This document shows, piece after piece, positions 1 through 64,000 of a stretch of DNA of 64,000 nt. This DNA is from Escherichia coli (GTDB taxonomy: Bacteria; Pseudomonadota; Gammaproteobacteria; Enterobacterales; Enterobacteriaceae). The notes below the pieces were generated by a model, which did not search any database, was not told the origin of the DNA, and saw only the letters and a list, made by a program, of their open reading frames with translations. Made by a program: the position numbers and the translations under genes. The stretch is taken from assembly GCF_030013595.1 (NCBI RefSeq), contig NZ_CP122768.1, one strand, 5' to 3'. How positions within the stretch are numbered: position 1 is the stretch's first letter; each line of letters opens with the position of its first letter.

Positions 1-487
1 GCTTGACGACGGGCAGGTTATCGCAATGGACAAGCCGGATGAGTTGCTACTCACTCCCGCCAGCTTGCTGCTACCCGCCCAAGCCAGCGAAGTGATCCGC
101 TTCTTCTATAAGGGACCAGCAGATGAAAAAGAGCGCTACTACCGCATTGTCTGGTTTGATCAGGCCCTCAGTGATGCGCAGCGCGATAATGCCAACCGTA
201 GCGCTGTGGCCACTGCTTCCGCCCGCATCGGCACCATTCTGGTCGTCGCCCCCCGCCAGGCGAACTACCACTTTCAGTACGCCAACGGCTCCCTGACAAA
301 TACAGGAAATGCGACGCTGCGGATCCTCGCCTACGGCCCCTGCCTGAAAGCCGCCAATGGTAAAGAGTGTAAAGAGAATTACTACCTGATGCCGGGCAAG
401 TCGCGTCGTTTTACCCGCGTGGACACGGCGGATAACAAAGGACGGGTTGCACTTTGGCAGGGTGATAAGTTCATTCCCGTGAAATAG
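1..487 (+). CDS. ecpB: EcpB (MatC) fimbrial chaperone, 3' part only; gene begins upstream of the window
   Basis: Reading frame open to window start; the encoded C-terminus is paralogous to the EcpE chaperone at 4640-5350 (KERYYRIVW vs [15 protein letters not shown] vs VVRPRQ); lies directly upstream of the usher gene; recalled match to E. coli EcpB. Confidence 0.8.
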
Positions 488-512
488 ATAGCTGTGCAGA
501 TGGATAATGACA

Positions 513-3038
513 ATGCCTTTACGACGGTTCTCCCCAGGACTGAAAGCCCAGTTTGCCTTCGGCATGGTCTTTTTGTTCGTTCAGCCCGATGCCAGCGCTG
601 CTGACATAAGTGCGCAGCAAATAGGTGGGGTGATTATTCCGCAGGCCTTCAGTCAGGCGCTTCAGGACGGCATGAGCGTCCCACTTTATATTCATCTCGC
701 CGGTAGCCAGGGGCGCCAGGACGATCAGCGAATCGGCAGCGCTTTTATCTGGCTGGATGATGGACAGCTACGCATCCGGAAAATACAGCTGGAAGAGAGT
801 GAAGATAACGCCAGTGTCAGCGAACAAACTCGACAGCAGCTGATGGCTCTGGCGAACGCCCCGTTCAATGAGGCCCTTACCATCCCCCTGACTGACAACG
901 CGCAGCTGGATCTCAGCTTGCGCCAACTGCTGCTGCAGCTAGTGGTCAAGCGCGAAGCGCTGGGCACCGTACTACGCTCACGTAGCGAAGACATCGGGCA
1001 GTCCAGTGTTAACACCCTCAGCAGTAATCTGAGCTATAACTTCGGCGTCTATAACAACCAGTTGCGTAACGGCGGGAGCAACACATCCAGCTATCTGTCG
1101 CTGAATAACGTTACTGCACTGCGCGAACATCACGTGGTGCTCGACGGCTCGCTGTACGGGATCGGTAGCGGTCAACAGGACAGTGAATTATATAAAGCGA
1201 TGTATGAACGCGATTTTGCCGGTCACCGATTTGCCGGTGGAATGCTCGATACCTGGAACTTGCAGTCCTTAGGGCCGATGACCGCCATTTCAGCAGGGAA
1301 GATTTACGGCCTTTCCTGGGGAAACCAGGCCAGCTCCACCATCTTCGACAGCAGCCAGTCAGCCACGCCAGTGATCGCCTTTTTACCGGCGGCGGGCGAA
1401 GTACATCTCACCCGTGATGGGCGGCTACTAAGCGTTCAGAACTTCACCATGGGCAATCATGAAGTGGATACCCGGGGTCTACCGTACGGTATTTACGATG
1501 TGGAAGTTGAGGTAATCGTTAACGGTCGCGTGATCAGCAAACGCACTCAACGGGTCAATAAGCTGTTTAGCCGGGGGCGCGGCGTCGGTGCACCACTGGC
1601 GTGGCAGATATGGGGCGGTAGCTTTCATATGGATCGCTGGTCGGAAAACGGGAAAAAGACGCGACCAGCTAAAGAGAGTTGGCTGGCAGGTGCCTCGACC
1701 TCCGGCTCACTGAGTACGCTTAGCTGGGCGGCAACGGGATATGGATACGATAATCAGGCGGTGGGCGAAACCCGTCTGACGCTGCCGCTTGGGGGGGCGA
1801 TCAACGTTAACCTGCAAAATATGCTGGCCAGTGACAGCTCATGGAGCAACATCGCCAGCATCAGCGCCACTCTACCGGGAGGCTTTAGTTCGCTGTGGGT
1901 TAATCAGGAAAAAACCCGCATTGGCAATCAATTGCGACGTAGCGATGCCGACAACCGTGCAATCGGCGGCACACTCAACCTGAACTCACTGTGGTCGAAG
2001 CTGGGCACATTCAGCATCAGCTACAATGATGACCGCCGTTACAACAGCCATTATTACACGGCAGATTACTATCAAAATGTCTACAGCGGTCCCTTTGGTT
2101 CGCTTGGCCTGCGGGCCGGTATTCAGCGCTATAACAACGGCGACAGCAACGCCAATACAGGGAAATATATCGCTCTCGATCTCTCGCTACCACTGGGCAA
2201 CTGGTTTAGCGCAGGGATGACCCATCAAAACGGCTACACCATGGCAAACCTGTCAGCACGCAAACAGTTTGATGAAGGAACCATTCGCACTGTTGGTGCC
2301 AATCTGTCACGAGCCATCTCCGGCGATACCGGTGATGACAAAACCCTCAGCGGTGGGGCGTATGCACAGTTCGACGCTCGTTACGCCAGCGGAACGCTGA
2401 ACGTTAATAGCGCGGCGGACGGCTACATCAATACCAATTTGACCGCCAACGGCAGCGTCGGCTGGCAGGGTAAAAACATCGCTGCCAGCGGGCGGACCGA
2501 TGGCAACGCTGGGGTGATATTCGACACTGGCCTGGAGAACGATGGTCAGATCAGCGCCAAAATCAACGGGCGGATTTTCCCGCTTAACGGCAAGCGTAAC
2601 TATCTCCCGCTCTCTCCCTATGGAAGATATGAGGTGGAGTTGCAGAACAGCAAAAACTCACTCGACAGTTACGATATCGTCAGCGGTCGCAAAAGTCATC
2701 TGACTCTCTATCCAGGCAATGTCGCTGTCATTGAGCCAGAGGTGAAGCAGATGGTTACCGTCTCCGGTCGTATCCGTGCGGAAGACGGCACACTGCTGGC
2801 TAACGCACGGATTAACAACCATATCGGCCGAACCCGAACCGATGAAAACGGCGAGTTTGTCATGGACGTGGATAAGAAATACCCCACTATCGATTTTCGC
2901 TACAGTGGCAATAAAACCTGCGAAGTGGCACTGGAACTCAACCAGGCGCGCGGTGCCGTCTGGGTCGGTGATGTGGTCTGCAGCGGCCTCTCATCGTGGG
3001 CGGCGGTGACGCAGACAGGAGAAGAGAATGAGAGTTAA
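513..3038 (+). CDS. ecpC: EcpC (MatD) outer-membrane fimbrial usher, 841 aa
   Basis: ORF 507-3038; start moved to third Met to give the 841 aa usher length; recalled N-terminus [17 protein letters not shown]; position between ecpB and ecpD. Confidence 0.9.
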
Positions 3039-4671
3039 CCTACTGATAGCGATGATAATCTTTGCGCTAATCTGGCCTGCAACCGCGCTCAGAGCGGCAG
3101 TGAGCAAAACAACCTGGGCGGATGCTCCGGCACGCGAGTTTGTGTTTGTCGAAAACAACTCAGACGACAACTTTTTCGTCACGCCTGGCGGGGCGCTGGA
3201 TCCGCGCCTGACCGGTGCCAACCGCTGGACCGGTTTAAAATACACTGGCTCAGGAACCATCTATCAGCAAAGCCTCGGCTACATTGATAACGGTTACAAC
3301 ACCGGCCTTTATACCAACTGGAAGTTTGATATGTGGCTGGAAAATTCACCAGTTTCATCTCCTTTAACTGGCTTGCGCTGCATCAACTGGTACGCAGGGT
3401 GTAATATGACCACCAGTCTTATCCTGCCGCAAACCACCGACGCCAGTGGATTTTATGGCGCGACGGTGACCAGCGGCGGCGCGAAGTGGATGCACGGCAT
3501 GTTGTCAGACGCGTTTTACCAGTATCTGCAACAAATGCCCGTCGGCAGCAGCTTTACAATGACCATCAATGCCTGCCAGACCTCTGTGAACTATGACGCC
3601 AGTAGCGGCGCACGCTGTAAGGATCAGGCCTCCGGCAACTGGTATGTTCGCAACGTCACCCATACGAAAGCAGCAAATCTGCGGTTGATAAATACCCACT
3701 CGCTGGCGGAAGTATTTATCAACAGCGACGGAGTACCGACTCTGGGCGAAGGGAACGCCGACTGCCGGACGCAAACCATCGGCAGCCGTTCAGGATTAAG
3801 TTGTAAGATGGTTAACTATACCCTGCAAACAAACGGACTCAGCAACACCTCAATCCATATCTTCCCGGCGATCGCCAACTCGTCGTTAGCCTCGGCCGTC
3901 GGGGCGTACGATATGCAGTTCAGTCTGAATGGCAGTTCATGGAAACCGGTGAGCAATACTGCCTATTACTACACCTTCAACGAGATGAAGAGCGCAGACT
4001 CGATCTATGTTTTCTTCTCGAGCAACTTCTTTAAGCAGATGGTGAACCTCGGGATCAGCGATATCAACACCAAAGATCTATTCAACTTTCGCTTTCAGAA
4101 CACCACATCACCGGAGTCTGGCTGGTATGAATTTTCTACCTCCAACACGCTGATTATCAAACCCCGTGATTTCAGCATCAGTATTATCTCCGATGAATAT
4201 ACTCAGACACCGTCGCGGGAGGGATATGTTGGCAGCGGCGAGTCGGCACTCGATTTCGGCTATATCGTAACCACCAGCGGTAAAACAGCTGCCGACGAAG
4301 TGCTGATCAAGGTGACCGGACCCGCGCAGGTGATTGGCGGGCGCTCCTATTGTGTCTTCAGCTCCGATGACGGTAAGGCGAAAGTACCGTTCCCGGCGAC
4401 ACTTTCCTTTATTACCCGCAACGGAGCTACAAAAACCTACGATGCCGGGTGCGATGATAGCTGGCGGGATATGACCGATGCGCTGTGGTTGACCACACCG
4501 TGGACTGATATCTCTGGCGAAGTGGGGCAGATGGATAAGACCACAGTCAAATTTTCGATTCCAATGGATAACGCCATTTCGCTGCGTACGGTAGATGATA
4601 ACGGCTGGTTTGGCGAAGTCAGCGCTTCAGGAGAAATTCATGTTCAGGCGACGTGGCGTAACATTAACTAA
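3028..4671 (+). CDS. ecpD: EcpD (MatE) fimbrial tip adhesin, 547 aa
   Basis: 547 aa ORF with signal peptide, overlaps ecpC stop by 11 nt; length and context match EcpD. Confidence 0.9.
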
Positions 4672-5350
4672 GGCCCTGCTGACAGCGGTCTGTATGCTGG
4701 CGGCACCTTTGACACAGGCGATTTCGGTCGGCAATCTGACATTTTCGCTGCCGTCCGAGACTGACTTTGTCAGCAAACGTGTAGTGAATAACAACAAAAG
4801 CGCACGGATATACCGTATTGCCATCAGTGCTATCGATAGCCCGGGCAGCAGTGAATTGCGCACCCGACCGGTGGATGGTGAACTGCTTTTCGCCCCCCGC
4901 CAGCTGGCGTTGCAGGCTGGTGAGAGCGAGTATTTTAAATTTTACTATCATGGTCCACGGGATAACCGCGAGCGCTACTACCGGGTCTCATTTCGCGAGG
5001 TCCCCACTCGCAACCAGACAAGACGCAGCCCAACCGGCGGCGAGGTCAGCACGGAGCCGGTGGTGGTGATGGATACCATTCTGGTAGTACGACCTCGTCA
5101 GGTTCAGTTTAAATGGTCCTTCGACAAGGTGACAGGAACGGTAAGTAACACTGGCAACACGTGGTTTAAGCTACTGATTAAGCCAGGATGTGATTCGACC
5201 GAAGAGGAAGGCGATGCCTGGTATCTACGTCCGGGAGACGTAGTTCATCAGCCTGAGTTACGTCAGCCGGGGAATCATTATCTGGTCTATAACGACAAAT
5301 TCATTAAGATTAGCGATTCCTGTCCTGCTAAGCCCCCTTCGGCGGACTAA
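4640..5350 (+). CDS. ecpE: EcpE (MatF) fimbrial chaperone, 236 aa
   Basis: ORF 4595-5350; start placed at MFRRRGVT to give 236 aa with signal peptide; paralogous to EcpB. Confidence 0.85.
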
Positions 5351-5663
5351 GACTTATCCATCGGACGAGGGAAGAACTCCACCTCAGAGACTCAAATAAT
5401 CGTTTAAATGATGTGGAAGCGATCGTCAATGTCACCTGTAATGATGGGCTTTCTCATATGTACACCATAGTGTTCAGGAGACACGGAAAGGTACCAGGCA
5501 GCCTGCTAACGAGTGGTTTATTCACGAATTAGTACGTAAAATCGGTAACGGCTGGAAATCATTCAATACTCACACTATCGAAAGTACACCAGCCAACCGC
5601 GGTACGTTCTTACATACGATGTACCGCTGTTCTCTTTACGATTTATAGCTGTACTGGTGAATT

Positions 5664-5993
5664 ATGAGCAATCTGAATCCATGCATGACGTGTGGTGCCT
5701 GTTGTGCATTTTTCCGCGTCTCTTTTTACTGGGCCGAAGCCGACGATGCTGGCGGTACCATTCCCGCCAGGCTCACTGAACAAATATCCCCTTTTCACCG
5801 ATGCATGAGCGGTACCAATCAGAAAAACCCCCGATGTATTGCCCTTGCAGGAACACCGGGCAAAAATGCCTGCTGCACGATATATAAAAATCGATCGTCC
5901 ACGTGCAGAGAATTCGCCATGTCTGGTGAGAACGGAGTCGTCAATGAGGCTTGCAATCGTGCAAGAGCTAAATACGGGCTGACACCGTTATAA
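5664..5993 (+). CDS. ykgJ: YkgJ, Cys-rich zinc/iron-chelating (UPF0153) protein, 109 aa
   Basis: 109 aa ORF with CxxCxxCC and CC motifs; conserved position between ecp operon and yagU. Confidence 0.85.
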
Positions 5994-6199
5994 ATATGCA
6001 ATAATTAATTGCACTGCCCCGCCAGCTATAATCGCGGGGCTTCGTTTTTCAGGGATAACAAAACCCGAAACTTCTTCCATCTGCCAGCAACAATGCCTCT
6101 TCCTCTATAGTGTTCTCCGGATCTACAGCATCCTGAAGTAGCGCGATGTACTCATTGGCTATCTGCATCAGAAAGTTAAAAACAATGTTTTTAACCTAT

Positions 6200-6228
6200 A
6201 AAAATGGCGCTTTATTTGCGCCATTTTT
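6200..6228. terminator. Bidirectional rho-independent terminator between convergent ykgJ and yagU
   Basis: Perfect inverted repeat aaaaatggcgc / gcgccattttt with 6 nt loop, flanked by A/T runs on both strands. Confidence 0.55.
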
Positions 6229-6241
6229 ATCATTCAATGCA

Positions 6242-6856
6242 TTATCTGTTTGAGCCTAAAGGGATCTCAGGGTCTGGCTCATGAGTAATTCTGTTTCGTA
6301 AATCTCTGCGAATAATTTCAATGGACCAGAACCAGACTAAATGTCCAAAAATTTCAGAAACATTCTCATACCAAGGGAGATCAAACAGAGGTGGCGTCAG
6401 TCCCATGAGAGGGAATGAAATCATATGAACAAAAAGTTGGGCTAAAGCACCTGCCAGTAAGCCCTGCCAGAGTTTAATTTTTGGAAATACTTCAGCGACC
6501 ACACAATAACCGACAGCAAACACTATCGAAAAGATAATGTGCGTAACACCAACCCAGTTAAAGACATGCCCGGCAAAGGTATAAACAGCCGCATTGGGAT
6601 CTGTCAGCCCCAACCAGTCTCGAAGAAAAATATACGGAGGATTGAGAAAATTACGGGAGCAATCAATTTGCCCAGCAGCCCTGATTAATGATTCCGGGCC
6701 ACACGCTGCATTAAACATATCCACCGGGCTACGTGGCGGCAATGGAACTTCAGCCCCCCACTTCACAAATGCGGAAACAACGCCAGCAATCAGCCCAATG
6801 AATGCAGCAAGACCATAACGTCTGCGGTTCGGTGGAGTTTGTTCAAATATATTCAT
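6242..6856 (-). CDS. yagU: YagU inner-membrane protein (DUF1440), 204 aa
   Basis: 204 aa hydrophobic ORF; conserved neighbour of paoA in E. coli. Confidence 0.85.
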
Positions 6857-7261
6857 ATCTACCCTGCTTGTACCATTATGTTATACACCTCTTCAGGAGT
6901 ATTCATAAAACAAGACAAATGTAAAGAACCGTATTGTTTTGTATAATGCAATGGTGCCTAATCGCCAATTAATATAAGCACCATCATTTCTCCCTATTTT
7001 TATATTAGAAGTGACAACGATTTGCAGGGTAATGCAGAGCTGACAATCACAGGTTTCCTTATCGGTTTTTGCATCGCACAACTAAAGCAATAAACTAGCT
7101 CCCGTCATCGGCGAATATGAATTAATTAGCCGGGCTCATAGCTGCATTCGCGTTTTAAGAATAATCCTCCTGCTCTCACCGACTATGCTTAACGTTTAAA
7201 AAAGCATCAGCACTCTCGCAACGCACTCTTATTTTCCCCTTTAGAATACCGGAGGCCTGGT

Positions 7262-7951
7262 ATGAGCAACCAAGGCGAATACCCCGAAGATAATCGGGTT
7301 GGGAAGCACGAGCCGCACGATTTTAGTTTGACCCGTCGCGATCTGATTAAAGTCAGCGCCGCAACGGCGGCGACCGCCGTGGTTTATCCTCATTCTACGC
7401 TTGCAGCAAGCGTTCCGGCAGCTACACCCGCGCCAGAGATAATGCCCCTGACACTTAAGGTGAGCGGCAAAACCGAGCAGCTTGAGGTGGATACCCGAAC
7501 CACGCTACTGGACGCTTTGCGTGAAAATCTGCATCTGATCGGTACCAAGAAAGGTTGCGATCACGGGCAGTGCGGAGCCTGTACCGTGCTGGTCAATGGT
7601 CGCAGGCTTAATGCCTGCCTGACGCTTGCAGTCATGCATCAGGGGGCCGAGATCACCACCATTGAAGGCCTGGGTTCACCAGATAATCTTCACCCCATGC
7701 AGGCGGCCTTTATCAAGCATGATGGCTTCCAGTGCGGCTACTGCACCTCCGGGCAAATTTGCTCATCAGTAGCGGTGCTAAAAGAGATTCAGGACGGCAT
7801 TCCCAGTCACGTCACGGTCGATTTGGTTTCCGCTCCAGAAACAACTGCCGATGAGATCCGTGAACGTATGAGCGGCAACATCTGTCGCTGTGGTGCATAC
7901 GCTAACATCCTTGCCGCCATTGAAGATGCTGCGGGGGAGATAAAATCATGA
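7262..7951 (+). CDS. paoA: PaoA, periplasmic aldehyde oxidoreductase 2Fe-2S subunit with Tat signal
   Basis: 229 aa; twin-arginine motif TRRDLIKVS; Cys clusters [10 protein letters not shown] and CGYC...CRCG typical of 2Fe-2S ferredoxin subunits. Confidence 0.9.
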
Positions 7952-8904
7952 AGGCGTTTACCTATGAACGAGTGAACACCCCGGCCGAGGCGGCACTTAG
8001 CGCTCAGCGCGTACCCGGCGCAAAATTTATCGCTGGCGGGACCAATCTGCTGGACCTGATGAAGCTGGAAATTGAAACGCCAACCCACCTTATCGATGTG
8101 AACGGGCTCGGGCTCGATAAGATTGAAGTGACCGACGCGGGTGGGCTGCGCATCGGCGCACTGGTACGGAACACCGACCTGGCAGCTCACGAGCGCGTGC
8201 GTCGTGATTATGCGGTACTCTCCCGCGCCCTGCTCGCTGGCGCGTCTGGTCAGTTACGCAATCAGGCAACCACCGCAGGTAATCTGCTCCAGCGCACGCG
8301 CTGCCCCTATTTTTACGACACCAATCAGCCCTGCAATAAGCGCCTGCCCGGAAGCGGCTGCGCGGCACTTGAAGGCTTTAGCCGTCAGCACGCGGTGGTA
8401 GGCGTAAGCGAAGCCTGCATTGCCACCCATCCGAGCGATATGGCGGTCGCAATGCGGTTGCTGGATGCGGTGGTGGAAACCATCACGCCGGAGGGAAAGA
8501 CTCGCAGTATCACACTGGCTGATTTTTATCACCCTCCGGGAAAAACGCCGCACATTGAAACCGCCCTGCTTCCCGGTGAGCTTATCGTTGCGGTGACGTT
8601 ACCTCCGCCGCTCGGCGGAAAACATATCTACCGCAAGGTGCGCGATCGCGCCTCCTACGCCTTTGCCCTTGTATCGGTCGCGGCGATTATTAAGCCTGAC
8701 GGCAGCGGGCGCGTCGCGCTGGGCGGAGTAGCACATAAGCCCTGGCGCATTGAGGCTGCGGATGCTCAGCTATCCCAGGGGGCGCAGGCCGTGTATGACG
8801 CGCTGTTCGCCAGCGCCCATCCCACCGCTGAAAATACCTTTAAACTCCTGTTGGCGAAGCGAACGCTTGCCTCCGTACTGGCTGAAGCGAGGGCACTGGC
8901 ATGA
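7948..8904 (+). CDS. paoB: PaoB, aldehyde oxidoreductase FAD-binding subunit
   Basis: 318 aa, ATGA overlap with paoA; length and operon order match YagS. Confidence 0.9.
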
Positions 8905-11099
8905 AATTTGATAAACCCGCAGGGGAAAACCCGATCGATCAGCTGAAGGTTGTCGGTCGTCCCCATGACCGCATCGACGGACCGCTGAAAACTACCGGCA
9001 CGGCACGCTACGCCTACGAATGGTATGAAGAAGCTCCCAACGCCGCCTATGGTTATATCGTCGGTTCCGCCATTGCCAAAGGATGCCTCACCGCCCTCGA
9101 TACGGACGCCGCGCAAAAAGCGCCGGGCGTACTGGCTGTCATTACCGCCAGTAACGCCGGGGCACTCGGCAAAGGCGACAAAAACACCGCCAGGCTGTTA
9201 GGCGGCCCGACTATTGAGCACTATCATCAGGCCATTGCGCTGGTAGTGGCCGAGACCTTCGAACAGGCGCGAGCGGCGGCCTCGCTGGTGCAGGCGCACT
9301 ATCGCCGTAATAAAGGAGCTTACTCCCTGGCGGACGAGAAACAGGCCGTCAGTCAGCCGCCGGAAGACACGCCCGATAAAAATGTTGGTGACTTTGACGG
9401 GGCTTTCACCTCCGCTGCGGTGAAGATTGATGCTACCTACACGACCCCGGACCAGAGCCATATGGCGATGGAGCCGCATGCCTCGATGGCCGTCTGGGAT
9501 GGGAATAAGCTTACCCTCTGGACCTCAAATCAGATGATTGACTGGTGCCGCACCGATCTGGCAAAAACGCTGAAAGTGCCCGTGGAGAATGTGCGTATTA
9601 TCTCCCCGTATATCGGTGGAGGGTTTGGCGGCAAGCTGTTCCTGAGAAGCGATGCGCTGCTGGCGGCCCTCGCCGCCCGTGCGGTGAAACGTCCGGTTAA
9701 AGTGATGCTCCCCCGCCCCACTATTCCCAATAACACAACGCACCGCCCCGCCACCCTTCAGCACCTGCGTATCGGTGCCGACCAGAGCGGGAAAATCACT
9801 GCTATCTCACATGAAAGCTGGTCCGGAAACCTGCCCGGCGGCACGCCGGAAACGGCGGTACAGCAAAGCGAATTTCTTTACGCAGGGGCGAATCGTCATA
9901 CCGGCCTGCGGCTCGCCACGCTTGATTTGCCGGAAGGGAACGCCATGCGTGCGCCCGGCGAAGCCCCCGGTCTGATGGCGCTCGAAATCGCGATCGATGA
10001 ACTGGCGGAAAAAGCAGGCATCGATCCCGTCGAGTTTCGCATCCTGAATGACACTCAGGTTGACCCCGCCGACCCGACGCGCCGCTTCTCTCGCCGTCAG
10101 CTTATTGAGTGCTTGCGCACCGGAGCGGATAAATTTGGCTGGAAGCAGCGCAACGCCACACCCGGACAGGTACGCGACGGGGAGTGGCTAGTCGGCCACG
10201 GTGTTGCGGCGGGCTTTCGCAATAATCTGCTGGAAAAATCGGGTGCTCGGGTTCACCTAGAACAAAACGGCACCGTTACCGTGGAAACGGACATGACCGA
10301 TATTGGCACCGGCAGCTACACAATTCTGGCTCAGACGGCAGCGGAAATGCTTGGCGTACCGCTGGAGCAGGTTGCGGTTCACCTCGGCGATTCCAGTTTC
10401 CCGGTTTCTGCGGGTTCTGGTGGACAATGGGGCGCGAATACCTCCACCTCCGGCGTTTACGCCGCCTGTGTGAAACTTCGCGAAATGATTGCCTCGGCAG
10501 TCGGGTTTGATCCTGGGCAGTCGCAGTTTGCCGACGGCAAGATTACCAACGGTACCCGAAGCGCCACGCTACATGAGGCCACCGCAGGCGGCAGGCTGAC
10601 AGCGGAAGAGAGCATTGAATTCGGAACACTGAGCAAGGAGTACCAGCAATCGACCTTTGCCGGGCATTTTGTGGAGGTCGGCGTGCATAGCGCGACGGGA
10701 GAAGTTCGGGTCCGGCGTATGCTCGCTGTGTGTGCTGCAGGACGCATCCTGAATCCGAAAACCGCACGCAGCCAGGTCATTGGCGCAATGACTATGGGCA
10801 TGGGCGCGGCACTGATGGAGGAGCTGGCGGTGGATGACCGTTTGGGCTACTTCGTTAATCACGATATGGCGGGGTATGAGGTGCCGGTTCATGCGGATAT
10901 CCCAAAACAGGAGGTGATTTTCCTGGATGATACCGACCCCATATCCTCCCCGATGAAGGCCAAAGGTGTCGGTGAGCTGGGCCTGTGCGGCGTGAGCGCG
11001 GCTATCGCCAACGCGGTGTATAACGCCACCGGTATTCGGGTACGGGATTATCCCATCACTCTGGATAAGCTGCTCGATAAGCTGCCGGATGTGGTTTAA
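8901..11099 (+). CDS. paoC: PaoC, aldehyde oxidoreductase molybdopterin-binding subunit
   Basis: 732 aa, ATGA overlap with paoB; length and order match YagR. Confidence 0.9.
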
Positions 11100-11108
11100 G
11101 GAGGAACA

Positions 11109-12062
11109 ATGTCATACCCACTTTTTGACAAAGACGAGCACTGGCATAAGCCAGAGCAGGCGTTTCTCACCGATGACCACCGGACCATTCTGCGCTTCGC
11201 CGTAGAGGCGCTAATGTCCGGTAAAGGAGCGGTGCTGGTGACGCTGGTGGAAATACGCGGCGGCGCGGCGCGCCCGCTCGGGGCTCAGATGGTGGTGCGC
11301 GAAGATGGTCGTTACTGCGGTTTTGTCTCTGGCGGCTGCGTGGAGGCCGCTGCCGCTTTTGAAGCGCTGGAGATGATGGGCTCAGGCCGCGATCGCGAAA
11401 TTCGCTATGGCGAAGGTTCGCCGTGGTTTGACATCGTTCTGCCCTGCGGCGGTGGGATCACGCTGACGCTCCATAAACTACGCTCGGCACAGCCTCTGCT
11501 CGCCGTGCTGAACCGCCTGGAACAGAGAAAACCGGCGGGTCTGCGCTACGATCCGCAAGCACAATCGCTGGTGTGCCTGCCCACGCAAACCCGGACAGGC
11601 TGGAATCTCAATGGCTTTGAGGTGGGGTTCAGGCCATGCGTCAGGCTGATGATTTACGGACGTTCTCTTGAGGCGCAGGCAACCGCGAGTCTTGCAGCAG
11701 CCACAGGCTATGACAGCCATATCTTCGATCTTTTTCCGGCCTCAGCCAGCGCTCAGATCGATACCGATACGGCGGTCATTTTGCTGTGCCATGATCTCAA
11801 CCGGGAGCTGCCAGTGTTGCAGGCCGCGCGAGAAGCAAAACCCTTTTATCTCGGCGCATTGGGCAGCTATCGAACCCACACTTTACGTCTGCAAAAGCTC
11901 CACGAGCTGGGATGGTCCAGGGAGGAGACAGCGCAAATCCGGGCACCCGTCGGGATATTCCCCAAAGCCCGGGATGCGCATACTCTGGCACTCTCCGTGC
12001 TGGCAGAAGTCGCCGCTGTACGTCTCCGTCAGGAGGATTCATGCCTGCCCCCATCGTCCTGA
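11109..12062 (+). CDS. paoD: PaoD, molybdenum cofactor insertion chaperone (XdhC-like)
   Basis: 317 aa directly downstream of paoC; length and order match YagQ. Confidence 0.85.
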   Translation: MSYPLFDKDEHWHKPEQAFLTDDHRTILRFAVEALMSGKGAVLVTLVEIRGGAARPLGAQMVVREDGRYCGFVSGGCVEAAAAFEALEMMGSGRDREIRYGEGSPWFDIVLPCGGGITLTLHKLRSAQPLLAVLNRLEQRKPAGLRYDPQAQSLVCLPTQTRTGWNLNGFEVGFRPCVRLMIYGRSLEAQATASLAAATGYDSHIFDLFPASASAQIDTDTAVILLCHDLNRELPVLQAAREAKPFYLGALGSYRTHTLRLQKLHELGWSREETAQIRAPVGIFPKARDAHTLALSVLAEVAAVRLRQEDSCLPPSS

Positions 12063-12173
12063 TCCTCGCGGCGGGGCGTGGGGAGCGCTTCCTCACCTCC
12101 GGGGGAAATACCCATAAATTAAGAGAAAAATCTGCAGTAGCCGTTTAAGAAAATCACCTAAATCGTTTAAAAG

Positions 12174-12197
12174 AGCGCCCAACCCATAGTGGGCGCT
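12174..12197. terminator. Stem-loop between convergent paoD and MFS transporter gene
   Basis: Inverted repeat agcgccca / tgggcgct; a T-rich run follows on the minus strand. Confidence 0.45.
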
Positions 12198-12240
12198 TAT
12201 CGCCTTGTGTAACTTATTCAGCAACGCGCGCCTCGCCGGA

Positions 12241-13434
12241 CTAAAGCGCACCGGCCTTCTGGCGTGCGGTAACAAAGGTCAGTACGCCAGCGCAAAGGAG
12301 CAGCACGCTACTCATAGCAAACGTGCTCTGCCAGCCAAGGCGGTCAAACACAATGCCTCCTGCCGTTGATCCAAGGGCGATGGCGAGCTGAATCACCGCG
12401 ACCATGAGCCCGCCTCCGGCTTCGGCGTTGTCAGGCAACGTACGCGCAATCCATGTCCACCATCCGGTTGGCGCGGCGGTGGCCAGCATGCCCCAGAGTC
12501 CTAACAGCAGCGAGACCGTCCAGACGTGATGCCCGGTAAGCATCAGACCGATGGCAATGACGGCCATCAGTCCGGGTATGGCCATCAGCGTGGGGTAGAA
12601 TTTTCTGTTGAGAAATGCCGAAACAACCAGCGTGCCAATAAAACCGGCCACGCCGATAATCAGCAAAATCGACGACAAGCCTAAGGAATTAACCCGTGTC
12701 ACCGACTCCAGAAACGGGCGCACATAGGTGAATAGCGCAAACTGCCCCATGAAAAACAGGCCACAAGCTATCATGCCGACCACAACCATGCGGCGGCTAA
12801 ATAAGCGGAATACCGCGCCACATGAAGTGTGGCTTTTATTCGCATCCATGCTTGGCAGGCTGATGCACTGCCAGATAAAGGCGACAACCGCGATGGGCAC
12901 CAGGCACAAGAAAGCGCCTCGCCATCCGACCGTAGCCCCCAGATAGCTTCCCAGCGGTGCGGCCACGACCGTCGCCAGCGCATTACCGGCGTTGAAAATT
13001 GCCAGCGCACGCGTGACCTGATGCTGCGGCACCAGACGAATCGCCGTTGCCGCTGACATCGACCAGAATCCGCCAATAGCCACACCAATCATCGCACGAC
13101 CGACCATATACATCAGATAACTGGAAGCCAGCGCAATAATAAGCCCCGATACGGCCATCAGAACCGTCATCCCCAGCAGCAGGAACTTACGATTCATCTT
13201 TCCAGCTAGCGTTGAAAGCGTCAGGCTGGTCAGAACCGCCAGCGCGCCGGAGATAGCAATCCCCTGCCCTGCCAGCCCCTCCGTCACGCCTAAATCGCGG
13301 GTAATCGGCGTGAGCAGGCTGACGGGCATAAATTCAGAAGCAATCAGCACAAACACGCACAGGGTCATGGCAAAAATACCGCCCCAGTATGCGCGCTGAT
13401 GATGAGGTGATAGTGTTTGGCTTAGTGTCGACAT
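12241..13434 (-). CDS. MFS family transporter
   Basis: 397 aa, about 12 predicted hydrophobic helices, glycine-rich MFS-like loops. Confidence 0.8.
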   Translation of the reverse strand: MSTLSQTLSPHHQRAYWGGIFAMTLCVFVLIASEFMPVSLLTPITRDLGVTEGLAGQGIAISGALAVLTSLTLSTLAGKMNRKFLLLGMTVLMAVSGLIIALASSYLMYMVGRAMIGVAIGGFWSMSAATAIRLVPQHQVTRALAIFNAGNALATVVAAPLGSYLGATVGWRGAFLCLVPIAVVAFIWQCISLPSMDANKSHTSCGAVFRLFSRRMVVVGMIACGLFFMGQFALFTYVRPFLESVTRVNSLGLSSILLIIGVAGFIGTLVVSAFLNRKFYPTLMAIPGLMAVIAIGLMLTGHHVWTVSLLLGLWGMLATAAPTGWWTWIARTLPDNAEAGGGLMVAVIQLAIALGSTAGGIVFDRLGWQSTFAMSSVLLLCAGVLTFVTARQKAGAL

Positions 13435-13509
13435 AGTGAAATTTCACAAAGATCAGGATAAAAGCCACCAGCCTATGGCCGATGGCTTTGCATCAATTCA
13501 GGAGAGGTT

Positions 13510-14646
13510 TTATTTCAGTTTGGTCTGGAAAAATTGTTCGAACTTCGCGAAAGGTATTTTTCCGGCCACGTTATCGTACAGGTCCACGTGATTTGCCCCT
13601 GGTACCACCACCAACTCTTTGTCGTTACTGCCAACCGCCTTGTAAGCATCTTCAGCAAAATAACGTGAATGCGCTTTCTCACCGGTCACAATCAGCGTCG
13701 GAATGGTGATTTCACTGGCGTAGCTCAACAGCGGCATATTCATAAATGACAGCGGCATCGTTGCCGTCCACGCCCCGGTAGAGTTAACGGAACGTTCGTG
13801 GAAGCCGCGCGGCATGCGATAGTAGTCAAAGAACTCTTTCAGTACCGGATGAGGATTTGCCGGCAGCGTTTCTGGCAGAATGCGCTCGCCCGCACTGACC
13901 TTGCCGTTGCTGTCGACATTAATATCATGACCACCGTGAGCGAACGTTCCGCTCTTCGCATCCTTCCAGCGCTGTTCATTCAGATATTGCAGAACAGCAC
14001 GACGGTCGGCGGTAGAATAACGGTCTTTGCCATCCCCCACACCATGACCCATCGCCCGGCTCATGTCATACATCACGCTGGTAGCTACCGCTTTAACGCG
14101 GGTATCCATCGCTACGTCGTTCAGCGCCATGCCGCCCCAGCCACAAATACCGAGCAGCCCGATACGGTTGCGATCTACCTCTTTTTGCAGCCCTAAGAAA
14201 TCCACCGCCGCGCTGAAATCTTCAGTGTTGATATCCGGTGAGGCGACGTTTCGCGGATAGCCGCCGCTTTCCCCGGTGTAAGAAGGATCGAACGCCAAGG
14301 TAACAAACCCTCGTTCCGCCAGCGTCTGCGCATACAGGCCGCTGGATTGCTCTTTCACCGCGCCAAATGGCCCACTGACCGCAATCGCCGCCAGCTTGCG
14401 ATCGCCACGGTCTTTAGGCAGGTAAAGATCGCCCACTAAGGTGATGCCATATCGGTTCGGGAACGAGACTTTACGGTGATCGACTTTCTGGCTCTCGGCG
14501 AACGTTTTATCCCATTTATCTGTCATGGACACAGGGGCATTAGGATTGGTTGAATCAGCATAACTCATTGTCGTGACTCCACTTAATGATGCGAAAAGCA
14601 GCATGGTCGGCATCGCGGTTTTTAGCGTGCGGGTGAAGGCTTTCAT
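13510..14646 (-). CDS. Secreted alpha/beta hydrolase (dienelactone hydrolase / S15 peptidase-like)
   Basis: About 378 aa with N-terminal signal peptide, GICGWGG nucleophile-elbow-like motif; start codon uncertain (ORF track starts at 14667). Confidence 0.7.
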   Translation of the reverse strand: MKAFTRTLKTAMPTMLLFASLSGVTTMSYADSTNPNAPVSMTDKWDKTFAESQKVDHRKVSFPNRYGITLVGDLYLPKDRGDRKLAAIAVSGPFGAVKEQSSGLYAQTLAERGFVTLAFDPSYTGESGGYPRNVASPDINTEDFSAAVDFLGLQKEVDRNRIGLLGICGWGGMALNDVAMDTRVKAVATSVMYDMSRAMGHGVGDGKDRYSTADRRAVLQYLNEQRWKDAKSGTFAHGGHDINVDSNGKVSAGERILPETLPANPHPVLKEFFDYYRMPRGFHERSVNSTGAWTATMPLSFMNMPLLSYASEITIPTLIVTGEKAHSRYFAEDAYKAVGSNDKELVVVPGANHVDLYDNVAGKIPFAKFEQFFQTKLK

Positions 14647-14832
14647 AAAAATCCCCATAAAAAACAACAGAGAGATACAGGTTTCCGACGGACAACGCTG
14701 CGGTGCTTTGCTTTGATGGGGTCATTATAGTGAGCAGAATTAGTGCTGATTAGGGGGCGATTAATGCTAAGATTAATACCATATTGTTATAAATTAATGT
14801 GGAGATTGCCGGCATGAAGGGGGGATGTTTCA

Positions 14833-15717
14833 ATGGCGAAAAGGGAGAACTACAACGAGCTGTACCTGTTTATGCAGGTGGTGCGAGAAGGCAGCTTTAC
14901 CGCAGCGGCTCAGCGGCTGGGTCTTGCTCAGTCAGGAGTCAGCCGTTCTGTTCGCGAGCTTGAAGAAAGGCTGGGCGTCCAGCTGCTAGTGCGCACCACG
15001 CGTAAACTGTCGCTGACACAAGCAGGCGAGCAGCTCTACCAGAAGACGGCATCTGGATTTGAAATGTTAGATCTTGGGCTTGCCACGCTGGCGCACTATC
15101 GAGAGACGCCCTCCGGCACGGTGCGTATCAATGCCAGCCAGCACGCGATTGATAAATGCCTGCTGCCAAAGCTGGCGGTATTTAAACAGAGATATCCTGA
15201 TATCCGGCTTGAACTGATAAATGAGAGCCGGTTCGTCGATATCATCGAGGAAAGATTCGATGCAGGTGTCCGCCTGGGGCCTGAAGTCGGCCAGGGTATG
15301 GTCGCGGTACGCATCACGCCCGATATGGAGATGGCAATTGTGGGGACTCCGGAACATTTTCGTCGCTATGGTTTTCCGCAAACCCCGGCGGATTTAAAGG
15401 CGCATCCCTGTATCGCCTATCAGTTTGCCGACGGCAGCGTATACCAGTGGGAACTCAATCAGGATGATAAAAAAATCACTCATCGCCCTGAAGGGCAATG
15501 GGCCCTATCCGACAGCTATATGGAAGCAGAAGCCGCCCGGCTGGGCCTCGGATTGGCCTATGTTCCTGTTGAACTGGTCGCGGATGATTTAGAACACGGT
15601 AAGCTTATCAGGGTGTTGCAGCGTTACAGCCTGCGAATGGAGGGATTGTTTCTCTATTACCCTCATCGCAACGTCTCCCCCGCCCTGCGGATGGTCATTG
15701 ATACATTGAAAATCTGA
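14833..15717 (+). CDS. LysR-family transcriptional regulator
   Basis: 294 aa; N-terminal HTH (FTAAAQRLGLAQSGVSRSVRELEERLGVQLL) and LysR substrate-binding region. Confidence 0.85.
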   Translation: MAKRENYNELYLFMQVVREGSFTAAAQRLGLAQSGVSRSVRELEERLGVQLLVRTTRKLSLTQAGEQLYQKTASGFEMLDLGLATLAHYRETPSGTVRINASQHAIDKCLLPKLAVFKQRYPDIRLELINESRFVDIIEERFDAGVRLGPEVGQGMVAVRITPDMEMAIVGTPEHFRRYGFPQTPADLKAHPCIAYQFADGSVYQWELNQDDKKITHRPEGQWALSDSYMEAEAARLGLGLAYVPVELVADDLEHGKLIRVLQRYSLRMEGLFLYYPHRNVSPALRMVIDTLKI

Positions 15718-16301
15718 ACGTTAACAACGACCGACTCTTCACTGTGCAAAATTGTGTCAGGTAGTCCCTCTGCGTTCAATTCCAGGGTCTGTACAGTCTG
15801 CTTTGAGCGAGAAAGAGGGGACTATCCAGCAATGGAGATCACCCAAAAGAAAAAACCACCTGGCTCCCTCGACAACCTTCATCCAGGCATTTAGCCTCAA
15901 TCAACATTTTTATATCTGTCAGGTTACTTCATGATGAAAACTGATCATTATCGTTGTTTTTGTTGCAATAGTAGAATACGCGTATTTATTCCTCCATCTC
16001 TATTAATAACGGCAATAAACTGTTCACTTCACTGATATTTAAAATATGTATCCTTTTCAAGCTGTTCAGCGGCGTAAGAAAAAGTATTAATTATGAATTC
16101 GATGATTTAACCATATCTGTCTGATTGGTAATCATCCGTGATTAATGCTGGTCTATTGATTACGCCAGCATTAACCGCTTAGGGATGTATTCTTCCTGTT
16201 CATATAGCCCTCGAAAAAGAGAGAAAATAAAACTGTGTCCAATATTAATTTACCACTCCAGACCGAAGCATCGGTGGGATTAGCAGAATGATCTGCGTCT
16301 G

Positions 16302-16517
16302 ATGTTGAGGCTGGCTCTTGCCGGCGCAGGCATAACAATTGCCACTCAGGAAACTTTCAGGCCATATATTGAAAGCGGTAAGCTTGTATCGCTGCTTGAT
16401 GACTTTCTTCCACAATTTCCGGGCTTCTATCTGTATTTCCCACAGCGTCGCAATATTGCACCAAAGCTCCGCGCCCTGATTGACCACGTCAAGGAATGGC
16501 GGCAGCAATTGGCTTAA
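16302..16517 (+). pseudogene. C-terminal fragment of a second LysR-family regulator (possibly the yagP-type remnant)
   Basis: 71 aa ORF resembles only the C-terminal end of LysR proteins; its motif FYLYFPQRRNIAPKLRALIDHV parallels LFLYYPHRNVSPALRMVIDTL at the end of the intact LysR at 14833-15717; no N-terminal HTH; abuts the island repeat. Confidence 0.5.
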
Positions 16518-16634
16518 ATGTCTGCACCTGCACTGCCTGATGTCAGAACAGTATTTTGATGAATTGCCAGGGTTACAATGGCACAAATACGGCACAGGAG
16601 GAAAATGTGGTGTAATTGAATGTGAGGTAACTAC

Positions 16635-16690
16635 TTGATTTAAATGGTGCCGATAAGAGGAGTCGAACCTCCGACCTTCGCATTACGAAT
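16635..16690 (-). repeat. Island-junction direct repeat: partial copy of the tRNA-Thr 3' end (about 47 nt) plus 9 bp of flank, not a functional tRNA
   Basis: 56 bp match to 44976-45031 with 2 mismatches; sequence diverges from thrW beyond the anticodon region. Confidence 0.85.
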
Positions 16691-16855
16691 TAGCGAGACC
16701 AGTGATTCAAGATGTTCACATCCGTTTCAGCATACAATAAAAAATATATAAAAATCAACAAAATAGACATAAATGCAGTATCAAGATGTTTCGCCTTGTT
16801 TCTGATGATATCATGTTAAATGTGTACCCCACTGTGTACCCAAAAGGCTGAAGAT

Positions 16856-18175
16856 ATGACTTTTACTATTACACAAGACAGACAATTGGCTTCATTGACC
16901 GTTACTAAAGAAGAAAAAGAAATCTTATTTGCTGTAAAATCTAAAGCTGGGGGAGGACTCTTTATACGCGTTCGTTATGGTAGCGACAATAAAAGCTGGA
17001 TTTATCGTTATCGAATAGCTCAAAAGCCAGCTAAATTAACACTAGGTAGTTACCCTGCCATGGGATTAGCTCAAGCTCGTAAAGCTCATGCGGATGCAAT
17101 TGAATTAGTAAGAAAAGGTATAGATCCTCGTCATATTAGAAAAAATGAAAAACAAAAAAATGAACAAATGATTATTTACTCTGAATTATGGAAAGATTGG
17201 ATAGAATTCAGAAAGACAAGTAAACCAATTAGCACCAGACCCCTTGCAGATTATGAAGGGACTTATCACCGCCACCTTGAAAAAGCATTAGGAAACCTTC
17301 GCATTGACGAACTTACCAAAAGCGTTATTTTTGAACATCTCAGTAATGTAAGAAAAACCAGTTCTGAAGCAGTTCGTAAAGGATTAATTATTCTAAATAT
17401 GACTCTTGATCATGCCAACTTACAGGGTATGCTTGAGCATAACCCAGCACGACTGCTCAAACCAGCAATGTTTGGTGCATCGATGAATAAACCTCGCGAG
17501 CGATGGCTTCCTGAGAATGAACTCCGGATGCTATGGAAGGCTTTGGATGATGCTACTGTTGGAGGAGGCTCCATTGCATCTGGTGGCTATGGAATTTCCT
17601 CTAGTGTGGTATTATCTCATTCTGTCGCAAATGCACTCCGTTTGATTATTTTCACAGGAGTGCGCCGCTCTGAAGCGGCACAAATGCGCTGGGATCAAAT
17701 TAATGGAGAGCGTTGGACCATACCAGCCACTAAAAATGGGAAAAGCCATATTGTTACTTTACATCCGTATATGCTTTCTTTAATAAAAACACAACGTGAA
17801 TTCACTGAAGGTGCATATGTTTTTGGTTCTACTAGCAAACCTGGCTTTCCCATCACAAATGACGCTCTGACTCGCGCGTTAGAAAGGGTTCGCTCTAAGT
17901 ATCTAGCCGAACTTACTCCATTTTCTCCTCATGATCTGCGTAGAAGTGTTGCGACTGGATGCGCTGAATACCTTGATGCTCCAGAGCGCCTAATAGAGTT
18001 ACTGTTAAATCATGTACCCAAAGACCGTTTAATACGAACATATCAAGTCGGACAACAAGCTGAAAAATTAAAAAATTTATTTATAGAATGGGGGAATTTT
18101 ATTATGAATAACGTCATTACTGTGCAGCAGAATGCTCCGGATAATGTTATTCATATAAAATTTGGGAACAGATGA
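16856..18175 (+). CDS. P4-type tyrosine integrase
   Basis: N-terminal arm-binding pattern GGGLFIRVRYGSDNKSWIYRYR...KLTLGSYP...LAQARK; C-terminal catalytic region with R...H..RR and Y; start set at second Met with weak SD (ORF track starts at 16820). Confidence 0.85.
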   Translation: MTFTITQDRQLASLTVTKEEKEILFAVKSKAGGGLFIRVRYGSDNKSWIYRYRIAQKPAKLTLGSYPAMGLAQARKAHADAIELVRKGIDPRHIRKNEKQKNEQMIIYSELWKDWIEFRKTSKPISTRPLADYEGTYHRHLEKALGNLRIDELTKSVIFEHLSNVRKTSSEAVRKGLIILNMTLDHANLQGMLEHNPARLLKPAMFGASMNKPRERWLPENELRMLWKALDDATVGGGSIASGGYGISSSVVLSHSVANALRLIIFTGVRRSEAAQMRWDQINGERWTIPATKNGKSHIVTLHPYMLSLIKTQREFTEGAYVFGSTSKPGFPITNDALTRALERVRSKYLAELTPFSPHDLRRSVATGCAEYLDAPERLIELLLNHVPKDRLIRTYQVGQQAEKLKNLFIEWGNFIMNNVITVQQNAPDNVIHIKFGNR

Positions 18176-18267
18176 TAAAAATACATGCATGGTCTGAGAT
18201 ACCCTGTCTACTCGACCATGCAGTATGGTTCAACTAAATCAGTCACAACAAGAAATGATTAGTTTTA

Positions 18268-19116
18268 TTAGATATTGTATGGGATTATTTCTGGATAATA
18301 CTTCGCAATGATGTCATTTAGCCGATCAACCAGTTCTGGTTTTCTGAACGTGATATGCGCGGAGCCCTTCTTAAAGTATCTGATGCTGAACATCTCATCT
18401 TCATAGCAGGCTTTGCCCTGAACGGAGCGGATGTGATCATCCAGCCGAATAATGATATTTTCCCGGCTGTCGGGGATCGGTTTGCCGCTGAACAGGTGCA
18501 GCATTCTTTCCAGGTCGGCAAGTCGATCTGCCTGTTGCCCGGTGATAAGATGCAATCCCCACCGGTCCCACCTCACCAGATTGTTGACGATAATTTTACT
18601 GCCAAATTTACAGGGGCAATTGGTTTTGTAATCCCAGCTCAGTCCCCTGAAGACGTTGATGCCCCCACGCTCAAACACTTCATCCTTATTCTGGTGTAGT
18701 TGCTCAAACGTACTCAGTATATTCTCTTCACTGATTTCCGGAAAATTATCGTACTCCAGTGACCGGTACCATGTATCACGGGCCTGTGCATCCATTAAGG
18801 AAAGCATCCCTGAACGTTGCATCAGGTCACGCCAGATTTCACGGTCAAGGTTGCGGGTGATGGCTTTCATTGCCGTTTCAGGTTTCTCCATCAGCCAGCA
18901 ACCGCAGCGAAAATCCTGTTTCATGGCCCAGTCCGGAGCAGTTTTACCTCCAATACTTTCTGTCATTGCTGATATTTCAGCCAGTTGCCGGATAAGTGTG
19001 TCGATTTGCAGCAGTGTGCTCTTTCGTACAGCCAAAATGTGGCGGATACTGGTTGAGCAGATAACGTCCGTATGCCCGTTGACCACTTCCGGACGGGAGA
19101 TTGTGATGTCTGACAT
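18268..19116 (-). CDS. DUF4942-like protein of CP4-type islands
   Basis: 282 aa ORF downstream of the cbtA module, a position where DUF4942 genes occur in CP4-44/CP4-57-like elements; recalled family resemblance only. Confidence 0.55.
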   Translation of the reverse strand: MSDITISRPEVVNGHTDVICSTSIRHILAVRKSTLLQIDTLIRQLAEISAMTESIGGKTAPDWAMKQDFRCGCWLMEKPETAMKAITRNLDREIWRDLMQRSGMLSLMDAQARDTWYRSLEYDNFPEISEENILSTFEQLHQNKDEVFERGGINVFRGLSWDYKTNCPCKFGSKIIVNNLVRWDRWGLHLITGQQADRLADLERMLHLFSGKPIPDSRENIIIRLDDHIRSVQGKACYEDEMFSIRYFKKGSAHITFRKPELVDRLNDIIAKYYPEIIPYNI

Positions 19117-19200
19117 TATCGGTTTCCCTTTTGGTTTATAAACGAAAACGCCAGCCCTGTTCAGGCTGACGTCAGTGGAATGAAGTATGGTGAGTGATAT

Positions 19201-19623
19201 TTACCGCTTCTGGTGCAGAAGCTGCAGATGACGAAGAGTACGGACATCCTCCCGGGCCTGTTCGATACAGGGCAACAGTGCTACCGAATCCGTTTTATCC
19301 TCATCGTTGTCAAAGATAATTCCCGATTCGCAGTCGATATTGTCCTGCAGCCACGCAATGAGGATATCCAGCGCTGTTTCAGTGGTTAATGGCATCACGC
19401 TCTGTATCACTGTATTGTCTTCCGGCAACTGATGAGGGCTGGCAGAAGTCGCCGGTGTTTCGGTAGCGTCACGTTCATTCACCACGCGGAGTGAATAACC
19501 GTTTTCAGCGACTTTGTTAATCAGTTCAGCGAGCTCAATACCATCGACGTCAACGACAATGCGCCCCATGTTCAGCGCCTGCGCATTAATGCTGTCGGCT
19601 TCCAGCGTCAGGGCCAGTTTCAT
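19201..19623 (-). CDS. YeeW-like small protein downstream of cbtA
   Basis: 140 aa ORF overlapping the cbtA stop by 4 nt; context matches yeeW. Confidence 0.5.
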   Translation of the reverse strand: MKLALTLEADSINAQALNMGRIVVDVDGIELAELINKVAENGYSLRVVNERDATETPATSASPHQLPEDNTVIQSVMPLTTETALDILIAWLQDNIDCESGIIFDNDEDKTDSVALLPCIEQAREDVRTLRHLQLLHQKR

Positions 19624-19997
19624 TGTTTCGCCCCCGGATGTTTACCCAGGGTAATGTTATTTACCGTTCTGTAGTTGTCGCGTGTCATCAGGCCGGTTGC
19701 CCGGCGTGCCCGGAGGATATCAATACTGTTTATTAACTGAGAACGGGTACAGGCGCTGAATCCCGGCTGGTCGGTACGTACCAGTGCGTATTTTTCAACG
19801 AGAAAGTTCACCGCATCGCACAGTGAAATGCCTGCCTCAATATGCTGCTCAATCACACGTTCATCAGCGAACGGTGTGTCATTCAGCGTAAGGCCGTAGT
19901 GCTGATCCAGCAGTCGGGTGAGCAGTGTCTGCCAGATTTCAACCGGAGACGGGCGTGAACTGGCCGCCTGCCCGGGTAATACAGGTAATGTTTTCAT
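19620..19997 (-). CDS. cbtA: CbtA/YeeV/YkfI-family type IV toxin (cytoskeleton-binding)
   Basis: Recalled near-identity to YeeV (MKTLPVLPG...SPVEIWQ...LLDQHYGLTLNDTPFADERVIEQHIEAGISLCDAVNFLVEKYALVR); ORF track start 20138 is an upstream extension. Confidence 0.9.
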   Translation of the reverse strand: MKTLPVLPGQAASSRPSPVEIWQTLLTRLLDQHYGLTLNDTPFADERVIEQHIEAGISLCDAVNFLVEKYALVRTDQPGFSACTRSQLINSIDILRARRATGLMTRDNYRTVNNITLGKHPGAKQ

Positions 19998-20086
19998 ACT
20001 GAAGATTTTCCTGAAATGCAGAGATGAAAAATGGAAAAGTGGCGTGGTGAAAGCACCAGGCCGGAGCAGAAGGTTATTCTGGAGAG

Positions 20087-20455
20087 TTACTTTTTCGTTT
20101 CGGGCGTCGGATAAACAGCCATATAAACGTAGCCACAACTGCCGAGGGTGTCGGCTTCGCAGGTCAGCCCTTTTGCATACAGCGTGACGGTATGCTGATG
20201 GCGGGGATTCAGTTCACCGCTGGTGAGCATGAGCTCCAGTTGTTTCATCAGCAGCGGAAAGGCCTGGTCTAGGTGGTACGAATCCGCGTCGCTGAACCGC
20301 CCTCTGATACCGGCGCGGTCGGCAAGGTAATGCAACCGGTTGCCTTCCTGTACCAGACGGGCACCAAAACAGGGCGTCACGGTGCAGGGCAGTCCCCACC
20401 AGGTGCGGTCGTTATTGTCGTCGGGAAGCGTTGTCCCGGGGAGTGTGTCTGACAC
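20087..20455 (-). CDS. cbeA: CbeA/YeeU-family type IV antitoxin
   Basis: 122 aa; recalled match to YeeU (MSDTLPGTT...WWGLPCTVTPCFGARLVQEGNRLHYLADRAGIRG); directly upstream of cbtA. Confidence 0.9.
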   Translation of the reverse strand: MSDTLPGTTLPDDNNDRTWWGLPCTVTPCFGARLVQEGNRLHYLADRAGIRGRFSDADSYHLDQAFPLLMKQLELMLTSGELNPRHQHTVTLYAKGLTCEADTLGSCGYVYMAVYPTPETKK

Positions 20456-20534
20456 GATAAAATCCTCACAGAAAATTGGTTAAGAATGGTCCGGTGGTGG
20501 CGATAATTCTGCTCTTCTGAATGCCCTTCCAGAC

Positions 20535-20756
20535 TCAGTTCAGGGTGACGCTCATCAGCCGGACATACGGACCAAAACTGTCCTTCCGGCGTTCTGCAAA
20601 CACAGCCAGCACACCGGGAATATCCTGTACTTCACGGCCGGTATATGTATCCGTGCTACCGTGCCAGCGGTATTTACCGGTACAGAACGGAAAAAGACGG
20701 GATGCAGGATGCTGACGGTGAATACGCATGGCTTCACCACGGGTGATGATTTTCAT
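20535..20756 (-). CDS. YeeT-like DUF987 protein
   Basis: 73 aa; recalled match to YeeT (MKIITRGEAMRIH...FPFCTGKYRWHGS). Confidence 0.8.
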   Translation of the reverse strand: MKIITRGEAMRIHRQHPASRLFPFCTGKYRWHGSTDTYTGREVQDIPGVLAVFAERRKDSFGPYVRLMSVTLN

Positions 20757-20842
20757 GAGAATAGTCCTCCTGAATGTGAAAGTAAGAAACAGCTGAGAAA
20801 GAGAAACTGAAGTGATATGAAGGTGATTGTGACGGTGACGGG

Positions 20843-21319
20843 TTAAAGCAGACCGTGTTCCGCAAAGGAGAAAACCTGGCTGCCACCGATTATCAGATGG
20901 TCCGGTACCCGGATATCCACCAGGGCCAGTGCCTGTACCAGACGCTCAGTGATAAGGCGGTCTGCCTTGCTGGGGGTGACTTCACCGGACGGGTGATTGT
21001 GCGCCAGCACCACGGCAGCGGCATTGTGGTACAGGGCGCGTTTAATCACCTCCCGGGGATGGACTTCTGTGCGGTTGATGGTGCCAGTGAAGAGGGTTTC
21101 ACCGGCAATCAGCTGATTCTGGTTGTTCAGATACAGCACCCGGAACTCTTCCCGCTCCAGTCCCGCCATGTTCAGTATCAGCCATTCCCGTGCCGCATGC
21201 GTGGAGGTGAAGGCCACGCCGGGTTCATGAAGATGGCGGTCCAGGGTTTTCAGGGCCCGTTGAATGAGGCTGCGCTCGCCGGGCGTCATCTCTCCGGGCA
21301 GAAAGGAAAGCTGTTGCAT
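20843..21319 (-). CDS. RadC-like JAB-domain protein (YeeS/YkfG family)
   Basis: JAMM-like motif HNHPSG; start set at MQQLSFLPGEM; ORF track start 21334. Confidence 0.85.
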   Translation of the reverse strand: MQQLSFLPGEMTPGERSLIQRALKTLDRHLHEPGVAFTSTHAAREWLILNMAGLEREEFRVLYLNNQNQLIAGETLFTGTINRTEVHPREVIKRALYHNAAAVVLAHNHPSGEVTPSKADRLITERLVQALALVDIRVPDHLIIGGSQVFSFAEHGLL

Positions 21320-21334
21320 TGTGCTTCTCTCCAT

Positions 21335-21820
21335 TCAGTCGATGATGCGCATAATGGCGCTGCATTCCGGATGCTGCAGGGCGTAATCCCGCAGCCGGTA
21401 ATAATGGACCGTCATGGCATAACACTCCGTACGACAGGCATGATGACTGTACGTCATCAGACAGGCAGCAATGCCGGCGGCTTCCGGGCTCATTTCAGCG
21501 CGGTTGCCGTTCATGACATTGAACAGTACCCATATTTCGTCATCATCGTCATCCGGTTCGGGTGCCATAAATGCCCCGCCGTTGTTCAGAGTGTACAGAT
21601 TCCAGATACCACCGCAGTAGTCTTCGCTCAGACGGTCCATCCAGCCGAAAACACGGGGCTCCAGGGTCACCCACTGTGGAATGAGACCAAAGTGCTGCGG
21701 CCAGAAGCTGATGCGCTGTTCATCAGGGACTATGGTGGCAACCAGCTGAGGCTGGTCATTCCCTGATGCAGCGGTTACGGAAACAGAAGGAGTGGTGGAA
21801 TTATGCGAGACGGTTGTCAT
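21335..21820 (-). CDS. Antirestriction protein (YfjX/YafX/KlcA-ArdB-like)
   Basis: 161 aa with acidic stretch PEPDDDDDE; conserved position upstream of radC in CP4-like islands. Confidence 0.7.
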   Translation of the reverse strand: MTTVSHNSTTPSVSVTAASGNDQPQLVATIVPDEQRISFWPQHFGLIPQWVTLEPRVFGWMDRLSEDYCGGIWNLYTLNNGGAFMAPEPDDDDDEIWVLFNVMNGNRAEMSPEAAGIAACLMTYSHHACRTECYAMTVHYYRLRDYALQHPECSAIMRIID

Positions 21821-21911
21821 GAGATTATTCCTTATAAAAAGTAAATGAATGGAAGAAACCCCGGGGGAAGGGACAAACGTGAGTCAGAACTGCGCTTTCA
21901 GGGAAAAGGCA

Positions 21912-22730
21912 TCAGCACATGCTCTCCAGCAGCGTTTCAGCCATTACCCACAATGCGCGATTGAGCTTAATGTCGGTGTCGATGCTGTGAATGGCACGGG
22001 TATGGATACGTTTCCCTCTGGCACTGCGACCGGAAATTCCGCCTTTCAGCATATTCTCCTGAATGGTCTGATAAGCACTCCACAGGTCCTTACCGTAATC
22101 CTCCCGGCGTCGTGGTGTCAGAATGTCGGCGGTGGTGACGGGCTGATGTTCGTCACCATAACGGTAAGTCAGTGCCGCCTGTGCCAGCGCCTGGCGTGCC
22201 GGTGGCGGCAGAATCAGCGACTGCATGGCATCACGCTTTTCCTCAATCCGCTCAAACACGCCCACCACCTCGTAAGCCCCTTCAATAACTTTCTCCACCA
22301 CATTTCCCCGGTGTGGAACACGCAATTCTCCCAGAGACTGACCGCAGACCAGTCCATTGGTACAAATGGCACGAAAATATCCGGGTAACATCTGGTAGCT
22401 GGATGAACCGTCATGGGAGTTGAGCAGAATAATTTCAGGGACATGCTGACCGGTTATCTGCCCGGCCCGCCGCAGACGCAGCATGTGTTTTGTGTATTCC
22501 CGGCGGCTCTGGTCGCGCACGCGGGTCTGGCAGGCAAAGAACGGCTGAAAGCCTTCCTGCTGCAGATTTTCCAGGACGGTGATAGTGGGAATGTACGCAT
22601 AGTGTTCACTTCGGGAGGTATGTCGGTTTTCCCCAAAAATACTCGGTACATGGCGCATCAGTTCTTCGTGTGTCAGCGGACGGTCACGGCGTATCTGGTT
22701 TACATGACCAAAACGACTCGCTAATCGCAT
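21912..22730 (-). CDS. DUF932 protein (YafZ/YfjQ-like)
   Basis: 272 aa; conserved position between antirestriction gene and GTPase/Ag43 block. Confidence 0.7.
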   Translation of the reverse strand: MRLASRFGHVNQIRRDRPLTHEELMRHVPSIFGENRHTSRSEHYAYIPTITVLENLQQEGFQPFFACQTRVRDQSRREYTKHMLRLRRAGQITGQHVPEIILLNSHDGSSSYQMLPGYFRAICTNGLVCGQSLGELRVPHRGNVVEKVIEGAYEVVGVFERIEEKRDAMQSLILPPPARQALAQAALTYRYGDEHQPVTTADILTPRRREDYGKDLWSAYQTIQENMLKGGISGRSARGKRIHTRAIHSIDTDIKLNRALWVMAETLLESMC

Positions 22731-22799
22731 TATTTGCTCCTTATGAATGAGTTAGCGGTATAAATGAATAAATATCCTCCGGCATAGCCGGAGGTTTTT

Positions 22800-23520
22800 C
22801 AAATGCGCCTGTAAGGCTCTGTTACCAGCCGCGCCCTAACAGGCGCATACGATCTGACATTTGCATTCAACTTCGTTACTTACGGCCCGTAAACGGGCTG
22901 CCCGGATATGGAATCGATAACTGCTCCCCCATTTTATCCTCTTCAAGCTGGTGCTTTATGTAGTCCTGTATCTTCGCCGTGTTCTTACCCACCGTATCGA
23001 CATAGTACCCTCGGCACCAGAACTCCCTGTTTCTGTATTTGAATTTCAAATCCCCAAACTGCTCGTAAAGCATCAGACTGCTTTTCCCTTTCAGATATCC
23101 CATAAAGCCGGATACGCTCATTTTGGGTGGGATTTCCACAAGCATATGGATATGATCTGCGCAGCACTCTGCTTCCAGAATCCGTACGCTTTTCCACTCA
23201 CACAGCTTTCTCAAAATACTGCCTATCGCCCTACGCTTCTCTCCGTAAAACGCCAGTCTTCGGTATTTCGGCGCAAAAACTATGTGATATTTACAGTTCC
23301 AGCGGGTGTGCGCTAAGCTCTTTTCGTCCCCCATTGGGACCCCCTTTTGATTTCTTGTTTGACACTTGCAGTTGCCAGACCGCAAGGTGTTTTAACAAAT
23401 CAAAAGGGGTTTTAATAACTGGCTCAAAGCTGAAAGCTTTCCGGAACCCCCAGCCTAGCTGGGGGTTTTCTGTGCACAAAAAGCCGCGTCTCCCGGAGAA
23501 GACGCGGCCTGATGGGTGAA
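22800..23520 (-). mobile_element. IS200-like insertion sequence (boundaries approximate)
   Basis: Contains IS200/IS605 Y1 transposase gene; upstream on the minus strand a perfect hairpin gccgcgtcttctccgggagacgcggc followed by a T-run and a second hairpin cccccagctaggctggggg, the characteristic IS200 left-end structures. Confidence 0.75.
22876..23334 (-). CDS. tnpA: IS200/IS605-family Y1 (HUH) transposase TnpA
   Basis: 152 aa from MGDEKSLAHTRWNCKYHIVFAPKYRR with HUH motif ADHIHMLVEIP and catalytic Tyr region; ORF track start 23385 is an extension. Confidence 0.85.
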   Translation of the reverse strand: MGDEKSLAHTRWNCKYHIVFAPKYRRLAFYGEKRRAIGSILRKLCEWKSVRILEAECCADHIHMLVEIPPKMSVSGFMGYLKGKSSLMLYEQFGDLKFKYRNREFWCRGYYVDTVGKNTAKIQDYIKHQLEEDKMGEQLSIPYPGSPFTGRK

Positions 23521-23530
23521 ATGAAGACGT

Positions 23531-23800
23531 TTATTGCCTGAGAATTCCCTCACTGGCGAGATACGGATTTAGCTGTTTTCCGGCATCAGGTTCAAAATTC
23601 CAGTACCGCCAGCGCAACTGACCTTCAGCATTACGGATAACCAGCCGGAAATGCGTTCCCTGGTCATCTTCAATAAGCACATTGCGGTAAGCTGTTGTGA
23701 CGGCAACCGCCTGTTCGCGTGAGAAAGGGCCTTCGGGTAATAAACGTGATGTACAACCCGGCATATCTGTTGCTCCCTGAAAGTAAAAGGCCCCGGTCAT
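23531..23800 (-). CDS. Small hypothetical protein downstream of antigen 43
   Basis: 89 aa ORF, no recognised domain; coding potential judged only by length and context. Confidence 0.4.
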
Positions 23801-23834
23801 GATGACCGGGGCCTGAAGGGGAGTGACCTGATTA

Positions 23835-26681
23835 TCAGAAAGTCACATTCAGCGTGGCCTGACCGTTATAACCTTCAGCGCTGCTGCCGCTGACGCTGTG
23901 GGCATAACCGGCCTGAACGCCCAGGGTGATATTTTCCCGGACACGGGCTTCCAGTCCGGCCTGCAGGTCCAGTGACGTGCCATTCTGGGATGGTGAGAAC
24001 GTCATGTTACTGCCGGCTGCGGCTGTACCCATGCTCATGTCACCCCGGGAGCTGAAGGTGCGGATAACAGAAGGCTGTACCCACCAGTTCACCGGCAGTT
24101 CACGCACACTGTGTTTTGCACTGTCGCGCAGGGTGTCACGGGATGAGGTGCCTTCACCAAAGGTCATATCGTTGTGGCTGCCCAGACGGAAACCGGCACG
24201 CACATGTTGTGCACTGCCATGCCCGAACTTCACATAACCGGCGTTATCCTGGCCGTCATCCAGGGAAAGTCCCTGCCAGGTATACTGCAGTTGTGGCTCC
24301 AGCATCAGGTTGTCAGTGATACTGAAGGGCAGACCGGTTTCCAGTGAGCCCAGCCAGCCCCAGCCCCGGGCGCGGAAGTCGTTATTGTCCGATGACGCTT
24401 TCATGCTGTGGCGGGTTCCCTGTGCCACAATGTCAGCCCACAGGCCGGAGGACGTGTGTGTCAGATTCAGGTATCCGCCCAGGCTGCCGGCATCATCCCG
24501 GACCGTGCCGGCACGGGAGCCGTCATCATCCTTAACATCAACGGAAGAATGGCCTGCAGCGCCATATACCCCCGTGGTCACAGACATACCGGCAACCTCT
24601 GTTCTCAGCAGGTCACCCTCCAGACGGACGAAGCCATAGCTGCCGCTGCTTTCCGGCGTGGCCCCACGGGCAATACCGCCGTTGTTATCGTGACCGAGAT
24701 GACCGCCCTGAATGCTGAGACGGACGCTGTTATTTTCACCGTTTACACCGGTCTGATGGCTGCGGGAGCCTGCCAGAATCCGGTCATAGTCCATTGCCTG
24801 TGTCAGCATGGAGGCATACAGGGGGACTTCAGCACGATAAGCATTTTCACTGCGCAGGTACCAGTCTTCATCGCTGTCACGGTTCAGGGTGTAGTTAAAG
24901 ACACCGGCCTGAAGCGGGCGACTCAGGGCAAACGCACCTTCTTCTGTGGTGGCACCATTCTGTGCATCCACAACCCGGATACCCTGTCCGGAGGTTGCCA
25001 CCCCGAGGTTACTGTTTCCGACATTTGTGAACGCAAGCCAGGTTTTGCCGGTTGCCTGACCACCATTAATCACCAGCTGGTCAGGGGCATTGCTGCCATC
25101 AAGGCGAACACGCATATTGATGGTGCCACCCTGACCGGTGAGGTTACTGGTGGTCAGTTTATGGAACGTTACCGGGGCGTCGCCTTTTGCAACAGCACGG
25201 CTCAGGACGGCATCCTGTGTCGTCTGATTATCAAAGCGAATCTCCCCTGCGTTAACAATATCGCCGGTACTGACCACATCACCATTCAGTACCATGCTGG
25301 CGCCTTTACTGAGCTGTGTTCTGCCACTCAGACTTCCCCCGGCAGCCAGCATCAGTGTCCCACGATGTCCGACAGTGGTGTTGCTGGCCTGTCCCCCGGC
25401 ATTAACCGTAAAGCTACCGCCATTTTCCAGCAGCAGGCCGCTGGCCTGACCGGATATACCATCAATACTGAACTTACCGCTGGCATTGGTCCCCTCAACA
25501 GTGGCACCACTGTCTGCAATCAGGGCACCACCGGATGTCATGGTGACACCTGTTGCCTTACCACCGGCAGACACTGCCAGGGTACCGCCGTCATCCACCC
25601 GTGTTTTCTGCGCTGAATGGCCCTCCAGTACATCCAGGCGACCGCCGGACTCCAGAACAAGGCCGTCAGCCTTACCGTTTTCCACCGTGAAATTGCCCAG
25701 ACGGTTGCTGCCGGTGACGGTTGCCGCCGTACTGGTGACCAGTGCGCCCCCCTGCTTCAGGGTGACATTCGTGGCTGTACCACCGGCGTTCACCTGCAGC
25801 TTGCCTTTCTGGTTAACGGTGGTGAAATCCGCCAGACCACCTTCCTTGATAATCTGCCAGCCGTCACTGTTTACAACAGTGCCAGACGCCGTACCGCCGT
25901 TGTGCACATACTGGTACCCCCCATTCAGCGTGGTATCCAGTGCGTGACCATGTACAGTCTGGTCGCCGCCGGCATAAACCACAGTGGTATTTACCGTTCC
26001 TTCAGCAGCCACAATCTGACGACCATTTTTATTGATGGTGGTGCGTACGGCATCTCCGTAGACGGTCTGCCCGGTATCACCATTTTCTGCATCCGGTCCC
26101 CCTTCCGCGCCGGTATTCACAACCGTGTCGGTTGCCACTGCGCCGGATTTGACGGCCTGCCAGCCCTTCTCATTAATGACAGTACCCGTTGCAATCCCGC
26201 CTTCATGTACCCACTGCTCACCGCCGTTCAGAGTGGTGTTCACTGCCTGCCCCTGAAGGCTCTGTCCGCCTCCGGCACTGATAACCGTGTCTGAAACGCT
26301 TCCTCCGGCATTCACTCTCTGAAGACCACCACCGGTGACAGTAGTGTTGTTGGCGATACCGCCATTTTGTATCCATTGTCCGCCGGTATTGGCCTCGTTA
26401 TCCGGCCCATACTCCAGACCGGTACTGATGGTCATTCCGTTGGCCGTACCGAAGACAATCTGGTTGTCATGATTTTCCAGTGTTCCGCCGCTCACGGTTT
26501 CTCCCGTCTGTACAACCGTGTCAGCAGCCAGTGCCGGGACTGATGTGACAGCAGCAAGAGACAGCGCAACCGCCACACCGGCGCGTTTTCCCCGTGAGCG
26601 GGCCAGTTCGGAGGTCACCACCAGGGTGCCCGTAATGTGATTCCATACCAGCCTGTAGCTGGTGTTCAGATGTCGTTTCAT
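23835..26681 (-). CDS. flu: Antigen 43 (Flu) self-associating autotransporter adhesin
   Basis: Extended autotransporter signal peptide [45 protein letters not shown]; repetitive beta-helix passenger; beta-barrel ending in aromatic F; 948 aa from this start (ORF track start 26756). Confidence 0.9.
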
Positions 26682-26894
26682 CAGCTTTTCCTTACAGAGG
26701 GTGAATAAAAAAGCCGGTACCCACAAATATGGGTACCGGCAGGTACAAAACAGCATGGTCAGATAAAGTGGTTTTTCCCGGACATAAATGCTTCTCCTCT
26801 CTCATCCGCCAGAGAAGTATCAGTCCGTTGTGTGCAATTCCGTTCTGCATGATGAAGAGATTCAGCTGCCTTTTCGCAGACCATTAACCACTAT

Positions 26895-26938
26895 AAACGA
26901 TCGATGGTAACGATCGATACATGTTTTATCGATCGTTT
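26895..26938 (-). promoter_or_regulatory. agn43 leader with three clustered GATC sites (Dam/OxyR phase-variation switch)
   Basis: GATC at 26899, 26912 and 26931 within about 35 bp, roughly 220-250 bp upstream of the Ag43 start codon. Confidence 0.65.
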
Positions 26939-27052
26939 TATTCTATTAACAGCAAGGCAGTCACGCAAGAGAAAGAGGTGGGTATGAGGTGTTTGTGTCA
27001 TGTTTTCAGTTGGTTAACGCAATGTAATCAGGCATTTCCCCTGGCAGAGTGT

Positions 27053-27922
27053 TCAGAAGAAAATCCAGTTCCATACAGCGCGGGCAACAGAGACCACCGT
27101 GTCACGGACGACACGCAGAACCGTACGAGCCACAGAGGCAATACAGACGCTCTCCGCCGTGTCAAATATCCGGTCCACCGCACCGGTAAACTGTTCACGG
27201 GCCTGCCCCCGGACAGATTCCGTGCACAACTCGTCCTGCAGGCGGGTCATCAGGGGACTGGCGGCATGGTCGGGAAGTGCTGTCATGAGCGCACTGACCA
27301 GCGTATCCAGTTCCCAGCCGGTGCGGGCCGATACGGCCACAACCGGATGTACGGGCCGGAACAGCCGGAATACCGCATCTGTTTTCTCACGAATGTTCTG
27401 TTCCTGTGCGGGAGAAGGCTGAATACCTGCCATATCCCATTCATGGCAGGGCTCCGTTTTGTCGGCCTGCGTCACCACAAACAGCACCTGCTGATGTCCC
27501 CGGTGCAGGATGTGTCGCCAGAAATACTCATCCACAGACAGGGCACGGTCATCGGCTTTAATCAGCCACAGTACCAGGTCAAGTTCAGGCAGAATGTCAC
27601 GGTACAGGGCTTCATACTCTGCATCCCTGTCCCGGCTCTCGCCCACCCCGGGTAGGTCAGTGATAACCATGCTGTGACCATGGCCACTCAGACGGAAGCG
27701 CTGCGCTTCCCGGGTGCCGGCGTGAACATCACTGACCGGGGTGACCTCCCCCTGAAACAGTGCATTACAGAGTGAGGATTTACCGGCCCCGCTTTTCCCC
27801 ATAATGCCAATCACGGGTTCGTGGCTGGTGAGTTTGCGCAGATGTTCCAGGATGTGACGGGAAAGTGAGTAAGGAAGAGAAGAAAGTGGTTTTTCAATTG
27901 CCTCAATGGCATCAGACGGATT
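27053..27922 (-). CDS. YfjP/YkfA/YeeP-family GTPase
   Basis: Walker A GIMGKSGAGKSS, G3 DLPG, G4 TQADK; start set at MNPSDAIEAIEK; ORF track start 27964. Confidence 0.85.
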   Translation of the reverse strand, partial: NPSDAIEAIEKPLSSLPYSLSRHILEHLRKLTSHEPVIGIMGKSGAGKSSLCNALFQGEVTPVSDVHAGTREAQRFRLSGHGHSMVITDLPGVGESRDRDAEYEALYRDILPELDLVLWLIKADDRALSVDEYFWRHILHRGHQQVLFVVTQADKTEPCHEWDMAGIQPSPAQEQNIREKTDAVFRLFRPVHPVVAVSARTGWELDTLVSALMTALPDHAASPLMTRLQDELCTESVRGQAREQFTGAVDRIFDTAESVCIASVARTVLRVVRDTVVSVARAVWNWIFF

Positions 27923-28255
27923 CATACATGTATTCCCGGTGAAAAAAGACAAAACCCCGCGCACCGGAAAGGTGGCGGGGGATTCACGGAGATAATATCT
28001 GTCTGAAATTATTTAGGATGCAGGTATCTTCAGATAATCGCACCCCCAGAATTTTATTCTTAATAGTTGAATAGTGGTATTTGGTTTCCCTGAGAGAATA
28101 TAAAGATGAATCATGCTGTATTGAGTTTGATTCTATTTGTACTGAGACAGGTATCTTCATGATTATAATCAAAAGCCGGGTGGATTGGTCTGGCGCTAAT
28201 TATTTTCTCGAATAAACTCACTAATTATTGTAACCATCCCAAAGGAGATGATTTT

Positions 28256-30400
28256 ATGTATAATTGTGGTGAATCATATTCAGAATACGACATATCATTA
28301 TCTGACGATGAAAACTATAACGATGACTATTATCGTGAGCGCCCGTGCCCGGGAGAAGTTTTCGGCTATGATAATGATGTACCACGGTTTAGTAAGATTG
28401 CACGGTCTTATTTGCTCCACGTGGGTAGCCTTGACTGGACCAAGATAAATCCGGATATCTTTGGCTCCATGATTCAGGCAATTGCCGAAGATGAAGAGCG
28501 CGGAGAGCTGGGTATGCATTACACCAGCGTACCCAACATCTTAAAAGTTTTGAATCCACTATTTCTTGACGACCTGCGTGCACAGCTGGACGAGGCTGGT
28601 GACAATCCACGTATGTTGCTGAACCTGCGCAAACGCATTTCCCACATTCGTGTGTTCGACCCAGCGTGCGGTTCTGGGAACTTTTTGGTTATCGCGTATA
28701 AGGAAATGCGTGCCATTGAGGCCGAAATCAACAAGAGGCGCAGTGAGCCGGATCGTGCCTCGGATATTCCACTTACCAACTTTCGCGGGATTGAACTACG
28801 AGATTTCCCGGCAGAAATCGCCCGCCTTGCGCTTGTTATCGCTGAGTACCAATGTGATGTGCTGTACCGTGGGCTGCGGCTGGCCTTGGCTGAGCTTCTT
28901 CCTTTACGCAACGAAAATTGGATTACTTGTGGCAATGCACTGCGGCTCGACTGGTTAAGAATTTGTCCGCCAACGGGAACCAGTGTGAAATTACATGGTG
29001 ACGACTTGTTTGGATCACCGCTTGATCAGGCAGAGATTGACTTTGAAAATGAAGGAGGAGAGACATATATTTGTGGAAATCCTCCATACAAGGGTAGCCA
29101 AACCCAAACTGATGACCAAAAAAATGATCTAAAAGCCATATTCGAGAAACGCACAACTAATTGGAAGTCATTGGATTATGTTGCAGGTTGGTTTATGAAG
29201 GCTGTCGACTACGGTAGTCAAACTAACTCGTCTGCTGCGTTCGTCTCAACTAATTCCATTTGTCAAGGTAGACAGGTCGAAACCCTTTGGTCGTTGATTT
29301 TTGCAGCCAAGCATGAAATATCCTTTGCTTATACGTCCTTCAAATGGGCAAATCTTGCTAGCCACAATGCGGGAGTGAGTGTCATTGTTGTGGGAATTTC
29401 TAATCATGTTAAGGGCCCCCGGAAAATATTTTCCACAACTGAGGATTTGGGGACCATCATAAAAGAAGTAGACAACATCAATGCGTATCTTGTCGCGGGT
29501 AAAAGCACAATTGTTGCACAGCGAAGTTTTCCTTTATCCGAAGTAAGTGTAATGGATTTTGGTTCAATGGCGAACGATGGTGGTGGCCTTCTTTTTGACA
29601 GTTCAGAATCAAGTCGTGCAGTTAATGATTATGGTGCTGATATTTGTTATTTTCGAAAGGCTTGGGGAGCTAAGGAGTTTATTTCTGGAACTCCTAGAGC
29701 TTGCCTGTGGTTAAATAAAGACAGTGCTAAAAAAGCAATTCTGAACTCTTGGATTTCAGACCGAATTGAGATCACACGTAAGGCCAGAGCAAATAGTCCT
29801 CGGGCAGCGACAAAAAAACTAGCAGATATTGCTTACAGATTTGGTGAAGTGAGGCAAGACGGCAGCGAGCGAATCATTATTGTTCCCAGTGTCAGTTCTG
29901 AACGTAGGGAGTATCTTCCATGTGGTTATCTCGATGTTGGTTCAATCGTTATCGCTCCGAATCTTGCTTTCTATGATTCCCCGCTTTGGAATATGGCGCT
30001 TATTGCTTCTAGGTTGCATTTGGTATGGGTGGCGACAGTCTGCGGGCGTATCAAAACTGACTATCGCTACTCTAATACCCTTGGCTGGAATACTTTCCCT
30101 GTCCCACCACTCACTGAGAAAAACAAGGCCGACCTTACGCGTTGCGCAGAGGATATCCTACTGGCGCGGGAACACCACTTCCCTGCGACTATTGCGGATT
30201 TGTATGATCCCGCGAACATGCCCCCTGACCTGCGTGCTGCCCATGAACGAAACGACGAAGTGCTGGAACGCATCTATATAGGGCGACGATTCAAGAACGA
30301 CACTGAGCGGCTGGAAAAGTTGTTCGACCTCTACACGAAAATGATTGCTTCGACTGCACCGGTCAAAGGTAAGAAGCGCAAAGCAGGAAATAACGAATGA
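28256..30400 (+). CDS. N6-adenine DNA methyltransferase, gamma-class, MmeI/PglX-like, without nuclease domain
   Basis: 714 aa; strong SD aaaggaga 8 nt before ATG; SAM motif I VFDPACGSGNFLV at about aa 135 and catalytic motif IV CGNPPYKG at about aa 277; upstream HYTS helical region; about 430 aa C-terminal presumed target-recognition region. Confidence 0.8.
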   Translation: MYNCGESYSEYDISLSDDENYNDDYYRERPCPGEVFGYDNDVPRFSKIARSYLLHVGSLDWTKINPDIFGSMIQAIAEDEERGELGMHYTSVPNILKVLNPLFLDDLRAQLDEAGDNPRMLLNLRKRISHIRVFDPACGSGNFLVIAYKEMRAIEAEINKRRSEPDRASDIPLTNFRGIELRDFPAEIARLALVIAEYQCDVLYRGLRLALAELLPLRNENWITCGNALRLDWLRICPPTGTSVKLHGDDLFGSPLDQAEIDFENEGGETYICGNPPYKGSQTQTDDQKNDLKAIFEKRTTNWKSLDYVAGWFMKAVDYGSQTNSSAAFVSTNSICQGRQVETLWSLIFAAKHEISFAYTSFKWANLASHNAGVSVIVVGISNHVKGPRKIFSTTEDLGTIIKEVDNINAYLVAGKSTIVAQRSFPLSEVSVMDFGSMANDGGGLLFDSSESSRAVNDYGADICYFRKAWGAKEFISGTPRACLWLNKDSAKKAILNSWISDRIEITRKARANSPRAATKKLADIAYRFGEVRQDGSERIIIVPSVSSERREYLPCGYLDVGSIVIAPNLAFYDSPLWNMALIASRLHLVWVATVCGRIKTDYRYSNTLGWNTFPVPPLTEKNKADLTRCAEDILLAREHHFPATIADLYDPANMPPDLRAAHERNDEVLERIYIGRRFKNDTERLEKLFDLYTKMIASTAPVKGKKRKAGNNE

Positions 30401-32442
30401 ACAATAAAATCAAGAATGTACCTTCCGTTTCCGTTACTTATGCACGTAATGGCGCATCAACCAAAGCTAATGTGCTTGGGATGCGTCCTATGCAGGAGAG
30501 AGCTTATGAAAAGCGCGGCGAGCAGTACTTGCTTATCAAATCACCACCGGCATCAGGTAAAAGCCGCGCACTGATGTTCATAGCACTCGACAAACTCGAA
30601 AACCAAGGGATTAAACAGGCAATCATCGTTGTGCCGGAAAAATCTATCGGCGCGAGTTTCAACGATGAACCGCTATCGCAGTTTGGATTCTGGGCTGATT
30701 GGCATGTCGAACCTAAGTGGAACCTATGCAACGCGCCCGGTAACGACAACGGGGGCAAGGTAAGATCTTTTGGCTCTTTTCTTGAAAGTAGCGACAAGGT
30801 GCTTGTTTGCACACACGCAACCTTTCGCTTCGCGGTCGATGCCTATGGCGTAGAAGCGTTTGACGATCGCCTGATCGCCGTCGATGAATTCCACCATGTG
30901 TCAGCTAACCCGGATAACAAGCTTGGTCAGCATCTGGGGCAGTTCATCGCGCGTGATAAGACACACATCGTTGCCATGACCGGCTCCTACTTCCGTGGTG
31001 ATGCGGAGGCCGTTTTGGCTCCTCAGGATGAGTCCAGGTTCGATACCGTCACCTATACCTACTACGAACAACTCAACGGTTACGAATACCTCAAGCAACT
31101 CGATATCGGCTACTTCTTTTACAGTGGCTCCTACGTCGATGACATCCTTAATGTCCTCGATCCTGACAAAAAGACCATTATCCATATACCCAACGTCAAT
31201 TCGCGCGAGAGCACGAAGGATAAAATCAAGGAAGTGGAGCATATTCTTAGCGAGCTTGGCGATTGGCAAGGTGCGGATCCTGCGACTGGTTTCCAGCTAG
31301 TCAAATGCCTCGATGGCCGAATGTTGCGTATAGCTGATCTGGTGGACCCAACTAGTCAAGGCAAGATTCAGGAAAGCCTTCGTGCTGCAGAAATGAAGAC
31401 AGACCGTGACTATGTAGACATCATTATTGCACTTGGTATGGCGAAGGAAGGTTTTGACTGGATTTGGTGCGAACATGCGCTGACCGTTGGCTACCGTGCC
31501 AGCCTGACTGAGATCGTGCAGATTATCGGTCGCGCTACTCGCGACGCGCCGGGTAAAAACCGCGCAAGGTTTACTAACCTGATCGCCGAGCCGGATGCTG
31601 TTGAGGGGGCTGTCACCGAGGCAGTCAACGATACCTTGAAAGCCATCGCGGCAAGCCTGCTGATGGAGCAAGTATTAGCTCCGCGCTTCGAGTTCAAGCC
31701 TAAGAACCCAGAAAGTGGTCCGGCCCCAGGCTTTGATTATGGTGATGGTGGATATGACCCGGATAGCTGTAATTTTGGTGTTAATGAGCAGACAGGGACG
31801 TATCAAATCGAGATTAAGGGACTTGCCGAGCCCAGGAGCAAAGAGGCGGCACGCATCTGCCAGGAAGATTTAAACGAAGTGATCGCGGCCTTTGTGCAGG
31901 ATAAGCCCGCCATCGAACGAGGCCTGTTCGATGAAGAGCTGATTCCTGAAGAGTTAACTCAGGTTCGTATGGGTAAGATCATCAAAGAAAAGTATCCTGA
32001 GCTTGATGCTGAAGATCAGGAGGCTGTACGTCAGCATGCTATCGCCGCCCTTAACCTCACGCAGCAGGCCAAGCGTCTTGCCACCGACGATAACGATGGG
32101 ACGCTCAATACTGCTCTTATTGACGGAGTGCGTCGCTTTGCGATGGATGTGCGCGATTTAGACATAGACCTTATCGACCGCATCAATCCCTTTGGTGAAG
32201 CCTACGCTATCCTTGCTAAGACGATGAGTGAAGACAGTTTGAAGCAGGTCGCGGCGGCAATCTCGGCCAAGCGTACCTCGATCACACCTGAAGATGCCAA
32301 GGTGATCGCCAAGCGTGCCGCTGAATTCAAACGTGAACGTGGCCGCCTCCCATCGTTAACTTCGCCGGATGCTTGGGAAAAACACCTTGCTGAAGGTGCA
32401 GCTGCGTTTATGCGTTTTAGGGCGGAGGGACGTTATGAATAA
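30397..32442 (+). CDS. SF2 (DEAD/DEAH, ResIII-like) helicase with about 300 aa uncharacterised C-terminal extension
   Basis: 681 aa; ATGA overlap with MTase stop; Walker A SPPASGKSRA, DExH box IAVDEFHHV, motif III MTGSYF, motif VI QIIGRATRD. Confidence 0.8.
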   Translation: MNNKIKNVPSVSVTYARNGASTKANVLGMRPMQERAYEKRGEQYLLIKSPPASGKSRALMFIALDKLENQGIKQAIIVVPEKSIGASFNDEPLSQFGFWADWHVEPKWNLCNAPGNDNGGKVRSFGSFLESSDKVLVCTHATFRFAVDAYGVEAFDDRLIAVDEFHHVSANPDNKLGQHLGQFIARDKTHIVAMTGSYFRGDAEAVLAPQDESRFDTVTYTYYEQLNGYEYLKQLDIGYFFYSGSYVDDILNVLDPDKKTIIHIPNVNSRESTKDKIKEVEHILSELGDWQGADPATGFQLVKCLDGRMLRIADLVDPTSQGKIQESLRAAEMKTDRDYVDIIIALGMAKEGFDWIWCEHALTVGYRASLTEIVQIIGRATRDAPGKNRARFTNLIAEPDAVEGAVTEAVNDTLKAIAASLLMEQVLAPRFEFKPKNPESGPAPGFDYGDGGYDPDSCNFGVNEQTGTYQIEIKGLAEPRSKEAARICQEDLNEVIAAFVQDKPAIERGLFDEELIPEELTQVRMGKIIKEKYPELDAEDQEAVRQHAIAALNLTQQAKRLATDDNDGTLNTALIDGVRRFAMDVRDLDIDLIDRINPFGEAYAILAKTMSEDSLKQVAAAISAKRTSITPEDAKVIAKRAAEFKRERGRLPSLTSPDAWEKHLAEGAAAFMRFRAEGRYE

Positions 32443-33613
32443 TTCTGATTTAGACGATTTGGCAGCAGAACTTGCCGAGTTTGCACCACCTGAGAAGAAA
32501 AAAGGACGTCCAGCCAGCGAGGAACGCATCATAGCCGGTTTTGAAGAGATCCAGCGCTTTACTGAGCAACATGGGCGTGTCCCGCAACATGGCGAAGAGC
32601 GTGATATCTTCGAGCGTCTCTATGCAGTGCGGCTCGACCGCCTACGCAGTCTCCCAGACTGCCGTGCCTTGCTAGAGCCACTGGATCATCAGGGCTTATT
32701 AGCTGGAGGGGGCGATGTAGCGGAGTCTGCGGACGAAATTATCGATATCGATAACTTGGCTGCCGAACTGGCGGATGTTTCCAGCGAGGACGATATCACG
32801 GTCTTGCGTCATGTTCGTGCTAGCACCGAAAAGCGCGTTGTACAAGGAGTTGCGGATCGCAAGCCGTGCGAGGATTTTGATGCGTTCAAACCACTATTTG
32901 AGCAGGTACGCAATGATCTAAGTTCAGGGTTAAGAGTGACCCGACCTTTTGGGCAGTATGCAACGATTGAAGTGGGTCATTGGTTTATCCTGGATGGTCA
33001 AACGGCTTATGTGTCTGAGGAAGGTGAAGAGTTCGATTCTCCACAGGGGAAGAAAGATGCTCGGCTGCGTGTCATTTATTCGAATGGTACAGAAAGCAAC
33101 CTACTTCGGCTGTCATTGGTTCGTGCTTTGTATAAAGACGAAACAGCGCGTCGAATTACCGATCCAGACATGGGGCCTTTATTCAGCGATGCTCTAGAAG
33201 AGAGCGATCTAGAAAGTGGCACTATTTATGTGTTGCGTTCGCTATCTGATAACCCTTATGTAGCTGAACATCGTGATGTCATTCACAAGATTGGAGTGAC
33301 TGGCGGCAAAGTAGAGGCGCGTATTGCCAATGCGGAACACGATTCCACCTATCTGTTAGCGAAAGTCGAGGTGGTAGCTTCATACAAGCTTGCAGGCATC
33401 AACAGCACCCGGATGGAAAACCTGTTTCACAGGTTGTTTGCACCCGCAAGGCTTAACATTACCATTAACGACCGTTTCGGCCATCCAGTGCAGCCCGAGG
33501 AATGGTTTCTCGTTCCGTTATTCGTTATCGATGAGGCTGTTGCACGTATTAAGGATGGTAGCATCATTGGGTATGTTTATGACCCCATGTCTGCGAAACT
33601 GGTGAAGGCATAG
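32435..33613 (+). CDS. Protein with C-terminal T5orf172 / GIY-YIG-superfamily domain
   Basis: 392 aa; start ATG 32435 overlaps the helicase stop by 8 nt and has GGAGGG SD; C-terminus GTIYVLRS...HKIGVTGGKVEARI...ENLFHRLF...EEWFLVP matches the T5orf172/GIY-YIG pattern; N-terminus has two acidic repeats DLDDLAAELAEF and DIDNLAAELADV. Confidence 0.7.
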   Translation: MNNSDLDDLAAELAEFAPPEKKKGRPASEERIIAGFEEIQRFTEQHGRVPQHGEERDIFERLYAVRLDRLRSLPDCRALLEPLDHQGLLAGGGDVAESADEIIDIDNLAAELADVSSEDDITVLRHVRASTEKRVVQGVADRKPCEDFDAFKPLFEQVRNDLSSGLRVTRPFGQYATIEVGHWFILDGQTAYVSEEGEEFDSPQGKKDARLRVIYSNGTESNLLRLSLVRALYKDETARRITDPDMGPLFSDALEESDLESGTIYVLRSLSDNPYVAEHRDVIHKIGVTGGKVEARIANAEHDSTYLLAKVEVVASYKLAGINSTRMENLFHRLFAPARLNITINDRFGHPVQPEEWFLVPLFVIDEAVARIKDGSIIGYVYDPMSAKLVKA

Positions 33614-33650
33614 TGAAGTGACACACTGAATTTGGCCACCTGTTCTGAGG
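33614..33650 (+). repeat. IS3-family (IS911-like) terminal inverted-repeat-like sequence abutting the stop codon of the T5orf172 gene
   Basis: TGAAGTGACACACTGAATTTGGCCACC starts one base after the TAG stop; shares TGAAGTG...GGCCACC termini with the IR at 33838-33864. Confidence 0.5.
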
Positions 33651-33837
33651 TGAGTATATCACCTCAGAACAGCACAGGAATAAAAGATACTGATTTGAAT
33701 GTGCCTATACTTTGTGATGTGAGGATCAATGAATAGTAACCTGATCAAGATATGTTACCGTGGTGAGACTGGTGAAAGTGGTGAAAGTGATCTAAGAACA
33801 TTGATACTTGGTGAGATTCTATATATCTCACTATGAA

Positions 33838-34262
<425 letters not shown>

Positions 34263-34426
34263 TAAGCGTCGTCTGAGTACCGTCTGGTCCCGAATCCAGG
34301 ATCCTGTAACTTAAGCACCCACTTATTTTGCAGGTGGACACCTCATGCGCACCAAAGAACGACTCCCCCGGAAACGCTATTCTCCTGAATTTAAAATGGA
34401 ACTGGTCAGGCTGGCCCTTGAACAAG

Positions 34427-36191
34427 ATATCACGAACGGTGCAATAGTGGTTCTTCCGCAACTTGGGTGGAAGAAAATGGATGAAACTTTCTGGTGAACA
34501 AGGATCTAAGCTGTTTTAAGTTATGGGCAACGCAATGCACTCTCTTAAGACACTTCTACAGTTACCTTGCGGATGGCGATGCAGTCGACAAATTATTAGC
34601 TCTGACGGTATCACCCTCCATCTCCACGGAAAACGCAAAACAGCACAATGTCCTGAATGCTCTAAGCGTAGCGACTCTGTTCATAGTTCTCGTCGGCGCC
34701 GGATACAGCATCTACCCTGCTCCGGGCAGACGCTATGGCTTGTATTTTCCGTCCGCCACTGGTACTGCCGTAACCCGGCTTGTTCACGTAAAATTTTTGC
34801 CGAGTCGCTTGCTCCCTTCGCCGGTTCACACCAGCAGTCTTCACAGGCGTTACAAAATTTACAACGTCAACTGGGATTAATAGCTGGAGGTGAGGCTGGA
34901 AAACGGGCTGCAACGGCAGCGGGTCTCCGTTGCAGTGCTGATACTCTTCTTCGCAGGGTTATCAATACCCCGGAGACGAAACAGTCAGGCGCGCCTCATG
35001 TCGGTATTGATGAGTGGGCGTGGCATCGGGGCCACTGCTGCGGTATGTTAATAGTCAATCTTGATACTCACCGTCCCCTCGTCCTGCTTCCCGGCCGTGA
35101 TCAGCGTACGCTGGCGACCTGGTTCAGAAAATATCCGGAAATACAGGTTGTCTCGCGTGATCGCAGTGGAGTCTATGCGACAGCAGCACGTGAAGGTGCA
35201 CCTCAGGCCAGACAGGTGGCCGATCGATGGCACCTGCTAAAAAATATTGGTGATGAGCCTGAACGAATGATGTACAGACATATACCTCTGATACGTCTTG
35301 TTGCCAGTGAGTTGTCACCAAAGAAATCACCTGAGCCAGAACTGTCTGTGCCTGCAGCATCGCTCCGTCGTCCGGAACGCCTTAAACAGCAAACCCGCAA
35401 AAAACGGCATCAGCGTTGGACAGAGGTTATGGCCCTGCATAACAAGGGATGTAGTTTCAGGGAAATATCCCGTATTACAGGCCTGTCGCGTGTGACAGTC
35501 AGTCGCTGAGTACGTTCAGGAACATTCCCTGAAATGTCAACCCGACCTCCAAAGCGAGGGCTTTTGGACCCATGGAGGGAGTGGTTAAAAGAGCAACGAG
35601 AAAGTGGGAATTATAACGCCAGCCGGATAATGGCGGGAAATGGTGGTCCGGGGGTTTACAGGCAGTGAAACCATTGTCAGGGATACTGTTGCCAAATGGC
35701 GTAAAGGCTGGATCCCACCGGTTACTACTGCCGTCAGACTTCCTTCAGTGTCCCGGGTAAGGCGCTGGTTGATGCCCTGGAGAATAATCAGGGATGAAGA
35801 AAATTATGCTTCCCGATTTATTAGTCTGATGTGTGAAAAAGAACCGGAGCTGAAAATAGCGCAGCAACTGGTACTCGAGTTCTACCGTATTCTGAAAACC
35901 CAAAATAAATCACAGCTTAGCAGCTGGTTCACTCGAGTCCACGAAAGCGGTTCAGCAGAACTTCGGCGCGTGGCTGCGGGGATGGAAGCTGATGCTGCGG
36001 CTATATGTGAGGCAATCAGCAGTCGCTGGAGTAATGGTGTTGTCGAAGGTCATGTAAATCGCCTGAAGATGTTGAAACGCCAGATGTATGGTCGAGCCGG
36101 ATTTGAACTGCTCAGGCAGAGGGTCATGAGTCCACTGGCATGAAAATCTCCACCCAAGTTGCGGAAGAACCACTTTTCATCCGTCGTTGAC
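34427..36191 (+). mobile_element. ISL3-family insertion sequence nested in IS66 tnpA
   Basis: Perfect 23 bp terminal inverted repeats ggttcttccgcaacttgggtgga (34449-34471) and tccacccaagttgcggaagaacc (36149-36171), extending imperfectly outward; removing 34427-36196 restores the IS66 tnpA frame. Confidence 0.75.
34523..36143 (+). pseudogene. ISL3-family transposase, disrupted by an in-frame stop and a frameshift
   Basis: Two ORFs (34523-35509 and 35640-36143); N-terminal zinc-finger-like HLHGKRKTAQCPECS and C-terminal WSNGVVEGHVNRLKMLKRQMYGRAGFELLRQRV typical of ISL3 transposases; TGA at 35507-35509 followed by a frame change. Confidence 0.75.
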
Positions 36192-36498
36192 ACAAGAGGG
36201 CAGTATCGCTGCTCTGGCCCGTCAACATGACGTCAACGATAATCTGCTCTTTAAATGGATAAGGCTCTAGCAACGTGAAGGGCGGGCGGGTCTGTCGACC
36301 CCGAAAAAATGCATCGTCGCTTCCTGCCCTGATACCCGTGCAACTTCAGGCGGAGCCTTCTCTCCCGGCATTCGAACCACCATCCTGTTCACCTACCACT
36401 GCCTGCCACATAAAATGTCGGGGCGGAGAAATAACACTGACCTCTCCCTCAGTTGAGCTTATGAGCACTGTCCTGCGCGAACTGATGCGGGGGTCTGT

Positions 36499-36840
36499 AT
36501 GATAAATCTTCCCGCAGGCACAAAAATCTGGCTGGTTGCCGGTATCACCGATATGCGCAACGGCTTCAATGGTCTCGCCGCAAAGGTGCAGACAGCGTTG
36601 AAAGATGACCCGATGTCCGGCCACGTCTTCATCTTCCGGGGCCGCAGCGGCAGTCAGGTCAAACTGCTGTGGTCCACCGGCGACGGACTGTGCCTGCTGA
36701 CCAAAAGGCTGGAGCGTGGCCGCTTCGCCTGGCCGTCGACCCGCGATGGCAAAGTGTTCCTGACGCCGGCGCAGCTGGCGATGCTGATGGAAGGTATCGA
36801 CTGGCGACAGCCAAAGCGGTTACTGACGTCCCTGACATGT
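36499..36840 (+). CDS. tnpB: IS66-family TnpB (orf2)
   Basis: MINLPAGTKIWLVAGITDMRNGFNGLAAKVQTALKDDPMSGHVFIFRGRSGSQVKLLW...GIDWRQPKR matches IS66 orf2; ATGA overlap with preceding tnpA frame; 3' end merges into the truncation junction. Confidence 0.7.
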
Positions 36841-37684
36841 TGTAGCCCAGGTCTTCTTCGTTGATAAAGTTCACATCCAGAGGATGGATACTTCCTGTAG
36901 CCCGTAATATCGTCGGTTCAATATCCTGCACATTCATCGGGATCACCGATGCAAGAAAAGCCCATTGATCAGAATAAGGCTGGAAATTAATATCAACAAA
37001 AACGCTTCCCCCCGATGCACGCGGTCTTTTTTGCAGAGGTAACGCGATAAGATTACCAAATCCTCCTTTTGGCATAGTATCCTGATTAGGAAATAATCGG
37101 TCATAAGAACTCAATTGCAGCTGTCGGGTCCGGCTGCACGTATAGCTAATAATAGCAGTCCCCAGACGGCGAGCTTCGCGGGCCGAAACTCGTGAAGCAA
37201 AAAATATCCAGACATGCGCTCCCTGACGTGAGCGGGATATTTCCAGCGCAGCAGGTACACTCAGCTCATCACAGGCTCGCATGAACGCGGATGCATCCTT
37301 CTGCCATTCAGCTTTATCAAAATCAACAGCCAGAAAATAACAGGAATCATCTTCCAGCAACGGATATAACCCGGCAGTATGCGTGCCTGCCAGATGCTGG
37401 TAGATGACAAGATCAGATACAGGGAGTAACTGACGGTGCGTACAGTCCCCGCATTTTATCCGGGGTTTACCGCATATTCTCGCCTGCCATTCGTTAGCGC
37501 AGGCAGGAGAGTACCCTGATTTGCCGCTGGTTTTACTTTCCCAACGAAGGGCCCATATATCATCACGCCCACGAAACAACCGACGAAATAATGCAACCTT
37601 CTCGTCGGTGGATAATACGGAAACGCGCTGCACAGGGCTCGGCGGTTTACGTCGCCATTCCAAGTAATGAGACCAGACGGGCAT
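36841..37684 (-). pseudogene. Archaeo-eukaryotic primase (AEP / Prim-Pol)-like gene, 3'-truncated by the IS66 remnant
   Basis: N-terminal LFRRLFRGRDDIWALRWE, DxD motif FLAVDFDK, GAHVWIFF and GGFGNLIALP motifs; the last third of the listed 341 aa ORF is antisense IS66 tnpB sequence. Confidence 0.6.
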
Positions 37685-37887
37685 TTTCTGCCCTCAATGC
37701 AGCTAATTCATCGCTGTCAGATTTATGAACCATATTCGTTACCTGTATCCGATCCACTGAGGCACCACGGCAGAAATTCGGGTCCCCTACACTGATGACA
37801 AAGCGCCCCGCCCTCTTCTGCCTATTAACTCAAGCACCTCCCAACAACTTACAGAAACTTAATTCTAATACCTAATACAGCTGTAAT

Positions 37888-38451
37888 TCAGTTGTGTCGT
37901 GGTCGGCCCCGGTTACTTTTTTCGGGAAGCCTGCTACGGCCCAGAATAATACCGTGTTCTTTCTGATCCTGTTTAGCCAGGTAGCTGAGGGCGTAACGTA
38001 AGTCGTCTACCGCGGACTTATCACTATAGTGAATCACGTGATCGATACGCACCGGGTATTTATCTTTAGCCCGGCACAGATGAAAATAACCATCCCCTTC
38101 CGTGATCCGCCTCCAGATATCTCCCAGTTGCCTGGATATCTGATAAGAGTTCTTGTGACGTTGTCCATCCAGGTAGCCGATAAAATGAATATGAAGCCCT
38201 TTGTCTGGTGTATATTCCATAACCCAGTAATATCCTGCCAACATCGTTTGGTTTTCGCTAAGTAAACGGTATATTTCCATACACATACTGTGCTTACAGG
38301 AATGCCCGAAACTGGGCGTGTATTTCCTGTAGGCAAAATCAATTCTGAAAGGTAACAGTTTAGAAAAACGTTGAAACAGACCTTCCATGTGTTCATTCAC
38401 ATCTTTCAGAATCGCGAAATTCATTTCGTAATTGGGATTGGCATTATACAT
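37888..38451 (-). CDS. YagK/YfjJ-family (inovirus Gp2-like) protein
   Basis: 187 aa; recalled family resemblance and conserved position next to DUF3987/alpA in CP4-like islands. Confidence 0.65.
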   Translation of the reverse strand: MYNANPNYEMNFAILKDVNEHMEGLFQRFSKLLPFRIDFAYRKYTPSFGHSCKHSMCMEIYRLLSENQTMLAGYYWVMEYTPDKGLHIHFIGYLDGQRHKNSYQISRQLGDIWRRITEGDGYFHLCRAKDKYPVRIDHVIHYSDKSAVDDLRYALSYLAKQDQKEHGIILGRSRLPEKSNRGRPRHN

Positions 38452-38581
38452 TTTATAGTCCTTACTTTATAAAATTCACAGGAAGAGGGAATTACGTAAA
38501 TACTGAGAGTACATAAACGCCGTACCACGGCATTAATAAACGAGGTAACCAGCAGTACAGACAACCTGATAAAACTGTTTG

Positions 38582-38609
38582 GTATTACCTCATTACAATG
38601 AGGTAATAC
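38582..38609. promoter_or_regulatory. Perfect 13 bp palindrome (gtattacctcatt ac aatgaggtaatac) upstream of the YagK-like gene
   Basis: Exact inverted repeat with 2 bp spacer, about 130 bp upstream of the start codon inside a roughly 970 bp AT-rich non-coding region. Confidence 0.35.
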
Positions 38610-39423
38610 TTCAGAATACAGTGAGGCTCTCTTAAACAGAGGACTAGTAAGAATTACAATGGCAAAAACACACCTCATAGAATTAAGTTTAAGGAAGTAC
38701 CATTCAATCACTTACAGGAAGTAATCTGATCTTCACAAAAGTCAGCTATCGAATAGCCACAGGCAACATCGCTATTAATATTGCCGTACCATTAAGTAAA
38801 AACAGGGACTCTGCAGAGAGAGCCTACAGATATTTAACCTCACAATAAGAAGATTATTTTATACAGAAAATATTATATTTACCCATACTTATAAACTGTA
38901 ATGGAGCTATAACATACGAACTAAAGACAATATACTCTAATAGTGTTCTGGTACGTAACTAGTGTTAAATACAAACCAGACATACATTCAGTGGATTAAC
39001 TATCTCAATATTACGCTATGAGCGTAGTAACATAATTTACACATAACTAAACCCCATACACCTCCACACTGTAGTATATGGGATAGACGCATTACGCACA
39101 TACAGAATACTCAGCATAACATAAAGAGGAGTGACATTACGATAAAAAGAGACAACATAACAGATAACATAACTCCCATTAATAATACTAATTAACCTAA
39201 ATTATTTATTGAATACGAAAACAATGAAGGCCCCACCTCACCTCAGACTAAAGCCGACAATATCCTGAGCAACAGGATATCCAATAGTAAATAGTGGTTA
39301 CACCAGTTATATTTACTGACTGACCTGTACCAGAGTTTTCTAATACAACGCTGACATGGTAAAGGCATTAGTCTCCTCCGCAAGTAGCAGAGGAGACTAT
39401 ATGTTAGTCAACGATTAAGTTGT

Positions 39424-40874
39424 TCAGAGGTCAAAGTTAGGTGCGACACACAACGTTTTTCCCTCAATAACCGGTACAACTCTGTTTTGTTCATACAGTA
39501 AATCCAGTAACCAGTTGATTTTATCCTTTTTCCGGAAACGGTTCGGACCACGCTGTAAAATGTCATTTTTTTTCATACAGAGGATCCCCTTCTCAATGCA
39601 ATAGCTTTTTATCCAGTTGAAAAGTTCAAGCTCCTCTGGAATGAGTCGCACAGGTACGGTCAGGGCAGGGTTGTCAAAAGTTAACGGATTAGACAACCGC
39701 ACATACTCATTACCGTACCATATTGCTAATTCTCTCGCCATTTCTGCAATGTAAGGGGAAATCTCCCCCTCCTCACCGCTCGAATGGTAAATAAGTCCTG
39801 CCAGTCTTGCCATATACTCTGCATTTTTAGCAGCATATTCCCGGCAATGTCTTAAAGGCCCCAATCCCCCCAGCTTCGATTCCACATCATTGTAATAATC
39901 CGTCCAGATTCTGGCAGCCTGAGGAGAAAAGTGAAGGCAACGTCGTTCACCACTCATCGCCAGACTTTCATCAATAAGCTCATTGATCCTCTGTTCAAAC
40001 AAATCCTGATACTGTGATGAATAATTATCTCCGGTTATTATCCTTGTCCCCTGCGTTGATGTTGGTTGACACATCAAAAACCTTGCATGATGTCCTGACG
40101 TTTTCACAAGTTCTTTTTTTCGCGTACAAAAACCTTTGTGGTAAACATCAGGCTGAATCATCGCCGACATCGTCAGTCTTGGCTCCTTCAAATTAATTCC
40201 GGGAGATGATTTCCTGTCGATGAAAAGAGAACCTCCATCCCACAAAGTGTTAATAATTCCCAGTTTACTCATGGCCCGGCTGTCAAAAATTCCCCCCCTT
40301 CACTGGATACAAGAGCAAAAGAACGATTGCTATCGGAGTAATATTTTAACATTCCCTCTATCGTTGTCTCATTAAAAATTGTTCGACGTATCTGCGGCGG
40401 AACAGGAGACTTATTCAGATGCGTTTCAAGCTCTGATTCTGTTGCCTTGTAATCTTTACCGGCACGAATCTCTTTATGAAATTTTGATTCCAGCGCTTTT
40501 TGTTTTTGCTCCCATATTTCCTTTTCTGTGCTGTAATTCTCAACCAGTTTCGCGTATTCTTCCGCCAGGGCTTCATCCCTGAGATAAAATGCTTTCATAA
40601 ACACTTTATCCACGGTCGTTTTCCTTTCACCAGAATCAGCCAGAATCAGAGAGTAAAGATTAACAGGCCCACGTAAATTTCCAGGTCTGCACACGTCAAT
40701 CTGATTCTGACAGGCAATTGAGATCGCTGTTAATGCGGATGTCGCCACCATAGCCAAAGGTGCCTGTGTATTTTTTTGAGTTTCAATTATTGCATTTCTC
40801 ACCAGCGGTGGTAGTGCATATATCGGATAAGGATTTTCTGGTGCAAGTAAGCACATAAAAGCCTCTCTTTTCAT
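39424..40874 (-). pseudogene. YfjI-like DUF3987 protein gene split by a frameshift in a C7/G7 homopolymer
   Basis: Two ORFs (40874-40269, 201 aa; 40272-39424, 282 aa) in adjacent frames; both frames are open across the C7 run at 40292-40298 and one extra C would fuse them into about 483 aa. Confidence 0.6.
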
Positions 40875-41104
40875 TAATGGGTTAGTAAAGTAGCAGCAAC
40901 TCCCGCTATAATAGCGAAATAGCTGCTGTTCAGACCTAATGTTCTGAGAAATACAGAATATCTGTAGATCTGATGTTTAATAAACCGATAAGGTTAATTC
41001 AGTTCATACTGTGTTATTTACCACGAAATATCATTCATGTTTCTCATTCTTAACACCTCCTAAAATTATTTCACTAACACCTTCCCCCCGGTCTTTTTCC
41101 TTTC

Positions 41105-41332
41105 TCAGGAATCAGCCAGAACCATAGTGTAAATATTAACGGGCCCACGTAAATTTCCGGGGTTGCACACGTCAATCTGATTCTGACAGGCAATTGATAT
41201 CGCTGTTAATAATGATGTTGTAGTCATAGCCAGAGATGCTTTTTCATTGTGTTGAGTTTCAATTATTGCATTTCCAGTCATTGATGGTTGCGCATATACT
41301 GGATACGGAGTATCCGGTTTGATGTAAGACAT
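41105..41332 (-). pseudogene. Duplicated 5' fragment of the DUF3987 gene
   Basis: 75 aa ORF with an LAM..TS.LTAISIACQNQIDVC.PGNLRGPVN.Y core shared with the N-terminus of the ORF at 40874; flanking DNA 41100-41410 repeats 40620-40930 at roughly 80 percent identity. Confidence 0.55.
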
Positions 41333-41437
41333 AAATATTTCCTTTTTTCGTAATAACTTTCGGTTATAGCAGCTATTTCCGCTACAATAGCAACAATAGC
41401 TGCTATACAGACTGGATATACTGAAAATACAGACAGT

Positions 41438-41686
41438 TCATCTGGTCTGTATCCAGCAGAGAAGGTCACTTAACAACCATCCGCAAGATTTCTTTCCGAT
41501 AGACTTACGTGGTGGAAATGTTCCCTCCCGTTCAAGTTTCCACGCTTGTGTACGAGAAATTGACGTGATCTCATATCGTTCCTTTTCACGTACCAGTCTG
41601 TCGCATTCAATCCCATAAGCTTTCAAAATGACCAGACGCTGTTCATCTGTTAATGGAAGCCACATACTACCCTCCTGATATATCAA
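41438..41686 (-). CDS. alpA: AlpA-family phage/island transcriptional regulator (HTH)
   Basis: C-terminal YEITSISRTQAWKLEREGTFPPRKSIGKKSCGWLLSDLLCWI matches the AlpA HTH pattern; true start may be an internal Met. Confidence 0.7.
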   Translation of the reverse strand: MIYQEGSMWLPLTDEQRLVILKAYGIECDRLVREKERYEITSISRTQAWKLEREGTFPPRKSIGKKSCGWLLSDLLCWIQTR

Positions 41687-42355
41687 TACTTTTTATTTCC
41701 GGCATGAGCATGAAATGACTAAGTTTCCCGGATAAACAATGAGTGAAAGTCACTATCATTCATCCAGTCAACACCTTACAAATAAAATGTAATACTATGA
41801 TTTTTATAGGTCAAAATACTGAATTGAAATGTTAAAATGGCTTTTAATAGAAAAAATAAAGACATATAGAACCAAATAAAAACAAGCCGCGACCAATAAA
41901 AACAAAAATTAATATTAAAAATCCATTATGACGATTTTTGTTGACTAAAATTAGGTTGGGATATATAAATAAATCCATGTAAAATTCAAACAAAGCATGG
42001 AGGAGTCGCAGGAAGGTGAAATATTTCCATCTAATTTGTGATAATCATCACAAAAATAAGCTACAACAAGCGGAGGAAAAGACAATCTGTTGCTGAACAG
42101 ACAGAAGCAGGCTACGAATGATCGGAAAATGAAGCAAATACGCTTATACAGAAGACGCAGAGGTAACTGACGGAGACAATCACAATCAGGAGAAAATTAT
42201 CGTAAATAATGTATAAAATCTCAGGATATAAACAAATGTACACAAGCTATCCACGTAATCAGCGGCTGGCTCAGGATTAACGTTTCATTTCAGTGGACAA
42301 CATCGATTCTGTCTGACAGCGGACCAATATGTAGCAAGCAGAAACTTCTGACATC

Positions 42356-43954
42356 ATGGTAACTCGGACAATGCAACAAAAGTATCAGTATGATCGTGTT
42401 TTATCCGGCGAACTCCACCCATTCCCTGGCATATACGAGGCGGTTTCCGAACAAATCCTTTTGCTCATTTTTAAAGCACGTCAACTATATCAGGATCCAG
42501 AATATCGCCCCTGGTTTGAAGAACAGCACAGAGTACTCTCTGCATTACGTGCCAATACAGAGCTCCTGAGAATCTTTAGAGAACAAAGAAGCGCTGAAGA
42601 ACCAAAGCTTACTATTGAAGAGTCTACCTCCCCCCAACCCACTCCTTCTGCTCTTACAGATGCGCTTAATGTGATGTGCCATTTATACAATGGTTTTGAT
42701 GAAGGAAATATCAGTCTGAAAACTTGGGGGGCGATGCAAGAGGTACAGACAACATCAACCTTTATCAGCCCAGGACCGAGAACCTGGAAAACACCTGAAC
42801 TGGCAAAGTTTGTAGGAGATGATTTATTTAATATTCTGACTGAATGTAAGGCCTGGAGTTCACCAATTCCAGCAGAAACCCGACAGGGGTATTGCCATCA
42901 GGATCTGTCTGTTGCACACTCCTGCACCTCAGAGTTACTGGCACACCTGAATCAATATCATGAAATTGATGAATCAGCAATACTTGCCAGAGTTATTGGT
43001 ATAACAGTTAACGGATTCTACAAGAAAAATAATACAGACCTTCCAGAATGGCTATCCCCCTTTAAAGAGGAACATAAAATATTCAGAGATTGTCCGGAGC
43101 AAAATACCGGGGATGTAATCAGACGGAAAGAACAACTGTTGAAAACAGGACGTACAGAATTCGTGAATAATTTGTGTCGGGTCGCCAACTGGTATGAAAT
43201 TGAGTCAATATACGATGAATACGTCCGTCTTTATGCCAATGAAATCATTGACTGGTTCAACAAAACCATGAAGTATTTTAAACCAACAGATTTTATCCGA
43301 TATACATGGAAATTCGCAACAGTTACTCCGGATAAAGATACAGAAACCGGGCATACAACTGCATGGGAAAAGGATTATTGCCAGATAACCATACAACGTG
43401 ATGAACTTCTGAGGTTGATTCACACCAATACCCTTCAGGATGCAGTAATTTATCTTTGTCATTGTCTACAGAAGGAATACAAGAAATCATCCCAAAATGA
43501 GATAGAGTTCCCAGGAATAAAACCTCCGACATCAGAGAGTAAAATTAATATAACAAATAATATTAAATTTCATTCTCTCCTGGAGCTCAGTAAAGATAAT
43601 GAGAAGCGTCTGGAAACATTTCAAAAATGGTATGAAAAAAATAAAGTTTTGTTAGAAAGTCATAAACAAAAACGAACAGAGAAGATTGACGTTGCCGTAC
43701 GACTTGTAGGGCTGAAAGCCTATGATCTGCATGAAGGGATTCCGGATAGTCCAAAACGAAAAGTTAAAGATGGCATAAATGAAGACATCAAAGCCGATAC
43801 CAGTTTACGCCTGTCAAAGACAAATATAAGTGATACGTCGCTAAACCGTTATCGCCGCACTGTTAAGGAGATTATCAATAACGAAATTGACGCATTCCTG
43901 TTGGAACAGAAGAAAAAAATAAAAGATTTCCCTACAGTGAAGATAGAGATGTGA
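42356..43954 (+). CDS. Hypothetical protein, 532 aa, no recognisable domain
   Basis: Long uninterrupted ORF in an AT-rich segment; no Walker, nuclease or HTH motif found by eye; start codon uncertain, no clear SD. Confidence 0.55.
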   Translation: MVTRTMQQKYQYDRVLSGELHPFPGIYEAVSEQILLLIFKARQLYQDPEYRPWFEEQHRVLSALRANTELLRIFREQRSAEEPKLTIEESTSPQPTPSALTDALNVMCHLYNGFDEGNISLKTWGAMQEVQTTSTFISPGPRTWKTPELAKFVGDDLFNILTECKAWSSPIPAETRQGYCHQDLSVAHSCTSELLAHLNQYHEIDESAILARVIGITVNGFYKKNNTDLPEWLSPFKEEHKIFRDCPEQNTGDVIRRKEQLLKTGRTEFVNNLCRVANWYEIESIYDEYVRLYANEIIDWFNKTMKYFKPTDFIRYTWKFATVTPDKDTETGHTTAWEKDYCQITIQRDELLRLIHTNTLQDAVIYLCHCLQKEYKKSSQNEIEFPGIKPPTSESKINITNNIKFHSLLELSKDNEKRLETFQKWYEKNKVLLESHKQKRTEKIDVAVRLVGLKAYDLHEGIPDSPKRKVKDGINEDIKADTSLRLSKTNISDTSLNRYRRTVKEIINNEIDAFLLEQKKKIKDFPTVKIEM

Positions 43955-44078
43955 TTCGACCTTTATGGGGAAAATGCCTGACCGGGCAGTAGATCACAGA
44001 TGGGATAACATCCCGGTTATCCCCTGTTTGTTCTGCTTCAGGTTGCCAGAGCTCCAGGAACACGAGGCAATCGGCAAA

Positions 44079-44675
44079 TTATGCGGCTTTTCCATTAACA
44101 GATTCGGCCACAAGAACAACACCGTGTTTGTTTCGATCAGGATGTTCACTCCAGATTTCTGATTCAGGAATACTTTCCCCATCATAGCAGATCCGATCAC
44201 CATCAAACGGATAATACCGTGCGGAATCTGTATCTAAGATAAACACCTTAAGATTCGTTGAACGACGCGCTATATGCTGCCAGAGGGCTTTACCTCCTTC
44301 ATATTGCTCGTTATCACTTAATAGTATAACGCCTGCTTTTGTGGCTATTGTTTCATAAACAAACGTAGCAAGGCTAACATCACGTACAGCACCATCGACA
44401 ACAATCCCTTCAATCTGAGCAACGTCCTGTTCTTCCCAGAATTTCCGGACAAACACCCCTTCAAGCTGTGAACGACGCTGAAGCTCCAGAGTGGCAACAA
44501 CCTTATGGCGAATATCACCATCAATAACAGAAGGTGCAGCTTCGATTACCGCAGCGAACGGAGTCTTTGGATCCCAGATGATCTGGTAAAGCACACCCTG
44601 AATAGTTACTCCATCCAGTATCGAAAAACGACGAGCTACAGTAGCAGGGGAGTAAGACATTGGAATGACAGCCAT
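44079..44675 (-). CDS. Hypothetical protein, 198 aa
   Basis: ORF adjacent to thrW inside the island; no recognised motif. Confidence 0.5.
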   Translation of the reverse strand: MAVIPMSYSPATVARRFSILDGVTIQGVLYQIIWDPKTPFAAVIEAAPSVIDGDIRHKVVATLELQRRSQLEGVFVRKFWEEQDVAQIEGIVVDGAVRDVSLATFVYETIATKAGVILLSDNEQYEGGKALWQHIARRSTNLKVFILDTDSARYYPFDGDRICYDGESIPESEIWSEHPDRNKHGVVLVAESVNGKAA

Positions 44676-44975
44676 TTTATGGCCTAAAATTTGAAAACAT
44701 CAGTATCAATACTGACCTCATCAGTCTGAGCATATATTGATAAAGTTTTTATGTTTACACTCAATAAATACCTTACCAAACAACTAATAGCGATGTCTAC
44801 ATTGCCATTCGACATGCTTACAATTTTTGTCAACAAGAAAGTGAATTTATATCAACGGTAAGAAGTAAACACGAGGACACCAAAACCAAATGTACACACT
44901 TTTGTGCTTTGTGTCCCCTGTGTGTACCCAAATGACAAACTGCAAGAAAATCTAGGCACACACTTATCTAACTTA

Positions 44976-45031
44976 TTGATTTAAATGGTGCCGATAATAG
45001 GAGTCGAACCTACGACCTTCGCATTACGAAT
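44976..45031 (-). repeat. Island-junction direct repeat overlapping the 3' part of thrW
   Basis: 56 bp match to 16635-16690 with 2 mismatches. Confidence 0.85.
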
Positions 45032-45061
45032 GCGCTGCTCTACCAACTGAGCTATATCGGC
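44986..45061 (-). tRNA. thrW: tRNA-Thr (anticodon CGT)
   Basis: Reverse complement reads GCCGATATAGCTCAGTTGGTAGAGCAGCGCATTCGTAATGCGAAGGTCGTAGGTTCGACTCCTATTATCGGCACCA; 76 nt with CCA end, located next to proA. Confidence 0.95.
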
Positions 45062-45175
45062 CCTGAAAGGACATGTTCACGAACGTGAATCACGGTGGAC
45101 AAGGTTAAAACTAACCGGGCGATGCGTCAATGGCCTTGTGAATCAAATGGCTACTTTTGCATCACCCGGTTTTAT

Positions 45176-46429
45176 TTACGCACGAATGGTGTAATCACCA
45201 ATGCCGATCCACTTGTAAGTGGTCAGTGCTTCCAGCCCCATTGGGCCACGCGCGTGGAGTTTTTGTGTGCTTACCGCCACTTCCGCACCCAGACCAAACT
45301 GGCCGCCATCGGTAAAACGCGTAGAGGCGTTAACGTAAACAGCGGACGAATCCACTTCGTTAACAAAACGCTGGGCGTTGCGCATATCGCGGGTCAGGAT
45401 CGCATCGGAGTGTTGTGTGCCGTGTTCACGAATATGGGCGATGGCATCGTCAAGATCGCTGACGATTTTAACGTTCAAATCTAATGACAGAAACTCATCG
45501 TCATACTCTTCGGCTTTAACAGCCACCACCTTCGCGGGGCCTGCCTGCAACTGCGCCAGCGCAGCTACATCTGCGTGTAATGCCACGCTGCTTTCCGCCA
45601 TTTGCTTGCTTAATGCGGGCAGGAAGCTATCGGCGATGTTTTTATTTACCAGCAACGTTTCTACCGTATTACATGTGCTCGGACGCTGAGTTTTTGCGTT
45701 GACGATTACTTTCAGGGCTTCAGCGATCTCTGCACTTTCATCAACGTAAATATGGCATACGCCTATACCGCCTGTGATCACTGGGATTGTCGACTGTTCG
45801 CGGCACAGCTTATGCAGGCCAGCGCCTCCACGCGGGATCAGCATGTCGATGTATTTATCCATACGCAGCATTTCACTGACCAGCGCACGGTCAGGATTAT
45901 CAATCGCCTGCACGGCACCCGCCGGTAAGCCGCAGGATTTCAGGGCGTCCTGAATCACCGCTACCGTTGCAGCGTTAGTGCGACAGGTTTCTTTGCCACC
46001 ACGCAGGATCACCGCGTTACCGGTTTTCAGGCACAGCGAAGCGACATCAACCGTCACGTTCGGGCGCGCTTCATAAATCACGCCAATAACCCCCAGCGGT
46101 ACGCGACGACGCTCAAGACGCAGGCCGCTGTCCAGTACGCCGCCATCGATTACCTGCCCCACCGGATCGGCGAGATTACACACCTGACGCACATCGTCGG
46201 CGATGCCTTTCAGCCGTGCGGGCGTCAGTGCCAGACGGTCAAGCATCGCTTCGCTAAGGCCATTGGCACGCGCGTCAGCAACATCCTGGGCGTTAGCGTT
46301 GAGGATGATTTCGCTTTGTGCTTCCAGTTCATCGGCGATTTTTTCCAGCACGCGATTTTTTTCGCGGCTGGAGAGTTGCGCTAATTTATACGAGGCTTGC
46401 TTCGCGGCAATGCCCATTTGTTCCAGCAT
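45176..46429 (-). CDS. proA: Gamma-glutamyl phosphate reductase
   Basis: 417 aa; recalled match to ProA; conserved proBA operon. Confidence 0.95.
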
Positions 46430-46440
46430 CGGCCAGCTCC

Positions 46441-47544
46441 TTAACGGGTAATCATGTCATCACGGTGAACGGCAACCGGGCCATATTCATATCCCAGTAT
46501 TGCATCAATTTCTTGCGAGTGGTGTCCGGCAATGCGGCGTAACGAATCGCTGTTGTAACGACTGACGCCGTGAGCGATATCGCGACCTTCGAGGTTGCAA
46601 ATGCGGATGACTTCACCACGCGAGAAATTGCCAGTCACGCTTTTAATGCCTTTCGGCAACAGGGAGCTGCCGCGTTCAAGAATGGCGGCAGTTGCGCCTT
46701 CATCTACCGTGATTTCACCCGCCGGCGGCGCACCGAAAATCCAGCGTTTGCGGTTTTCAAGCGGAGTCGCCTGGGCATGGAACAACGTACCGACGGAGAT
46801 GCCTTCCATCACATCACCAATAACGCCCGGCTTGCTGCCCGCGGCAATAATGGTGTCGATACCCGCACGGCAAGCCACGTCCGCGGCCTGCAATTTGGTA
46901 CTCATGCCGCCAGTTCCGAGGCCTGAAACGCTGTCGCCAGCAATCGCTCGCAGTGCGTCATCAATGCCGTAAACATCTTTAATCAGTTCTGCCTGCGGAT
47001 TGCTGCGCGGGTCAGCGGTATACAAACCTTTTTGATCGGTCAGCAGCAACAGTTTATCGGCACCCGCCAGAATCGCCGCCAGCGCAGAAAGGTTATCGTT
47101 ATCGCCGACCTTAATCTCTGCAGTCGCGACAGCATCGTTCTCATTGATTACCGGAACGATATTGTTATCGAGCAACGCACGCAGGGTGTCGCGGGCGTTC
47201 AGGAAGCGTTCACGGTCTTCCATATCAGCACGGGTCAGCAGCATTTGCCCGACGTGAATGCCATAAATCGAAAACAGCTGTTCCCACAGTTGAATCAGTC
47301 GACTCTGCCCTACCGCCGCCAGCAGTTGTTTCGAGGCGATAGTCGCTGGCAGTTCTGGGTAACCCAGGTGCTCACGTCCGGCGGCAATCGCGCCCGACGT
47401 CACAATAACAATCCGATGCCCGGCGGCATGTAACTGCGCGCACTGGCGAACGAGTTCAACAATATGGGCACGGTTCAGGCGGCGCGATCCGCCTGTTAGC
47501 ACACTGGTGCCGAGTTTTACCACCAGCGTCTGGCTGTCACTCAT
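46441..47544 (-). CDS. proB: Glutamate 5-kinase
   Basis: 367 aa from [16 protein letters not shown] with C-terminal PUA domain; ORF track start 47631 is an extension. Confidence 0.95.
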
Positions 47545-47831
47545 GATTCTCTGCCATTCAATTTTAGGAAAAATGATATCAAACGAACGTTTTAGCAGGA
47601 CTGTCGTCGGTTGCCAACCATCTGCGAGCAAAGCATGGCGTTTTGTTGCGCGGGATCAGCAAGCGTAGCGGCAGTTGTTTACGCTTTTATTACAGATTTA
47701 ATAAATTACCACATTTTAAGAATATTATTAATCTGTAATATATCTTTAACAATCTCAGGTTAAAAACTTTCCTGTTTTCAACGGGACTCTCCCGCTGAAT
47801 ATTCGCGCGTTAATTAAAATCAGGAATGAAA

Positions 47832-48887
47832 ATGAAAAAGAGCACTCTGGCATTAGTGGTGATGGGCATTGTGGCATCTGCATCCGTACAGGCCGCAGAA
47901 ATATATAACAAAGACGGTAATAAACTGGATGTCTATGGCAAAGTTAAAGCCATGCATTATATGAGTGATAACGACAGTAAAGATGGCGACCAGAGTTATA
48001 TCCGTTTTGGTTTTAAAGGCGAAACACAAATTAACGATCAACTGACGGGTTATGGTCGTTGGGAAGCAGAGTTTGCCGGTAATAAAGCGGAGAGTGATAC
48101 TGCACAGCAAAAAACGCGTCTCGCTTTTGCCGGGTTGAAATATAAAGATTTGGGTTCTTTCGATTATGGTCGTAACCTGGGCGCGCTGTATGACGTGGAA
48201 GCCTGGACCGATATGTTCCCGGAATTTGGTGGCGACTCCTCGGCGCAGACCGACAACTTTATGACCAAACGCGCCAGCGGTCTGGCCACTTACCGTAACA
48301 CTGACTTCTTCGGCGTTATCGATGGCCTGAACTTAACCCTGCAATATCAAGGGAAAAACGAAAACCGCGACGTTAAAAAGCAAAACGGCGATGGCTTCGG
48401 TACGTCATTGACATATGACTTTGGTGGCAGCGATTTCGCCATCAGTGGGGCCTATACCAACTCCGATCGCACTAACGAGCAGAACCTGCAAAGCCGTGGC
48501 ACAGGCAAGCGTGCAGAAGCATGGGCAACAGGTCTGAAATACGATGCCAATAATATTTATCTGGCAACTTTCTATTCTGAAACACGCAAAATGACGCCAA
48601 TAACTGGCGGCTTTGCCAATAAGACACAGAACTTTGAAGCGGTCGCCCAATACCAGTTTGACTTTGGTCTGCGTCCGTCGCTGGGTTATGTCTTATCGAA
48701 AGGGAAAGATATTGAAGGCATCGGTGATGAAGATCTGGTCAACTATATCGATGTTGGTGCTACGTATTATTTCAACAAAAATATGTCGGCATTTGTTGAT
48801 TATAAAATAAACCAACTGGATAGCGATAATAAGCTGAACATCAATAATGATGATATTGTCGCGGTTGGCATGACCTATCAGTTTTAA
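47832..48887 (+). CDS. phoE: Outer membrane phosphoporin PhoE
   Basis: 351 aa porin with signal peptide [21 protein letters not shown] and C-terminal aromatic F. Confidence 0.9.
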
Positions 48888-48894
48888 TGGATAT

Positions 48895-48917
48895 TGCCGG
48901 ATGTGATGCATCCGGCA
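48895..48917. terminator. REP-like palindrome / bidirectional terminator between phoE and crl
   Basis: Inverted repeat tgccggatg / catccggca. Confidence 0.5.
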
Positions 48918-48925
48918 CATTTCAC

Positions 48926-49384
<459 letters not shown>

Positions 49385-50629
49385 TTAACACAATCGTTTT
49401 TCGATCCAGTCGGTGATTTCCTGAAGACCTTTGTCAAAATTCCGATACACCGGGTTAAATGGGATCTCTAATAATTTACCGTCAGCAGATGATGAGGTGA
49501 TTAAGCGTGAGTCCTCTTCCGGGCTGAACGGATCGTTCTTCCAGTAGCCTGATAACATTGGCGTTGGGCAGCGACGTCCCAGCAATCCTTGCACTTTTAA
49601 TGAATAGCGATTCAGCTCCACGCGCAACGCTTCGTCGGAAGCATCATGCATCCCCAAACGGCTCGCCAGAACGTCAAGATACATTTCCGGCACCTGTTGC
49701 TGGCACTTAAAATCACTCAACAGGGTATGAACTACCGGACCAAGACAGGCAACCGCTTTCAGACGCGGCGATTCAAGGTATGCCAGACGTACGGCAACGT
49801 TAGCGCCGAAACGGAAACCAAAGGCCGCGACACGAGTGTGATCTACCCACGGAACGTTAGGCAGCGCCTTTAAAACGTGCTGATGCAACAGGCTGGAGTC
49901 CTGGGTGAGCTTCCATTTTGAAGAAAAGCCCACCGACGGCATATCAATAGTCAGCATCGCAATGCCGCGCGGCGCAAAATAACGTTCATACAGGCTGTAA
50001 TAGTCCGTCTGCATCGCATCCAGACCACCACACATTAATACTGTCGGGAACGGGCCATCACCTTTCGGCATATGCAAAAAGCCGGTGATGGGCGCACCGC
50101 CGGGTACGGTAAACTCCATCTGCCGCATCGTGCCCGGCAGACGCTGAGCGGCCTCTTCATAGGCGCGGTTTGACAAAGCTTGCGCTTGCTCGGCCAGGTC
50201 ATCTCCTTTCAGATGAGGATAGGCGGCAATGTTGTACAACGTAGCCGCATGCAGCCAGTGTCGACCACTGAGTTGCGGATCTTCTTCCGCACAGGCTTTT
50301 TGTTGCCACACCATCGCCTGGGTGGCCCACTCATAAATCCAGTTGCCGCCGCGGTAGCCAATCACCGTATCGTATAAATCATCGTCGGTACGTTCGGCAT
50401 CGCTCATCACAATACGCGCCTGGACGTCGAGGATTTCACGTGGGTCAATGCCGCGCCAGATCCACATCAAACGGTTAATCATGCGATACCAGTGAGGGAT
50501 GGTTTTACCATCAAGGGCCGACTGCACAGGCGGTTGTGCGCCGTGATTAAAGCGGCGAACTAGCGTCGAGGTTTCAGGATGTTTAAAGCGGGGTTTGAAC
50601 AGGGTTTCGCTCAGGTTTGCCTGTGTCAT
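49385..50629 (-). CDS. frsA: Esterase FrsA
   Basis: 414 aa alpha/beta hydrolase; recalled match and conserved position. Confidence 0.9.
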
Positions 50630-50720
50630 GGATGCAGCCTCCAGAATACTTACTGGAAACTATTGTAACCTGCCTGAAGTTAAAAAGAACAACGCCCGGC
50701 AGTGCCAGGCGTTGAAAAGA

Positions 50721-51179
50721 TTAGCGACCGGAGATTGGCGGGACGAATACGACGCCCATATCCCACGGTTGTTCGATCCAGGTATCTTGCGGGATATCAA
50801 CAACATAATCATCAACCAGCGGACGACCGGCCGGTTTTGCGAAGATGGTGACAAAGTGCGCTTTTGGATACATTTCACGAATCGCAACCGCAGTACCACC
50901 GGTATCCACCAGGTCATCAATTACGATGAAGCCTTCGCCATCGCCTTCTGCGCGTTTCAGCACTTTAAGCTCGCGCTGGTTGTCGTGATCGTAGCTGGAA
51001 ATACAAACGGTATCGACATGACGAATACCCAGTTCACGCGCCAGTAACGCACCCGGTACCAGACCGCCACGGCTTACGGCAATAATGCCTTTCCATTGTT
51101 CAGAAGGCATCAGTCGGCTTGCGAGTTTACGTGCATGGATCTGCAACATGTCCCAGGTGACGATGTATTTTTCGCTCAT
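50721..51179 (-). CDS. gpt: Xanthine-guanine phosphoribosyltransferase
   Basis: 152 aa with PRPP-binding motif [11 protein letters not shown]. Confidence 0.9.
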
Positions 51180-51439
51180 GTGAAGTGTCCCAGCCTGTTT
51201 ATCTACGGCTTAAAAAGTGTTCGAGGGGAAAATAGGTTGCGCGAGATTATAGAGATCTGGCGCACTAAAAACCAGTATTTCACATGAGTCCGCGTCTTTT
51301 TACGCACTGCCTCTCCCTGACGCGGGATAAAGTGGTATTCTCAAACATATCTCGCAAGCCTGTCTTGTGTTGACAACATTTTCTGCTAACCCTGTGACCT
51401 GCAATACTGTTTTGCGGGTGATCGACAAGGAGACTTAAC

Positions 51440-52897
51440 GTGTCTGAACTGTCTCAATTATCTCCACAGCCGCTGTGGGATATTTTTGCCAAAATCTGTT
51501 CTATTCCTCACCCGTCCTATCATGAAGAGCAACTCGCTGAATACATTGTTGGTTGGGCAAAAGAGAAAGGTTTCCATGTCGAACGCGATCAGGTAGGTAA
51601 TATCCTGATTCGTAAACCTGCTACCGCAGGTATGGAAAATCGTAAACCGGTCGTCTTACAGGCCCACCTCGATATGGTGCCGCAGAAAAATAACGACACC
51701 GTGCATGACTTCACGAAAGATCCTATCCAGCCTTATATTGATGGTGAATGGGTTAAAGCGCGCGGCACCACGCTGGGTGCGGATAACGGCATTGGTATGG
51801 CCTCTGCACTGGCGGTTCTGGCTGACGAAAACGTGGTTCACGGCCCGCTGGAAGTGCTGCTGACCATGACCGAAGAAGCCGGTATGGACGGTGCGTTCGG
51901 CTTACAGAGCAACTGGTTGCAGGCTGATATTCTGATTAACACCGACTCCGAAGAAGAAGGTGAAATCTACATGGGTTGCGCGGGGGGTATCGACTTCACC
52001 TCCAACCTGCATTTAGATCGTGAAGCAGTTCCAGCTGGTTTTGAAACCTTCAAGTTAACCTTAAAAGGTCTGAAAGGCGGTCACTCCGGCGGTGAAATCC
52101 ACGTTGGCCTGGGTAATGCCAACAAACTGCTGGTGCGCTTCCTGGCGGGTCATGCAGAAGAACTGGACCTGCGCCTTATCGATTTCAACGGCGGCACACT
52201 GCGTAACGCCATCCCGCGTGAAGCCTTTGCGACCATTGCTGTCGCAGCTGATAAAGTCGACGCACTGAAATCTCTGGTGAATACCTATCAGGAGATCCTG
52301 AAAAACGAGCTGGCAGAGAAAGAGAAAAATCTGGCCTTGTTGCTGGACTCTGTTGCGAACGATAAAGCTGCCCTGATTGCGAAATCTCGCGATACCTTTA
52401 TTCGTCTGCTGAACGCCACCCCGAACGGTGTGATCCGCAACTCCGACGTGGCAAAAGGTGTGGTCGAAACCTCCCTGAACGTCGGTGTGGTGACCATGAC
52501 TGACAATAACGTAGAAATTCACTGCCTGATCCGTTCTCTGATCGACAGCGGTAAAGACTACGTGGTGAGCATGCTGGATTCGCTGGGTAAACTGGCTGGC
52601 GCGAAAACCGAAGCGAAAGGCGCATATCCTGGCTGGAAGCCGGACGCTAATTCTCCGGTGATGCATCTGGTACGTGAAACTTATCAGCGTCTGTTCAACA
52701 AGACGCCGAACATCCAGATTATCCACGCGGGCCTGGAATGTGGTCTGTTCAAAAAACCGTATCCGGAAATGGACATGGTTTCTATCGGGCCAACAATCAC
52801 CGGTCCACACTCTCCGGATGAGCAAGTTCATATCGAAAGCGTTGGTCATTACTGGACACTGCTGACTGAACTGCTGAAAGAAATTCCGACGAAGTAA
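51440..52897 (+). CDS. pepD: Cytosol non-specific dipeptidase PepD (aminoacyl-histidine dipeptidase)
   Basis: 485 aa with GTG start; M20-family metal-binding motifs. Confidence 0.9.
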   Translation: MSELSQLSPQPLWDIFAKICSIPHPSYHEEQLAEYIVGWAKEKGFHVERDQVGNILIRKPATAGMENRKPVVLQAHLDMVPQKNNDTVHDFTKDPIQPYIDGEWVKARGTTLGADNGIGMASALAVLADENVVHGPLEVLLTMTEEAGMDGAFGLQSNWLQADILINTDSEEEGEIYMGCAGGIDFTSNLHLDREAVPAGFETFKLTLKGLKGGHSGGEIHVGLGNANKLLVRFLAGHAEELDLRLIDFNGGTLRNAIPREAFATIAVAADKVDALKSLVNTYQEILKNELAEKEKNLALLLDSVANDKAALIAKSRDTFIRLLNATPNGVIRNSDVAKGVVETSLNVGVVTMTDNNVEIHCLIRSLIDSGKDYVVSMLDSLGKLAGAKTEAKGAYPGWKPDANSPVMHLVRETYQRLFNKTPNIQIIHAGLECGLFKKPYPEMDMVSIGPTITGPHSPDEQVHIESVGHYWTLLTELLKEIPTK

Positions 52898-52953
52898 TTA
52901 TTTGATTTGCTGCCGGATGGCGTTTAATCGTCTTCCGGCAGTTTCATCCTTCA

Positions 52954-53342
52954 TTATCCTTCGATAAAAGCCATCCCTGTAAATGTCCGTCTCGGGTTGC
53001 CACGTTCAATCTGGTGATGGAACATTCGCCGCTGCGATTTCAGCACCGCGCTATTTTCCTGTTGCTGTTGTTCCAGCTTCCAGGCAATCAGCAATCGCGC
53101 CAGCAGCTTGTTAGCATGCCCAGAAACCAGTTTTTGCGCCCATGATGAGGCCGATACGGACTCGGACAAATCCACTGAATAGTGCCGCACCAACTTTCGC
53201 TTAATGCCCATGCGTTATCGCCATCCAGAGAAATCAGCGCCGAACGCAGCGTGTCAGAGTAGCGGCCCGTTTCTGTTTCCAGCACCGTTACCGCGACGTC
53301 TTGCCGGGTAAAAACGACCAACAGAGAATAACGCTGCGCCAA
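52954..53342 (-). pseudogene. prfH: prfH-type peptide chain release factor homolog, fragmented
   Basis: Two overlapping partial ORFs carry recalled PrfH segments ([27 protein letters not shown] and [21 protein letters not shown]...[12 protein letters not shown]); middle part lost or frameshifted. Confidence 0.7.
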
Positions 53343-53508
53343 TCGGGTAGCCGCGTCCGGGGTGTAAATCTGGCATCCCTACTACGCGCTGCATGTTGGG
53401 TAAATTTGCCGTGGTGTGTAATTGTTGAATCGCTAAACTCTCGATCCGCAGGTCATCAGATGCGATGGTAAATACCGCATCGGATAAGGGACGAATATAT
53501 TTGCCCAT
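53254..53508 (-). pseudogene. ykfJ: ykfJ, N-terminal remnant of an RtcB-like RNA ligase gene
   Basis: About 66 aa of RtcB-like N-terminus (MGKYIRPLSDAVFTIASDDL...[16 protein letters not shown]) then unrelated sequence. Confidence 0.6.
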
Positions 53509-53752
53509 GTATCATTCCATTTATACTCGTCATACTTCAAGTTGCATGTACTGCGACTCGAATTATTTAGAGTATATAAATATAAAAATCAGGAAATGGC
53601 AGACGAATCCAGGGCAAGAAAAAAGAATTAATCCTGGAAAGGTCTGCAAAGAGTCATTGATAAAGGATTTGTCATGATTTACCTCCTTGCAGTTTGTGGA
53701 ATAAGAAAACGCGCACATACCAGGCGGGTGTTATTTTCATTGCAAGCTGGAT

Positions 53753-54205
53753 TTAATGTTGCGGTTTATATCGCATAGAAAAATTAGTAAACCACGCTCC
53801 CCTGCATTCAACGCGCTGCTGCTTAACTGTCTGAAAACCATAACGTTCAAAAAAGGGTTTTGCGGTTATGCTGGCGTCCACCGTAAGTTCGGATTCAGAC
53901 TTAATCAAAGGTTTTAACAAAGCGCTGGCAACCCCACGGCGGGTGTATTCAGGGTCAACAAATAACATATCGATATAATGTTCAATGCGGGAAATAAAAC
54001 CAACCGGTTGTGCATTAATGATCGCAACCCACACTTGTGATTTCGCGAGTTTCTCCTTCCAGCGAGATTCGTCAATCTGCGCCCAGGCGGCAATTTGTTG
54101 TGGTGAATAATGCTGACTGGCGGTCATCGTAACCGCTCTAATGAAAATAGCGCATAGTTGCTGAAAATCGCCAGGCTGATAATCTCTTATTTGTATGTTA
54201 TTCAT
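53753..54205 (-). CDS. yafP: GNAT-family acetyltransferase YafP
   Basis: 150 aa; recalled match, conserved dinB-yafN-yafO-yafP order. Confidence 0.85.
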   Translation of the reverse strand: MNNIQIRDYQPGDFQQLCAIFIRAVTMTASQHYSPQQIAAWAQIDESRWKEKLAKSQVWVAIINAQPVGFISRIEHYIDMLFVDPEYTRRGVASALLKPLIKSESELTVDASITAKPFFERYGFQTVKQQRVECRGAWFTNFSMRYKPQH

Positions 54206-54214
54206 AATATAAAT

Positions 54215-54613
54215 TCAAAAACGCATGCGAAACGCTTCTGCCATTTTTCCAATTTTATGCATTTGGTTGTTATCTCGAGCCAGTTTATGAGGTTCAGGCT
54301 TCAGAATGGCAATGAGCAACCATGCTTGCTCATCAAACGCACCCTGACAATATACCAAATGCGCTTCGTCATTCGTTCTGCTGAATTGGCGCAACTGTGG
54401 CGGAAATGGATTATTCACATTTGCCAGATGAATATGAGCAACTCGCTCAAATTTGATTAATGGCCAGGTAAACGAGTCGTCGTAGAGTGCATCGCGACCA
54501 AATATATCTGGCAAAATACCGTCACGCTTATAGGAAATAAAATCCGCCGTTAACGCATCAAGTTCCTCTGCTGTAAGTTGCAGGCGAATAAGTTTTGTTT
54601 TGAATACCCGCAT
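54215..54613 (-). CDS. yafO: YafO ribosome-dependent mRNA interferase toxin
   Basis: 132 aa; recalled match and context. Confidence 0.85.
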   Translation of the reverse strand: MRVFKTKLIRLQLTAEELDALTADFISYKRDGILPDIFGRDALYDDSFTWPLIKFERVAHIHLANVNNPFPPQLRQFSRTNDEAHLVYCQGAFDEQAWLLIAILKPEPHKLARDNNQMHKIGKMAEAFRMRF

Positions 54614-54615
54614 CC

Positions 54616-54909
54616 TTATTCCTTAAAGTCATTGAAATCATCATCCGTCATATCATTAAGATATTGTTCAGCGCGGCGTGTAATTTCCTCTAATCTTGCG
54701 GCACTCGGACGGAAGCGCGCCTTCACCAGTTTTTTCTCCTCTTGTTCTGCAAGCATGTCCATTAACGCTTCGAATGCGCTGGCACTTAAGAGATATCCTG
54801 CGGGGCGATTATTAGAAAGAACCGCAACCGGTTGATCAATAAAGTATTTTGCTGGATTTTTACGTAACTCAGTGATATTGACCGATTTTTCAGCGAGAAT
54901 TCGATGCAT
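54616..54909 (-). CDS. yafN: YafN antitoxin (Phd/YefM-like)
   Basis: 97 aa; recalled match and context. Confidence 0.85.
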   Translation of the reverse strand: MHRILAEKSVNITELRKNPAKYFIDQPVAVLSNNRPAGYLLSASAFEALMDMLAEQEEKKLVKARFRPSAARLEEITRRAEQYLNDMTDDDFNDFKE

Positions 54910-54960
54910 ACAGTGATACCCTCATAATAATGCACACCAGAATATACATAATAGTATACA

Positions 54961-56016
54961 TCATAATCCCAGCACCAGTTGTCTTTCCATTTGCGGGTCA
55001 AGCAACGTCACATGCAGCCCCACCAGCCGCACACCGCGCCCGCCGCGACGTTCATCCCAGGTTTTACGCGCGGTGGCAATTAAGTCAGCTTTATTCAGCC
55101 GCGGCCAGACGTGCTCCTGAGTGGTTTGCTGAAAATCGTCGAACTTTAATTTCACCCCCTGGCGAGCAATCAGTAAATCAGGTTTCACCTTTGCCAGACG
55201 GCGTTCAAGTTCCGGATACAGCCGCTCGATAATCGCTTCACATTCAGACCAGTGATGAATATCTTCCGCCATCGTGCGTTCCACGCCGACGGATTTTCGT
55301 AACCGTTCGCTGTTAACGTCGCGCTCGTCAATCCCCTGACTACGCTCCCACAAAATGCGGCCAAATTTGCCAAAACGTTTGAGCAGAGTCACCAGATCAC
55401 ACTTTTGCACATCACCGCAGGTCCGCAGCCCCATCGCTTCCAGTTTTGCCGCCGAGACTTTGCCGACGCCGGGAATTTTTGCCAGCGGTAAGGTTTGCAG
55501 AAATGCCGGAACTTCTGCCGGCGTAATCACAAACTGGCCGTTGGGTTTATTCATGTCGGAGGCGATTTTAGCGAGAAACTTTACTGGTGCCACGCCCGCA
55601 GACGCCGTCAGTTGCAGCTCGTTGAAGATTGTCTGGCGGATTTCCTGGGCGATGAGGGTCGCAGAACCGTGGCAATGGACGCTATCAGTAACATCGAGAT
55701 AGGCTTCATCCAGTGACAACGGTTCAATACGCGAGGTGTAGCGCGAGAAGATTTCACGGATATGATTTGAGGCTTCTTTGTAGGCGTCAAAGCGCCCCGG
55801 AAGCAAGGTGAGATGTGGGCATAATTTGAGCGCCATCCCAGTAGGCATAGCGCTACGTACGCCAAATTTACGCGCGGGATAATTGGCGGTGCTGATCACC
55901 CCCCGACGTTCGCGGCTGCCGCCAATAGCAATAGGGATATCGCGCAGGGCGGGATTGTCGCGCATCTCCACTGCGGCGAAAAAGCAGTCCATATCCACAT
56001 GAATGATTTTACGCAT
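54961..56016 (-). CDS. dinB: DNA polymerase IV (translesion synthesis)
   Basis: 351 aa; N-terminal [22 protein letters not shown] typical of Y-family polymerases. Confidence 0.95.
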
Positions 56017-56086
56017 TGCTCACCTCTCAACACTGGTAAAGTATACAGTGATTTCAGGGTTTGAGAAATGCGTAAAGATTCAGCAT

Positions 56087-57010
56087 CTAGCGCGTTCGCT
56101 GCGAAAGCACCTGCTGCTTATCCAGCTTTTGCACCAGCGGCTGCACCACTTTATCCCCATGCTGACCAAAGTATTGATACAGCGTATCGGACGCACTTTT
56201 GGTCAGCACCATAATCTCAATGCGTCGGTTGCCCGCGCTTTGCGGATTTTTCGCGTCCAGCAGCATCTGGTCCGCCATCGCGCTTACCTGCATCACTTTA
56301 TCTTCCGGCATTCCGGCCTCTTCCAGCACCCGACGGGCCGAAAGCGCGCGATCGCCCGAAAGGTTCCAGTTGTTGTAGATATTGTTTTTGTAGGCCATCG
56401 CATCGGTATGCCCGGTAATAATAATTTTGTTATCGAGCGAGTCGAACACTGGCGCGAGCTCCACCAGCAAAGTTTTAAAGAACGGCATAATCTGCGCGCT
56501 GCCGCGTTCAAACATATTGCGGTTCTGGTCATCTTTAATCAGCACGCGTAATCCCTGCGGGACAATCTCCATCTCCAGATTCGCTTCCATATGTGCATCA
56601 CGGGCAATGGTGTTGATACTGGTTGCCAACTCGCCAAGCTCGGTGGCGGATTTCTTCTTCAGCAGCGCCGGTTTCTCATTCACATCACGCGCTTTTTTCT
56701 CCGTCTCTTCCGGCACCGCTACGGTGGCAGGTTTTGGCGGATGAGACGGGCTGATTTTATTTAACGGCGACAGCCCACCACCGTTAAAAATCGACTGCCC
56801 GTGCAGCGCGGCGATAATGCTTTCACGCTCGGATTTACTGACGCTGTTGACAATCCACAGCGTCATAAACAGCGCCATCATTGCCAAAGTAAAGTCGGCG
56901 AACGTCACCTTCCGCGCCCCGCCGTGGTGCCCGGCATGATTCTTTTTGATCTGCCGCCGGACGATGGTGGTTTTTGCCCCACGCTCGCGGCGGTTGCCCG
57001 TCTTTCTCAT
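56087..57010 (-). CDS. lafU: Lateral flagellar motor protein LafU (MotB-like)
   Basis: TM segment FADFTLAMMALFMTLWIV and C-terminal OmpA-like region; apparently intact here; ORF track start 57043. Confidence 0.8.
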   Translation of the reverse strand: MRKTGNRRERGAKTTIVRRQIKKNHAGHHGGARKVTFADFTLAMMALFMTLWIVNSVSKSERESIIAALHGQSIFNGGGLSPLNKISPSHPPKPATVAVPEETEKKARDVNEKPALLKKKSATELGELATSINTIARDAHMEANLEMEIVPQGLRVLIKDDQNRNMFERGSAQIMPFFKTLLVELAPVFDSLDNKIIITGHTDAMAYKNNIYNNWNLSGDRALSARRVLEEAGMPEDKVMQVSAMADQMLLDAKNPQSAGNRRIEIMVLTKSASDTLYQYFGQHGDKVVQPLVQKLDKQQVLSQRTR

Positions 57011-57012
57011 GC

Positions 57013-57876
57013 TTATTCTTGCTCCAGCATCGCATTCACCCACGCGTCGAGGTTGGCGAAGGTCGGTTTAGATGCCAGATGCAGCAGCTTACGCCCGGCG
57101 TCCACCGCCAGCAGGGTCGGTTTGCCGCCTGCCTGCGCCACCAGCACGGTGCGCACGCATTCCAGCAAAGAATGTTCCGCCCGTGCCTGTTGTTCCATGG
57201 CGTTGGCAAGCGGGTCCATCAGGCAGTAGCAGATAAAGACGCCTAAAAACGTCCCCACCAGAGCCGCCGCCACTTTCAGGCCAATCAGGGCGATAGATCC
57301 ATCAATCGACTGCATGGTGATGATGATGCCCAGCACCGCCGCGCAAATACCAAATCCCGGCATCGCTTCGGCAGTACGTTGCAGCGAGCGCGACGGCGTT
57401 AACAGGGACTCTTCCGCGGTGTCCAGTTCCTGATCGAGAATGCCTTCCAGTTCGTGGGCGTCGATTTTGCCCATCGCCATCAGGCGAAAGTTATCGGCAA
57501 TAAAGGTCACCAGCCGCTTCTGGGTTAATACCAACGGGTATTTCTGGAAAACGGTGCTATCTTCCGGTTGCTCAATATGCTGATCCAGCATGCGCAGGCC
57601 GCCGTTTTGTACCATTTCAAGCAACTCATACAGGCACATTAATAGCTGACGCTGAAACTCCGGCCCGAGCTGTTTTTTACTGATCACGCCTTTAATTTGA
57701 TGGGCAATCTCTTTCAGCACATGTTTCGGGTTACCAATAATCATCGCCCCAAAACCGGCACCCAAAATAATGATCATCTCCGCCGGTTGCCAGATAGCCA
57801 CTAATTGCCCGCCCGCTTCAAAATAACCGCCAAATACGCAGCCGAGCACCACCAGTAAACCTAATATTTTTTGCAT
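57013..57876 (-). CDS. lafT: Lateral flagellar motor protein LafT (MotA-like)
   Basis: 287 aa four-TM protein, N-terminus MotA-like. Confidence 0.8.
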   Translation of the reverse strand: MQKILGLLVVLGCVFGGYFEAGGQLVAIWQPAEMIIILGAGFGAMIIGNPKHVLKEIAHQIKGVISKKQLGPEFQRQLLMCLYELLEMVQNGGLRMLDQHIEQPEDSTVFQKYPLVLTQKRLVTFIADNFRLMAMGKIDAHELEGILDQELDTAEESLLTPSRSLQRTAEAMPGFGICAAVLGIIITMQSIDGSIALIGLKVAAALVGTFLGVFICYCLMDPLANAMEQQARAEHSLLECVRTVLVAQAGGKPTLLAVDAGRKLLHLASKPTFANLDAWVNAMLEQE

Positions 57877-57888
57877 GATTTCTTCACT

Positions 57889-58605
57889 TTAATTCGGATA
57901 GACAAAATCACGAATTTTCTGCGCGATCTGTTTATTCAGTTGACAAATTCGGGCCTCGGTTAGCCCTAATACCAGCGCAATTTCTTTGAGATTCATCTCA
58001 TGCTGGTAATACATGGAGAGGATCAGTTGCTCTTTTTCGCTTAATTGTGAAAGCGCCTGTTGCAACATTTGCTGGGTGACAAACTGATCTTCCAGTTCCC
58101 GGCCAGCAAGCGGAATGCCAGGCCCTTCGCCGTTCAGCAGTTCGTCAAGGCTGGCGAGCGTTTCCGCCCCTTCCAGTTGCTGATATTCGAGATAATCTTC
58201 ATGCGAGATCCCTTCCACGGCCAGTTCTGGCCACTCCGGTTCGTGCCCCAGTTTTTTACGCGTTTCGCGAATCAGGTCTTTCATCTGATGATATTTCTGT
58301 CGCAGCTGGCGCGGTCGCCAGTCGAGAGCGCGCAGCTCATCAAGGATCGCGCCGCGAATACGGTGCACGGCATAGCCGGCAAAACCTTCGTCCGGCAGCC
58401 CGTAGCGGCGAATGGCGTTAAGCAGCCCCATTAACGCCGTTTGTTCCATATCCTGACGGTCAATAATGCAATTACACTGCGGGGCAAGTTGCCGCACCAC
58501 TTTACGCACCAGTGGTAAATAGGCCTGCAAGTAGTGGCTCTCCTGCTGCGGGGTTAATACCGGCGCGGCAGCAAATTCTTCTGACTCGAATACGTCCTGT
58601 AGCAT
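57889..58605 (-). CDS. lafS: Lateral flagellar sigma-28-like factor LafS
   Basis: 238 aa sigma-70-family protein with region 4 HTH (LKEIALVLGLTEARICQL). Confidence 0.75.
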   Translation of the reverse strand: MLQDVFESEEFAAAPVLTPQQESHYLQAYLPLVRKVVRQLAPQCNCIIDRQDMEQTALMGLLNAIRRYGLPDEGFAGYAVHRIRGAILDELRALDWRPRQLRQKYHQMKDLIRETRKKLGHEPEWPELAVEGISHEDYLEYQQLEGAETLASLDELLNGEGPGIPLAGRELEDQFVTQQMLQQALSQLSEKEQLILSMYYQHEMNLKEIALVLGLTEARICQLNKQIAQKIRDFVYPN

Positions 58606-58624
58606 GTTTATATCCGCCTGGTGA

Positions 58625-59092
58625 TTACTGGAAGACCACTTTTTTCACCAGCAAATCCTTATACGGTGCGCTCATTTTGCGACGTTGAAGATCTTTCTTT
58701 AACGCATCCGAAATCAGTTTGCGGATGGCAGATATTTTCATGCCGCGCAAATCTTCAAATTTCATTTCCGTCAGGCATTCAACCGCAATACTTTGATACA
58801 GCGGCTCCTGATGTTTTATTTTTTCCGCTTCTTTGTCACTGGCAACCACCATCACTAATTCCGCCGACAAATAATGGTCCGCGCCGTTGTTGTCATGCAG
58901 CGTGACAATGGTTTCCGGCAACGTCACAAACACGCTTTTGCTTTCATCCAGGGTTTCCACCGTTTCCGTCTGCGCGGCGGCAGTCGGTTTTCCTTTTCCG
59001 GCATAATGATGCCAGACACCCCATCCAGCTCCGACCCCCACCACCAACGCCAGAACGGCGCTGACCACGCCCGCCACCACGATTTTCTTCAT
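58625..59092 (-). CDS. lafF: FliL-like lateral flagellar protein LafF
   Basis: 155 aa, single N-terminal TM helix; position in laf operon. Confidence 0.6.
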   Translation of the reverse strand: MKKIVVAGVVSAVLALVVGVGAGWGVWHHYAGKGKPTAAAQTETVETLDESKSVFVTLPETIVTLHDNNGADHYLSAELVMVVASDKEAEKIKHQEPLYQSIAVECLTEMKFEDLRGMKISAIRKLISDALKKDLQRRKMSAPYKDLLVKKVVFQ

Positions 59093-59099
59093 ATTGCCT

Positions 59100-60161
59100 T
59101 TACACTTTGATCAAAACGGATTCGTTCTGTTGAAATTGAGGCGCATCATCAAGCTGTAAGGCGGCACTCACCTCTTCCTGCTGATGGCCCGACTGTTGTT
59201 GTTGCTGCGACTGCCCTTCGGAGGAAACCTGTACGTTCACCTCCATAAAATTTTGCGCCGTCAGATGCTGGCGGAGATCGTCGCTAAACTGTTGTAACGC
59301 GCGGCAAACTTCACTTTGGTTCGCGCCGATATGCACCATCAGTTTGCCGTTATCGAGTTGTACGGCGATCTCAAGCTTGCCAAGCGACGGTGGATCGAGA
59401 CGGATGGTGGAGATCTGCTGTTGTTTGTTGAGCTGAAAGTGGATCTGATCTTTCAAAAGCGTCGTCAGTTTTTCGCCCAGTTCGTCCATCGAAAGCGTGG
59501 CTGGTTTGGCGACAATCTCCTGATGTTCGCTGACCAGATCCGGCGTCTTAACCTGCAACACCGCACGCGCAATAACCGGTTCGCTGTCCGGCACTTTTTC
59601 CGTTTTACGCTCGACCTGCGGGCGCGCGTTCACACGGGTTAGTTCAGGTTTCGGGCGAGCTGGCTGTGTTGAGACGCGCGGCTGCGTCGGCGCAATGGCA
59701 TGTAAATATTCACTGGCGTAAGTCGCCAGTCTGGCCTGCTGTTCGGGTTTCGCCTGCGGCAACTGACTGATCAGTTCCTGCAACTGCGGCGGCAACGGCG
59801 TGAGTTCCTGCTGCTGCGTCGGGCGTTGCGGCGCGTTTTGCACCACCGCTTTCGTCAATTGCTGGATAACCGGCGATGTTGCGACGTTTCGCGGCTGCGG
59901 CGTGTCCTGATGCGGCGCGGCAGGTTGCGGAAGTAACAGCGCCATTAGCGCCTGCATCGCCACCAGATCGTTCTCCTGCGGGCGCGTCGCCTGTTGCTGA
60001 CTGGTTTTAGCGCTATGAACGCGCTCCGCCACCGCCGCGACCGCCATTTTCGGCAGGGTAAACGCGGGCGCGTTTTCACCGCTCACCGGCGGTAAAATAT
60101 CCGCCTTCAACGAAGCGGTTTCCGCAAGCGTTCCGAGCGTGGCAAGCAATGCCGGATTCAT
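59100..60161 (-). CDS. lafE: FliK-like hook-length control protein LafE
   Basis: 353 aa, Pro/Gln-rich central region, Gln-rich C-terminal domain. Confidence 0.6.
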   Translation of the reverse strand: MNPALLATLGTLAETASLKADILPPVSGENAPAFTLPKMAVAAVAERVHSAKTSQQQATRPQENDLVAMQALMALLLPQPAAPHQDTPQPRNVATSPVIQQLTKAVVQNAPQRPTQQQELTPLPPQLQELISQLPQAKPEQQARLATYASEYLHAIAPTQPRVSTQPARPKPELTRVNARPQVERKTEKVPDSEPVIARAVLQVKTPDLVSEHQEIVAKPATLSMDELGEKLTTLLKDQIHFQLNKQQQISTIRLDPPSLGKLEIAVQLDNGKLMVHIGANQSEVCRALQQFSDDLRQHLTAQNFMEVNVQVSSEGQSQQQQQSGHQQEEVSAALQLDDAPQFQQNESVLIKV

Positions 60162-60469
60162 GACTTCTCCGAAAGTAAATTAACAATTGAGTAGGCCAGT
60201 ACGCCTTCCTGATGCCGCTGATGCTGTTCCATACGCGCTTTCAACACTTCTGCGCGCTGCTCGCGCCGTTTAATCAGGGCGTTAAACGCGTCATACAGTC
60301 GCGCTTTCACTGCATCCAACTGCGCCGCATCGGTTTCCGCCGCCGCGTAATCGTGAAACTGGCGTATCAACTGCTGATGCAGTGCCGGAAGGCGTCGCCA
60401 GCGTTGCTTGTCGAGGGCTTCATTCATCGCCTCGACCAGTGCGAAAAGTTGCCTGCGTTGTTTTTCCAT
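60158..60469 (-). CDS. lafD: FliT-like flagellar chaperone LafD
   Basis: 103 aa helical protein between fliS-like and fliK-like genes. Confidence 0.5.
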   Translation of the reverse strand: MEKQRRQLFALVEAMNEALDKQRWRRLPALHQQLIRQFHDYAAAETDAAQLDAVKARLYDAFNALIKRREQRAEVLKARMEQHQRHQEGVLAYSIVNLLSEKS

Positions 60470-60473
60470 CGTC

Positions 60474-60866
60474 TTAACCCAGCTTGCCCGAAAGCCCTTC
60501 CCAGCCTTCGCGCAGGTTGCTTAAGATCAGCATCACTTCATCGATTTTCTCTGCCGACAGTTCGCCGCTGGCCTCATACAATCGGTAAACGCAGTGGTCA
60601 TAGAGTCGCGAAAGGTTGACCACCAGCTCGCCGCCAGTTTCAAACTCCAGCGAACTGGTGAGCGCATTGAGAATGTCGATGCATTTATTGATGCTCTGGG
60701 CTTTCTTCTCGAAACGCCGCCCTTCAATATGGCTTTTGGCGCGTTCCAGCTCGTCCATCAGGCCAGAAAACAGCACCAGCACCAGTTCCAGAGGCGATGC
60801 CGCCGCAGTACGCGCCGCGAGATCGATCTCTTTATATTGCGAATAGCCGTCCTGTACTTGGTACAT
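60474..60866 (-). CDS. lafC: FliS-like flagellin chaperone LafC
   Basis: 130 aa; size and order after the fliD-like gene. Confidence 0.7.
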   Translation of the reverse strand: MYQVQDGYSQYKEIDLAARTAAASPLELVLVLFSGLMDELERAKSHIEGRRFEKKAQSINKCIDILNALTSSLEFETGGELVVNLSRLYDHCVYRLYEASGELSAEKIDEVMLILSNLREGWEGLSGKLG

Positions 60867-60888
60867 CTTTAGGGATATTCCTTCTGAG

Positions 60889-62205
60889 TTACGCGAATGC
60901 CGCCATGCTGGCTTTCATGGTGTACACCTCGACCAGCGTGTTGGTGTACTCCTCGAGATAACGGTCGTAGTTGGCGTTATAGGTATCAGTAAGCTGATCG
61001 CCTTCGTCCTGAATTTTGCTCATCTGATCGTCAATGTTCTGCTGGCGCAGGGTGATGATGCCGTTGCTGGAGTCCGTGTAGGTGTTAATCAGGTCGTCCA
61101 TCTGCGCTACCATGCTGTTGTCGCCAACGAAAATAGAGGTCAGACCGTCAGGATTTTTCGCCATTTCGTCGTTGAACTGGTCGGAGTCAATCTGTAAGTG
61201 GCCGTGAGAATCGAGGGTGATGCCATAGTCAACAATCGACACGCCGTTGTAGCTGGCATGGGCGATGTCATCGAGCTGGTTCGCCAGTGAACTGAGTCCG
61301 GCGTCGCCTGCAAATACCCCGGCGCTGGTACTGTCATCACCGTGAGTGGTTAGCGAATCAACCGTATCGATCAGGGTGTTATAGGCATCGACAAAGGTCT
61401 GCACTTTCTCCTGGCTGGCGCTGGAATCTTCGCTAATGTTAAAGGTAGTGAGGTCGCTGTCAGAATCGCTGACTTCGGTGAAAGTCATGGTGACGCCGGG
61501 GATCACATCATCAAACGTATTGCTGCTGTTGGTGATCTCAGGCCCCGTGGCGCTGCCAAGATGAATAATCGCGTCCTGAGCGGAGGAAACATCCGTGGCA
61601 ACGGGCGCGCTGGTGCTATCGTTGCTGCCGTCATGCCCCGTTACGCTCACCGAAAATGCGCTCTGCGCCCCGGTGCTATCGGAGGTGAGCATAATCGTGG
61701 TGGTGCCGTCGGTTTTTACCAGTGCCGCCGACACGCCCGGATTGTCATCAGAGTCGTTAATCGCATTCACCAGCTCGCTGGCGTCGATAAAACCGTCGCC
61801 GTCACCGTTCTGATCTGCCGCCGACAGATCAATATCCATGGTGCTGTCGCCCATCGTCAGTTCAAAAGTGCCGGTGGCGGAAAAGGTGTCGTCGCCCATA
61901 CTGAACGTGGTTTGCTGCCCCTGCGCCAGTTGCTCAACGAAAAACGAGTAGCTTCCCGCCTGTGCCTGCGAGTTAGCAGAAACGGTCGCCGAGTCATTAT
62001 TGCTGGTGGCGGCAAAAGTCACCGGGCCGTCGGTATCGCTGTTCAGCGCGTCAACGGCGCTCTGAAAATCGCTTAACGCCGAGCTGAGCGAGTCCAGGCC
62101 GCTGCTTTCAGCGTCCAGCTCGGTCTGCTTCTCCTGCAAATTTGCCGCCTGGGTGGCGACATCCGCATAAGCAATTTCTTGCGCAATGGTTCTTGGGTTA
62201 ATCAT
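60889..62205 (-). CDS. lafB: FliD-like filament cap protein LafB
   Basis: 438 aa with N- and C-terminal coiled-coil regions; downstream of flagellin. Confidence 0.75.
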   Translation of the reverse strand: MINPRTIAQEIAYADVATQAANLQEKQTELDAESSGLDSLSSALSDFQSAVDALNSDTDGPVTFAATSNNDSATVSANSQAQAGSYSFFVEQLAQGQQTTFSMGDDTFSATGTFELTMGDSTMDIDLSAADQNGDGDGFIDASELVNAINDSDDNPGVSAALVKTDGTTTIMLTSDSTGAQSAFSVSVTGHDGSNDSTSAPVATDVSSAQDAIIHLGSATGPEITNSSNTFDDVIPGVTMTFTEVSDSDSDLTTFNISEDSSASQEKVQTFVDAYNTLIDTVDSLTTHGDDSTSAGVFAGDAGLSSLANQLDDIAHASYNGVSIVDYGITLDSHGHLQIDSDQFNDEMAKNPDGLTSIFVGDNSMVAQMDDLINTYTDSSNGIITLRQQNIDDQMSKIQDEGDQLTDTYNANYDRYLEEYTNTLVEVYTMKASMAAFA

Positions 62206-62379
62206 TGATGACTCCGGGTAACGATGTCAGGTTAATGGCAAAAGGCGTGCCAATATTTTTTATGTGAATAATCAATAGATTGAAAAACAGGCGGAAATGG
62301 TGTTTCCGGTCTGGCGGAAAAAAGCCTGCCGCTGAAAGCACAACACCGCCTGCAGGCGGTGTTGAGACTGATGACAAAC

Positions 62380-62495
<116 letters not shown>

Positions 62496-62500
<5 letters not shown>

Positions 62501-63410
62501 GCAGCAGGCTGGAAACCATGCTGGACATGCTGTTGGACTGTTTCAGCATGGTGATGCCGGTCTGCATCAGCACCTGCTGTTTGGTCATGTTGGACGCTTC
62601 CGTCGCGTAGTCGGTATCCATGATGTTACCGATAGCAACTTCGGTGTTGTCCTGCATGCTGGTCAGGTTATTAGCCGTGTCGTTCAGACGGTTGATAGAC
62701 GCACCCAGTTTGGACTGGATCTGAGACACGTCATCCATCGCGGTAGAGATGCTGGTGATCATCTGGTTAGCCGAGCCAGACGCAGTCAGCTCAGTACCGC
62801 CAGAAACGCCTGCGGTGCCCGTGGTGTCAGCCTGATCCGCACTAAAGGAGTTGCTGATAGCAGAAAGATCAGTCACCAGGGTATTCAGCTGGCTTGAAAT
62901 ATTCACGGTCATGGTGTCGGAAGATTCCGCGCCCACCTGGAAAGTTACCGCGCTCTGGAACAGACCGTCAGTACCGGTGTTGCTGGTGCCGGAAACACCG
63001 AACAGGTTGGTGCCGCCGTAAGTGGTGTTTTGCAGCATGTCAGACATCTGCTGGCCCAGTTCGTCGTATTCGTCCTGCATCGCCTGCAGGTCGTCGTCGC
63101 TGTAGGTGCCGTTCGCTGCCTGAGTTGACAGGTCTTTCATACGACCCAGCACGTCAGACATTTCGTCGAACATGCTGTCAGCGGTTTGCAGCATCGCGGT
63201 GGCATCATTGATGTTGCTCAGCGCAACACCCATACCGCTGGACTGTGCTGTCAGACGGTTAGCAATTTGTTTGCCTGCGGCGTCATCGGCAGAAGAGTTA
63301 ATCCGGTTACCCGTTGCCAGGCGTTCCATAGATGTAGACAGAGAAGAGCTGCTTTTGCTGATTGCATTAACGGCGGCCATTGAGGCGTTATTGGTGTTAA
63401 TAGATAACAT
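62496..63410 (-). CDS. lafA: Lateral flagellin LafA
   Basis: 304 aa from MLSINTNNASMAAVNAISK with conserved flagellin N- and C-terminal helices (LQ end) and AGGAG SD; ORF track start 63476. Confidence 0.85.
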
Positions 63411-63894
63411 GATACTGCTCCTTGGGATTAATCGTTTTCGTTTCGATACCCTGTAAAAACGACACCTCGGGAGCAAACTTAAAACCGCTATGAAAAAAAT
63501 TCGCTACGTATTATCCGATGCCACTTTTAGCTAAAAAAAGCAGAGTTTAAATTCAGATAAAAAGATTATTAGCAATATCTGCCACATGGCCAGGTATCAA
63601 AATATGTCTTAATCAAACGCTTGATATAGTTAAGATTGTCATCAATTATCGCGTTTTGTTCTCAATGTACTGATGCCAAAATTTACATTGCGTTGCAAAT
63701 AGCACACATTTGGCTATTGTACCTGTCCTGTCATTTCGTTACATTTCCACGCCATATAGTGATTAAGAATAATCCTATTACCGTAAAATATTAATTATCA
63801 CGCAGAAAAATCATCTTCTCAGGGACGTATAAGACTGTGCTTTATGCAAAGCACTATCAGGAAACATTTATCCCTTGCTAAGGTAAACTCAACT

Positions 63895-64000
63895 ATGAGT
63901 ATTATTATCAACAACTGGCGGATGGACCCGTCGCTTAATGCCTTAATACATTGCGAAACGGGTGAAACACGTCGTCTCGGCGAATACCATTTTATTTTGC
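63895..64000 (+). CDS. Possible start of a winged-helix (ToxR/CadC-like) regulator, perhaps lafZ; continues past window end
   Basis: ATG at 63895 opens a frame reading MSIIINNWRMDPSLNALIHCETGETRRLGEYHFIL, reminiscent of OmpR/ToxR-type N-termini; only 35 codons visible. Confidence 0.3.
   Translation, partial: MSIIINNWRMDPSLNALIHCETGETRRLGEYHFIL

Follow-up and report, generated by a model that had tools for sequence, protein, structure and literature searches.

The paoD–thrW interval in the Escherichia coli DNA analysed here (a stretch of 64,000 nucleotides, hereafter the window) is a variable portion of the E. coli chromosome that is unremarkable and already carries annotation. We favour with high confidence a joint view in which the E. 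coli backbone from paoD to thrW is polymorphic through deletions, this interval representing one of the alleles, and in which the surviving genes act as a cassette. These three genes, encoding an MFS transporter, an alpha/beta hydrolase and a LysR-type regulator (LysR1) and referred to below as the trio, have all stayed intact and together make up a conserved cassette. The comparison of alleles accounts for yagP of K-12 as the scar of a 6.1-kb deletion, and it shows repeated small deletions eroding the DNA immediately beyond the thrW attachment site, whichever island occupies thrW. Beyond such bookkeeping the significance is small and specialists will find no surprise here, while the three-gene cassette, carried elsewhere by phages and plasmids, could merit a functional test. 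Our search of the literature on yagP and thrW found nothing covering this interval. The alleles were compared across 5,426 complete E. coli genomes, their structures being taken from RefSeq annotation and alignments.

Anatomy of the interval

From paoD towards the thrW junction the interval comprises the MFS transporter, the hydrolase, LysR1, an AT-rich spacer with a hairpin, and a fragment of a second LysR gene, LysR2 (Table 1). The gene thrW itself lies at 44986-45061; the backbone ends on the right at the repeat at 16635-16690, and the integrase encoded at 16820-18175 is that of the current island. A prior sequence-only reading had described an MFS transporter, a secreted hydrolase and a full LysR regulator between paoD and the junction, all of which are present with coordinates that agree within a base or two, and it had correctly placed the end of a second LysR fragment 118 bp before the repeat (stop at 16517, repeat from 16635). 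A repeat search of 12000-16900 returned short chance families only, and a promoter scan gave fewer promoter-like sites than shuffled sequences did.

Table 1. Features of the paoD–thrW interval, in window coordinates
Feature	Position	Strand	Detail
CATAA, left breakpoint of the K-12-type 6,129-bp deletion	12113..12117		comparison L003/MG1655/L002
MFS transporter, DHA1-like efflux type	12241..13434	-	Pfam MFS_1, E 1e-37
Alpha/beta hydrolase, PA2218/YcjY family	13510..14646	-	PDB 2hdw and 5xb6 matches; 378 aa (likely start)
Divergent control region, hydrolase/LysR1	14647..14832		conservation across six copies
LysR1, complete LysR-type regulator	14833..15717	+	294 aa; HTH_1 and LysR_substrate domains
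AT-rich spacer	15718..16286		569 bp, 39.4% GC
ykgR pseudogene remnant	15938..16054	+	92% identity to genuine ykgR loci (3' part)
Perfect 10-bp hairpin, 13-nt loop	16142..16174		arms 16142-16151 and 16165-16174
AATGA, join of the 2,051-bp deletion	16287..16291		alignment to long allele L002
LysR2 C-terminal fragment	16287..16517	+	codons 224-299 and stop, in frame
Direct repeat, thrW 3' end plus 10 bp (island att site)	16635..16690		56 bp, 96% identical to 44976-45031

None of the three trio proteins reaches an NCBIfam equivalog cut-off. The MFS ORF encodes 397 aa, shortened to 375 aa in RefSeq by the use of an internal start. Its best NCBIfam match is NepI, and we rejected an identity as this purine ribonucleoside efflux pump (NF007578) at 290.5 bits, far under the 584-bit cut-off; by domain content the protein is assignable as an MFS_1 member only. 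The full hydrolase ORF spans 13510-14667, and its true start is likely the ATG at 14646, where Shine-Dalgarno sequence and start codon align across six copies. The protein matches 2hdw (PA2218) at E 4e-125 and 5xb6 (YcjY) at E 2e-43, with similarity over its full length; a candidate identity as the quorum-quenching lactonase UilS (NF047920) was dropped, the match being partial and scoring 64 bits where the cut-off is 400. Judged by eye, the N-terminus MKAFTRTLKTAMPTMLLFASLSGVTTMSYA|D resembles a Sec signal peptide, and the hydrolase is presumably secreted to the periplasm. The nucleophile elbow reads GICGWGG, with Cys replacing the usual Ser, and a C-terminal GANHVD motif is visible in the alignment; the putative hydrolytic chemistry may be of either the Cys or the Ser type.

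Both LysR1 domains are full length (PF00126, E 1e-23; PF03466, E 5e-35), and in all copies the gene is divergent from the hydrolase–MFS pair. The control region between them averages 80% column identity over six copies, and the coding DNA of the other copies is 69-86% identical to the window in four diverged ones and about 97% in the O157-like one. Within the control region an interrupted dyad, AGCA-N7-TGCT at 14733-14747, is invariant in all six copies and represents a candidate LysR operator. A 10-mer, GATTAATGCT, common to this region and to the hairpin was discarded as a chance-level match.

The spacer had been read as about 580 bp of AT-rich non-coding DNA. Its AT-richness stands, but it is not purely non-coding, since it encloses a ykgR remnant that the earlier reading overlooked. 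Codons 12-33 and the stop of ykgR are preserved at 15938-16006, with some 48 bp from the 3' flank of ykgR behind them; there is an in-frame TGA upstream and no start codon, and RefSeq/PGAP calls the equivalent stretch a partial YkgR pseudogene in loci L001, L002 and L043. The hairpin, too, had been noticed before and exists as described, except that it ends at 16174 and not 16175. To its right, the 76 codons of the LysR2 fragment keep positions 137-207 of the Pfam LysR_substrate model and lack the HTH domain; it is therefore a pseudogene fragment.

Deletion alleles between paoD and thrW

The suggestion that this interval is variable is borne out by at least five alleles among the 5,426 genomes. 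The genes paoCD are present in 3,596 genomes, which divide into 2,684 with the K-12 junction and 912 with the trio, whilst both pao and the trio block are missing from the other 1,830. The K-12-type arrangement is thus the commonest, accounting for 75% of pao-positive genomes; MG1655 has this exact junction, and its paoD–intF interval holds yagP alone, in agreement with the earlier reading. A long allele is found in 388 genomes, O157:H7 among them, in the order paoD, MFS, hydrolase, LysR1, ykgR remnant, hairpin, small ORF, SDR oxidoreductase, LysR2, thrW. The identical join seen in the window is shared by 179 genomes, and a third junction, with its breakpoint inside the hairpin, occurs in 296; roughly 49 alleles fall into none of these classes.

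The long allele is the only one in which LysR2 is intact (299 aa, both domains), and it supplies the parent sequence for both truncated forms. The fragment in the window differs from O157 LysR2 by one amino acid over 76 codons, and relative to the long allele a 2,051-bp deletion has removed the 92-aa ORF, the SDR oxidoreductase and LysR2 codons 1-223. The truncations begin at codon 224 in the window and at codon 188 in K-12, both in phase 0 of LysR2, and each join falls at a 5-bp microhomology, AA(T/C)GA in the window and CATAA in K-12, within different codons of the one gene. The CATAA site is intact in the window, and all DNA to its right has been retained. It had escaped the earlier reading that the fragment in the window is a separate truncation of the parent gene of yagP. 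The two short forms arose by independent events: an illegitimate-recombination deletion of 2,051 bp at a 5-bp microhomology left the 76-codon LysR2 stump of the window allele, and a separate deletion of 6,129 bp in the K-12 lineage, from 55 bp past paoD to LysR2 codon 187, left yagP. The junction of the window adjoins two different thrW islands and is therefore independent of the present island. As pao and the block are both absent from 1,830 genomes, the long allele may itself be a derived acquisition.

Two alternative readings were weighed. The high frequency of the K-12-type arrangement might suggest that paoD–yagP is ancestral and that the block is an insertion in the window strain. This we consider highly improbable: the HTH domain and 187 N-terminal codons, both of which stand in frame in the long allele, are missing from yagP, an insertion could not recreate these missing codons, and the annotated yagP ORF is a chimera that crosses the junction from the 3' end of paoD. 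The insertion reading is thus refuted by the analysis of the junctions, and since yagP begins at codon 188 of a LysR2 gene that the long allele preserves whole, K-12 is a deletion derivative. The other alternative concerns the hairpin, which could serve a function, for instance in termination or as a recombination site, and not be a chance feature of AT-rich DNA. Its folding energy is -23.3 kcal/mol (MFE; z = -4.7), the chance expectation for 12241-16634 is about 0.09 hairpins of this kind, and 1% of simulated spacers hold one. The stem is moreover identical in the O157-type allele, where a substitution affects the loop only, and the third allele breaks within the 3' arm, at 16168/16169. A lone coincidence of a breakpoint is weak evidence, however, and the hairpin has no T-run on either strand, so that it does not qualify as a Rho-independent terminator (GC-rich stem plus T-run); it is also absent from the output of the terminator scan. 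It is single-copy and not a dispersed repeat, and it has no match in Rfam, a scan of 11900-17000 at E<=1 returning one sub-threshold chance match only. We regard a function for the hairpin as rather doubtful.

The three-gene cassette and its occurrence elsewhere

How the cassette is transcribed and regulated, whether its hydrolase is secreted and which class of substrate it handles are inferred as follows. The hydrolase gene lies 75 bp upstream of the MFS gene on the same strand, and the two are probably co-transcribed. LysR1 would sense a small molecule and switch on this pair, and the PA2218/YcjY-family hydrolase, acting in the periplasm, would constitute with the DHA1-type MFS pump a module for the breakdown or detoxification of small molecules and their export. 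PADLOC found no defence-system match among the proteins of the trio and the long allele.

Outside the paoD–thrW locus the trio is demonstrably mobile cargo. Its gene order and orientation are kept in Serratia and Klebsiella, as well as in a prophage of E. coli, a Yersinia phage and IMG/VR contigs. In Serratia marcescens it lies 180 bp from thrW, in opposite orientation and with 86% DNA identity; in 33 E. coli genomes it resides in a lambdoid prophage, beside the integrase; in P2-like Yersinia phages it sits between tail-fibre and sheath genes; and it occurs in four IMG/VR contigs and on plasmids of several genera. Homology among the copies ends at the gene ends, without terminal repeats. One could picture the trio as a self-contained 3.4-kb cassette delivered again and again by temperate phages (P2-like and lambdoid) and plasmids across Enterobacterales, including into thrW-adjacent DNA, with the paoD–thrW copy as a domesticated survivor. 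We think this unlikely; if it were true, the host would gain a selectable trait, for example the capacity to degrade a toxic compound of the lactone or ester type and pump it out.

The sequence-only reading had wondered whether the region is older island debris, and had named as the opposing case that the three genes are core in most E. coli with K-12 a deletion derivative. The latter half of this opposing case agrees with the junctions described above, whereas the former does not, the trio being carried by 912 of the 5,426 genomes (17%) and hence not core in E. coli. As for debris, the trio, perhaps together with the SDR–LysR2 pair, might be the cargo of an earlier thrW-integrated element that has since lost integrase and att site, later integrations having displaced the cargo outward. 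The patchy distribution in E. coli and the copies on mobile elements and beside thrW in Serratia fit such a history. A scan for PaoD in species-representative genomes recovered 26 loci, all from genera other than Escherichia and none with the trio adjoining paoD, so that trio–pao synteny is seen in no other genus; the ykgR fragment and a 34%-GC ORF of the long allele likewise indicate past rearrangement. Against this, 12063-16634 contains no integrase or recombinase ORF or domain, and the whole window contains no additional thrW-like repeat, the best candidates being chance 8-9-mers left of 16635. No AT-rich signature flanks the trio. Base composition is mixed: the trio genes have 53-57% GC, near the pao genes (59-60%) and unlike the 40%-GC integrase, and the spacer has 39% and the window overall 50%. 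The absence of terminal repeats from the trio homology also argues against the idea, and deletions account for all polymorphism observed within E. coli. An origin from an earlier element is thus a tentative option that we would not favour, and deletion from a longer allele is the reading that we retain.

Comparison with known loci and proteins

Among known loci, a close counterpart to the LysR2 fragment is yagP of K-12 (b0282), a C-terminal remnant of a LysR-family gene situated between paoD and intF/CP4-6. The two share a parent gene and a position by the thrW att repeat, and differ at about 2 of 76 amino acids. K-12 has kept codons 188-299 and lost the trio, whereas the window has kept codons 224-299 together with the trio; yagP is joined to the region downstream of paoD and the window fragment to the spacer, and the latter is accordingly not the yagP allele. 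The long allele of O157:H7, O55:H7 and O145 is collinear with the window over its left 5.3 kb at 96.7% identity, ykgR remnant and hairpin included, and has 2,051 bp that the window lacks, encoding the 92-aa ORF, the SDR oxidoreductase and the 299-aa LysR2.

Amongst proteins of solved structure the hydrolase matches Pseudomonas aeruginosa PA2218 (2hdw) over nearly its full length and shares its GICGWGG elbow. As a lead, we presume that the MFS transporter and LysR1 are possible homologues of PA2219 and PA2220. PA2219 (opdE) is a membrane protein (PMC12431658), and a 4,150-bp fragment with PA2218 and PA2219 is missing in one clinical strain (PMC8088628). E. coli YcjY (5xb6) shares the fold family, and its aligned elbow, GICAGAG, likewise contains Cys, but it has neither the N-terminal extension nor the signal peptide of the window hydrolase and is a distant paralogue.

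Phage P2 carries Z/fun at the site between tail-fibre and tail-sheath genes, and in Yersinia phage vB_YpM_115 and the IMG/VR contigs the whole trio lies between a tail-fibre assembly gene and a sheath gene. In contrast to such phage morons, the trio of the window has no phage genes around it; it is bordered by pao on one side and the thrW att site on the other, and is not part of the current island.

The paoD-thrW interval and its alleles

Every feature that the sequence-only reading had listed between paoD and the thrW repeat is present: an MFS transporter, a hydrolase and a complete LysR regulator (LysR1), together referred to here as the trio, followed by a spacer, a hairpin and a C-terminal fragment of a second LysR gene, LysR2. 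The observation thus stood, but the interpretation placed upon it is only partly supported. The interval shows an indel polymorphism of an ordinary kind, already covered by annotation, beside a tRNA integration hot spot and holds no new type of element.

Features between paoC and thrW, in window coordinates
Feature	Position	Strand	Remarks
paoC	8901-11099
paoD	11109-12062
MFS transporter ORF	12241-13434	-
Alpha/beta hydrolase ORF	13510-14667	-	likely true start ATG at 14646
LysR1, complete regulator	14833-15717	+
Spacer after LysR1			569 bp, 39.4% GC
Terminator-like stem	15849-15870	-	just downstream of LysR1
ykgR remnant	15938-16054		117 bp
Perfect 10-bp hairpin	16142-16174
LysR2 C-terminal fragment	end 16517		118 bp short of thrW repeat
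thrW 3'-end repeat	16635-16690		56 bp; start of thrW-integrated island
Island integrase	16820-18175
thrW	44986-45061

Comparison of 11800-17000 by megablast with 5,426 complete E. coli genomes, and then a closer look at representative loci, revealed a long allele carried by O157:H7, O55:H7, O145 and others. Past the ykgR remnant and the hairpin, this allele continues with a 92-aa ORF, an SDR oxidoreductase gene and LysR2, which is intact at 299 aa with both domains and ends at the thrW site. The window is collinear with it to 16291 and again from 16287, lacks 2,051 bp and enters LysR2 at codon 224, the join falling on AATGA/AACGA. The K-12-type allele is collinear to 12117 (55 bp past paoD), resumes at LysR2 codon 188 and lacks 6,129 bp, with CATAA at both sides; MG1655 has the identical junction. 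Its yagP RefSeq CDS (136 aa; L044 5382-5792) is a chimeric ORF across this join that starts in the 3' end of paoD, its first 24 codons being an alternative frame over that end and the downstream DNA and the rest coming from LysR2. Each of the two short alleles retains its own in-frame C-terminal part of LysR2, which the long allele has in full. Change has therefore run towards deletion, and the comparison indicates that the window-type and K-12-type alleles arose by separate, independent deletions from a long-type allele.

In the collection paoCD is present in 3,596 genomes, a number exactly equal to the sum of those with the K-12-type junction (2,684) and those with the trio (912). The long-allele-specific segment occurs in 388 genomes and the window-type junction in 179; a further 296 carry a hairpin-break junction, which leaves about 49 other partial forms by difference. 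The hairpin-break allele keeps the trio and is interrupted at 16168/16169 in the 3' arm of the hairpin (L004 10360), where an AbiE toxin-antitoxin pair (AbiEii/AbiEi) and a reverse-transcriptase island, with a 3.2-kb reverse-transcriptase gene, replace the LysR2 fragment and the thrW repeat. The remaining 1,830 of the 5,426 genomes lack paoABCD and everything on to thrW; in the examples examined (L039, L040) homology ends at about 7017-7020, between yagU and paoA, and an integrase remnant (a pseudogene fragment) is followed by a thrW island such as the vat island. In L040 some 44 bp homologous to 16591-16634 persist beside the att repeat.

The thrW islands bordering the window-type junction are of at least two kinds, one with the integrase found in the window and the other with a retron St85 system and an Ogr/Delta-type gene, so the 2,051-bp deletion is unrelated to the present island. 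To the right of the interval (16820-19623 and on), the present island opens with the tyrosine integrase, behind which come genes for DUF4942, DUF957 and DUF5983 proteins and for a toxin of the CbtA type, an arrangement similar to that at the ends of CP4-6/CP4-44-like cryptic prophages in K-12.

The spacer and the hairpin

The spacer is AT-rich as described but not wholly non-coding in origin, for it holds a partial duplicate of ykgR, the gene for a small membrane protein. This remnant shares 92% identity with genuine ykgR loci. It spans codons 12-33 with the stop and runs on for about 48 bp into the 3' flank; a start codon is absent, and an in-frame TGA lies directly upstream. The genuine gene lies outside the window, past the ecp operon and about 10 kb from yagU (L039/L040). 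The terminator-like stem, which has a T-run, would fit transcripts coming from the right, for example those of the long allele's SDR and small-ORF genes.

The hairpin stands out statistically (z = -4.7, with about 0.09 such hairpins expected by chance in the region) and is kept in the long allele. It lacks a T-run and was not called in the terminator scan; its sole notable property is that the hairpin-break allele is interrupted within it.

Mobility of the trio

The sequence-only reading had also suggested that the interval might be older island debris. The trio is clearly mobile elsewhere, as a cassette travelling in phages, a prophage and plasmids. Hydrolase homologues with 85-95% amino-acid identity occur across the Enterobacterales as far as Serratia, Yersinia and Erwinia. 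Serratia marcescens has the whole trio (86% DNA identity) 180 bp from thrW, adjoining proA-proB in reversed orientation. A second trio copy, 77-78% identical, is found in 33 complete E. coli genomes in that identity band; in the examples examined (L037/L038, 6946-11814) it resides inside a lambdoid prophage directly beside the integrase, beyond which lie host genes for a HAD-family hydrolase, an acetyltransferase and DNA polymerase III psi (HolD-like domain) and, about 3 kb further on, tRNA-Leu(CAG). Among deposited P2-like Yersinia phages, two have the hydrolase gene, and in the one examined, vB_YpM_115 (OR545056.1, L041 4946-8508), the whole trio sits between tail-fibre assembly and tail-sheath genes, as it does in the P2-like phage loci L045-L048 and L054. 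The trio is also whole on four IMG/VR contigs. The MFS protein of the phage trio, at 72% amino-acid identity, has diverged further than its hydrolase and LysR partners (84-88%), a difference suggestive of a mosaic history. Copies 73-75% identical lie on plasmids of Klebsiella, Salmonella, Kosakonia and Pantoea. One E. coli MS 69-1 record, 'plasmid unnamed3' (NZ_CP146678.1, 64,057 bp), holds ecp, ykgJ, yagU, paoABCD and the trio and is probably a mis-assigned chromosomal contig.

In none of the other pao-carrying genera scanned was the trio found next to paoD, also in keeping with a travelling cassette. Against an island origin of the sequence as it stands, 12063-16634 shows none of the hallmarks checked: it contains no recombinase ORF or domain and no second thrW-like repeat, and the trio genes (53-57% GC) are similar in composition to the adjoining pao genes, unlike the 40%-GC integrase. 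Given its mobility elsewhere and the lack of hallmarks here, it is plausible that the trio was ultimately acquired by horizontal transfer. The label of old island debris is unproven for the present sequence and we consider it rather unlikely.

Predicted functions of the trio

Every copy has the genes in the same order and orientation, the LysR gene diverging from the hydrolase-MFS pair. Between them lies a 186-bp control region, which is conserved better than the coding DNA and includes an invariant AGCA-N7-TGCT dyad (14733-14747). The hydrolase most likely starts at ATG 14646 and would then have 378 aa with a typical predicted Sec signal peptide; this start codon and its Shine-Dalgarno sequence line up across six diverged copies, and most other sources, like every diverged copy, back this form. 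The RefSeq/PGAP call (L001 4715-5773) begins at an internal Met, yielding 352 aa and losing the predicted signal peptide. The trio proteins matched no known defence system and the interval matched no RNA family. Our best guess is that LysR1 would activate a periplasmic hydrolase and an efflux pump directed at a small molecule of the ester or lactone type. The closest matches of the MFS protein are NepI, sugar-efflux and Cmx-type exporters, but it scores well below their cut-offs and is assigned to none of them. The hydrolase, which has a Cys at the nucleophile-elbow position (GICGWGG), matches the structural-genomics protein PA2218 (2hdw; E 4e-125) and also E. coli YcjY (5xb6).

Follow-up and report, generated by a model that had tools for sequence, protein, structure and literature searches.

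The four short repeat units lying near the two ends of a genomic island at thrW in Escherichia coli are best explained as arm-type sites for the island's own tyrosine integrase (Int), a heterobivalent enzyme that would use them to build its intasome. On the strength of sequence comparisons, we place the probability of this reading at roughly 80%. We also consider it probable, at a lower level of confidence, that the pair of units closest to the integrase gene (int) doubles as an operator for autorepression of int. Throughout, "the window" denotes the whole 64-kb stretch of E. coli chromosome that was analyzed, and coordinates refer to it unless another locus is named.

Boundaries of the island at thrW

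The window contains thrW, encoding tRNA-Thr(CGU), at 44986-45061 on the minus strand, beside proA. Two direct repeats, matched to one another by alignment and both read on the minus strand, mark the ends of the island. The left copy (16628-16690, 63 bp) is the displaced 3' half of the native thrW and extends from the anticodon loop to ~10 nt beyond the 3' end. This pseudo-tRNA, comparable to K-12 ptwF, includes the core-type region, and its anticodon loop occupies 16683-16689. The right copy (44969-45031) is the thrW 3' half supplied by the island plus ~17 nt downstream, and it lies within the intact tRNA gene. Fusing position 16690 to 45032 gave a predicted empty site of 460 nt, which was run against complete E. 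coli genomes. Many of these matched with 100.0% identity across all 460 nt, and at least 80% of the site was covered in 948 E. coli genomes. The matches at 100% identity define the island as 16691-45031 (28 kb), recombined at the thrW anticodon loop, and these boundaries place the repeat units just inside both ends, flanking the crossover. This thrW island family was found in ~200 of 5,426 complete E. coli genomes, as well as in several other genera.

The two thrW halves differ in the T stem, which reads GGAGG/CCTCT in the native half (16646-16690, and likewise in the empty sites) and GTAGG/CCTAT in the island-supplied half (44987-45031). As these two differences are compensatory, integration swaps the T arm of the tRNA for a variant that still pairs.

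The cargo of the island includes an Ag43/AIDA-type autotransporter adhesin of 973 aa (23835-26756) and a probable defence module (28256-33613), an operon-like run encoding an MmeI-type methyltransferase/TRD protein, a DEAD/ResIII helicase and a T5orf172/MUG113 protein. Signs of decay are also present, including a DUF3987 (YfjI-like) gene split into two overlapping ORFs (39424-40874) and an ISL3 transposase fragment (34523-35509). A synthetic attP representing the excised or tandem junction yielded no full-length match in complete E. coli genomes, and an exact gapped pattern for the same junction yielded none in viral contigs and none in metagenome contigs. Given the split gene, the transposase fragment and the absent excised junction, the island may no longer move.

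Repeat units in both attachment arms and the integrase of the island

An original prediction, drawn from the letters of the window, had described a 9-mer near both island ends in a single orientation, and all four units were confirmed on the plus strand at the positions it gave. Measured from the centre of the anticodon loop, the units occupy -117 to -98 and +135 to +155, which places them in both att arms and outside the core. In the int-proximal arm, TGTGTACCC is found at 16821-16829 (candidate site P'1, at +135) and again at 16833-16841 (candidate site P'2), 12 bp after P'1 from start to start and 15 nt before the int ATG. In the thrW-proximal arm, the variant TGTGTCCCC is found at 44910-44918 (candidate site P1, at -117 to -109), followed 11 bp later, again from start to start, by TGTGTACCC at 44921-44929 (candidate site P2), 57 nt from the thrW 3' end. 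As pairs, the left units precede the int ATG by 15-35 nt, and the right units are 57-76 nt away from the thrW 3' end. TGTGTACCC has no similarity to the core-type region, the thrW anticodon stem-loop. Weaker inverted look-alikes of the 9-mer, GTGTGTAC and TGTGTGCCT, flank the right pair on the minus strand at 44892-44899 and 44954-44962; as they have no counterpart in other groups of islands, they were not taken as extra sites.

The integrase gene (16856-18175, plus strand) encodes a 439-aa protein in which an N-terminal arm DNA-binding domain is followed by central and catalytic domains, matching the Pfam domains PF13356 (Arm-DNA-bind_3, E = 1e-18), PF22022 and PF00589. Its N-domain has homologues in the PDB (3JU0 and 3JTZ), and in the AlphaFold model four strands at residues 22-66 are followed by a helix, with pLDDT of 83-88. 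The catalytic R-K-H-R-H-Y residues are invariant in the alignment (R270/271, K293, H359, R362, H386 and Y396). With its Arm-DNA-bind_3 domain, these catalytic residues and a tRNA target, the protein belongs to the P4-like (DUF4102) class of integrases. All relatives examined adjoin either a gene for tRNA-Thr(CGU) or a pseudo-copy of the 3' half of such a gene. A search of a phage collection returned no close relative of the integrase, the best match being 25% identical.

Taken at face value, this arrangement points to the following mechanism. The island would have entered thrW by recombination at the anticodon loop, and upon excision its ends would join as an attP of ~275 bp. In this attP, P1 and P2 would lie ~98-117 bp to one side of the crossover and P'1 and P'2 135-155 bp to the other side. 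All four arm sites would share one orientation, and an IHF-like bend site would separate the core from P'. Int would grip the arm sites with its N-terminal beta-sheet domain and the thrW core with its C-terminal domains, forming an intasome that would serve integration and, together with an AlpA-like protein, excision.

Islands that keep the same repeat word

Relatives collected through a protein search formed a graded series of integrase identity. A contig scan gave 7 loci only, and the statistics therefore rest on ~12 independent arms. The relatives that share the word of the window (group 1) have integrases 73-78% identical to that of the window, come from Pectobacterium, Dickeya, Citrobacter and Brenneria, and lie beside a thrW pseudo-copy in the same divergent geometry. 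Pectobacterium, Citrobacter and Brenneria have kept paired WGTGTACCC units, at -36/-24 relative to the ATG and with a 12-bp period, in the midst of spacers and flanks that change; the words next to int are TGTGTACCC/AGTGTACCC, and in Brenneria TGAGTCCCC/AGTGTACCC. In an alignment of six arms from five genera, GTGTACC of the second unit is invariant, and variation occurs in the 3-nt gap and over much of the arm. The SNPs that distinguish six E. coli arm alleles (95-100% identical) lie in the AT-rich spacer or in the gap that separates the units; none touches a unit.

The opposite end of the Brenneria island carries TGTGTACCC/AGTGTACCC 56-76 nt from the thrW 3' end, with TGTGTACCC at the position equivalent to that of the variant site P1 (44910) in the window. 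Apart from this repeat pair, the thrW-proximal arm of Brenneria is unalignable with the E. coli arm. The Dickeya relative retains the second unit only, exactly one 12-bp unit having been lost next to int, and a pair is thus not strictly required. In Dickeya oryzae (locus L015, 9960-10000), the one unit of 12 bp missing relative to Pectobacterium fits slippage between units. The possibility raised at the outset that the repeats might be missing from the ends of homologous islands was not borne out, as they were found to be present in relatives instead.

Replacement of the word and its match to the integrase arm domain

Integrases that are 68-70% identical to that of the window (group 2; E. coli E308, Pectobacterium araliae and Salmonella) are accompanied by AAGTACGCC/AAGTACGCG at the same place, and in the complete E. 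coli E308 island this pair is found again 58-77 nt from thrW. Aeromonas integrases (59-61% identical) are accompanied by GGGGTAYG-type pairs, AGAGGGGTATG/AGAGGGGTACG beside int and GGAGGGGTACAG/GGAGGGGTATGA at the other end, 55-77 nt from thrW, with both ends shown for the islands of loci L013 and L014. K-12 CP4-6, whose integrase IntF is 25% identical, carries TTTACTTACACCAGCWGTTACATTA at both ends at the same distances. The right-end pair thus lies 54-78 nt from thrW in four integrase groups that use four different words. A second GGGGTAC/GGGGTAT pair with a 12-bp period was observed in Aeromonas bivalvium (locus L018, 1489-1510) on the opposite strand, ~8.5 kb from the island, and may be an arm of another related element.

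Between group 1, with its word TGTGTACCC, and group 2, with its word AAGTACGC, sharp differences occur only in the arm module and the word. For the beta-sheet of the arm domain (residues 31-66), identity is 54% between the two groups and 84-94% within groups; for the core-binding and catalytic domains it is 75-79% between the two groups, similar to the values within group 1. As judged from these alignments, the divergence between group 1 and group 2 is confined to the arm domain. In total, three repeat words pair with three arm-domain groups.

This pairing bears directly on which protein the repeats serve. The island also carries a gene for an AlpA-family small DNA-binding protein (41438-41686, minus strand; Pfam PF05930, E = 2e-13), a candidate recombination directionality factor (RDF), and the repeats might be sites of this excisionase and not of Int, given that excision factors recognize direct repeats in att arms and, in the case of KplE1, repress int as well. 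We regard this as unlikely. AlpA-like proteins from islands with one repeat word are 29-41% identical and no closer to each other than to those from islands with another word, whereas the switch in word coincides with a switch confined to the beta-sheet of the Int arm domain. The repeats occupy both arms, whereas excision-factor sites typically occupy one. A better excision-factor candidate is a GTTTC-like motif in the int-proximal arm, laid out in two blocks like the TorI sites GTTCG, GTCCG and GATCG of KplE1 attL (PMC2951348). The cargo genes are entirely different between islands, and only Int and the AlpA-like protein were seen recurring. As the beta-sheet tracks the word, the AlpA-like proteins do not, and the cargo differs, the arm domain of Int is the only consistent partner of the repeats. 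Between the two roles first proposed for the 9-mer, this evidence goes against recombination directionality, and the arm domain, the positions on both arms, the conservation across genera and the covariation of word and beta-sheet together favour arm-type sites for the integrase.

The constancy of the right pair also weighs on a reading that we consider quite improbable, in which the left pair serves int expression alone, as an operator or promoter element bound by a host or island regulator, and the right pair is the dead relic of an old duplication. The left pair does lie between a -10-like hexamer and the start codon, as such an element might. The right pair, however, holds its distance from thrW through four integrase groups and four words, including Brenneria with its unalignable arm, and it has no gene start nearby, the nearest being at 44675 on the other strand. 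The recurrence across islands of Int and the AlpA-like protein alone, amid cargo that otherwise differs, likewise speaks against this reading.

Frequency of the word and the start codon of int

Three exact copies of TGTGTACCC were seen in the window against 0.21 expected, and none of 100 dinucleotide shuffles of the window contained 3 copies. The count that had been suggested as a check on enrichment thus showed the word to be clustered and not common. When up to one mismatch to TGTGTACCC was allowed, the window gave 5 matches against 9.6 expected, and 4 of the 5 are the four sites. With the one-mismatch matches below expectation and nearly all of them at the sites, the signal is one of clustering, not abundance. 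A weight matrix built from units outside E. coli ranked the three exact copies 1-3 and the TGTGTCCCC variant 6th among ~128,000 window positions. The best off-site matrix matches, at 37253 (minus strand) and 37508 (plus strand), lie inside an AEP-TOTE primase gene (36659-37684) and are probably due to chance. Across ~370 kb of fetched loci, each exact TGTGTACCC belongs to an att arm of some related element. In the literature, the 9-mer turned up only in unrelated primer and sequence matches.

A chance origin, or neutral low-complexity repetition with no function, might be entertained since the 9-mer is short and TGTGT-rich runs lie nearby (44892-44899 and 44954, minus strand), but it is very improbable in light of the shuffles, the top ranks given to the sites by a matrix from foreign homologues, and the conservation of the sites in five genera with parallel replacement in other groups.

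The left pair had also been described as overlapping the start region of the integrase, a point that requires correction. The actual ATG is at 16856 (RefSeq), downstream of the pair, and only an in-frame ATG at 16820, 36 nt further upstream, is overlapped, namely by the first 9-mer. That the left pair is coding, as part of an N-terminal extension of Int from this ATG (MCTPLCTQKAED...), is highly improbable, as the in-frame ATG and the 451-aa product called by database cluster P0001 are set against the RefSeq start at 16856, a protein alignment that begins at that methionine, 6 of 10 homologous loci with no in-frame start upstream of the int ATG (the other 4 have candidates at other offsets), and the non-coding occurrence of the same word at the opposite end of the island.

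Motifs of the int-proximal arm and a putative promoter

The pseudo-tRNA is divergent from int, and the intergenic arm between them measures 165 nt. In addition to the candidate Int sites, this arm alone contains a second, (A)TGTTTC-like repeat family in two blocks, TCAAGATGTTCAcatccGTTTCA at 16706-16731 and TCAAGATGTTTCgccttGTTTCT at 16780-16803, both on the plus strand. The second block contains a 10-nt exact repeat (TCAAGATGTT) of 16707-16716 in the first. The first block may be bound by an accessory protein or an RDF. In groups 1 and 2, most homologues have GTTTC-like words near -142/-132 relative to the int ATG, and the words are weaker in the Aeromonas group; GTTTC at -68/-58 is conserved, and the second block has no SNPs among the six E. 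coli alleles. These blocks are probably sites of the AlpA-like factor, and the motif could in principle be the true Int arm site instead.

At the AT-rich centre of the arm, an IHF-like site, AATCAACAAAATA, lies at 16753-16765 on the plus strand and matches WATCAANNNNTTR with one mismatch. An IHF-like word recurs as a consensus match at -103 +/- 2 in nearly all homologues, and its AAAATCA is invariant among group-1 arms. This word may mark a bend in the arm.

Under the preferred reading, in which Int binds the P' pair, the surroundings of that pair suggest a further role. A -10-like hexamer, TATCAT, preceded by TGa, lies at 16809-16814 on the plus strand, 6 nt upstream of P'1, and is a putative element of the int promoter. 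A TAnnnT hexamer (TATCAT, TATACT, TACAAT, TATTAT or TAACAT) is present at ~-46 to -52 in 9 of the 11 loci checked. A strict sigma-70 scan found no full promoter, and strict sigma-70 and terminator scans of both arms found nothing upstream of int. Read from the core, the arm has a common layout in all groups: the core end at ~-165, GTTTC-like words at ~-142/-132, the IHF-like word at -103, GTTTC-like words at ~-68/-58, the TAnnnT hexamer at ~-47, two group-specific units, ~15 nt, and the ATG. As the P' pair is situated between the conserved -10-like hexamer and the int start codon, bound Int probably represses its own gene.

Comparison with known integration systems

The island shares with KplE1 (CPS-53) the architecture of Arm-DNA-bind_3, Phage_int_M and Phage_integrase domains, and the same order of elements, with a tRNA core, an excision-factor-like repeat block, a spacer, a second block, a promoter (putative in the window), arm repeats and the int ATG. 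In KplE1 attL, the arm-type P' sites of IntS overlap the -10 of the intS promoter, TorI sites overlap this promoter too, and both IntS and TorI repress intS (Panis et al. 2010, PMC2951348); the corresponding autorepression by Int is here a prediction. Repression of Pint by Int in trans has been shown for IntF, IntS, IntC and IntL, and PintF, which shares the thrW locus and the divergent geometry, is repressed ~23-fold by IntF (PMC2951348). The two systems differ in several respects. IntS is 24% identical to the integrase of the window, and its target is argW where that of the window is thrW. The P' sites of IntS have a common TAAA motif, unlike the GTAC of the window. In KplE1, int lies beside the intact tRNA gene in the same orientation, whereas int of the window lies beside a displaced pseudo-tRNA and is divergent from it. 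As TorI gave no match to the Pfam AlpA model at E <= 0.001, the parallel between the accessory proteins is one of analogy, and no homology is claimed.

CP4-6 (K-12 ptwF-intF) occupies the same chromosomal site with the same divergent geometry and crossover region. It carries a ~25-bp repeat of two units with a 12-bp period, once just before the likely int start and once at 54-78 nt from the thrW 3' end. Unlike the island of the window, it has the distant integrase IntF (25% identical), an unrelated word (CTTACAC/GTTACAT) and other cargo. The annotated start of K-12 intF (locus L002, 36597) puts the CP4-6 arm repeat inside the coding sequence, at +17 to +41 (36557-36597). The true start seems instead to be 36522, 75 nt downstream, where an in-frame ATG has a GGAG box.

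In phage lambda, Int uses its N-terminal beta-sheet domain to bind repeats on both arms (P1, P2 and P'1-P'3), IHF bends the DNA that links the arms to the core, and neighbouring P' sites lie about one helical turn apart. The integrase of the window would follow the same heterobivalent logic, with an N-terminal beta-sheet domain for the arm repeats. It differs from that of lambda in belonging to another Pfam arm-domain family, in having a predicted attP with 2 + 2 sites in a single orientation as opposed to 2 + 3, and in having its core within the anticodon loop of a tRNA. Promoter overlap is absent from lambda because int is transcribed towards att there. With the P4-family islands (P4, CP4-57 and the PAIs of E. 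coli 536), the island shares a DUF4102-type arm domain, a tRNA target and an AlpA-type accessory gene, but in most of those islands int lies beside the intact tRNA gene, unlike in the window. IHF influences int promoters in P4-family tRNA islands (PMC7286903).

Tandem islands and arm specificity

Tandem arrays mixing types of island were found at thrW in four fetched loci. Tandem occupancy is common at thrW, as in loci L008 (9672-9760), L016 (~330-420), L004 (2640-2830) and L010 (8400-9990). In E. coli E308 (NZ_CP030281), the right arm of an island of the window type abuts a second island with a different integrase, on a Citrobacter contig an IntF-type arm repeat abuts a group-1 island, and at other loci a prophage integrase or a second P4-like integrase is adjacent.

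The occurrence of mixed tandem arrays suggests that the arm code keeps co-resident islands independent. More tentatively, the beta-sheet of the arm domain may act with the arm repeats as a swappable "private address", such that several unrelated islands could share the one thrW site in tandem and each would still be excised by its own integrase.

Arm-type sites and their overlap with an int promoter are already known, and no new mechanism is revealed here. What is new is the site map for this thrW integrase family and a clean paired switch of the repeat word and the arm-domain beta-sheet. The result provides a precise attachment-site map for thrW islands that carry adhesins, restriction systems and anti-phage systems. 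If the private-address reading is correct, the switch would be a natural change of specificity and a ready template for reprogramming arm recognition. As word and beta-sheet change together in an otherwise constant integrase with a constant tRNA target, they offer a clean natural experiment on the evolution of arm specificity, and this paired switch may explain how tandem islands remain independent at one tRNA hotspot.

Follow-up and report, generated by a model that had tools for sequence, protein, structure and literature searches.

The 64,000-nucleotide stretch of Escherichia coli DNA analyzed here (the window) carries an intact copy of IS200C, a tnpA-only member of the IS200 group within the IS200/IS605 family, which lies on the minus strand at 22767..23477, was probably gained by recent transposition, and was inserted without target duplication directly 3′ of the T5 tract in the terminator of a DUF905 gene. 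We assign this reading a probability of about 0.95. Nothing contradicts the identification as IS200, and the copy is a standard IS200C element at a standard IS200 target, which makes it a known and ordinary case.

Identity and exact limits of the IS200C element

22767..23477, minus strand: complete IS200C element, 711 bp, delimited by an empty-site comparison and an invariant right end
22876..23334, minus strand: tnpA, intact, encoding a 152-amino acid Y1 (HUH) transposase; element nucleotides 144–602

The first-pass annotation had assigned the gene to a Y1 transposase of IS200, and this assignment is borne out by matches of TnpA to Pfam Y1_Tnp (E = 7.9e-37, 126.5 bits against a cutoff of 23) and to the NCBIfam equivalog transpos_IS200 (144.4 bits against a cutoff of 55), as well as by ends that are shared with IS200C copies. 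TnpA is homologous to the solved IS200/IS605 transposase structures 2ec2, 2a6m, and 2xm3. Its HUH motif reads HIH at residues 61 to 63, and Tyr125 is present within KIQDYIKHQ; the corresponding Y125F variant is the catalytically dead mutant used as a control by Ellis et al. 2015 (PMC4513863). Both the catalytic residues and the whole element are intact in the window copy, which is identical at 710 of 711 positions to a copy located between ygeA and araE in another E. coli strain (L003), and the TnpA proteins of these two copies are identical. The ATG at 23334 was taken as the start of tnpA because it follows the Shine–Dalgarno sequence AAGGGGGT and agrees with RefSeq proteins. A TTG-initiated ORF of 169 codons (22876..23385) was considered for this role and rejected, as its start falls inside the 5′ UTR stem-loop. 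Within the 711 bp of the element tnpA is the sole gene, and there is no tnpB. Terminal inverted repeats are likewise absent, the ends GTGCACAG... and ...ATATTTATT being unrelated to each other, and subterminal hairpins are present at both the left (23445–23467) and the right (22776–22794) end. RefSeq labels such copies as IS200/IS605-family transposases, and copies that are approximately 95 to 96% identical are named IS200C.

To locate the ends, we relied on related islands in which the element is missing. A 20-kb query recovered E. coli islands that are 99.2 to 99.9% identical and lack the element. One of these, the 99.8%-identical island of E. coli VTB97022v (L004), presents an empty site whose flanks are otherwise the same and which is exactly 711 bp shorter, with a DUF932–DUF905 spacer that reads ...GGTATAAATGAAAAAGCCGCGTCTCCCGGAGAAGACGCGGCC.... 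The comparison was made by exact prefix and suffix matching to L004; a three-way MAFFT alignment misplaced the short empty-site sequence. By exact matching, the left flank is common to the window and L004 up to 22768, and the right flank is common from 23478. Between the anchors lie 800 nucleotides in the window and 89 nucleotides in the empty site, from which it follows that the insertion is exactly 711 bp in length and that no target sequence was duplicated. Each junction is bordered by a T/A run, which leaves the register of the ends uncertain by 0 to 2 nucleotides. Among the matches listed, the right end ...CCGGAGGATATTTATT, with its terminus ...GGAGGATATTTATT, does not vary over more than 40 other copies whose 3′ flanks are unrelated. 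RefSeq IS200C copies align across 22767..23482, and the termini are identical in eight E. coli copies. The empty-site match and the invariant right end therefore define the element as 22767..23477, running on the minus strand from GTGCACAGAAAA... to ...ATATTTATT.

The first-pass annotation had staked its identification on an IS200-family match for the ends and had proposed a comparison with islands that lack the insertion. The ends do agree with those of other IS200C copies, and empty islands were found, with L004 revealing a clean 711-bp insertion. The box that it had drawn at 22800–23520 has to be redrawn. At the right end this box is 33 nucleotides short, so that part of the element is omitted and the right-end hairpin at 22776–22794 is lost, and at the left end it is 43 nucleotides too long, running into host DNA and taking in the host terminator.

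The host terminator and the RNA structures of the element

23483..23508, minus strand: intrinsic-terminator hairpin of the host DUF905 gene, not part of IS200; the same in the empty site of L004
23478..23482, minus strand: host T5 tract, the insertion target, abutted by the IS left end; found in the empty site as GCGGCTTTTTCATTTAT
23445..23467, minus strand: left-end hairpin of IS200, AACCCCCAGC-TAG-GCTGGGGGTT, the published Rho-independent terminator, assigned by fold, coordinate mapping, and literature
23340..23409, minus strand: Shine–Dalgarno-sequestering stem-loop; the published nucleotides 69–138 correspond exactly to CCCCTTTTGATTT...AAATCAAAAGGGGG
23344..23467, minus strand: match to Rfam RF01405 STnc490 (IS200 left-end Hfq-binding RNA), 146.4 bits against a gathering score of 56, full length (1–124)
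22803..22848, minus strand: long, imperfectly paired hairpin located after the tnpA stop codon and before the right-end hairpin, −26.3 kcal/mol (z −4.0)
22776..22794, minus strand: right-end subterminal hairpin CCTCCGGCTATGCCGGAGG, with ATATTTATT after it on the minus strand and TTTTT after it on the plus strand

Two hairpins had been described on the 5′ side of the Y1 gene, and both are present (23445–23467 and 23483–23508) and fold better than shuffled sequence. A perfect stem with a T-run had further been read as an IS200 feature that blocks read-in transcription. This attribution fails, since the T-run hairpin is unchanged in the empty site and is the terminator of the host DUF905 gene. 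It consists of GCCGCGTCT...AGACGCGGC followed by T5 and folds at −24.5 kcal/mol (z −6.2), and none of 200 shuffled sequences folds as well. In the empty site of L004 our scan calls this hairpin as a terminator with 13 pairs, located 21 nucleotides after the DUF905 stop codon. The insertion exchanges the distal portion of the U-tract, UUUUUCAUUUAU becoming UUUUUGUGCACA, and because of this replacement the host terminator is no longer called by the scan in the filled site. We also considered the host hairpin as a REP-type repeat and rejected this classification, given its single occurrence in the window.

Both hairpins might instead have belonged to IS200, in an element of approximately 22800..23520 whose T-run hairpin serves as the read-in terminator. 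Both structures do lie 5′ of tnpA, about 15 nucleotides apart, and IS200 is known to have a left-end terminator. However, this arrangement is already refuted by the empty-site comparison, in which L004 keeps the 23483–23508 hairpin together with its T5 tract. Moreover, the match to other IS200C copies ends at the T-run, where those copies carry hairpins of unrelated sequence, and the published terminator at nucleotides 12–34 maps to 23445–23467. For annotation, IS200C should thus be recorded at 22767..23477 and the host terminator at 23483–23508.

When nucleotide 1 is set at 23477, the published nucleotides 12–34 and 69–138 land on two inverted repeats of the element, within 1 nucleotide. The left-end hairpin has a perfect 10-bp stem and folds at −18.7 kcal/mol (z −2.5) on the minus strand and −20.7 kcal/mol (z −3.4) on the plus strand, with just two T residues after the stem in the tnpA direction. 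It was not called by the simple terminator scan on either strand, its T-run being short. Its terminator activity is taken from the literature, with the structure identified by coordinate mapping: the left-end terminator of IS200 has been described as nucleotides 12–34 of the element, bidirectional and Rho-independent (PMC4513863), and as stopping about 85% of impinging upstream transcripts (PMC5435999). The Shine–Dalgarno-sequestering stem-loop folds at −33.4 kcal/mol (z −5.4). The right-end hairpin is terminator-like on both strands in the scan and folds at −15.9 kcal/mol (z −4.7).

Note that the match to the Rfam STnc490 model is on the tnpA-sense strand and takes in the left-end terminator hairpin. 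According to Ellis et al. 2015, art200 (formerly STnc490) is encoded opposite the tnpA 5′ UTR (PMC4513863), and the art200 strand should not be read off from the Rfam family. Judged from its sequence, the element carries the full published repression apparatus, namely the left-end terminator, the stem-loop that hides the Shine–Dalgarno sequence, and the art200/STnc490 region.

Placement of IS200-group elements after hairpins and T-tracts

The position of the window copy conforms to a pattern that extends across the IS200 group. An exact-pattern scan for the left-end hairpin, with one genome per species, returned at least 120 loci (L005–L124), from Yersinia pestis (IS1541), Vibrio, Brenneria, Edwardsiella, and Dickeya, and from Mailhella, Bacillota, and Oxalobacter MAGs. 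In nearly all of the matches listed, the left end comes after a GC-rich hairpin and a T-tract, and among these matches the pattern is seen in every lineage of the element. In the 119 distinct flanks among the matches listed, T occupies position −1 in 119 of 119 and position −2 in 118 of 119, and is found at −4, −5, and −6 in 104, 116, and 90 flanks; position −3 is free, and the sequence further upstream is G/C-rich. Folding energies reveal the hairpin most clearly: 97% of the 124 distinct 40-nucleotide left flanks among the matches listed fold at −10 kcal/mol or below (median −18.2), as compared with 12% of 1,500 other T5 sites in the same loci (median −5.0; Mann–Whitney p = 7e-70). A strict count of perfect stems (63% versus 5%) undercounts imperfect stems, and the folding-energy measure was used instead.

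The same holds within E. coli, where 8 of 8 IS200C copies, at eight loci and all 711 bp long, follow a hairpin and T5 to T7. These copies are located at the ends of DUF905, agn43, araE, dsbA, emrB, uhpT, and carB, and in a plasmid gene. Although the copy on the plasmid (L127) disrupts a KilA-N/KilAC gene, it too comes after a hairpin and T5, and it therefore favors targeting rather than just the survival of harmless insertions. The copy at agn43 (L002, E. coli A_5) is an independent insertion of IS200C at the adjacent agn43 terminator, where GGCCCCGGTCATCATGACCGGGGC-TTTTT is joined directly to GTGCACAG; the homologous sequence in the window is 23784–23814. The DUF905 gene of the L002 island is annotated as frameshifted.

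Several other loci from the scan depart from the layout of a single complete element. Two loci in Yersinia pestis NCTC5923 (L081 and L083) contain head-to-tail IS1541 dimers, in which ...GGAGGATATTTATT is followed directly by GTGCCCAG...; because the left end abuts a right end (a hairpin and TATTTATT), the right end itself appears to behave as a target. In Dickeya undicola (L078, approximately 697–717), the left-end hairpin is flanked symmetrically, TCTATAGAAAA-hairpin-TTTTCTATAGA, an arrangement that suggests a small derivative or a palindromic remnant of the left end on its own, and not a complete element. At L016, L039–L041, L075, L108, and L121, the left-end hairpin occurs without a right end at the expected distance.

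These sequence patterns indicate that the IS is located where it is because IS200 inserts at terminator T-tracts, which would mean that its position follows a rule and is not accidental. In IS608 the choice of target is directed by the element, and by analogy the A4 run at nucleotides 9–12, just 5′ of the foot of the left-end hairpin, may pair with a single-stranded T-tract. Terminators are also similar to the right end of IS200 itself, a hairpin followed by TATTTATT, and this mimicry could be the basis of site choice; the right end would be laid out alike, with A5 before the hairpin and a T-rich cleavage site. We tentatively propose, at somewhat less than an even chance, that IS200-group transposases recognize intrinsic terminators as such, the folded hairpin and 3′ T-tract in single-stranded DNA mimicking the right end, so that the context would be mechanistic and not a survivor effect. 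The near-universal terminator context could nevertheless owe something to selection against other insertions. If terminator recognition is correct, the insertion in the window, found in this one genome, would show that IS200C, often called immobile, still moves in natural E. coli.

The terminator-context pattern is not new. Odaert and colleagues are said to have proposed terminator-like stem-loops as IS1541 hot spots in 1998 (J Bacteriol). Terminator-like sequences just upstream of IS200/IS605 elements have been reported, where they were taken as limiting transposase expression (bioRxiv 10.1101/2025.07.22.666184), and an IS1541 insertion in Yersinia between the pheL attenuator and pheA (PMC3082878) has the same pattern. 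A search of the literature for an explicit statement of IS200 target specificity returned none, these two reports being the indirect ones. A practical consequence of the rule is that it helps to set IS200 boundaries, in that a hairpin immediately beyond the left end belongs to the host.

Comparison with characterized relatives places the element within this group. Like IS200 of Salmonella enterica and IS200C of E. coli, it has a single tnpA with HUH and Y125, a length in the range of about 707 to 711 bp, no inverted repeats, no duplication, the terminator at nucleotides 12–34, the repeat at nucleotides 69–138, and art200/STnc490. There is no structural difference from these elements, and only the location is new, namely the DUF905 terminator of a thrW-linked Ag43 island. 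IS1541 of Yersinia pestis (710 bp) is approximately 87% identical (620 to 621 matches in a 714-column alignment) and shares the left-end hairpin, the right end ...GGAGGATATTTATT, and the placement after a hairpin and T-tract, but it differs in species, in copy number, and in its leader, which is GTGCCCAG rather than the GTGCACAG found here. IS608 (Helicobacter pylori) and ISDra2, which serve as mechanistic models of the family, have a homologous Y1 TnpA (2a6m, E = 3e-19; 2xm3, E = 5e-16) and subterminal hairpins, and they also insert 3′ of a short target that is kept at the left flank, without duplication. In contrast to IS200, which lacks tnpB and has a T-tract after a host hairpin as its flank signature, these two elements carry tnpB and recognize TTAC and TTGAT.

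Neighboring genes, distribution, and the surrounding island

23531..23800, minus strand: DUF905 gene, upstream neighbor; Pfam DUF905 E = 8.7e-31, and annotation in L001 and L004
21912..22730, minus strand: DUF932 gene, downstream neighbor; Pfam DUF932 E = 6.7e-48

The insertion had been placed between the DUF932 gene and the antigen 43 block. The DUF932 side of this description stands, and on the Ag43 side the DUF905 gene intervenes; its RefSeq ortholog is 77 amino acids long, which would start at 23764. Ag43 and DUF905 are upstream on the same strand, and DUF932, antirestriction, RadC-like, DUF987, YeeU-like, and CbtA-like genes follow downstream, with the IS oriented in the same way as DUF905 and Ag43. 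The DUF932 ATG is located 36 nucleotides past the IS right end, and its Shine–Dalgarno sequence AAGGAG is intact.

The proposal that the IS forms a boundary here reverses cause and effect. The terminator already divided DUF905/Ag43 from DUF932 in the empty island of L004, and because it is present there, the boundary was not made by the IS, which was instead attracted to it. The insertion does add its left-end terminator 10 nucleotides beyond the host one, as well as two hairpins at its right end, of which one resembles a terminator on either strand. Simple sigma-70 promoter scans of the filled and empty sites found no promoter-like site for DUF932, and a hybrid promoter at the right-end junction, which we had considered, received no support from these scans. 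Plausibly, fewer transcripts from DUF905 would continue into DUF932 and the antirestriction/toxin–antitoxin genes because of the added hairpins; if DUF932 and the genes that follow rely on such read-through, then the IS should be polar on them.

An insertion at this site occurs in 0 of 5,426 other complete E. coli genomes. A 1.5-kb query that spans the site is covered to at least 80% in one of the 5,426, strain A_5; we examined this match as a candidate for the same insertion and rejected it, because its IS200C is actually between DUF905 and agn43, at the agn43 terminator. Islands ranging from 84% to 99.8% identity are all without the insertion. On the basis of these genome counts, the empty related islands, and the 710/711 identity to a copy elsewhere, the insertion is probably a recent gain. 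In the recent literature IS200 is called apparently immobile (bioRxiv 10.1101/2024.06.26.600842), and relative to that description it is mildly notable that a singleton insertion with near-identical empty islands constitutes direct evidence of recent IS200 movement. The seamless junctions of this singleton and its isogenic empty sites are indirect signs that the element may transpose by single-strand peel-and-paste.

The alternative to a recent gain is that the IS is ancestral in the island and that the many empty islands arose by precise excision. The peel-and-paste excision of IS200/IS605 elements restores the donor site exactly (PMC5027513), and with such seamless excision an empty site alone does not separate a locus that was never occupied from one that has been vacated. 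However, the insertion is shared by none of the other complete genomes, islands over the full range of identity are empty, the copy is nearly identical to one elsewhere, and parsimony strongly favors one recent gain over many independent losses. We therefore regard ancestral presence as extremely improbable and retain recent transposition as the preferred explanation. Only slightly better are the prospects of a second proposal, that the copy is kept for its RNAs (the 5′ tnpA-derived sRNA and art200), which would act as host regulators as in Salmonella. The STnc490 region is intact, and regulatory sRNAs have been shown to derive from the Salmonella IS200 5′ UTR (PMC5435999; bioRxiv 10.1101/2024.06.26.600842), but the rest of the element is intact too, catalytic residues included, this insertion is a singleton, and the material examined here contains no known E. 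coli targets. Retention for this purpose is consequently very unlikely.

A functional role as an insulator, by which the IS would substantially uncouple the DUF932/antirestriction/RadC/CbtA–CbeA block from the Ag43–DUF905 block, is better founded than either of these proposals and still unlikely. In its favor, a left-end terminator with a reported efficiency of about 85% on upstream transcripts (PMC5435999) is now set between DUF905 and DUF932, the two right-end hairpins are added to it, and DUF932 may depend on read-through, given that only 36 nucleotides without a promoter-like site precede its ATG. Nevertheless, a strong intrinsic terminator stood at this spot before the insertion, the position of the IS is explained by target preference rather than by selection for insulation, and a singleton among 5,426 genomes bears no sign of selection. 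Target preference at a pre-existing terminator thus remains the reading that we favor for the location of the element.

Other features of the window describe the island in which the element resides. A tRNA-Thr(CGU) gene that is thrW-like is located at 44986–45061 (minus strand), and in L004 an integrase is found beside a LysR-family pseudogene and paoD, at roughly 16.1 to 18.2 kb in window coordinates; the Ag43/toxin–antitoxin island therefore seems to occupy a CP4-6-type slot, from pao to thrW. The first approximately 2.3 kb of the 20-kb query (window 14000–16287) has no counterpart in the 99.8%-identical islands, in which matches begin at query position 2288 or later, and therefore the island is unlike its closest relatives in its left boundary region. 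A match to the Rfam IS102 RNA (an IsrC-type sRNA; 72.6 bits, 26700–26936, minus strand) immediately precedes the start of Ag43, an arrangement shared with the K-12 flu region. Also above their Rfam gathering scores are IS009 (191.5 bits, 6036–6236, minus strand) and the ES036/CssrF sRNA (43.1 bits, 62409–62451, minus strand).

What the first reader, a model, noticed from the sequence alone, without database searches (positions are those of the whole stretch)
26682..27052. Antigen 43 copy is a short variant with an intact three-GATC switch region
Three GATC sites within 35 bp (26899-26934) in the long leader fit the Dam/OxyR phase-variation mechanism known for agn43. The protein here is 948 aa from the MKRHLNT start, versus 1039 aa as I recall for K-12 Flu, implying a shortened passenger domain.
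Basis: partly seen in the sequence, partly recalled or inferred. Interest (0 to 1): 0.4.

Follow-up and report, generated by a model that had tools for sequence, protein, structure and literature searches.

The report
Common short Antigen 43 allele with switch
This is an intact copy of the well-known E. coli self-aggregation adhesin Antigen 43, in its common, already crystallised 948-residue form, preceded by the standard Dam/OxyR on-off switch, so it is ordinary.

Summary
GATC sites lie at 26899, 26912 and 26931. The minus-strand gene 23835..26681 encodes 948 aa from MKRHLNT. K-12 Flu is 1039 aa with the same start.

The 91-aa difference is two blocks missing from the lower part of the passenger beta-helix. 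This is not an unusual truncation:
- NCBI's Ag43/Cah model is itself 948 positions long and is matched end to end.
- The passenger is 96% identical to the crystallised Ag43 of UPEC UTI89 (PDB 7KO9).
- Published surveys describe this short subfamily (SF-II).
- 3248 of 5426 complete E. coli genomes hold at least 80% of this locus.

The regulatory region is homologous to the K-12 switch: -35 TTGCGT, 17 nt, -10 TAGAAT, then the three GATCs. Their 19/13-bp spacing is invariant in all 10 alleles compared. They fall at +3 to +38 of the Rfam IS102 (IsrC) leader RNA (26936..26700), which ends in a conserved hairpin plus T-run before the ribosome-binding site.

Phase variation itself is inferred by homology, not shown here.

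Side observation: the coding sequence has no GATC in any of the 10 alleles (6-9 expected), so the switch sits in a multi-kilobase GATC desert.

Verdict: already known; low interest.

The parts
23835..26681 (-). agn43 (Ag43/Cah family autotransporter adhesin) CDS, 948 aa plus stop; intact, single copy in the window
   Evidence: Translation. NCBIfam NF033177 auto_Ag43 scores 1986.6 bits (cutoff 1200), matched 1-948 of 948. Pfam finds ESPR, AIDA repeats, AC_1 and Autotransporter. tblastn of the protein against the window gives one hit only.
26526..26681 (-). Extended signal peptide (aa 1-52, ESPR type), ending ...VPALA/AD
   Evidence: Pfam PF13018 ESPR covers aa 6-52. The PDB constructs of UTI89 and EDL933 Ag43 start at residue 53.
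24843..26525 (-). Passenger (alpha) domain including the autochaperone, aa 53-613. It is an L-shaped beta-helix of the short (SF-II, EJ2-BL2) type and lacks two blocks (41 and about 51 aa) present in K-12 Flu, including the K-12 D551/P552 processing site.
   Evidence: 20 mismatches over the 562 aligned residues (52-613), 96.4% identity, to PDB 7KO9, Ag43 of UTI89. Regional identities and gap blocks. Four rather than seven rungs in the C-terminal helix of the short forms (PMC8993888). AC_1 covers aa 488-599.
23910..24662 (-). Beta-barrel translocator domain (Pfam Autotransporter, aa 674-924)
   Evidence: PF03797, E = 1e-18. Residues 614-948 are 96% identical to K-12 and 98% to O157 Cah.
26899..26934 (-). 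Three Dam sites in transcription order: GATC-I 26934-26931, GATC-II 26915-26912, GATC-III 26902-26899. Each sits in a CGATCG context. This is the presumed OxyR operator of the phase switch.
   Evidence: The sites and their 19/13-bp spacing are invariant in 10 alleles, while the spacers between them vary. Mechanism in K-12 as summarised in PMC2909390 and PMC3764049.
26940..26968 (-). Promoter by homology to K-12: -35 TTGCGT (26968-26963), 17-nt spacer, -10 TAGAAT (26945-26940)
   Evidence: Alignment with K-12 (TTGTCC / 17 nt / TAGAAT) and other alleles; the -10 and the 'TCTCTTG' stretch are invariant. The generic promoter scan did not call it, because the -35 has only 3 of 6 consensus matches. 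The assignment is therefore by homology, not by score.
26700..26936 (-). Leader RNA homologous to IS102/IsrC (the agn43 leader). Counting from the first IS102 position (26936) to the ATG gives 255 nt, against 224 nt in K-12.
   Evidence: Rfam RF00124 IS102: 72.6 bits, gathering score 46, E = 4e-10, full model 1-206. [quoted passage not shown]
26707..26740 (-). Intrinsic-terminator-like hairpin inside the leader: 12-bp stem with 8 G-C pairs and a 4-nt loop at 26740-26713, then TTTTTT at 26712-26707. It lies 26 nt upstream of the ATG and is the presumed attenuator.
   Evidence: Terminator scan. Present in the MFE and centroid folds. All 12 pairs are kept in 9 alleles, with only two one-sided G-U/G-C changes.
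26689..26693 (-). Shine-Dalgarno AAGGA, 7 nt upstream of the ATG
   Evidence: Read from the sequence. Invariant in all alleles.
27053..27925 (-). Upstream neighbour: GTPase-family (YeeP-like) gene of the CP4-like island module. Its stop codon bounds the regulatory region.
   Evidence: Pfam MMR_HSR1 and Dynamin_N. Annotated 'GTPase family protein' next to agn43 in all related loci.

Best explanation
The locus is an intact agn43 gene on a genomic island beside tRNA-Thr(CGU)/proA. It encodes a self-associating type Va autotransporter adhesin of the short SF-II subfamily.

Protein anatomy:
- The passenger has a K-12-like stem (SL1 type) joined to the Cah/UTI89-type elbow, bottom and autochaperone module.
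- Its closest characterised relative is Ag43 of UTI89 (PDB 7KO9).

Inferred expression mechanism, as in K-12:
- A sigma-70 promoter (-35 TTGCGT, -10 TAGAAT) fires just upstream of three GATC sites that overlap a single OxyR operator.
- If OxyR binds the unmethylated sites after replication, it blocks transcription and keeps Dam away. This is the heritable OFF state.
- If Dam methylates the sites first, OxyR cannot bind and the gene is ON.
- Transcripts then traverse a 255-nt IsrC-type leader. Its conserved hairpin plus U-run can stop most of them before the ribosome-binding site.

Shown here: the sequence anatomy, homology, conservation and family membership. Inferred by homology: OxyR binding, methylation states, the exact transcription start, termination or antitermination in the leader, and aggregation strength.
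For: Family membership and integrity:
- NF033177 is matched 1-948 of 948 at 1986.6 bits.
- Pfam finds ESPR, AIDA repeats, AC_1 and Autotransporter.
- The start is the same as in K-12 and alignment runs to the last residue.

Short form is a known type:
- 96.4% identity to 7KO9 over residues 52-613. 7KOH (EDL933 Cah) also aligns over residues 52-613 (E = 6.4e-281).
- Vo 2022 describes the short forms as having four instead of seven C-terminal rungs and places UTI89 in class C4.
- Ageorges 2019 and 2023 give about 430-aa versus about 500-aa passengers and describe shuffling of the EJ2-BL2-AC module.
- Mosaic identities in this protein: SL region 87% to K-12 but 72% to Cah; residues 346-613 are 92-94% to Cah but 57-58% to K-12.

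Prevalence: 4240 of 5426 genomes have a match, and 3248 hold at least 80% of the 3.2-kb query.

Switch and leader:
- The -10 and the three GATCs are invariant with identical spacing in 10 long and short alleles.
- Rfam IS102 hit at 26936-26700.
- Terminator-like hairpin, conserved.
- The K-12 mechanism is summarised in PMC2909390 and PMC3764049.
Against: - No experiment on this allele. OxyR consensus scoring does not discriminate: 12-13 of 20 specified positions here, 14 of 20 for the proven K-12 site.
- The -35 hexamer matches only 3 of 6 consensus positions, and the generic promoter scan finds nothing.
- One base inside the presumed operator is unique to this window among the seven long-leader alleles: T at 26921 on the minus strand, where the others have G. 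K-12 has T at the aligned position.
- The primary papers that map the K-12 transcription start and the leader terminator (Wallecha 2002, Wallecha 2014, Kaminska 2010) were not available. The start assignment rests on the Rfam model boundary and on distance from the -10.
- The EC958 5' end at -228 would fall between GATC-II and GATC-III if EC958 carries the 255-nt leader type. I could not check which type it has.
- The alpha/beta processing site of the short forms is unknown (PMC8993888), and the K-12 D551/P552 site is absent here.
Confidence: 0.9

Rival explanations
1. The 948-aa length is an artefact or a defect: a wrong start codon, an internal deletion or pseudogene peculiar to this strain, or an assembly collapse of the repetitive passenger.
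For: The passenger is made of repeats that could collapse or recombine (five AIDA stretches). A longer in-frame ORF of 973 aa exists from an ATG at 26756.
Against: The start is the same as in K-12 and in all annotated homologues. The NCBIfam model is itself 948 positions long and is matched end to end. The same length (948/949 aa) is seen in isolateA, O26, NMBU and O157 and in the crystallised UTI89 and EDL933 proteins. The upstream ATG at 26756 lies inside the IS102 leader, upstream of the terminator hairpin, and the alignment of 10 upstream regions stays conserved only from the SD/ATG at 26681.
Confidence: 0.02
2. The GATC cluster is present, but the switch is degenerate in this allele. It would be locked ON or OFF because of the weak -35, the unique base at 26921, or the variant GATC-II/III spacer (TTACCA), so the gene is not phase variable.
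For: T at 26921 is unique among the seven long-leader alleles compared, and the II-III spacer differs between alleles. The -35 matches 3 of 6 consensus positions. OxyR consensus match is 12-13 of 20 against 14 of 20 in K-12.
Against: The -35 TTGCGT is shared by every long-leader allele, so it is not a private lesion. K-12 has T at the position aligned with 26921. The spacers vary freely among alleles while the GATC cores are invariant, which suggests the spacers are tolerant. The consensus score is as poor for the experimentally proven K-12 site.
Confidence: 0.07
3. The three GATCs are a chance cluster, or serve something other than agn43 control, for example a SeqA site or the terminator of the upstream GTPase gene.
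For: About one triple GATC within 36 bp is expected per 64 kb at the window's density, and a second such triple exists at 59412-59450. The palindromic CGATCG units also form hairpins that the terminator scan picks up on both strands.
Against: The sites show base-for-base homology to the K-12 agn43 operator, with identical spacing in 10 alleles. They sit directly after the conserved -10 and inside the Rfam IS102 match. The GTPase gene ends 118 bp upstream, at 27053.
Confidence: 0.01

Closest known systems
Ag43 of UPEC UTI89 (UTI89_C1139; crystal structure PDB 7KO9; class C4 in Vo et al. 2022, PMC8993888)
   Same: The passenger alignment (residues 52-613) is gapless and 96.4% identical, with 20 substitutions. 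Both have the short bottom-of-L helix (four rungs) with the autochaperone included.
   Different: The 20 substitutions are scattered through the passenger. Whether they touch the single self-association interface defined for UTI89 was not analysed. The UTI89 regulatory region was not compared. Whether this allele falls in C4 or C6 of the later six-class scheme is unresolved.
Cah (calcium-binding antigen 43 homologue) of EHEC O157:H7, 949 aa (PDB 7KOH; class C2)
   Same: Same architecture and length class. Residues 346-613 are 92-94% identical and the translocator 98%. Same long-type leader (254-255 nt) and the same three GATCs.
   Different: The stem (SL) subdomain, residues 53-345, is only 72% identical: SL2 type in Cah, SL1 type here. 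The published aggregation behaviour differs between C2 and C4 proteins.
Flu/Ag43 of E. coli K-12 (1039 aa; class C1, SF-I) with its Dam/OxyR switch
   Same: Same start, ESPR signal peptide (83% identity), SL1-type stem (87%) and translocator (96%). Same promoter layout, same three GATCs with 19/13-bp spacing, same terminator hairpin, SD and flanking GTPase gene.
   Different: K-12 has the EJ1-BL1-AC module: 57-58% identity and 91 aa longer, in blocks of 41 and about 51 aa, containing the D551/P552 processing site. The K-12 leader is 31 nt shorter (224 against 255 nt) and diverged in its middle. GATC-I is CGATCA in K-12 and CGATCG here.
IS102 / IsrC RNA (Rfam RF00124), the agn43 leader transcript
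   Same: Full-length match above the gathering score. The 5' end carrying the GATC palindromes and the 3' terminator hairpin plus U-run are near-identical.
   Different: The central part carries longer insertions than the model (41 against 35 nt and 63 against 35 nt in the two unaligned stretches), which lowers the score to 72.6 bits.
Other Dam/OxyR epigenetic switches (Salmonella gtr and opvAB; phage Mu mom)
   Same: GATC sites inside OxyR half-sites; methylation and OxyR binding are mutually exclusive (PMC2909390, PMC4856963).
   Different: Those systems use two alternative OxyR sites with GATC pairs located upstream of the promoter. agn43, as here, has a single repressor site with three GATCs immediately downstream of the -10.

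Membership tests
Ag43/Cah family autotransporter adhesin (NCBIfam NF033177, equivalog) | Whole-protein score above the curated cutoff, with end-to-end coverage of the model | tested here: met
   1986.6 bits against a cutoff of 1200; residues 1-948 match profile positions 1-948 of 948.
Ag43/Cah family autotransporter adhesin (NCBIfam NF033177, equivalog) | Type Va modular architecture: ESPR signal peptide, beta-helical passenger with AIDA-type repeats, type 1 autochaperone, C-terminal beta-barrel | tested here: met
   Pfam PF13018 (aa 6-52), PF16168 (5 stretches), PF18883 (aa 488-599) and PF03797 (aa 674-924).
Ag43/Cah family autotransporter adhesin (NCBIfam NF033177, equivalog) | Self-association causing cell aggregation; heat-releasable alpha domain | not testable with these tools
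   Shown for the 96%-identical UTI89 protein, with reduced aggregation relative to Ag43a (PMC8993888). Not shown for this allele.
Ag43 subfamily SF-II (short passenger, EJ2-BL2-AC module; classes C2/C4/C5/C6 of Ageorges 2019/2023) | Passenger of about 430 aa rather than about 500 aa, with the difference in the BL subdomain | tested here: met
   The 91 aa missing relative to K-12 fall in two blocks in the lower helix and start of the autochaperone region. Residues 346-613 are 92-96% identical to the Cah alleles and 57-58% to K-12 and other long alleles. Published definitions.
Ag43 subfamily SF-II (short passenger, EJ2-BL2-AC module; classes C2/C4/C5/C6 of Ageorges 2019/2023) | Class assignment by SL subtype (SL1b = C4, SL1a = C6, SL2a = C2) | tested here: inconclusive
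   The SL region is 87% identical to K-12 (SL1a) and 72% to Cah (SL2a), so it is SL1 type and not C2. The nearest characterised protein, UTI89, is called C4. No SL1b or C6 reference sequence was available to separate C4 from C6.
agn43-type Dam/OxyR phase-variation switch | Three GATC sites clustered immediately downstream of the promoter -10 and transcription start | tested here: met
   GATCs at 26934-26899. The -10 TAGAAT at 26945-26940 is homologous to K-12. Spacing is identical in 10 alleles. The sites occupy +3 to +38 of the IS102 match.
agn43-type Dam/OxyR phase-variation switch | An OxyR binding site overlapping the GATCs | tested here: inconclusive
   The best match to the Toledano consensus is 12-13 of 20 specified positions here and 14 of 20 in the proven K-12 site. 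The motif score does not discriminate. Binding needs EMSA or footprinting.
agn43-type Dam/OxyR phase-variation switch | Differential methylation of the sites in ON and OFF cells; locked OFF in dam mutants and locked ON in oxyR mutants | not testable with these tools
   Known for K-12. OxyR repression is known for the UPEC/ABU agn43 alleles. No data for this allele.
IS102/IsrC leader RNA (Rfam RF00124) | Covariance-model score at or above the gathering threshold, on the strand and at the position upstream of agn43 | tested here: met
   72.6 bits against 46; model positions 1-206 of 206; minus strand, 26936-26700, ending 18 nt before the ATG.
IS102/IsrC leader RNA (Rfam RF00124) | 3' intrinsic terminator that attenuates read-through into agn43 | tested here: met
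   The sequence feature is present and conserved: a 12-bp stem plus T6. Its termination activity was not testable here.

The most novel reading that the evidence does not exclude
The three switch GATCs may be deliberately isolated. All 10 agn43 alleles examined, long and short, have no GATC at all in about 2.9-3.1 kb of coding sequence, where synonymous-codon shuffles expect 6-9. In one relative the GATC-free stretch runs 6.3 kb downstream of the switch.

The least conventional reading is that selection keeps the neighbourhood GATC-free for one of two reasons:
- so that the epigenetic state of the switch is not disturbed by processive Dam or by SeqA tracts arriving from nearby sites; or
- so that MutH-directed mismatch repair is weak across agn43, which would favour the homeologous recombination that produced the mosaic allele classes.

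A more mundane alternative is the general depletion of GATC in mobile elements, which has already been reported.
Probability: 0.15. Interest if true: 0.45.

Novelty: already known. Interest (0 to 1): 0.08.

Why it matters
It matters little beyond correct annotation. The window carries one intact, probably phase-variable Ag43 of the UTI89/C4-like short type on a thrW-side island. This is useful for strain typing and for predicting aggregation and biofilm behaviour. The published work suggests this type gives weaker aggregation and can form mixed aggregates with other classes.

The short form, its structure, its population frequency, the Dam/OxyR switch and the IsrC leader are all published. The only thread that might repay work is the complete absence of GATC from agn43 coding sequences around an epigenetic GATC switch. 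If selected, it would say something about how Dam-based switches are insulated, or about local suppression of mismatch repair.

Tried and rejected
- **Primary papers:** I tried to read the papers that map the K-12 transcription start, the essential elements and the leader terminator (Wallecha 2002 PMC135096, Kaminska 2010 PMC2838033, Wallecha 2014 PMC4135670). None is held. The start site and attenuation therefore rest on the Rfam model boundary, secondary citations and my own recollection.
- **Promoter scan:** the generic sigma-70 scan found no promoter in 26500-27200 because the -35 matches only 3 of 6 positions. I kept the promoter assignment on homology alone.
- **OxyR motif:** consensus scoring gave 12-14 of 20 for every allele, including K-12, and several equally good registers. 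I rejected it as a test.
- **RNA covariation:** a consensus fold of 9 leaders gave a positive (unfavourable) covariation term of +1.69. No compensatory changes occur in either the 5' GATC hairpin or the terminator; both are simply conserved. The alignment gives no independent evidence that the 5' hairpin is an RNA feature rather than a by-product of the DNA palindromes.
- **Longer ORF:** I considered the 973-aa ORF from 26756 and rejected it.
- **Second copy:** I looked for a second Ag43 copy in the window and found none.
- **Class assignment:** I could not separate class C4 from C6, because no SL1b (H10407) or C6 reference sequence was obtainable with the tools.
- **EC958 leader:** I could not check which leader type EC958 carries, which is needed to reconcile its 5' RACE end at -228.

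Full report
**1. The observation**

- The plus strand shows GATC at 26899, 26912 and 26931, a 36-bp span.
- The sites lie in the 371-bp gap between a minus-strand GTPase-family gene (stop at 27053) and a large minus-strand ORF.
- Read on the minus strand, the region is ...TCTCTTGCGTGACTGCCTTGCTGTTAATAGAATAAAACGATCGATAAAACATGTATCGATCGTTACCATCGATCGTTTATAG....
- The ORF from the ATG at 26681 to the stop at 23835 gives 948 aa beginning [15 protein letters not shown].
- K-12 agn43 in RefSeq is 1039 aa beginning MKRHLNTCYRLVWNH. Every factual element of the finding is therefore correct.

By count alone the GATC cluster is not beyond chance. At 203 GATCs per 64 kb, my Poisson estimate is about one triple within 36 bp, and two triples within 40 bp are present. 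Its significance comes from homology and context, set out below.

**2. What the protein is**

- NCBIfam NF033177 (Ag43/Cah family, equivalog) scores 1986.6 bits against a cutoff of 1200.
- The model is 948 positions long and is matched 1-948. The 'short' length is the family model's own length.
- Pfam gives the full type Va architecture: ESPR signal peptide (aa 6-52), five AIDA repeat stretches, type 1 autochaperone (aa 488-599) and beta-barrel (aa 674-924).
- There is only one copy in the window.

**3. Where the 91 residues go**

BLASTP against K-12 Flu aligns both proteins from residue 1 to the last residue, with 72% identity and 91 gap positions, all between about residues 350 and 600 of K-12. 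A multiple alignment resolves these into two blocks missing from the short form, one of 41 aa and one of about 51 aa. They lie in the lower part of the beta-helix and the beginning of the autochaperone region. The second block contains the K-12 D551/P552 processing site.

Regional identities show a mosaic:

| Region (window residues) | vs K-12 | vs O157 Cah |
|---|---|---|
| Stem, 53-345 | 87% | 72% |
| 346-613 | 57-58% | 92-94% |
| Translocator, 614-948 | 96% | 98% |

**4. This form is already described and solved**

- Against PDB sequences the best match is 7KO9: residues 52-613 against chain 3-564, gapless, 20 mismatches, 96.4% identity.
- Next is 7KOH, then 4KH3 and 7KOB.
- Vo et al. 2022 (PMC8993888) identify 7KO9 as Ag43 of UPEC UTI89 and 7KOH as Ag43/Cah of EDL933.
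- They state that both are shorter than Ag43a by 69 aa in the alpha domain, giving four instead of seven rungs in the C-terminal helix. They place UTI89 in class C4 and report that its processing site is unknown.
- Ageorges et al. 2019 and 2023 describe two subfamilies: passengers of about 500 aa (C1, C3) and about 430 aa (C2, C4, and later C5 and C6). The difference arises from an EJ2-BL2-AC module that has been shuffled with different stem subtypes.
- The short classes together make up about 56% of Ag43 sequences.
- In the complete-genome collection, 4240 of 5426 E. coli genomes match this 3.2-kb locus and 3248 hold at least 80% of it. They are annotated 'Ag43/Cah family autotransporter adhesin' or 'cah'.
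- I could not decide between C4 and C6 of the six-class scheme, for lack of reference sequences.

**5. The regulatory region**

I aligned the upstream regions of ten alleles. Five are short (948/949 aa), four are long (1039/1040 aa), and one is a frameshifted long allele. The alignment shows:

- an invariant -10 TAGAAT (window 26945-26940);
- a conserved TCTCTTG stretch that provides the -35 (TTGCGT here, TTGTCC in K-12; 17-nt spacer in both);
- three invariant GATC cores with identical 19- and 13-bp spacing, while the bases between them vary.

Rfam's IS102 model, the IsrC RNA that is the agn43 leader, matches 26936-26700 on the minus strand over its full length, at 72.6 bits against a gathering score of 46.

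The RNA ends in a 12-bp, G+C-rich hairpin (26740-26713) followed by TTTTTT. This lies 26 nt before the ATG and just before the AAGGA ribosome-binding site. All twelve pairs are kept in nine alleles, with only two one-sided wobble changes.

There are two leader types, measured from the first IS102 position: 254-255 nt (here, Cah and several long alleles) and 222-224 nt (K-12 and one other). Leader type is independent of passenger length.

**6. Mechanism**

The K-12 mechanism is summarised in PMC2909390 and PMC3764049:

- There is a single OxyR repressor site overlapping the three GATCs.
- Methylation by Dam abolishes OxyR binding, giving the ON state.
- Bound OxyR blocks Dam, giving the OFF state.
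- dam mutants are locked OFF. oxyR mutants and dam overexpression are locked ON.

[quoted passage not shown] In EC958 a 5' end was mapped 228 bp upstream of the start codon (PMC4807369).

For this allele the mechanism is inferred from homology. The weak points are:

- The OxyR consensus score is uninformative: 12-13 of 20 here, 14 of 20 in K-12.
- The -35 is weak, and the generic scan calls no promoter.
- One base in the operator, T at 26921, is private to this window among long-leader alleles, although K-12 has T at the aligned position.

**7. Context**

- The gene sits on an island next to tRNA-Thr(CGU) at 44986-45061 and proA.
- It lies within the usual CP4-like module: GTPase, agn43, DUF905, DUF932, antirestriction, RadC, YeeT, CbeA, CbtA, DUF4942, integrase.
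- There is no yeeR-irmA downstream, unlike the UPEC operon of PMC4807369.

**8. Side observation: a GATC desert**

- The 3745-bp stretch 23158-26898 is the longest GATC-free gap in the window. About 0.0014 such gaps are expected at the mean rate.
- All ten agn43 coding sequences have zero GATC, whereas synonymous-codon shuffles expect 6.2-8.7. Zero occurred in 0.05% or fewer of 2000 shuffles.
- As a control, most other long ORFs in the window have observed counts close to expected. The adjacent GTPase gene (0 against 3.2) and one core gene (6 against 12.1) are also depleted.
- In strain 2022H047 the desert runs 6.3 kb. In the window it is interrupted only by two GATCs at 22851 and 23154. The second lies inside the IS200-family transposase ORF (22876-23385) and the first just beyond it.
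- GATC-free regions of 1 kb or more in genomic islands and prophages have been reported generally (Forde 2015, PMC4659465). I found no statement about agn43 specifically.

**9. Verdict**

Novelty: already known. Interest: 0.08.

Noticed in passing
window 23158-26898 (also 19905-22850 and 26935-28750); L004 9278-15559: The switch sits in a GATC desert. No GATC occurs in the agn43 CDS of any of 10 alleles, where 6-9 are expected from synonymous shuffles. The 3745-bp gap is the largest in the window, and the equivalent gap in strain 2022H047 is 6.3 kb. TCGA and CTAG are also absent from the CDS. General GATC-free regions in islands are published (PMC4659465), but this case beside an epigenetic GATC switch is not discussed there.
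   Followed up: partly
window 22876-23385 (-) and 23344-23467 (-): An IS200-family (Y1 transposase) ORF lies between DUF905 and DUF932, downstream of agn43, together with a full-length Rfam STnc490 Hfq-binding RNA match (146 bits). 2022H047 (L004) has no annotated gene between DUF905 and DUF932. The IS ORF contains one of the two GATCs (23154) that interrupt the desert; the other (22851) lies just beyond it.
   Followed up: partly
window ~28256-30400 (+), junction near 28372-28375: Relative to strain 2022H047, the window lacks 2.29 kb (L004 17038-19328). The missing stretch holds IS66 remnants and the first ~758 nt of an MmeI-family methyltransferase gene. The deletion leaves a 714-aa ORF that begins in a small hypothetical gene and continues in frame into the MTase, TRD and C-terminal domains, so the N-terminal part of the 928-aa enzyme is lost. 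A DEAD/DEAH helicase gene follows (30397-32442).
   Followed up: partly
window 23788-23814 (-): A strong 12-bp G+C-rich hairpin (AGGCCCCGGTCATCATGACCGGGGCCT) lies 20 nt after the agn43 stop and overlaps the start of the DUF905 ORF. It has only a weak T-tract. It is unclear whether it terminates the agn43 transcript or whether the downstream module is co-transcribed under the phase switch.
   Followed up: no
window 26682-26936 versus L001 1343-1566: There are two agn43 leader (IsrC) types, 254-255 nt and 222-224 nt. They differ by two insertions and a diverged middle, and they assort independently of long or short passenger type. This indicates recombination breakpoints between the leader and the passenger.
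   Followed up: partly
window 59393-59450: A second dense GATC cluster (59393, 59412, 59442, 59447) lies inside a 353-aa minus-strand ORF (59100-60161). That ORF has more GATCs than synonymous shuffles expect (10 against 6.2). The gene was not identified.
   Followed up: no
window 6036-6236 (-) and 62409-62451 (-): Full-length Rfam matches to IS009 (191 bits) and ES036/CssrF (43 bits) in the core-genome flanks. These are unrelated to the finding.
   Followed up: no

Follow-up and report, generated by a model that had tools for sequence, protein, structure and literature searches.

In Escherichia coli K-12, genomic SELEX with the RpoD holoenzyme identified the sequence TTGAAA-15-TATCAT upstream of yfjP and ykfA (Shimada et al. 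2014, PMC3946193). The intergenic interval studied here (27926-28255) lies between the start of a GTPase gene of the same family (27925, minus strand) and a plus-strand ORF that starts at 28256, within a 64-kb stretch of E. coli DNA that was analysed as a whole and is hereafter called the window. The plus-strand ORF encodes a protein related to the MmeI-family type IIG/IIL enzymes. Short repeats upstream of R-M genes are known from the C-protein operators of R-M systems, the C-boxes, which time the expression of methylase and nuclease, and a short direct repeat around a segment of DNA is also what target-site duplications of IS elements and MITEs look like. The sequence-only reading of the window had drawn attention to a 12-bp direct repeat, CAGGTATCTTCA, in the AT-rich intergenic region, and had taken its two copies for possible promoter or operator elements of the methyltransferase operon. 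The repeat is indeed an exact 12-mer with two copies on the plus strand (28021-28032 and 28148-28159), and the interval is indeed AT-rich, with 38% GC versus 50% for the window. We conclude that the pair is probably a coincidental exact match in an ordinary AT-rich divergent promoter region rather than a paired regulatory element. The features of the locus are listed below.

23344-23467, minus strand: STnc490 RNA (Rfam, 146 bits)
23835-26756, minus strand: Ag43-type autotransporter gene
26700-26936, minus strand: IS102/IsrC RNA (Rfam, 73 bits)
27053-27925, minus strand: YeeP/YfjP/YkfA-type GTPase gene, 290 aa, ATG at 27925 (MMR_HSR1, 3.5e-15)
27942-27981, minus strand: GC-rich hairpin and U-run in the GTPase 5' leader (z = -2.66), with an outer helix over a weak RBS
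27992-28018, minus strand: position homologous to the RpoD promoter, with the -10 equivalent TATTAT (27997-27992) and the -35 equivalent TCCTAA (28018-28013)
28021-28032, plus strand: repeat copy 1, CAGGTATCTTCA, with the variants CAGGTATCTTCT and CAAGTATCTTCA
28142-28169, plus strand: sigma-70-like site, CTGAGA (28142-28147), a 16-nt spacer and TATAAT (28164-28169)
28148-28159, plus strand: repeat copy 2, CAGGTATCTTCA, with the variants CAAGTATCTTCA and CAGGCATCTTCA
28243-28375, plus strand: Shine-Dalgarno sequence AAGGAG (28243-28248) and the first 40 codons (28256-28375) of a 60-aa orphan ORF
28256-30400, plus strand: 714-aa in-frame fusion protein with intact MmeI_Mtase, MmeI_TRD and MmeI_C domains
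28372-28375, no strand: deletion junction with TAAT microhomology
30397-32442, plus strand: DEAD/ResIII helicase gene, downstream in the operon
to 33613, plus strand: gene for a T5orf172/MUG113-domain protein, downstream in the operon
34523-36143: ISL3-family transposase fragments in two ORFs
36659-37684, minus strand: AEP-TOTE primase-domain gene (TOTE conflict system), E = 7e-100, located after the ISL3 fragments

The sequence reported for K-12 was located in the spacer between rnlB and yfjP, and its two hexamers align to positions 28018-28013 and 27997-27992 of the window. We infer the placement of the GTPase promoter in the window from this homology to the K-12 paralogues. The two loci share the homologous position, the conserved leader and the GTPase gene family, and the -10 element is kept (TATTAT here, TATCAT in K-12) and followed by a hairpin and a U-run. 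However, the -35 element is degenerate in the window (TCCTAA versus TTGAAA), the evidence for the promoter is in vitro binding in the K-12 allele, and the K-12 promoter is without the 12-mer, the sequence upstream of yfjP being divergent there. Copy 1 of the repeat begins 3 nt upstream of the -35 equivalent, which places it at roughly -36 to -47 from the putative start site.

The GC-rich hairpin and U-run in the GTPase leader look like an intrinsic terminator. In the leader (27926-28000, minus strand), this terminator-like hairpin lies within an outer helix covering the RBS and the start codon. The K-12 yfjP leader (positions 4625-4716 of locus L032) has the same architecture in a largely different sequence (z = -2.66 in the window and -5.77 in K-12). 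Because the reported -10 element overlaps with the 5' arm of the outer helix, this helix may form solely in read-through transcripts. No Rfam family matches the GTPase 5' leader, nor did a search of positions 27850-28400 at the gathering and E<=1 thresholds return any family. The island GTPase gene family carries a conserved, structured and terminator-like 5' leader that is not described by any RNA family.

The intergenic interval is a mosaic. The part adjacent to the GTPase gene, from 27926 to about 28030, is found in approximately 4,250 of the 5,426 E. coli genomes, with up to seven copies per genome, while the remaining part, from about 28031 to 28375, is found in approximately 840 of them, once each and always in the same context. 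The module at 28031-28250 is likewise single-copy and always adjoins the GTPase gene (841/5,426 genomes). The first part would represent the conserved leader and promoter module of the YeeP/YfjP-type GTPase gene, and the second part a class-specific module with a small orphan ORF that has its own sigma-70-like promoter and strong Shine-Dalgarno sequence. A scan of one genome per species (GTDB representatives), in which copy 2 was masked by N, gave no matches, and the module at about 28031-28375 appears to be confined to E. coli.

Homology between the island classes breaks off at copy 1, in a staggered manner, from about 28012 to 28038. Several other island classes have ATGCAGGTAT in common and diverge beyond it, so that copy 1 is half backbone and half class-specific: its first seven nucleotides (CAGGTAT) belong to the widely shared backbone upstream of the GTPase gene, and its last five (CTTCA) are specific to the island class. 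Past the divergence point, the other classes carry type I R-M genes, a LysR regulator, a TonB receptor or ParA-linked genes. Positions 28012-28038 approximately mark the edge of a variable cargo and defence region, whose contents across the classes also include MmeI-type and ter genes. A second nearby CAGGTAT is absent from all other classes examined except E. coli DDG206, in which CAGGTATCTCA (L008, positions 2640-2660) is located upstream of a type I hsdM gene, at a distance from the GTPase gene that exceeds that of copy 1 by around 60 nt. This looks like an insertion of about 61 nt into the end of the backbone, not an independent motif. On the other side of the GTPase gene, the minus strand carries the backbone of a tRNA-island-type E. 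coli genomic island, with the GTPase gene, the IS102/IsrC RNA and the Ag43-type autotransporter gene. The STnc490 and IS102/IsrC matches flank the Ag43-type gene, an arrangement that resembles CP4-44-like islands.

On the plus strand, the best sigma-70-like site is CTGAGA-16-TATAAT, and copy 2 of the repeat fills its spacer. The site agrees with the consensus at 10 of 12 positions and has a PWM score of 9.7, as compared to a mean of 8.9 and a 95th percentile of 11.7 for the best sites in shuffled sequences. None of the sites from the PWM and consensus promoter scans of both strands beats the best site in shuffled AT-rich sequence. CTGAGA-16-TATAAT is located 87 nt before an ATG that is preceded by a strong AAGGAG Shine-Dalgarno sequence. 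We consider the site a candidate promoter of the orphan ORF and, in the window, of the fused methyltransferase operon, and promoters on both strands are plausible. In E. coli CLSC36 (L027), an IS2 element is inserted into the TATAAT -10-like hexamer just past copy 2, at the equivalent of about position 28167, and cuts the orphan ORF off from its putative promoter. A Fur box, for which GATAAT and TGATTATAATCA had prompted a search, was rejected, since the best match of 13/19 was equalled in 15% of the shuffles.

The orphan ORF is similar to WP_000282126 and is confined to E. coli and a few Klebsiella pneumoniae entries. Its homologs comprise 28 proteins, of which the named ones are all from E. 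coli and a few from K. pneumoniae fall in the 90% cluster, and many of them are truncated or frameshifted. The protein is acidic, and its relatives are without a precomputed Pfam domain. Within the ORF there are imperfect 15-bp tandem units, ACGATGAAAACTAT and ACGATGACTATTAT (window positions 28297-28333), and the allele L013 (2501-2707) has extra copies of these units. The variation in unit copy number, together with the frameshifted and truncated versions, suggests that there is weak or no selection on the orphan protein. A literature search under guessed EDL933 locus tags (Z1212 and others) found nothing relevant.

The relationship between this region and the methyltransferase operon becomes evident from a comparison with E. 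coli H8, which is identical to the window across the intergenic region. The H8 sequence is 100% identical on both sides of the junction and contains an additional 2,291 bp between positions 28375 and 28376. In H8, the same ATG opens the 60-aa orphan ORF, which is followed by IS66 remnants and then by a gene for a 928-aa MmeI-family type IIG enzyme. The 2,291 bp missing from the window comprise the remainder of the orphan ORF, the IS66 remnants, the native upstream region of the enzyme gene and its codons 1-254, and codon 40 of the orphan ORF is joined in frame to codon 255 of the enzyme, of which residues 255-928 are kept. As a third component of the mosaic, the deletion would thus have fused the orphan ORF in frame to the MmeI-family gene, and the promoter and RBS of the orphan ORF would now drive the genes for a nuclease-less methyltransferase, the helicase and the T5orf172-domain protein. 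The operon has been juxtaposed to the intergenic region only by this strain-specific deletion, and the region is therefore not the native promoter of the methyltransferase operon. The earlier placement of the repeat upstream of the methyltransferase is correct for the window but does not hold for the native arrangement. Within the native 250 bp upstream of the full-length gene in H8, the 12-mer is absent, and the best match has three mismatches. The exact 714-aa protein is encoded by 17-19 public E. coli contigs, and the fusion arrangement was found in none of the 5,426 complete E. coli genomes. Examples of assemblies with the fusion are GCA_900448395.1 and GCA_021649105.1.

The 928-aa protein in H8 contains MmeI_N (residues 1-159) and MmeI_hel (170-250) in addition to MmeI_Mtase, MmeI_TRD and MmeI_C. 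Like other members of the MmeI family of type IIG/IIL enzymes, the fusion protein has the gamma-class N6A MTase, TRD and C-terminal domains at full length (Pfam E = 5.8e-116, 3.1e-73 and 3.9e-18, respectively) and matches the PADLOC REase_MTase_IIG model at 9e-226. It differs from them in that the window allele lacks the PD-ExK nuclease (MmeI_N), which was lost because the deletion removes codons 1-254, as well as the helicase-spacer (MmeI_hel), and in that it begins with 40 foreign codons and has a captured promoter and RBS. The helicase and T5orf172 genes (30397-33613) directly follow the MmeI-family gene, and their arrangement, in which stop and start codons overlap, is shared by H8. PADLOC returned no significant match at the level of a system, and the pair may be an accessory module of an R-M or defence locus.

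The likeness to C-boxes is limited to the presence of short repeats upstream of an R-M gene. The repeats in the window are direct and non-palindromic, have a spacing of 127 bp and are foreign to the R-M gene, and no C gene is present among the larger flanking ORFs. None of these ORFs, which encode the GTPase, the MmeI-family fusion, the DEAD helicase, the T5orf172-domain protein and the ISL3 transposase fragments, is an HTH controller gene, in agreement with what had been said of the locus before, and the public annotation calls only one small ORF, the 60-aa orphan. MmeI-type enzymes are single polypeptides for which no control by a C protein is known. We exclude a C-protein operator on the basis of the lack of a C gene among the larger flanking ORFs, the lack of dyad symmetry and the fact that the region is not native to the R-M gene.

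The significance of the repeat depends on the frame of reference. A direct repeat of a 12-mer within the 330-bp region arises in only 0.7% of first-order Markov simulations. However, the scan in which the repeat was noticed covered 64 kb, and over the whole window 0.5 direct 12-mer repeats within 150 bp are expected and one is observed, with 38% of the simulated 64-kb windows containing at least one such repeat. The low figure thus applies only inside the 330 bp, and the repeat is near the chance expectation for the window. With up to one mismatch, CAGGTATCTTCA has just the two matches in the 64-kb window, and with up to two mismatches there are seven, as compared to 4.3 expected. The looser matches in the window do not form a family. 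The similarity between the copies also does not extend into their surroundings. Alignments of the left and right flanks of the two copies are no better than those of shuffled sequences (p=0.55 and 0.66, respectively), and neither are the remainders of the two 127-nt units (p=0.46), which shows that the repeat is an isolated 12-mer. No extended or gapped similarity around the copies was above that of the shuffles. The copies had been described as each followed by gat-a/t-at. While GATAAT follows directly after copy 1, copy 2 is followed by a T and then GATTAT, so the tails are out of register.

In an alignment of 16 alleles taken from complete genomes and assemblies, 11 have an exact copy 1 and the other five have one that ends in TCT, while copy 2 is exact in seven, begins with CAAG in eight and with CAGGC in one. 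Both copies are exact in seven of the 16 alleles. The O157:H7-type alleles, which form the largest group in the genome collection (621 genomes in the 90-95% identity band), have the TCT ending in copy 1 and the CAAG beginning in copy 2, and their copies match at 10 of 12 positions. A scan of metagenomes with copy 2 masked by N retrieved 40 contigs. Because the search pattern dictated the sequence flanking copy 2 in this sample, the local comparison is biased. Of the 40 contigs, 25 have both copies exact, and among these 25 the spacing is 127 bp in 15, 118 bp in nine and 128 bp in one. An indel of 9-10 bp at about 28078-28087, present in ZJ3920 and nine metagenome contigs, changes the spacing from 127 to 118 bp. 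One haplotype combines the CAAG beginning in copy 1 with the CAGGC beginning in copy 2. Only the CAGGCATCTTCA variant of copy 2, seen in strain 504239 and two of the 40 metagenome contigs, breaks the 8-nt core GTATCTTC, which all the other observed copies retain. Across 28 unique haplotypes from complete genomes and metagenomes, 87 of 333 sites (26%) are variable, and two of the 12 sites are variable in each copy, while 40% of the 12-nt windows vary as little or less. Since no available allele falls below ~88% identity, the test for constraint has low power. The copies thus show neither excess constraint nor concerted change, and their spacing is not fixed. The sequence-only reading had named a lack of conservation in homologous loci among the things that would speak against it, and by that standard the computational half of its refutation is largely achieved, the copies being no better conserved than their surroundings.

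The geometry of the locus could in principle accommodate an operator pair. A DNA-binding protein from the island or the host would attach to both 12-mers and regulate the divergent promoters of the GTPase gene and the orphan ORF together, perhaps through a loop of the intervening 127 bp. In this arrangement, copy 1 would be located just upstream of the GTPase -35 element and copy 2 inside the spacer of the plus-strand promoter. Promoter-like elements adjoin both copies, the distance of 127 bp corresponds to approximately 12 helical turns, hardly any copy has lost the core GTATCTTC, and an exact 12-mer repeat is improbable locally (0.7% in the 330-bp region). Yet the copies are no better conserved than the background, do not change in concert and are spaced at 118, 127 or 128 bp, and the 12-mer has no dyad symmetry, with only two of its 12 positions being self-complementary. 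There are just the two copies: further matches across the 64 kb do not exceed chance, and the operon's native promoter has none. Relative to the two promoters, the copies are equivalent in neither position nor orientation. Of the 12-mer, the other classes that share this GTPase backbone retain just CAGGTAT, and a second copy is missing from them. We therefore consider an operator pair to be quite unlikely. That a bridging protein on both 12-mers couples the repression of the GTPase-Ag43 backbone promoter to that of the cargo promoter is very unlikely; if it were true, the cargo promoter in the window strain would control a nuclease-less MmeI-type methyltransferase. Another way to give the repeat a function is as a duplicated promoter core, in which the -10-like TATCTT in each copy (28025-28030 and 28152-28157), together with the -35-like hexamers CTGAAA (28003-28008) and TTGATT (28127-28132), would form two tandem rightward promoters, or in which the -10 elements would be the GATAAT and TATAAT that follow the copies. 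Both TATCTT hexamers are among the top six plus-strand candidates, with scores of 6.3 and 6.9, and TATCTT is intact in all alleles of copy 1 and nearly all of copy 2. However, these scores are below the mean of 8.9 for the best sites in shuffled sequences, those -10 candidates that follow the repeat do not line up, being offset by 1 to 5 nt, no relationship exists between the flanks, -35 regions included, and the CAGGCATCTTCA variant (504239 and 2/40 metagenome contigs) destroys the TATCTT of copy 2. A duplicated core is thus unlikely.

The repeat could also be the trace of a past rearrangement, either as a target-site duplication around an inserted element of 115 bp or as the remnant of a 127-bp tandem duplication. 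Target duplications of the IS4/IS186 type are compatible with a length of 12 bp, as is the direct orientation of the copies. Unlike in the IS and MITE cases, however, terminal inverted repeats are absent from the 115-bp interior, each genome that carries the interior has it only once and in this context only, and no empty-site allele was found: an artificial query matched 837 genomes versus 840 with the interior, and all the top empty-site matches consisted of two pieces spanning 361 bp. As for the tandem duplication, the remainders of the 127-nt units are no more alike than shuffled sequences (p=0.46). Both forms of this explanation are already largely refuted and are extremely improbable. 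The coincidence of copy 1 with the edge of the cargo region instead brings to mind a recombination signal, with copy 1 as a specific site of cargo exchange beside the conserved GTPase backbone, and the homology between the classes does end within approximately 25 bp of copy 1. However, the breakpoints are staggered between 28012 and 28038 instead of falling at one position, several classes still share sequence with one another past copy 1, there is no recombinase-type core or inverted-repeat structure, and copy 2 is found inside one class only, which makes such a signal highly improbable. Against these alternatives, a chance match of the two 12-mers remains the probable explanation, and the repeat most likely has no function as a pair, as we infer from the comparisons above.

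The suggestion that the copies are promoter or operator elements is thus borne out to the extent that they lie in a divergent promoter region, as indicated by the homology to the K-12 RpoD site and by CTGAGA-16-TATAAT, and fails with regard to a repeated, paired element of the operon, given the independent changes, variable spacing and non-equivalent positions of the copies and the lack of dyad symmetry. Even as a real regulatory element, the repeat would merely add another operator to an island promoter and would matter little. What had been taken for the promoter of a methyltransferase operon is instead a promoter and RBS captured from an orphan ORF. The locus represents a natural promoter-capture deletion that turned an MmeI-type R-M enzyme into a nuclease-less methyltransferase, and the 714-aa fusion may represent a natural change from R-M enzyme to orphan methylase.
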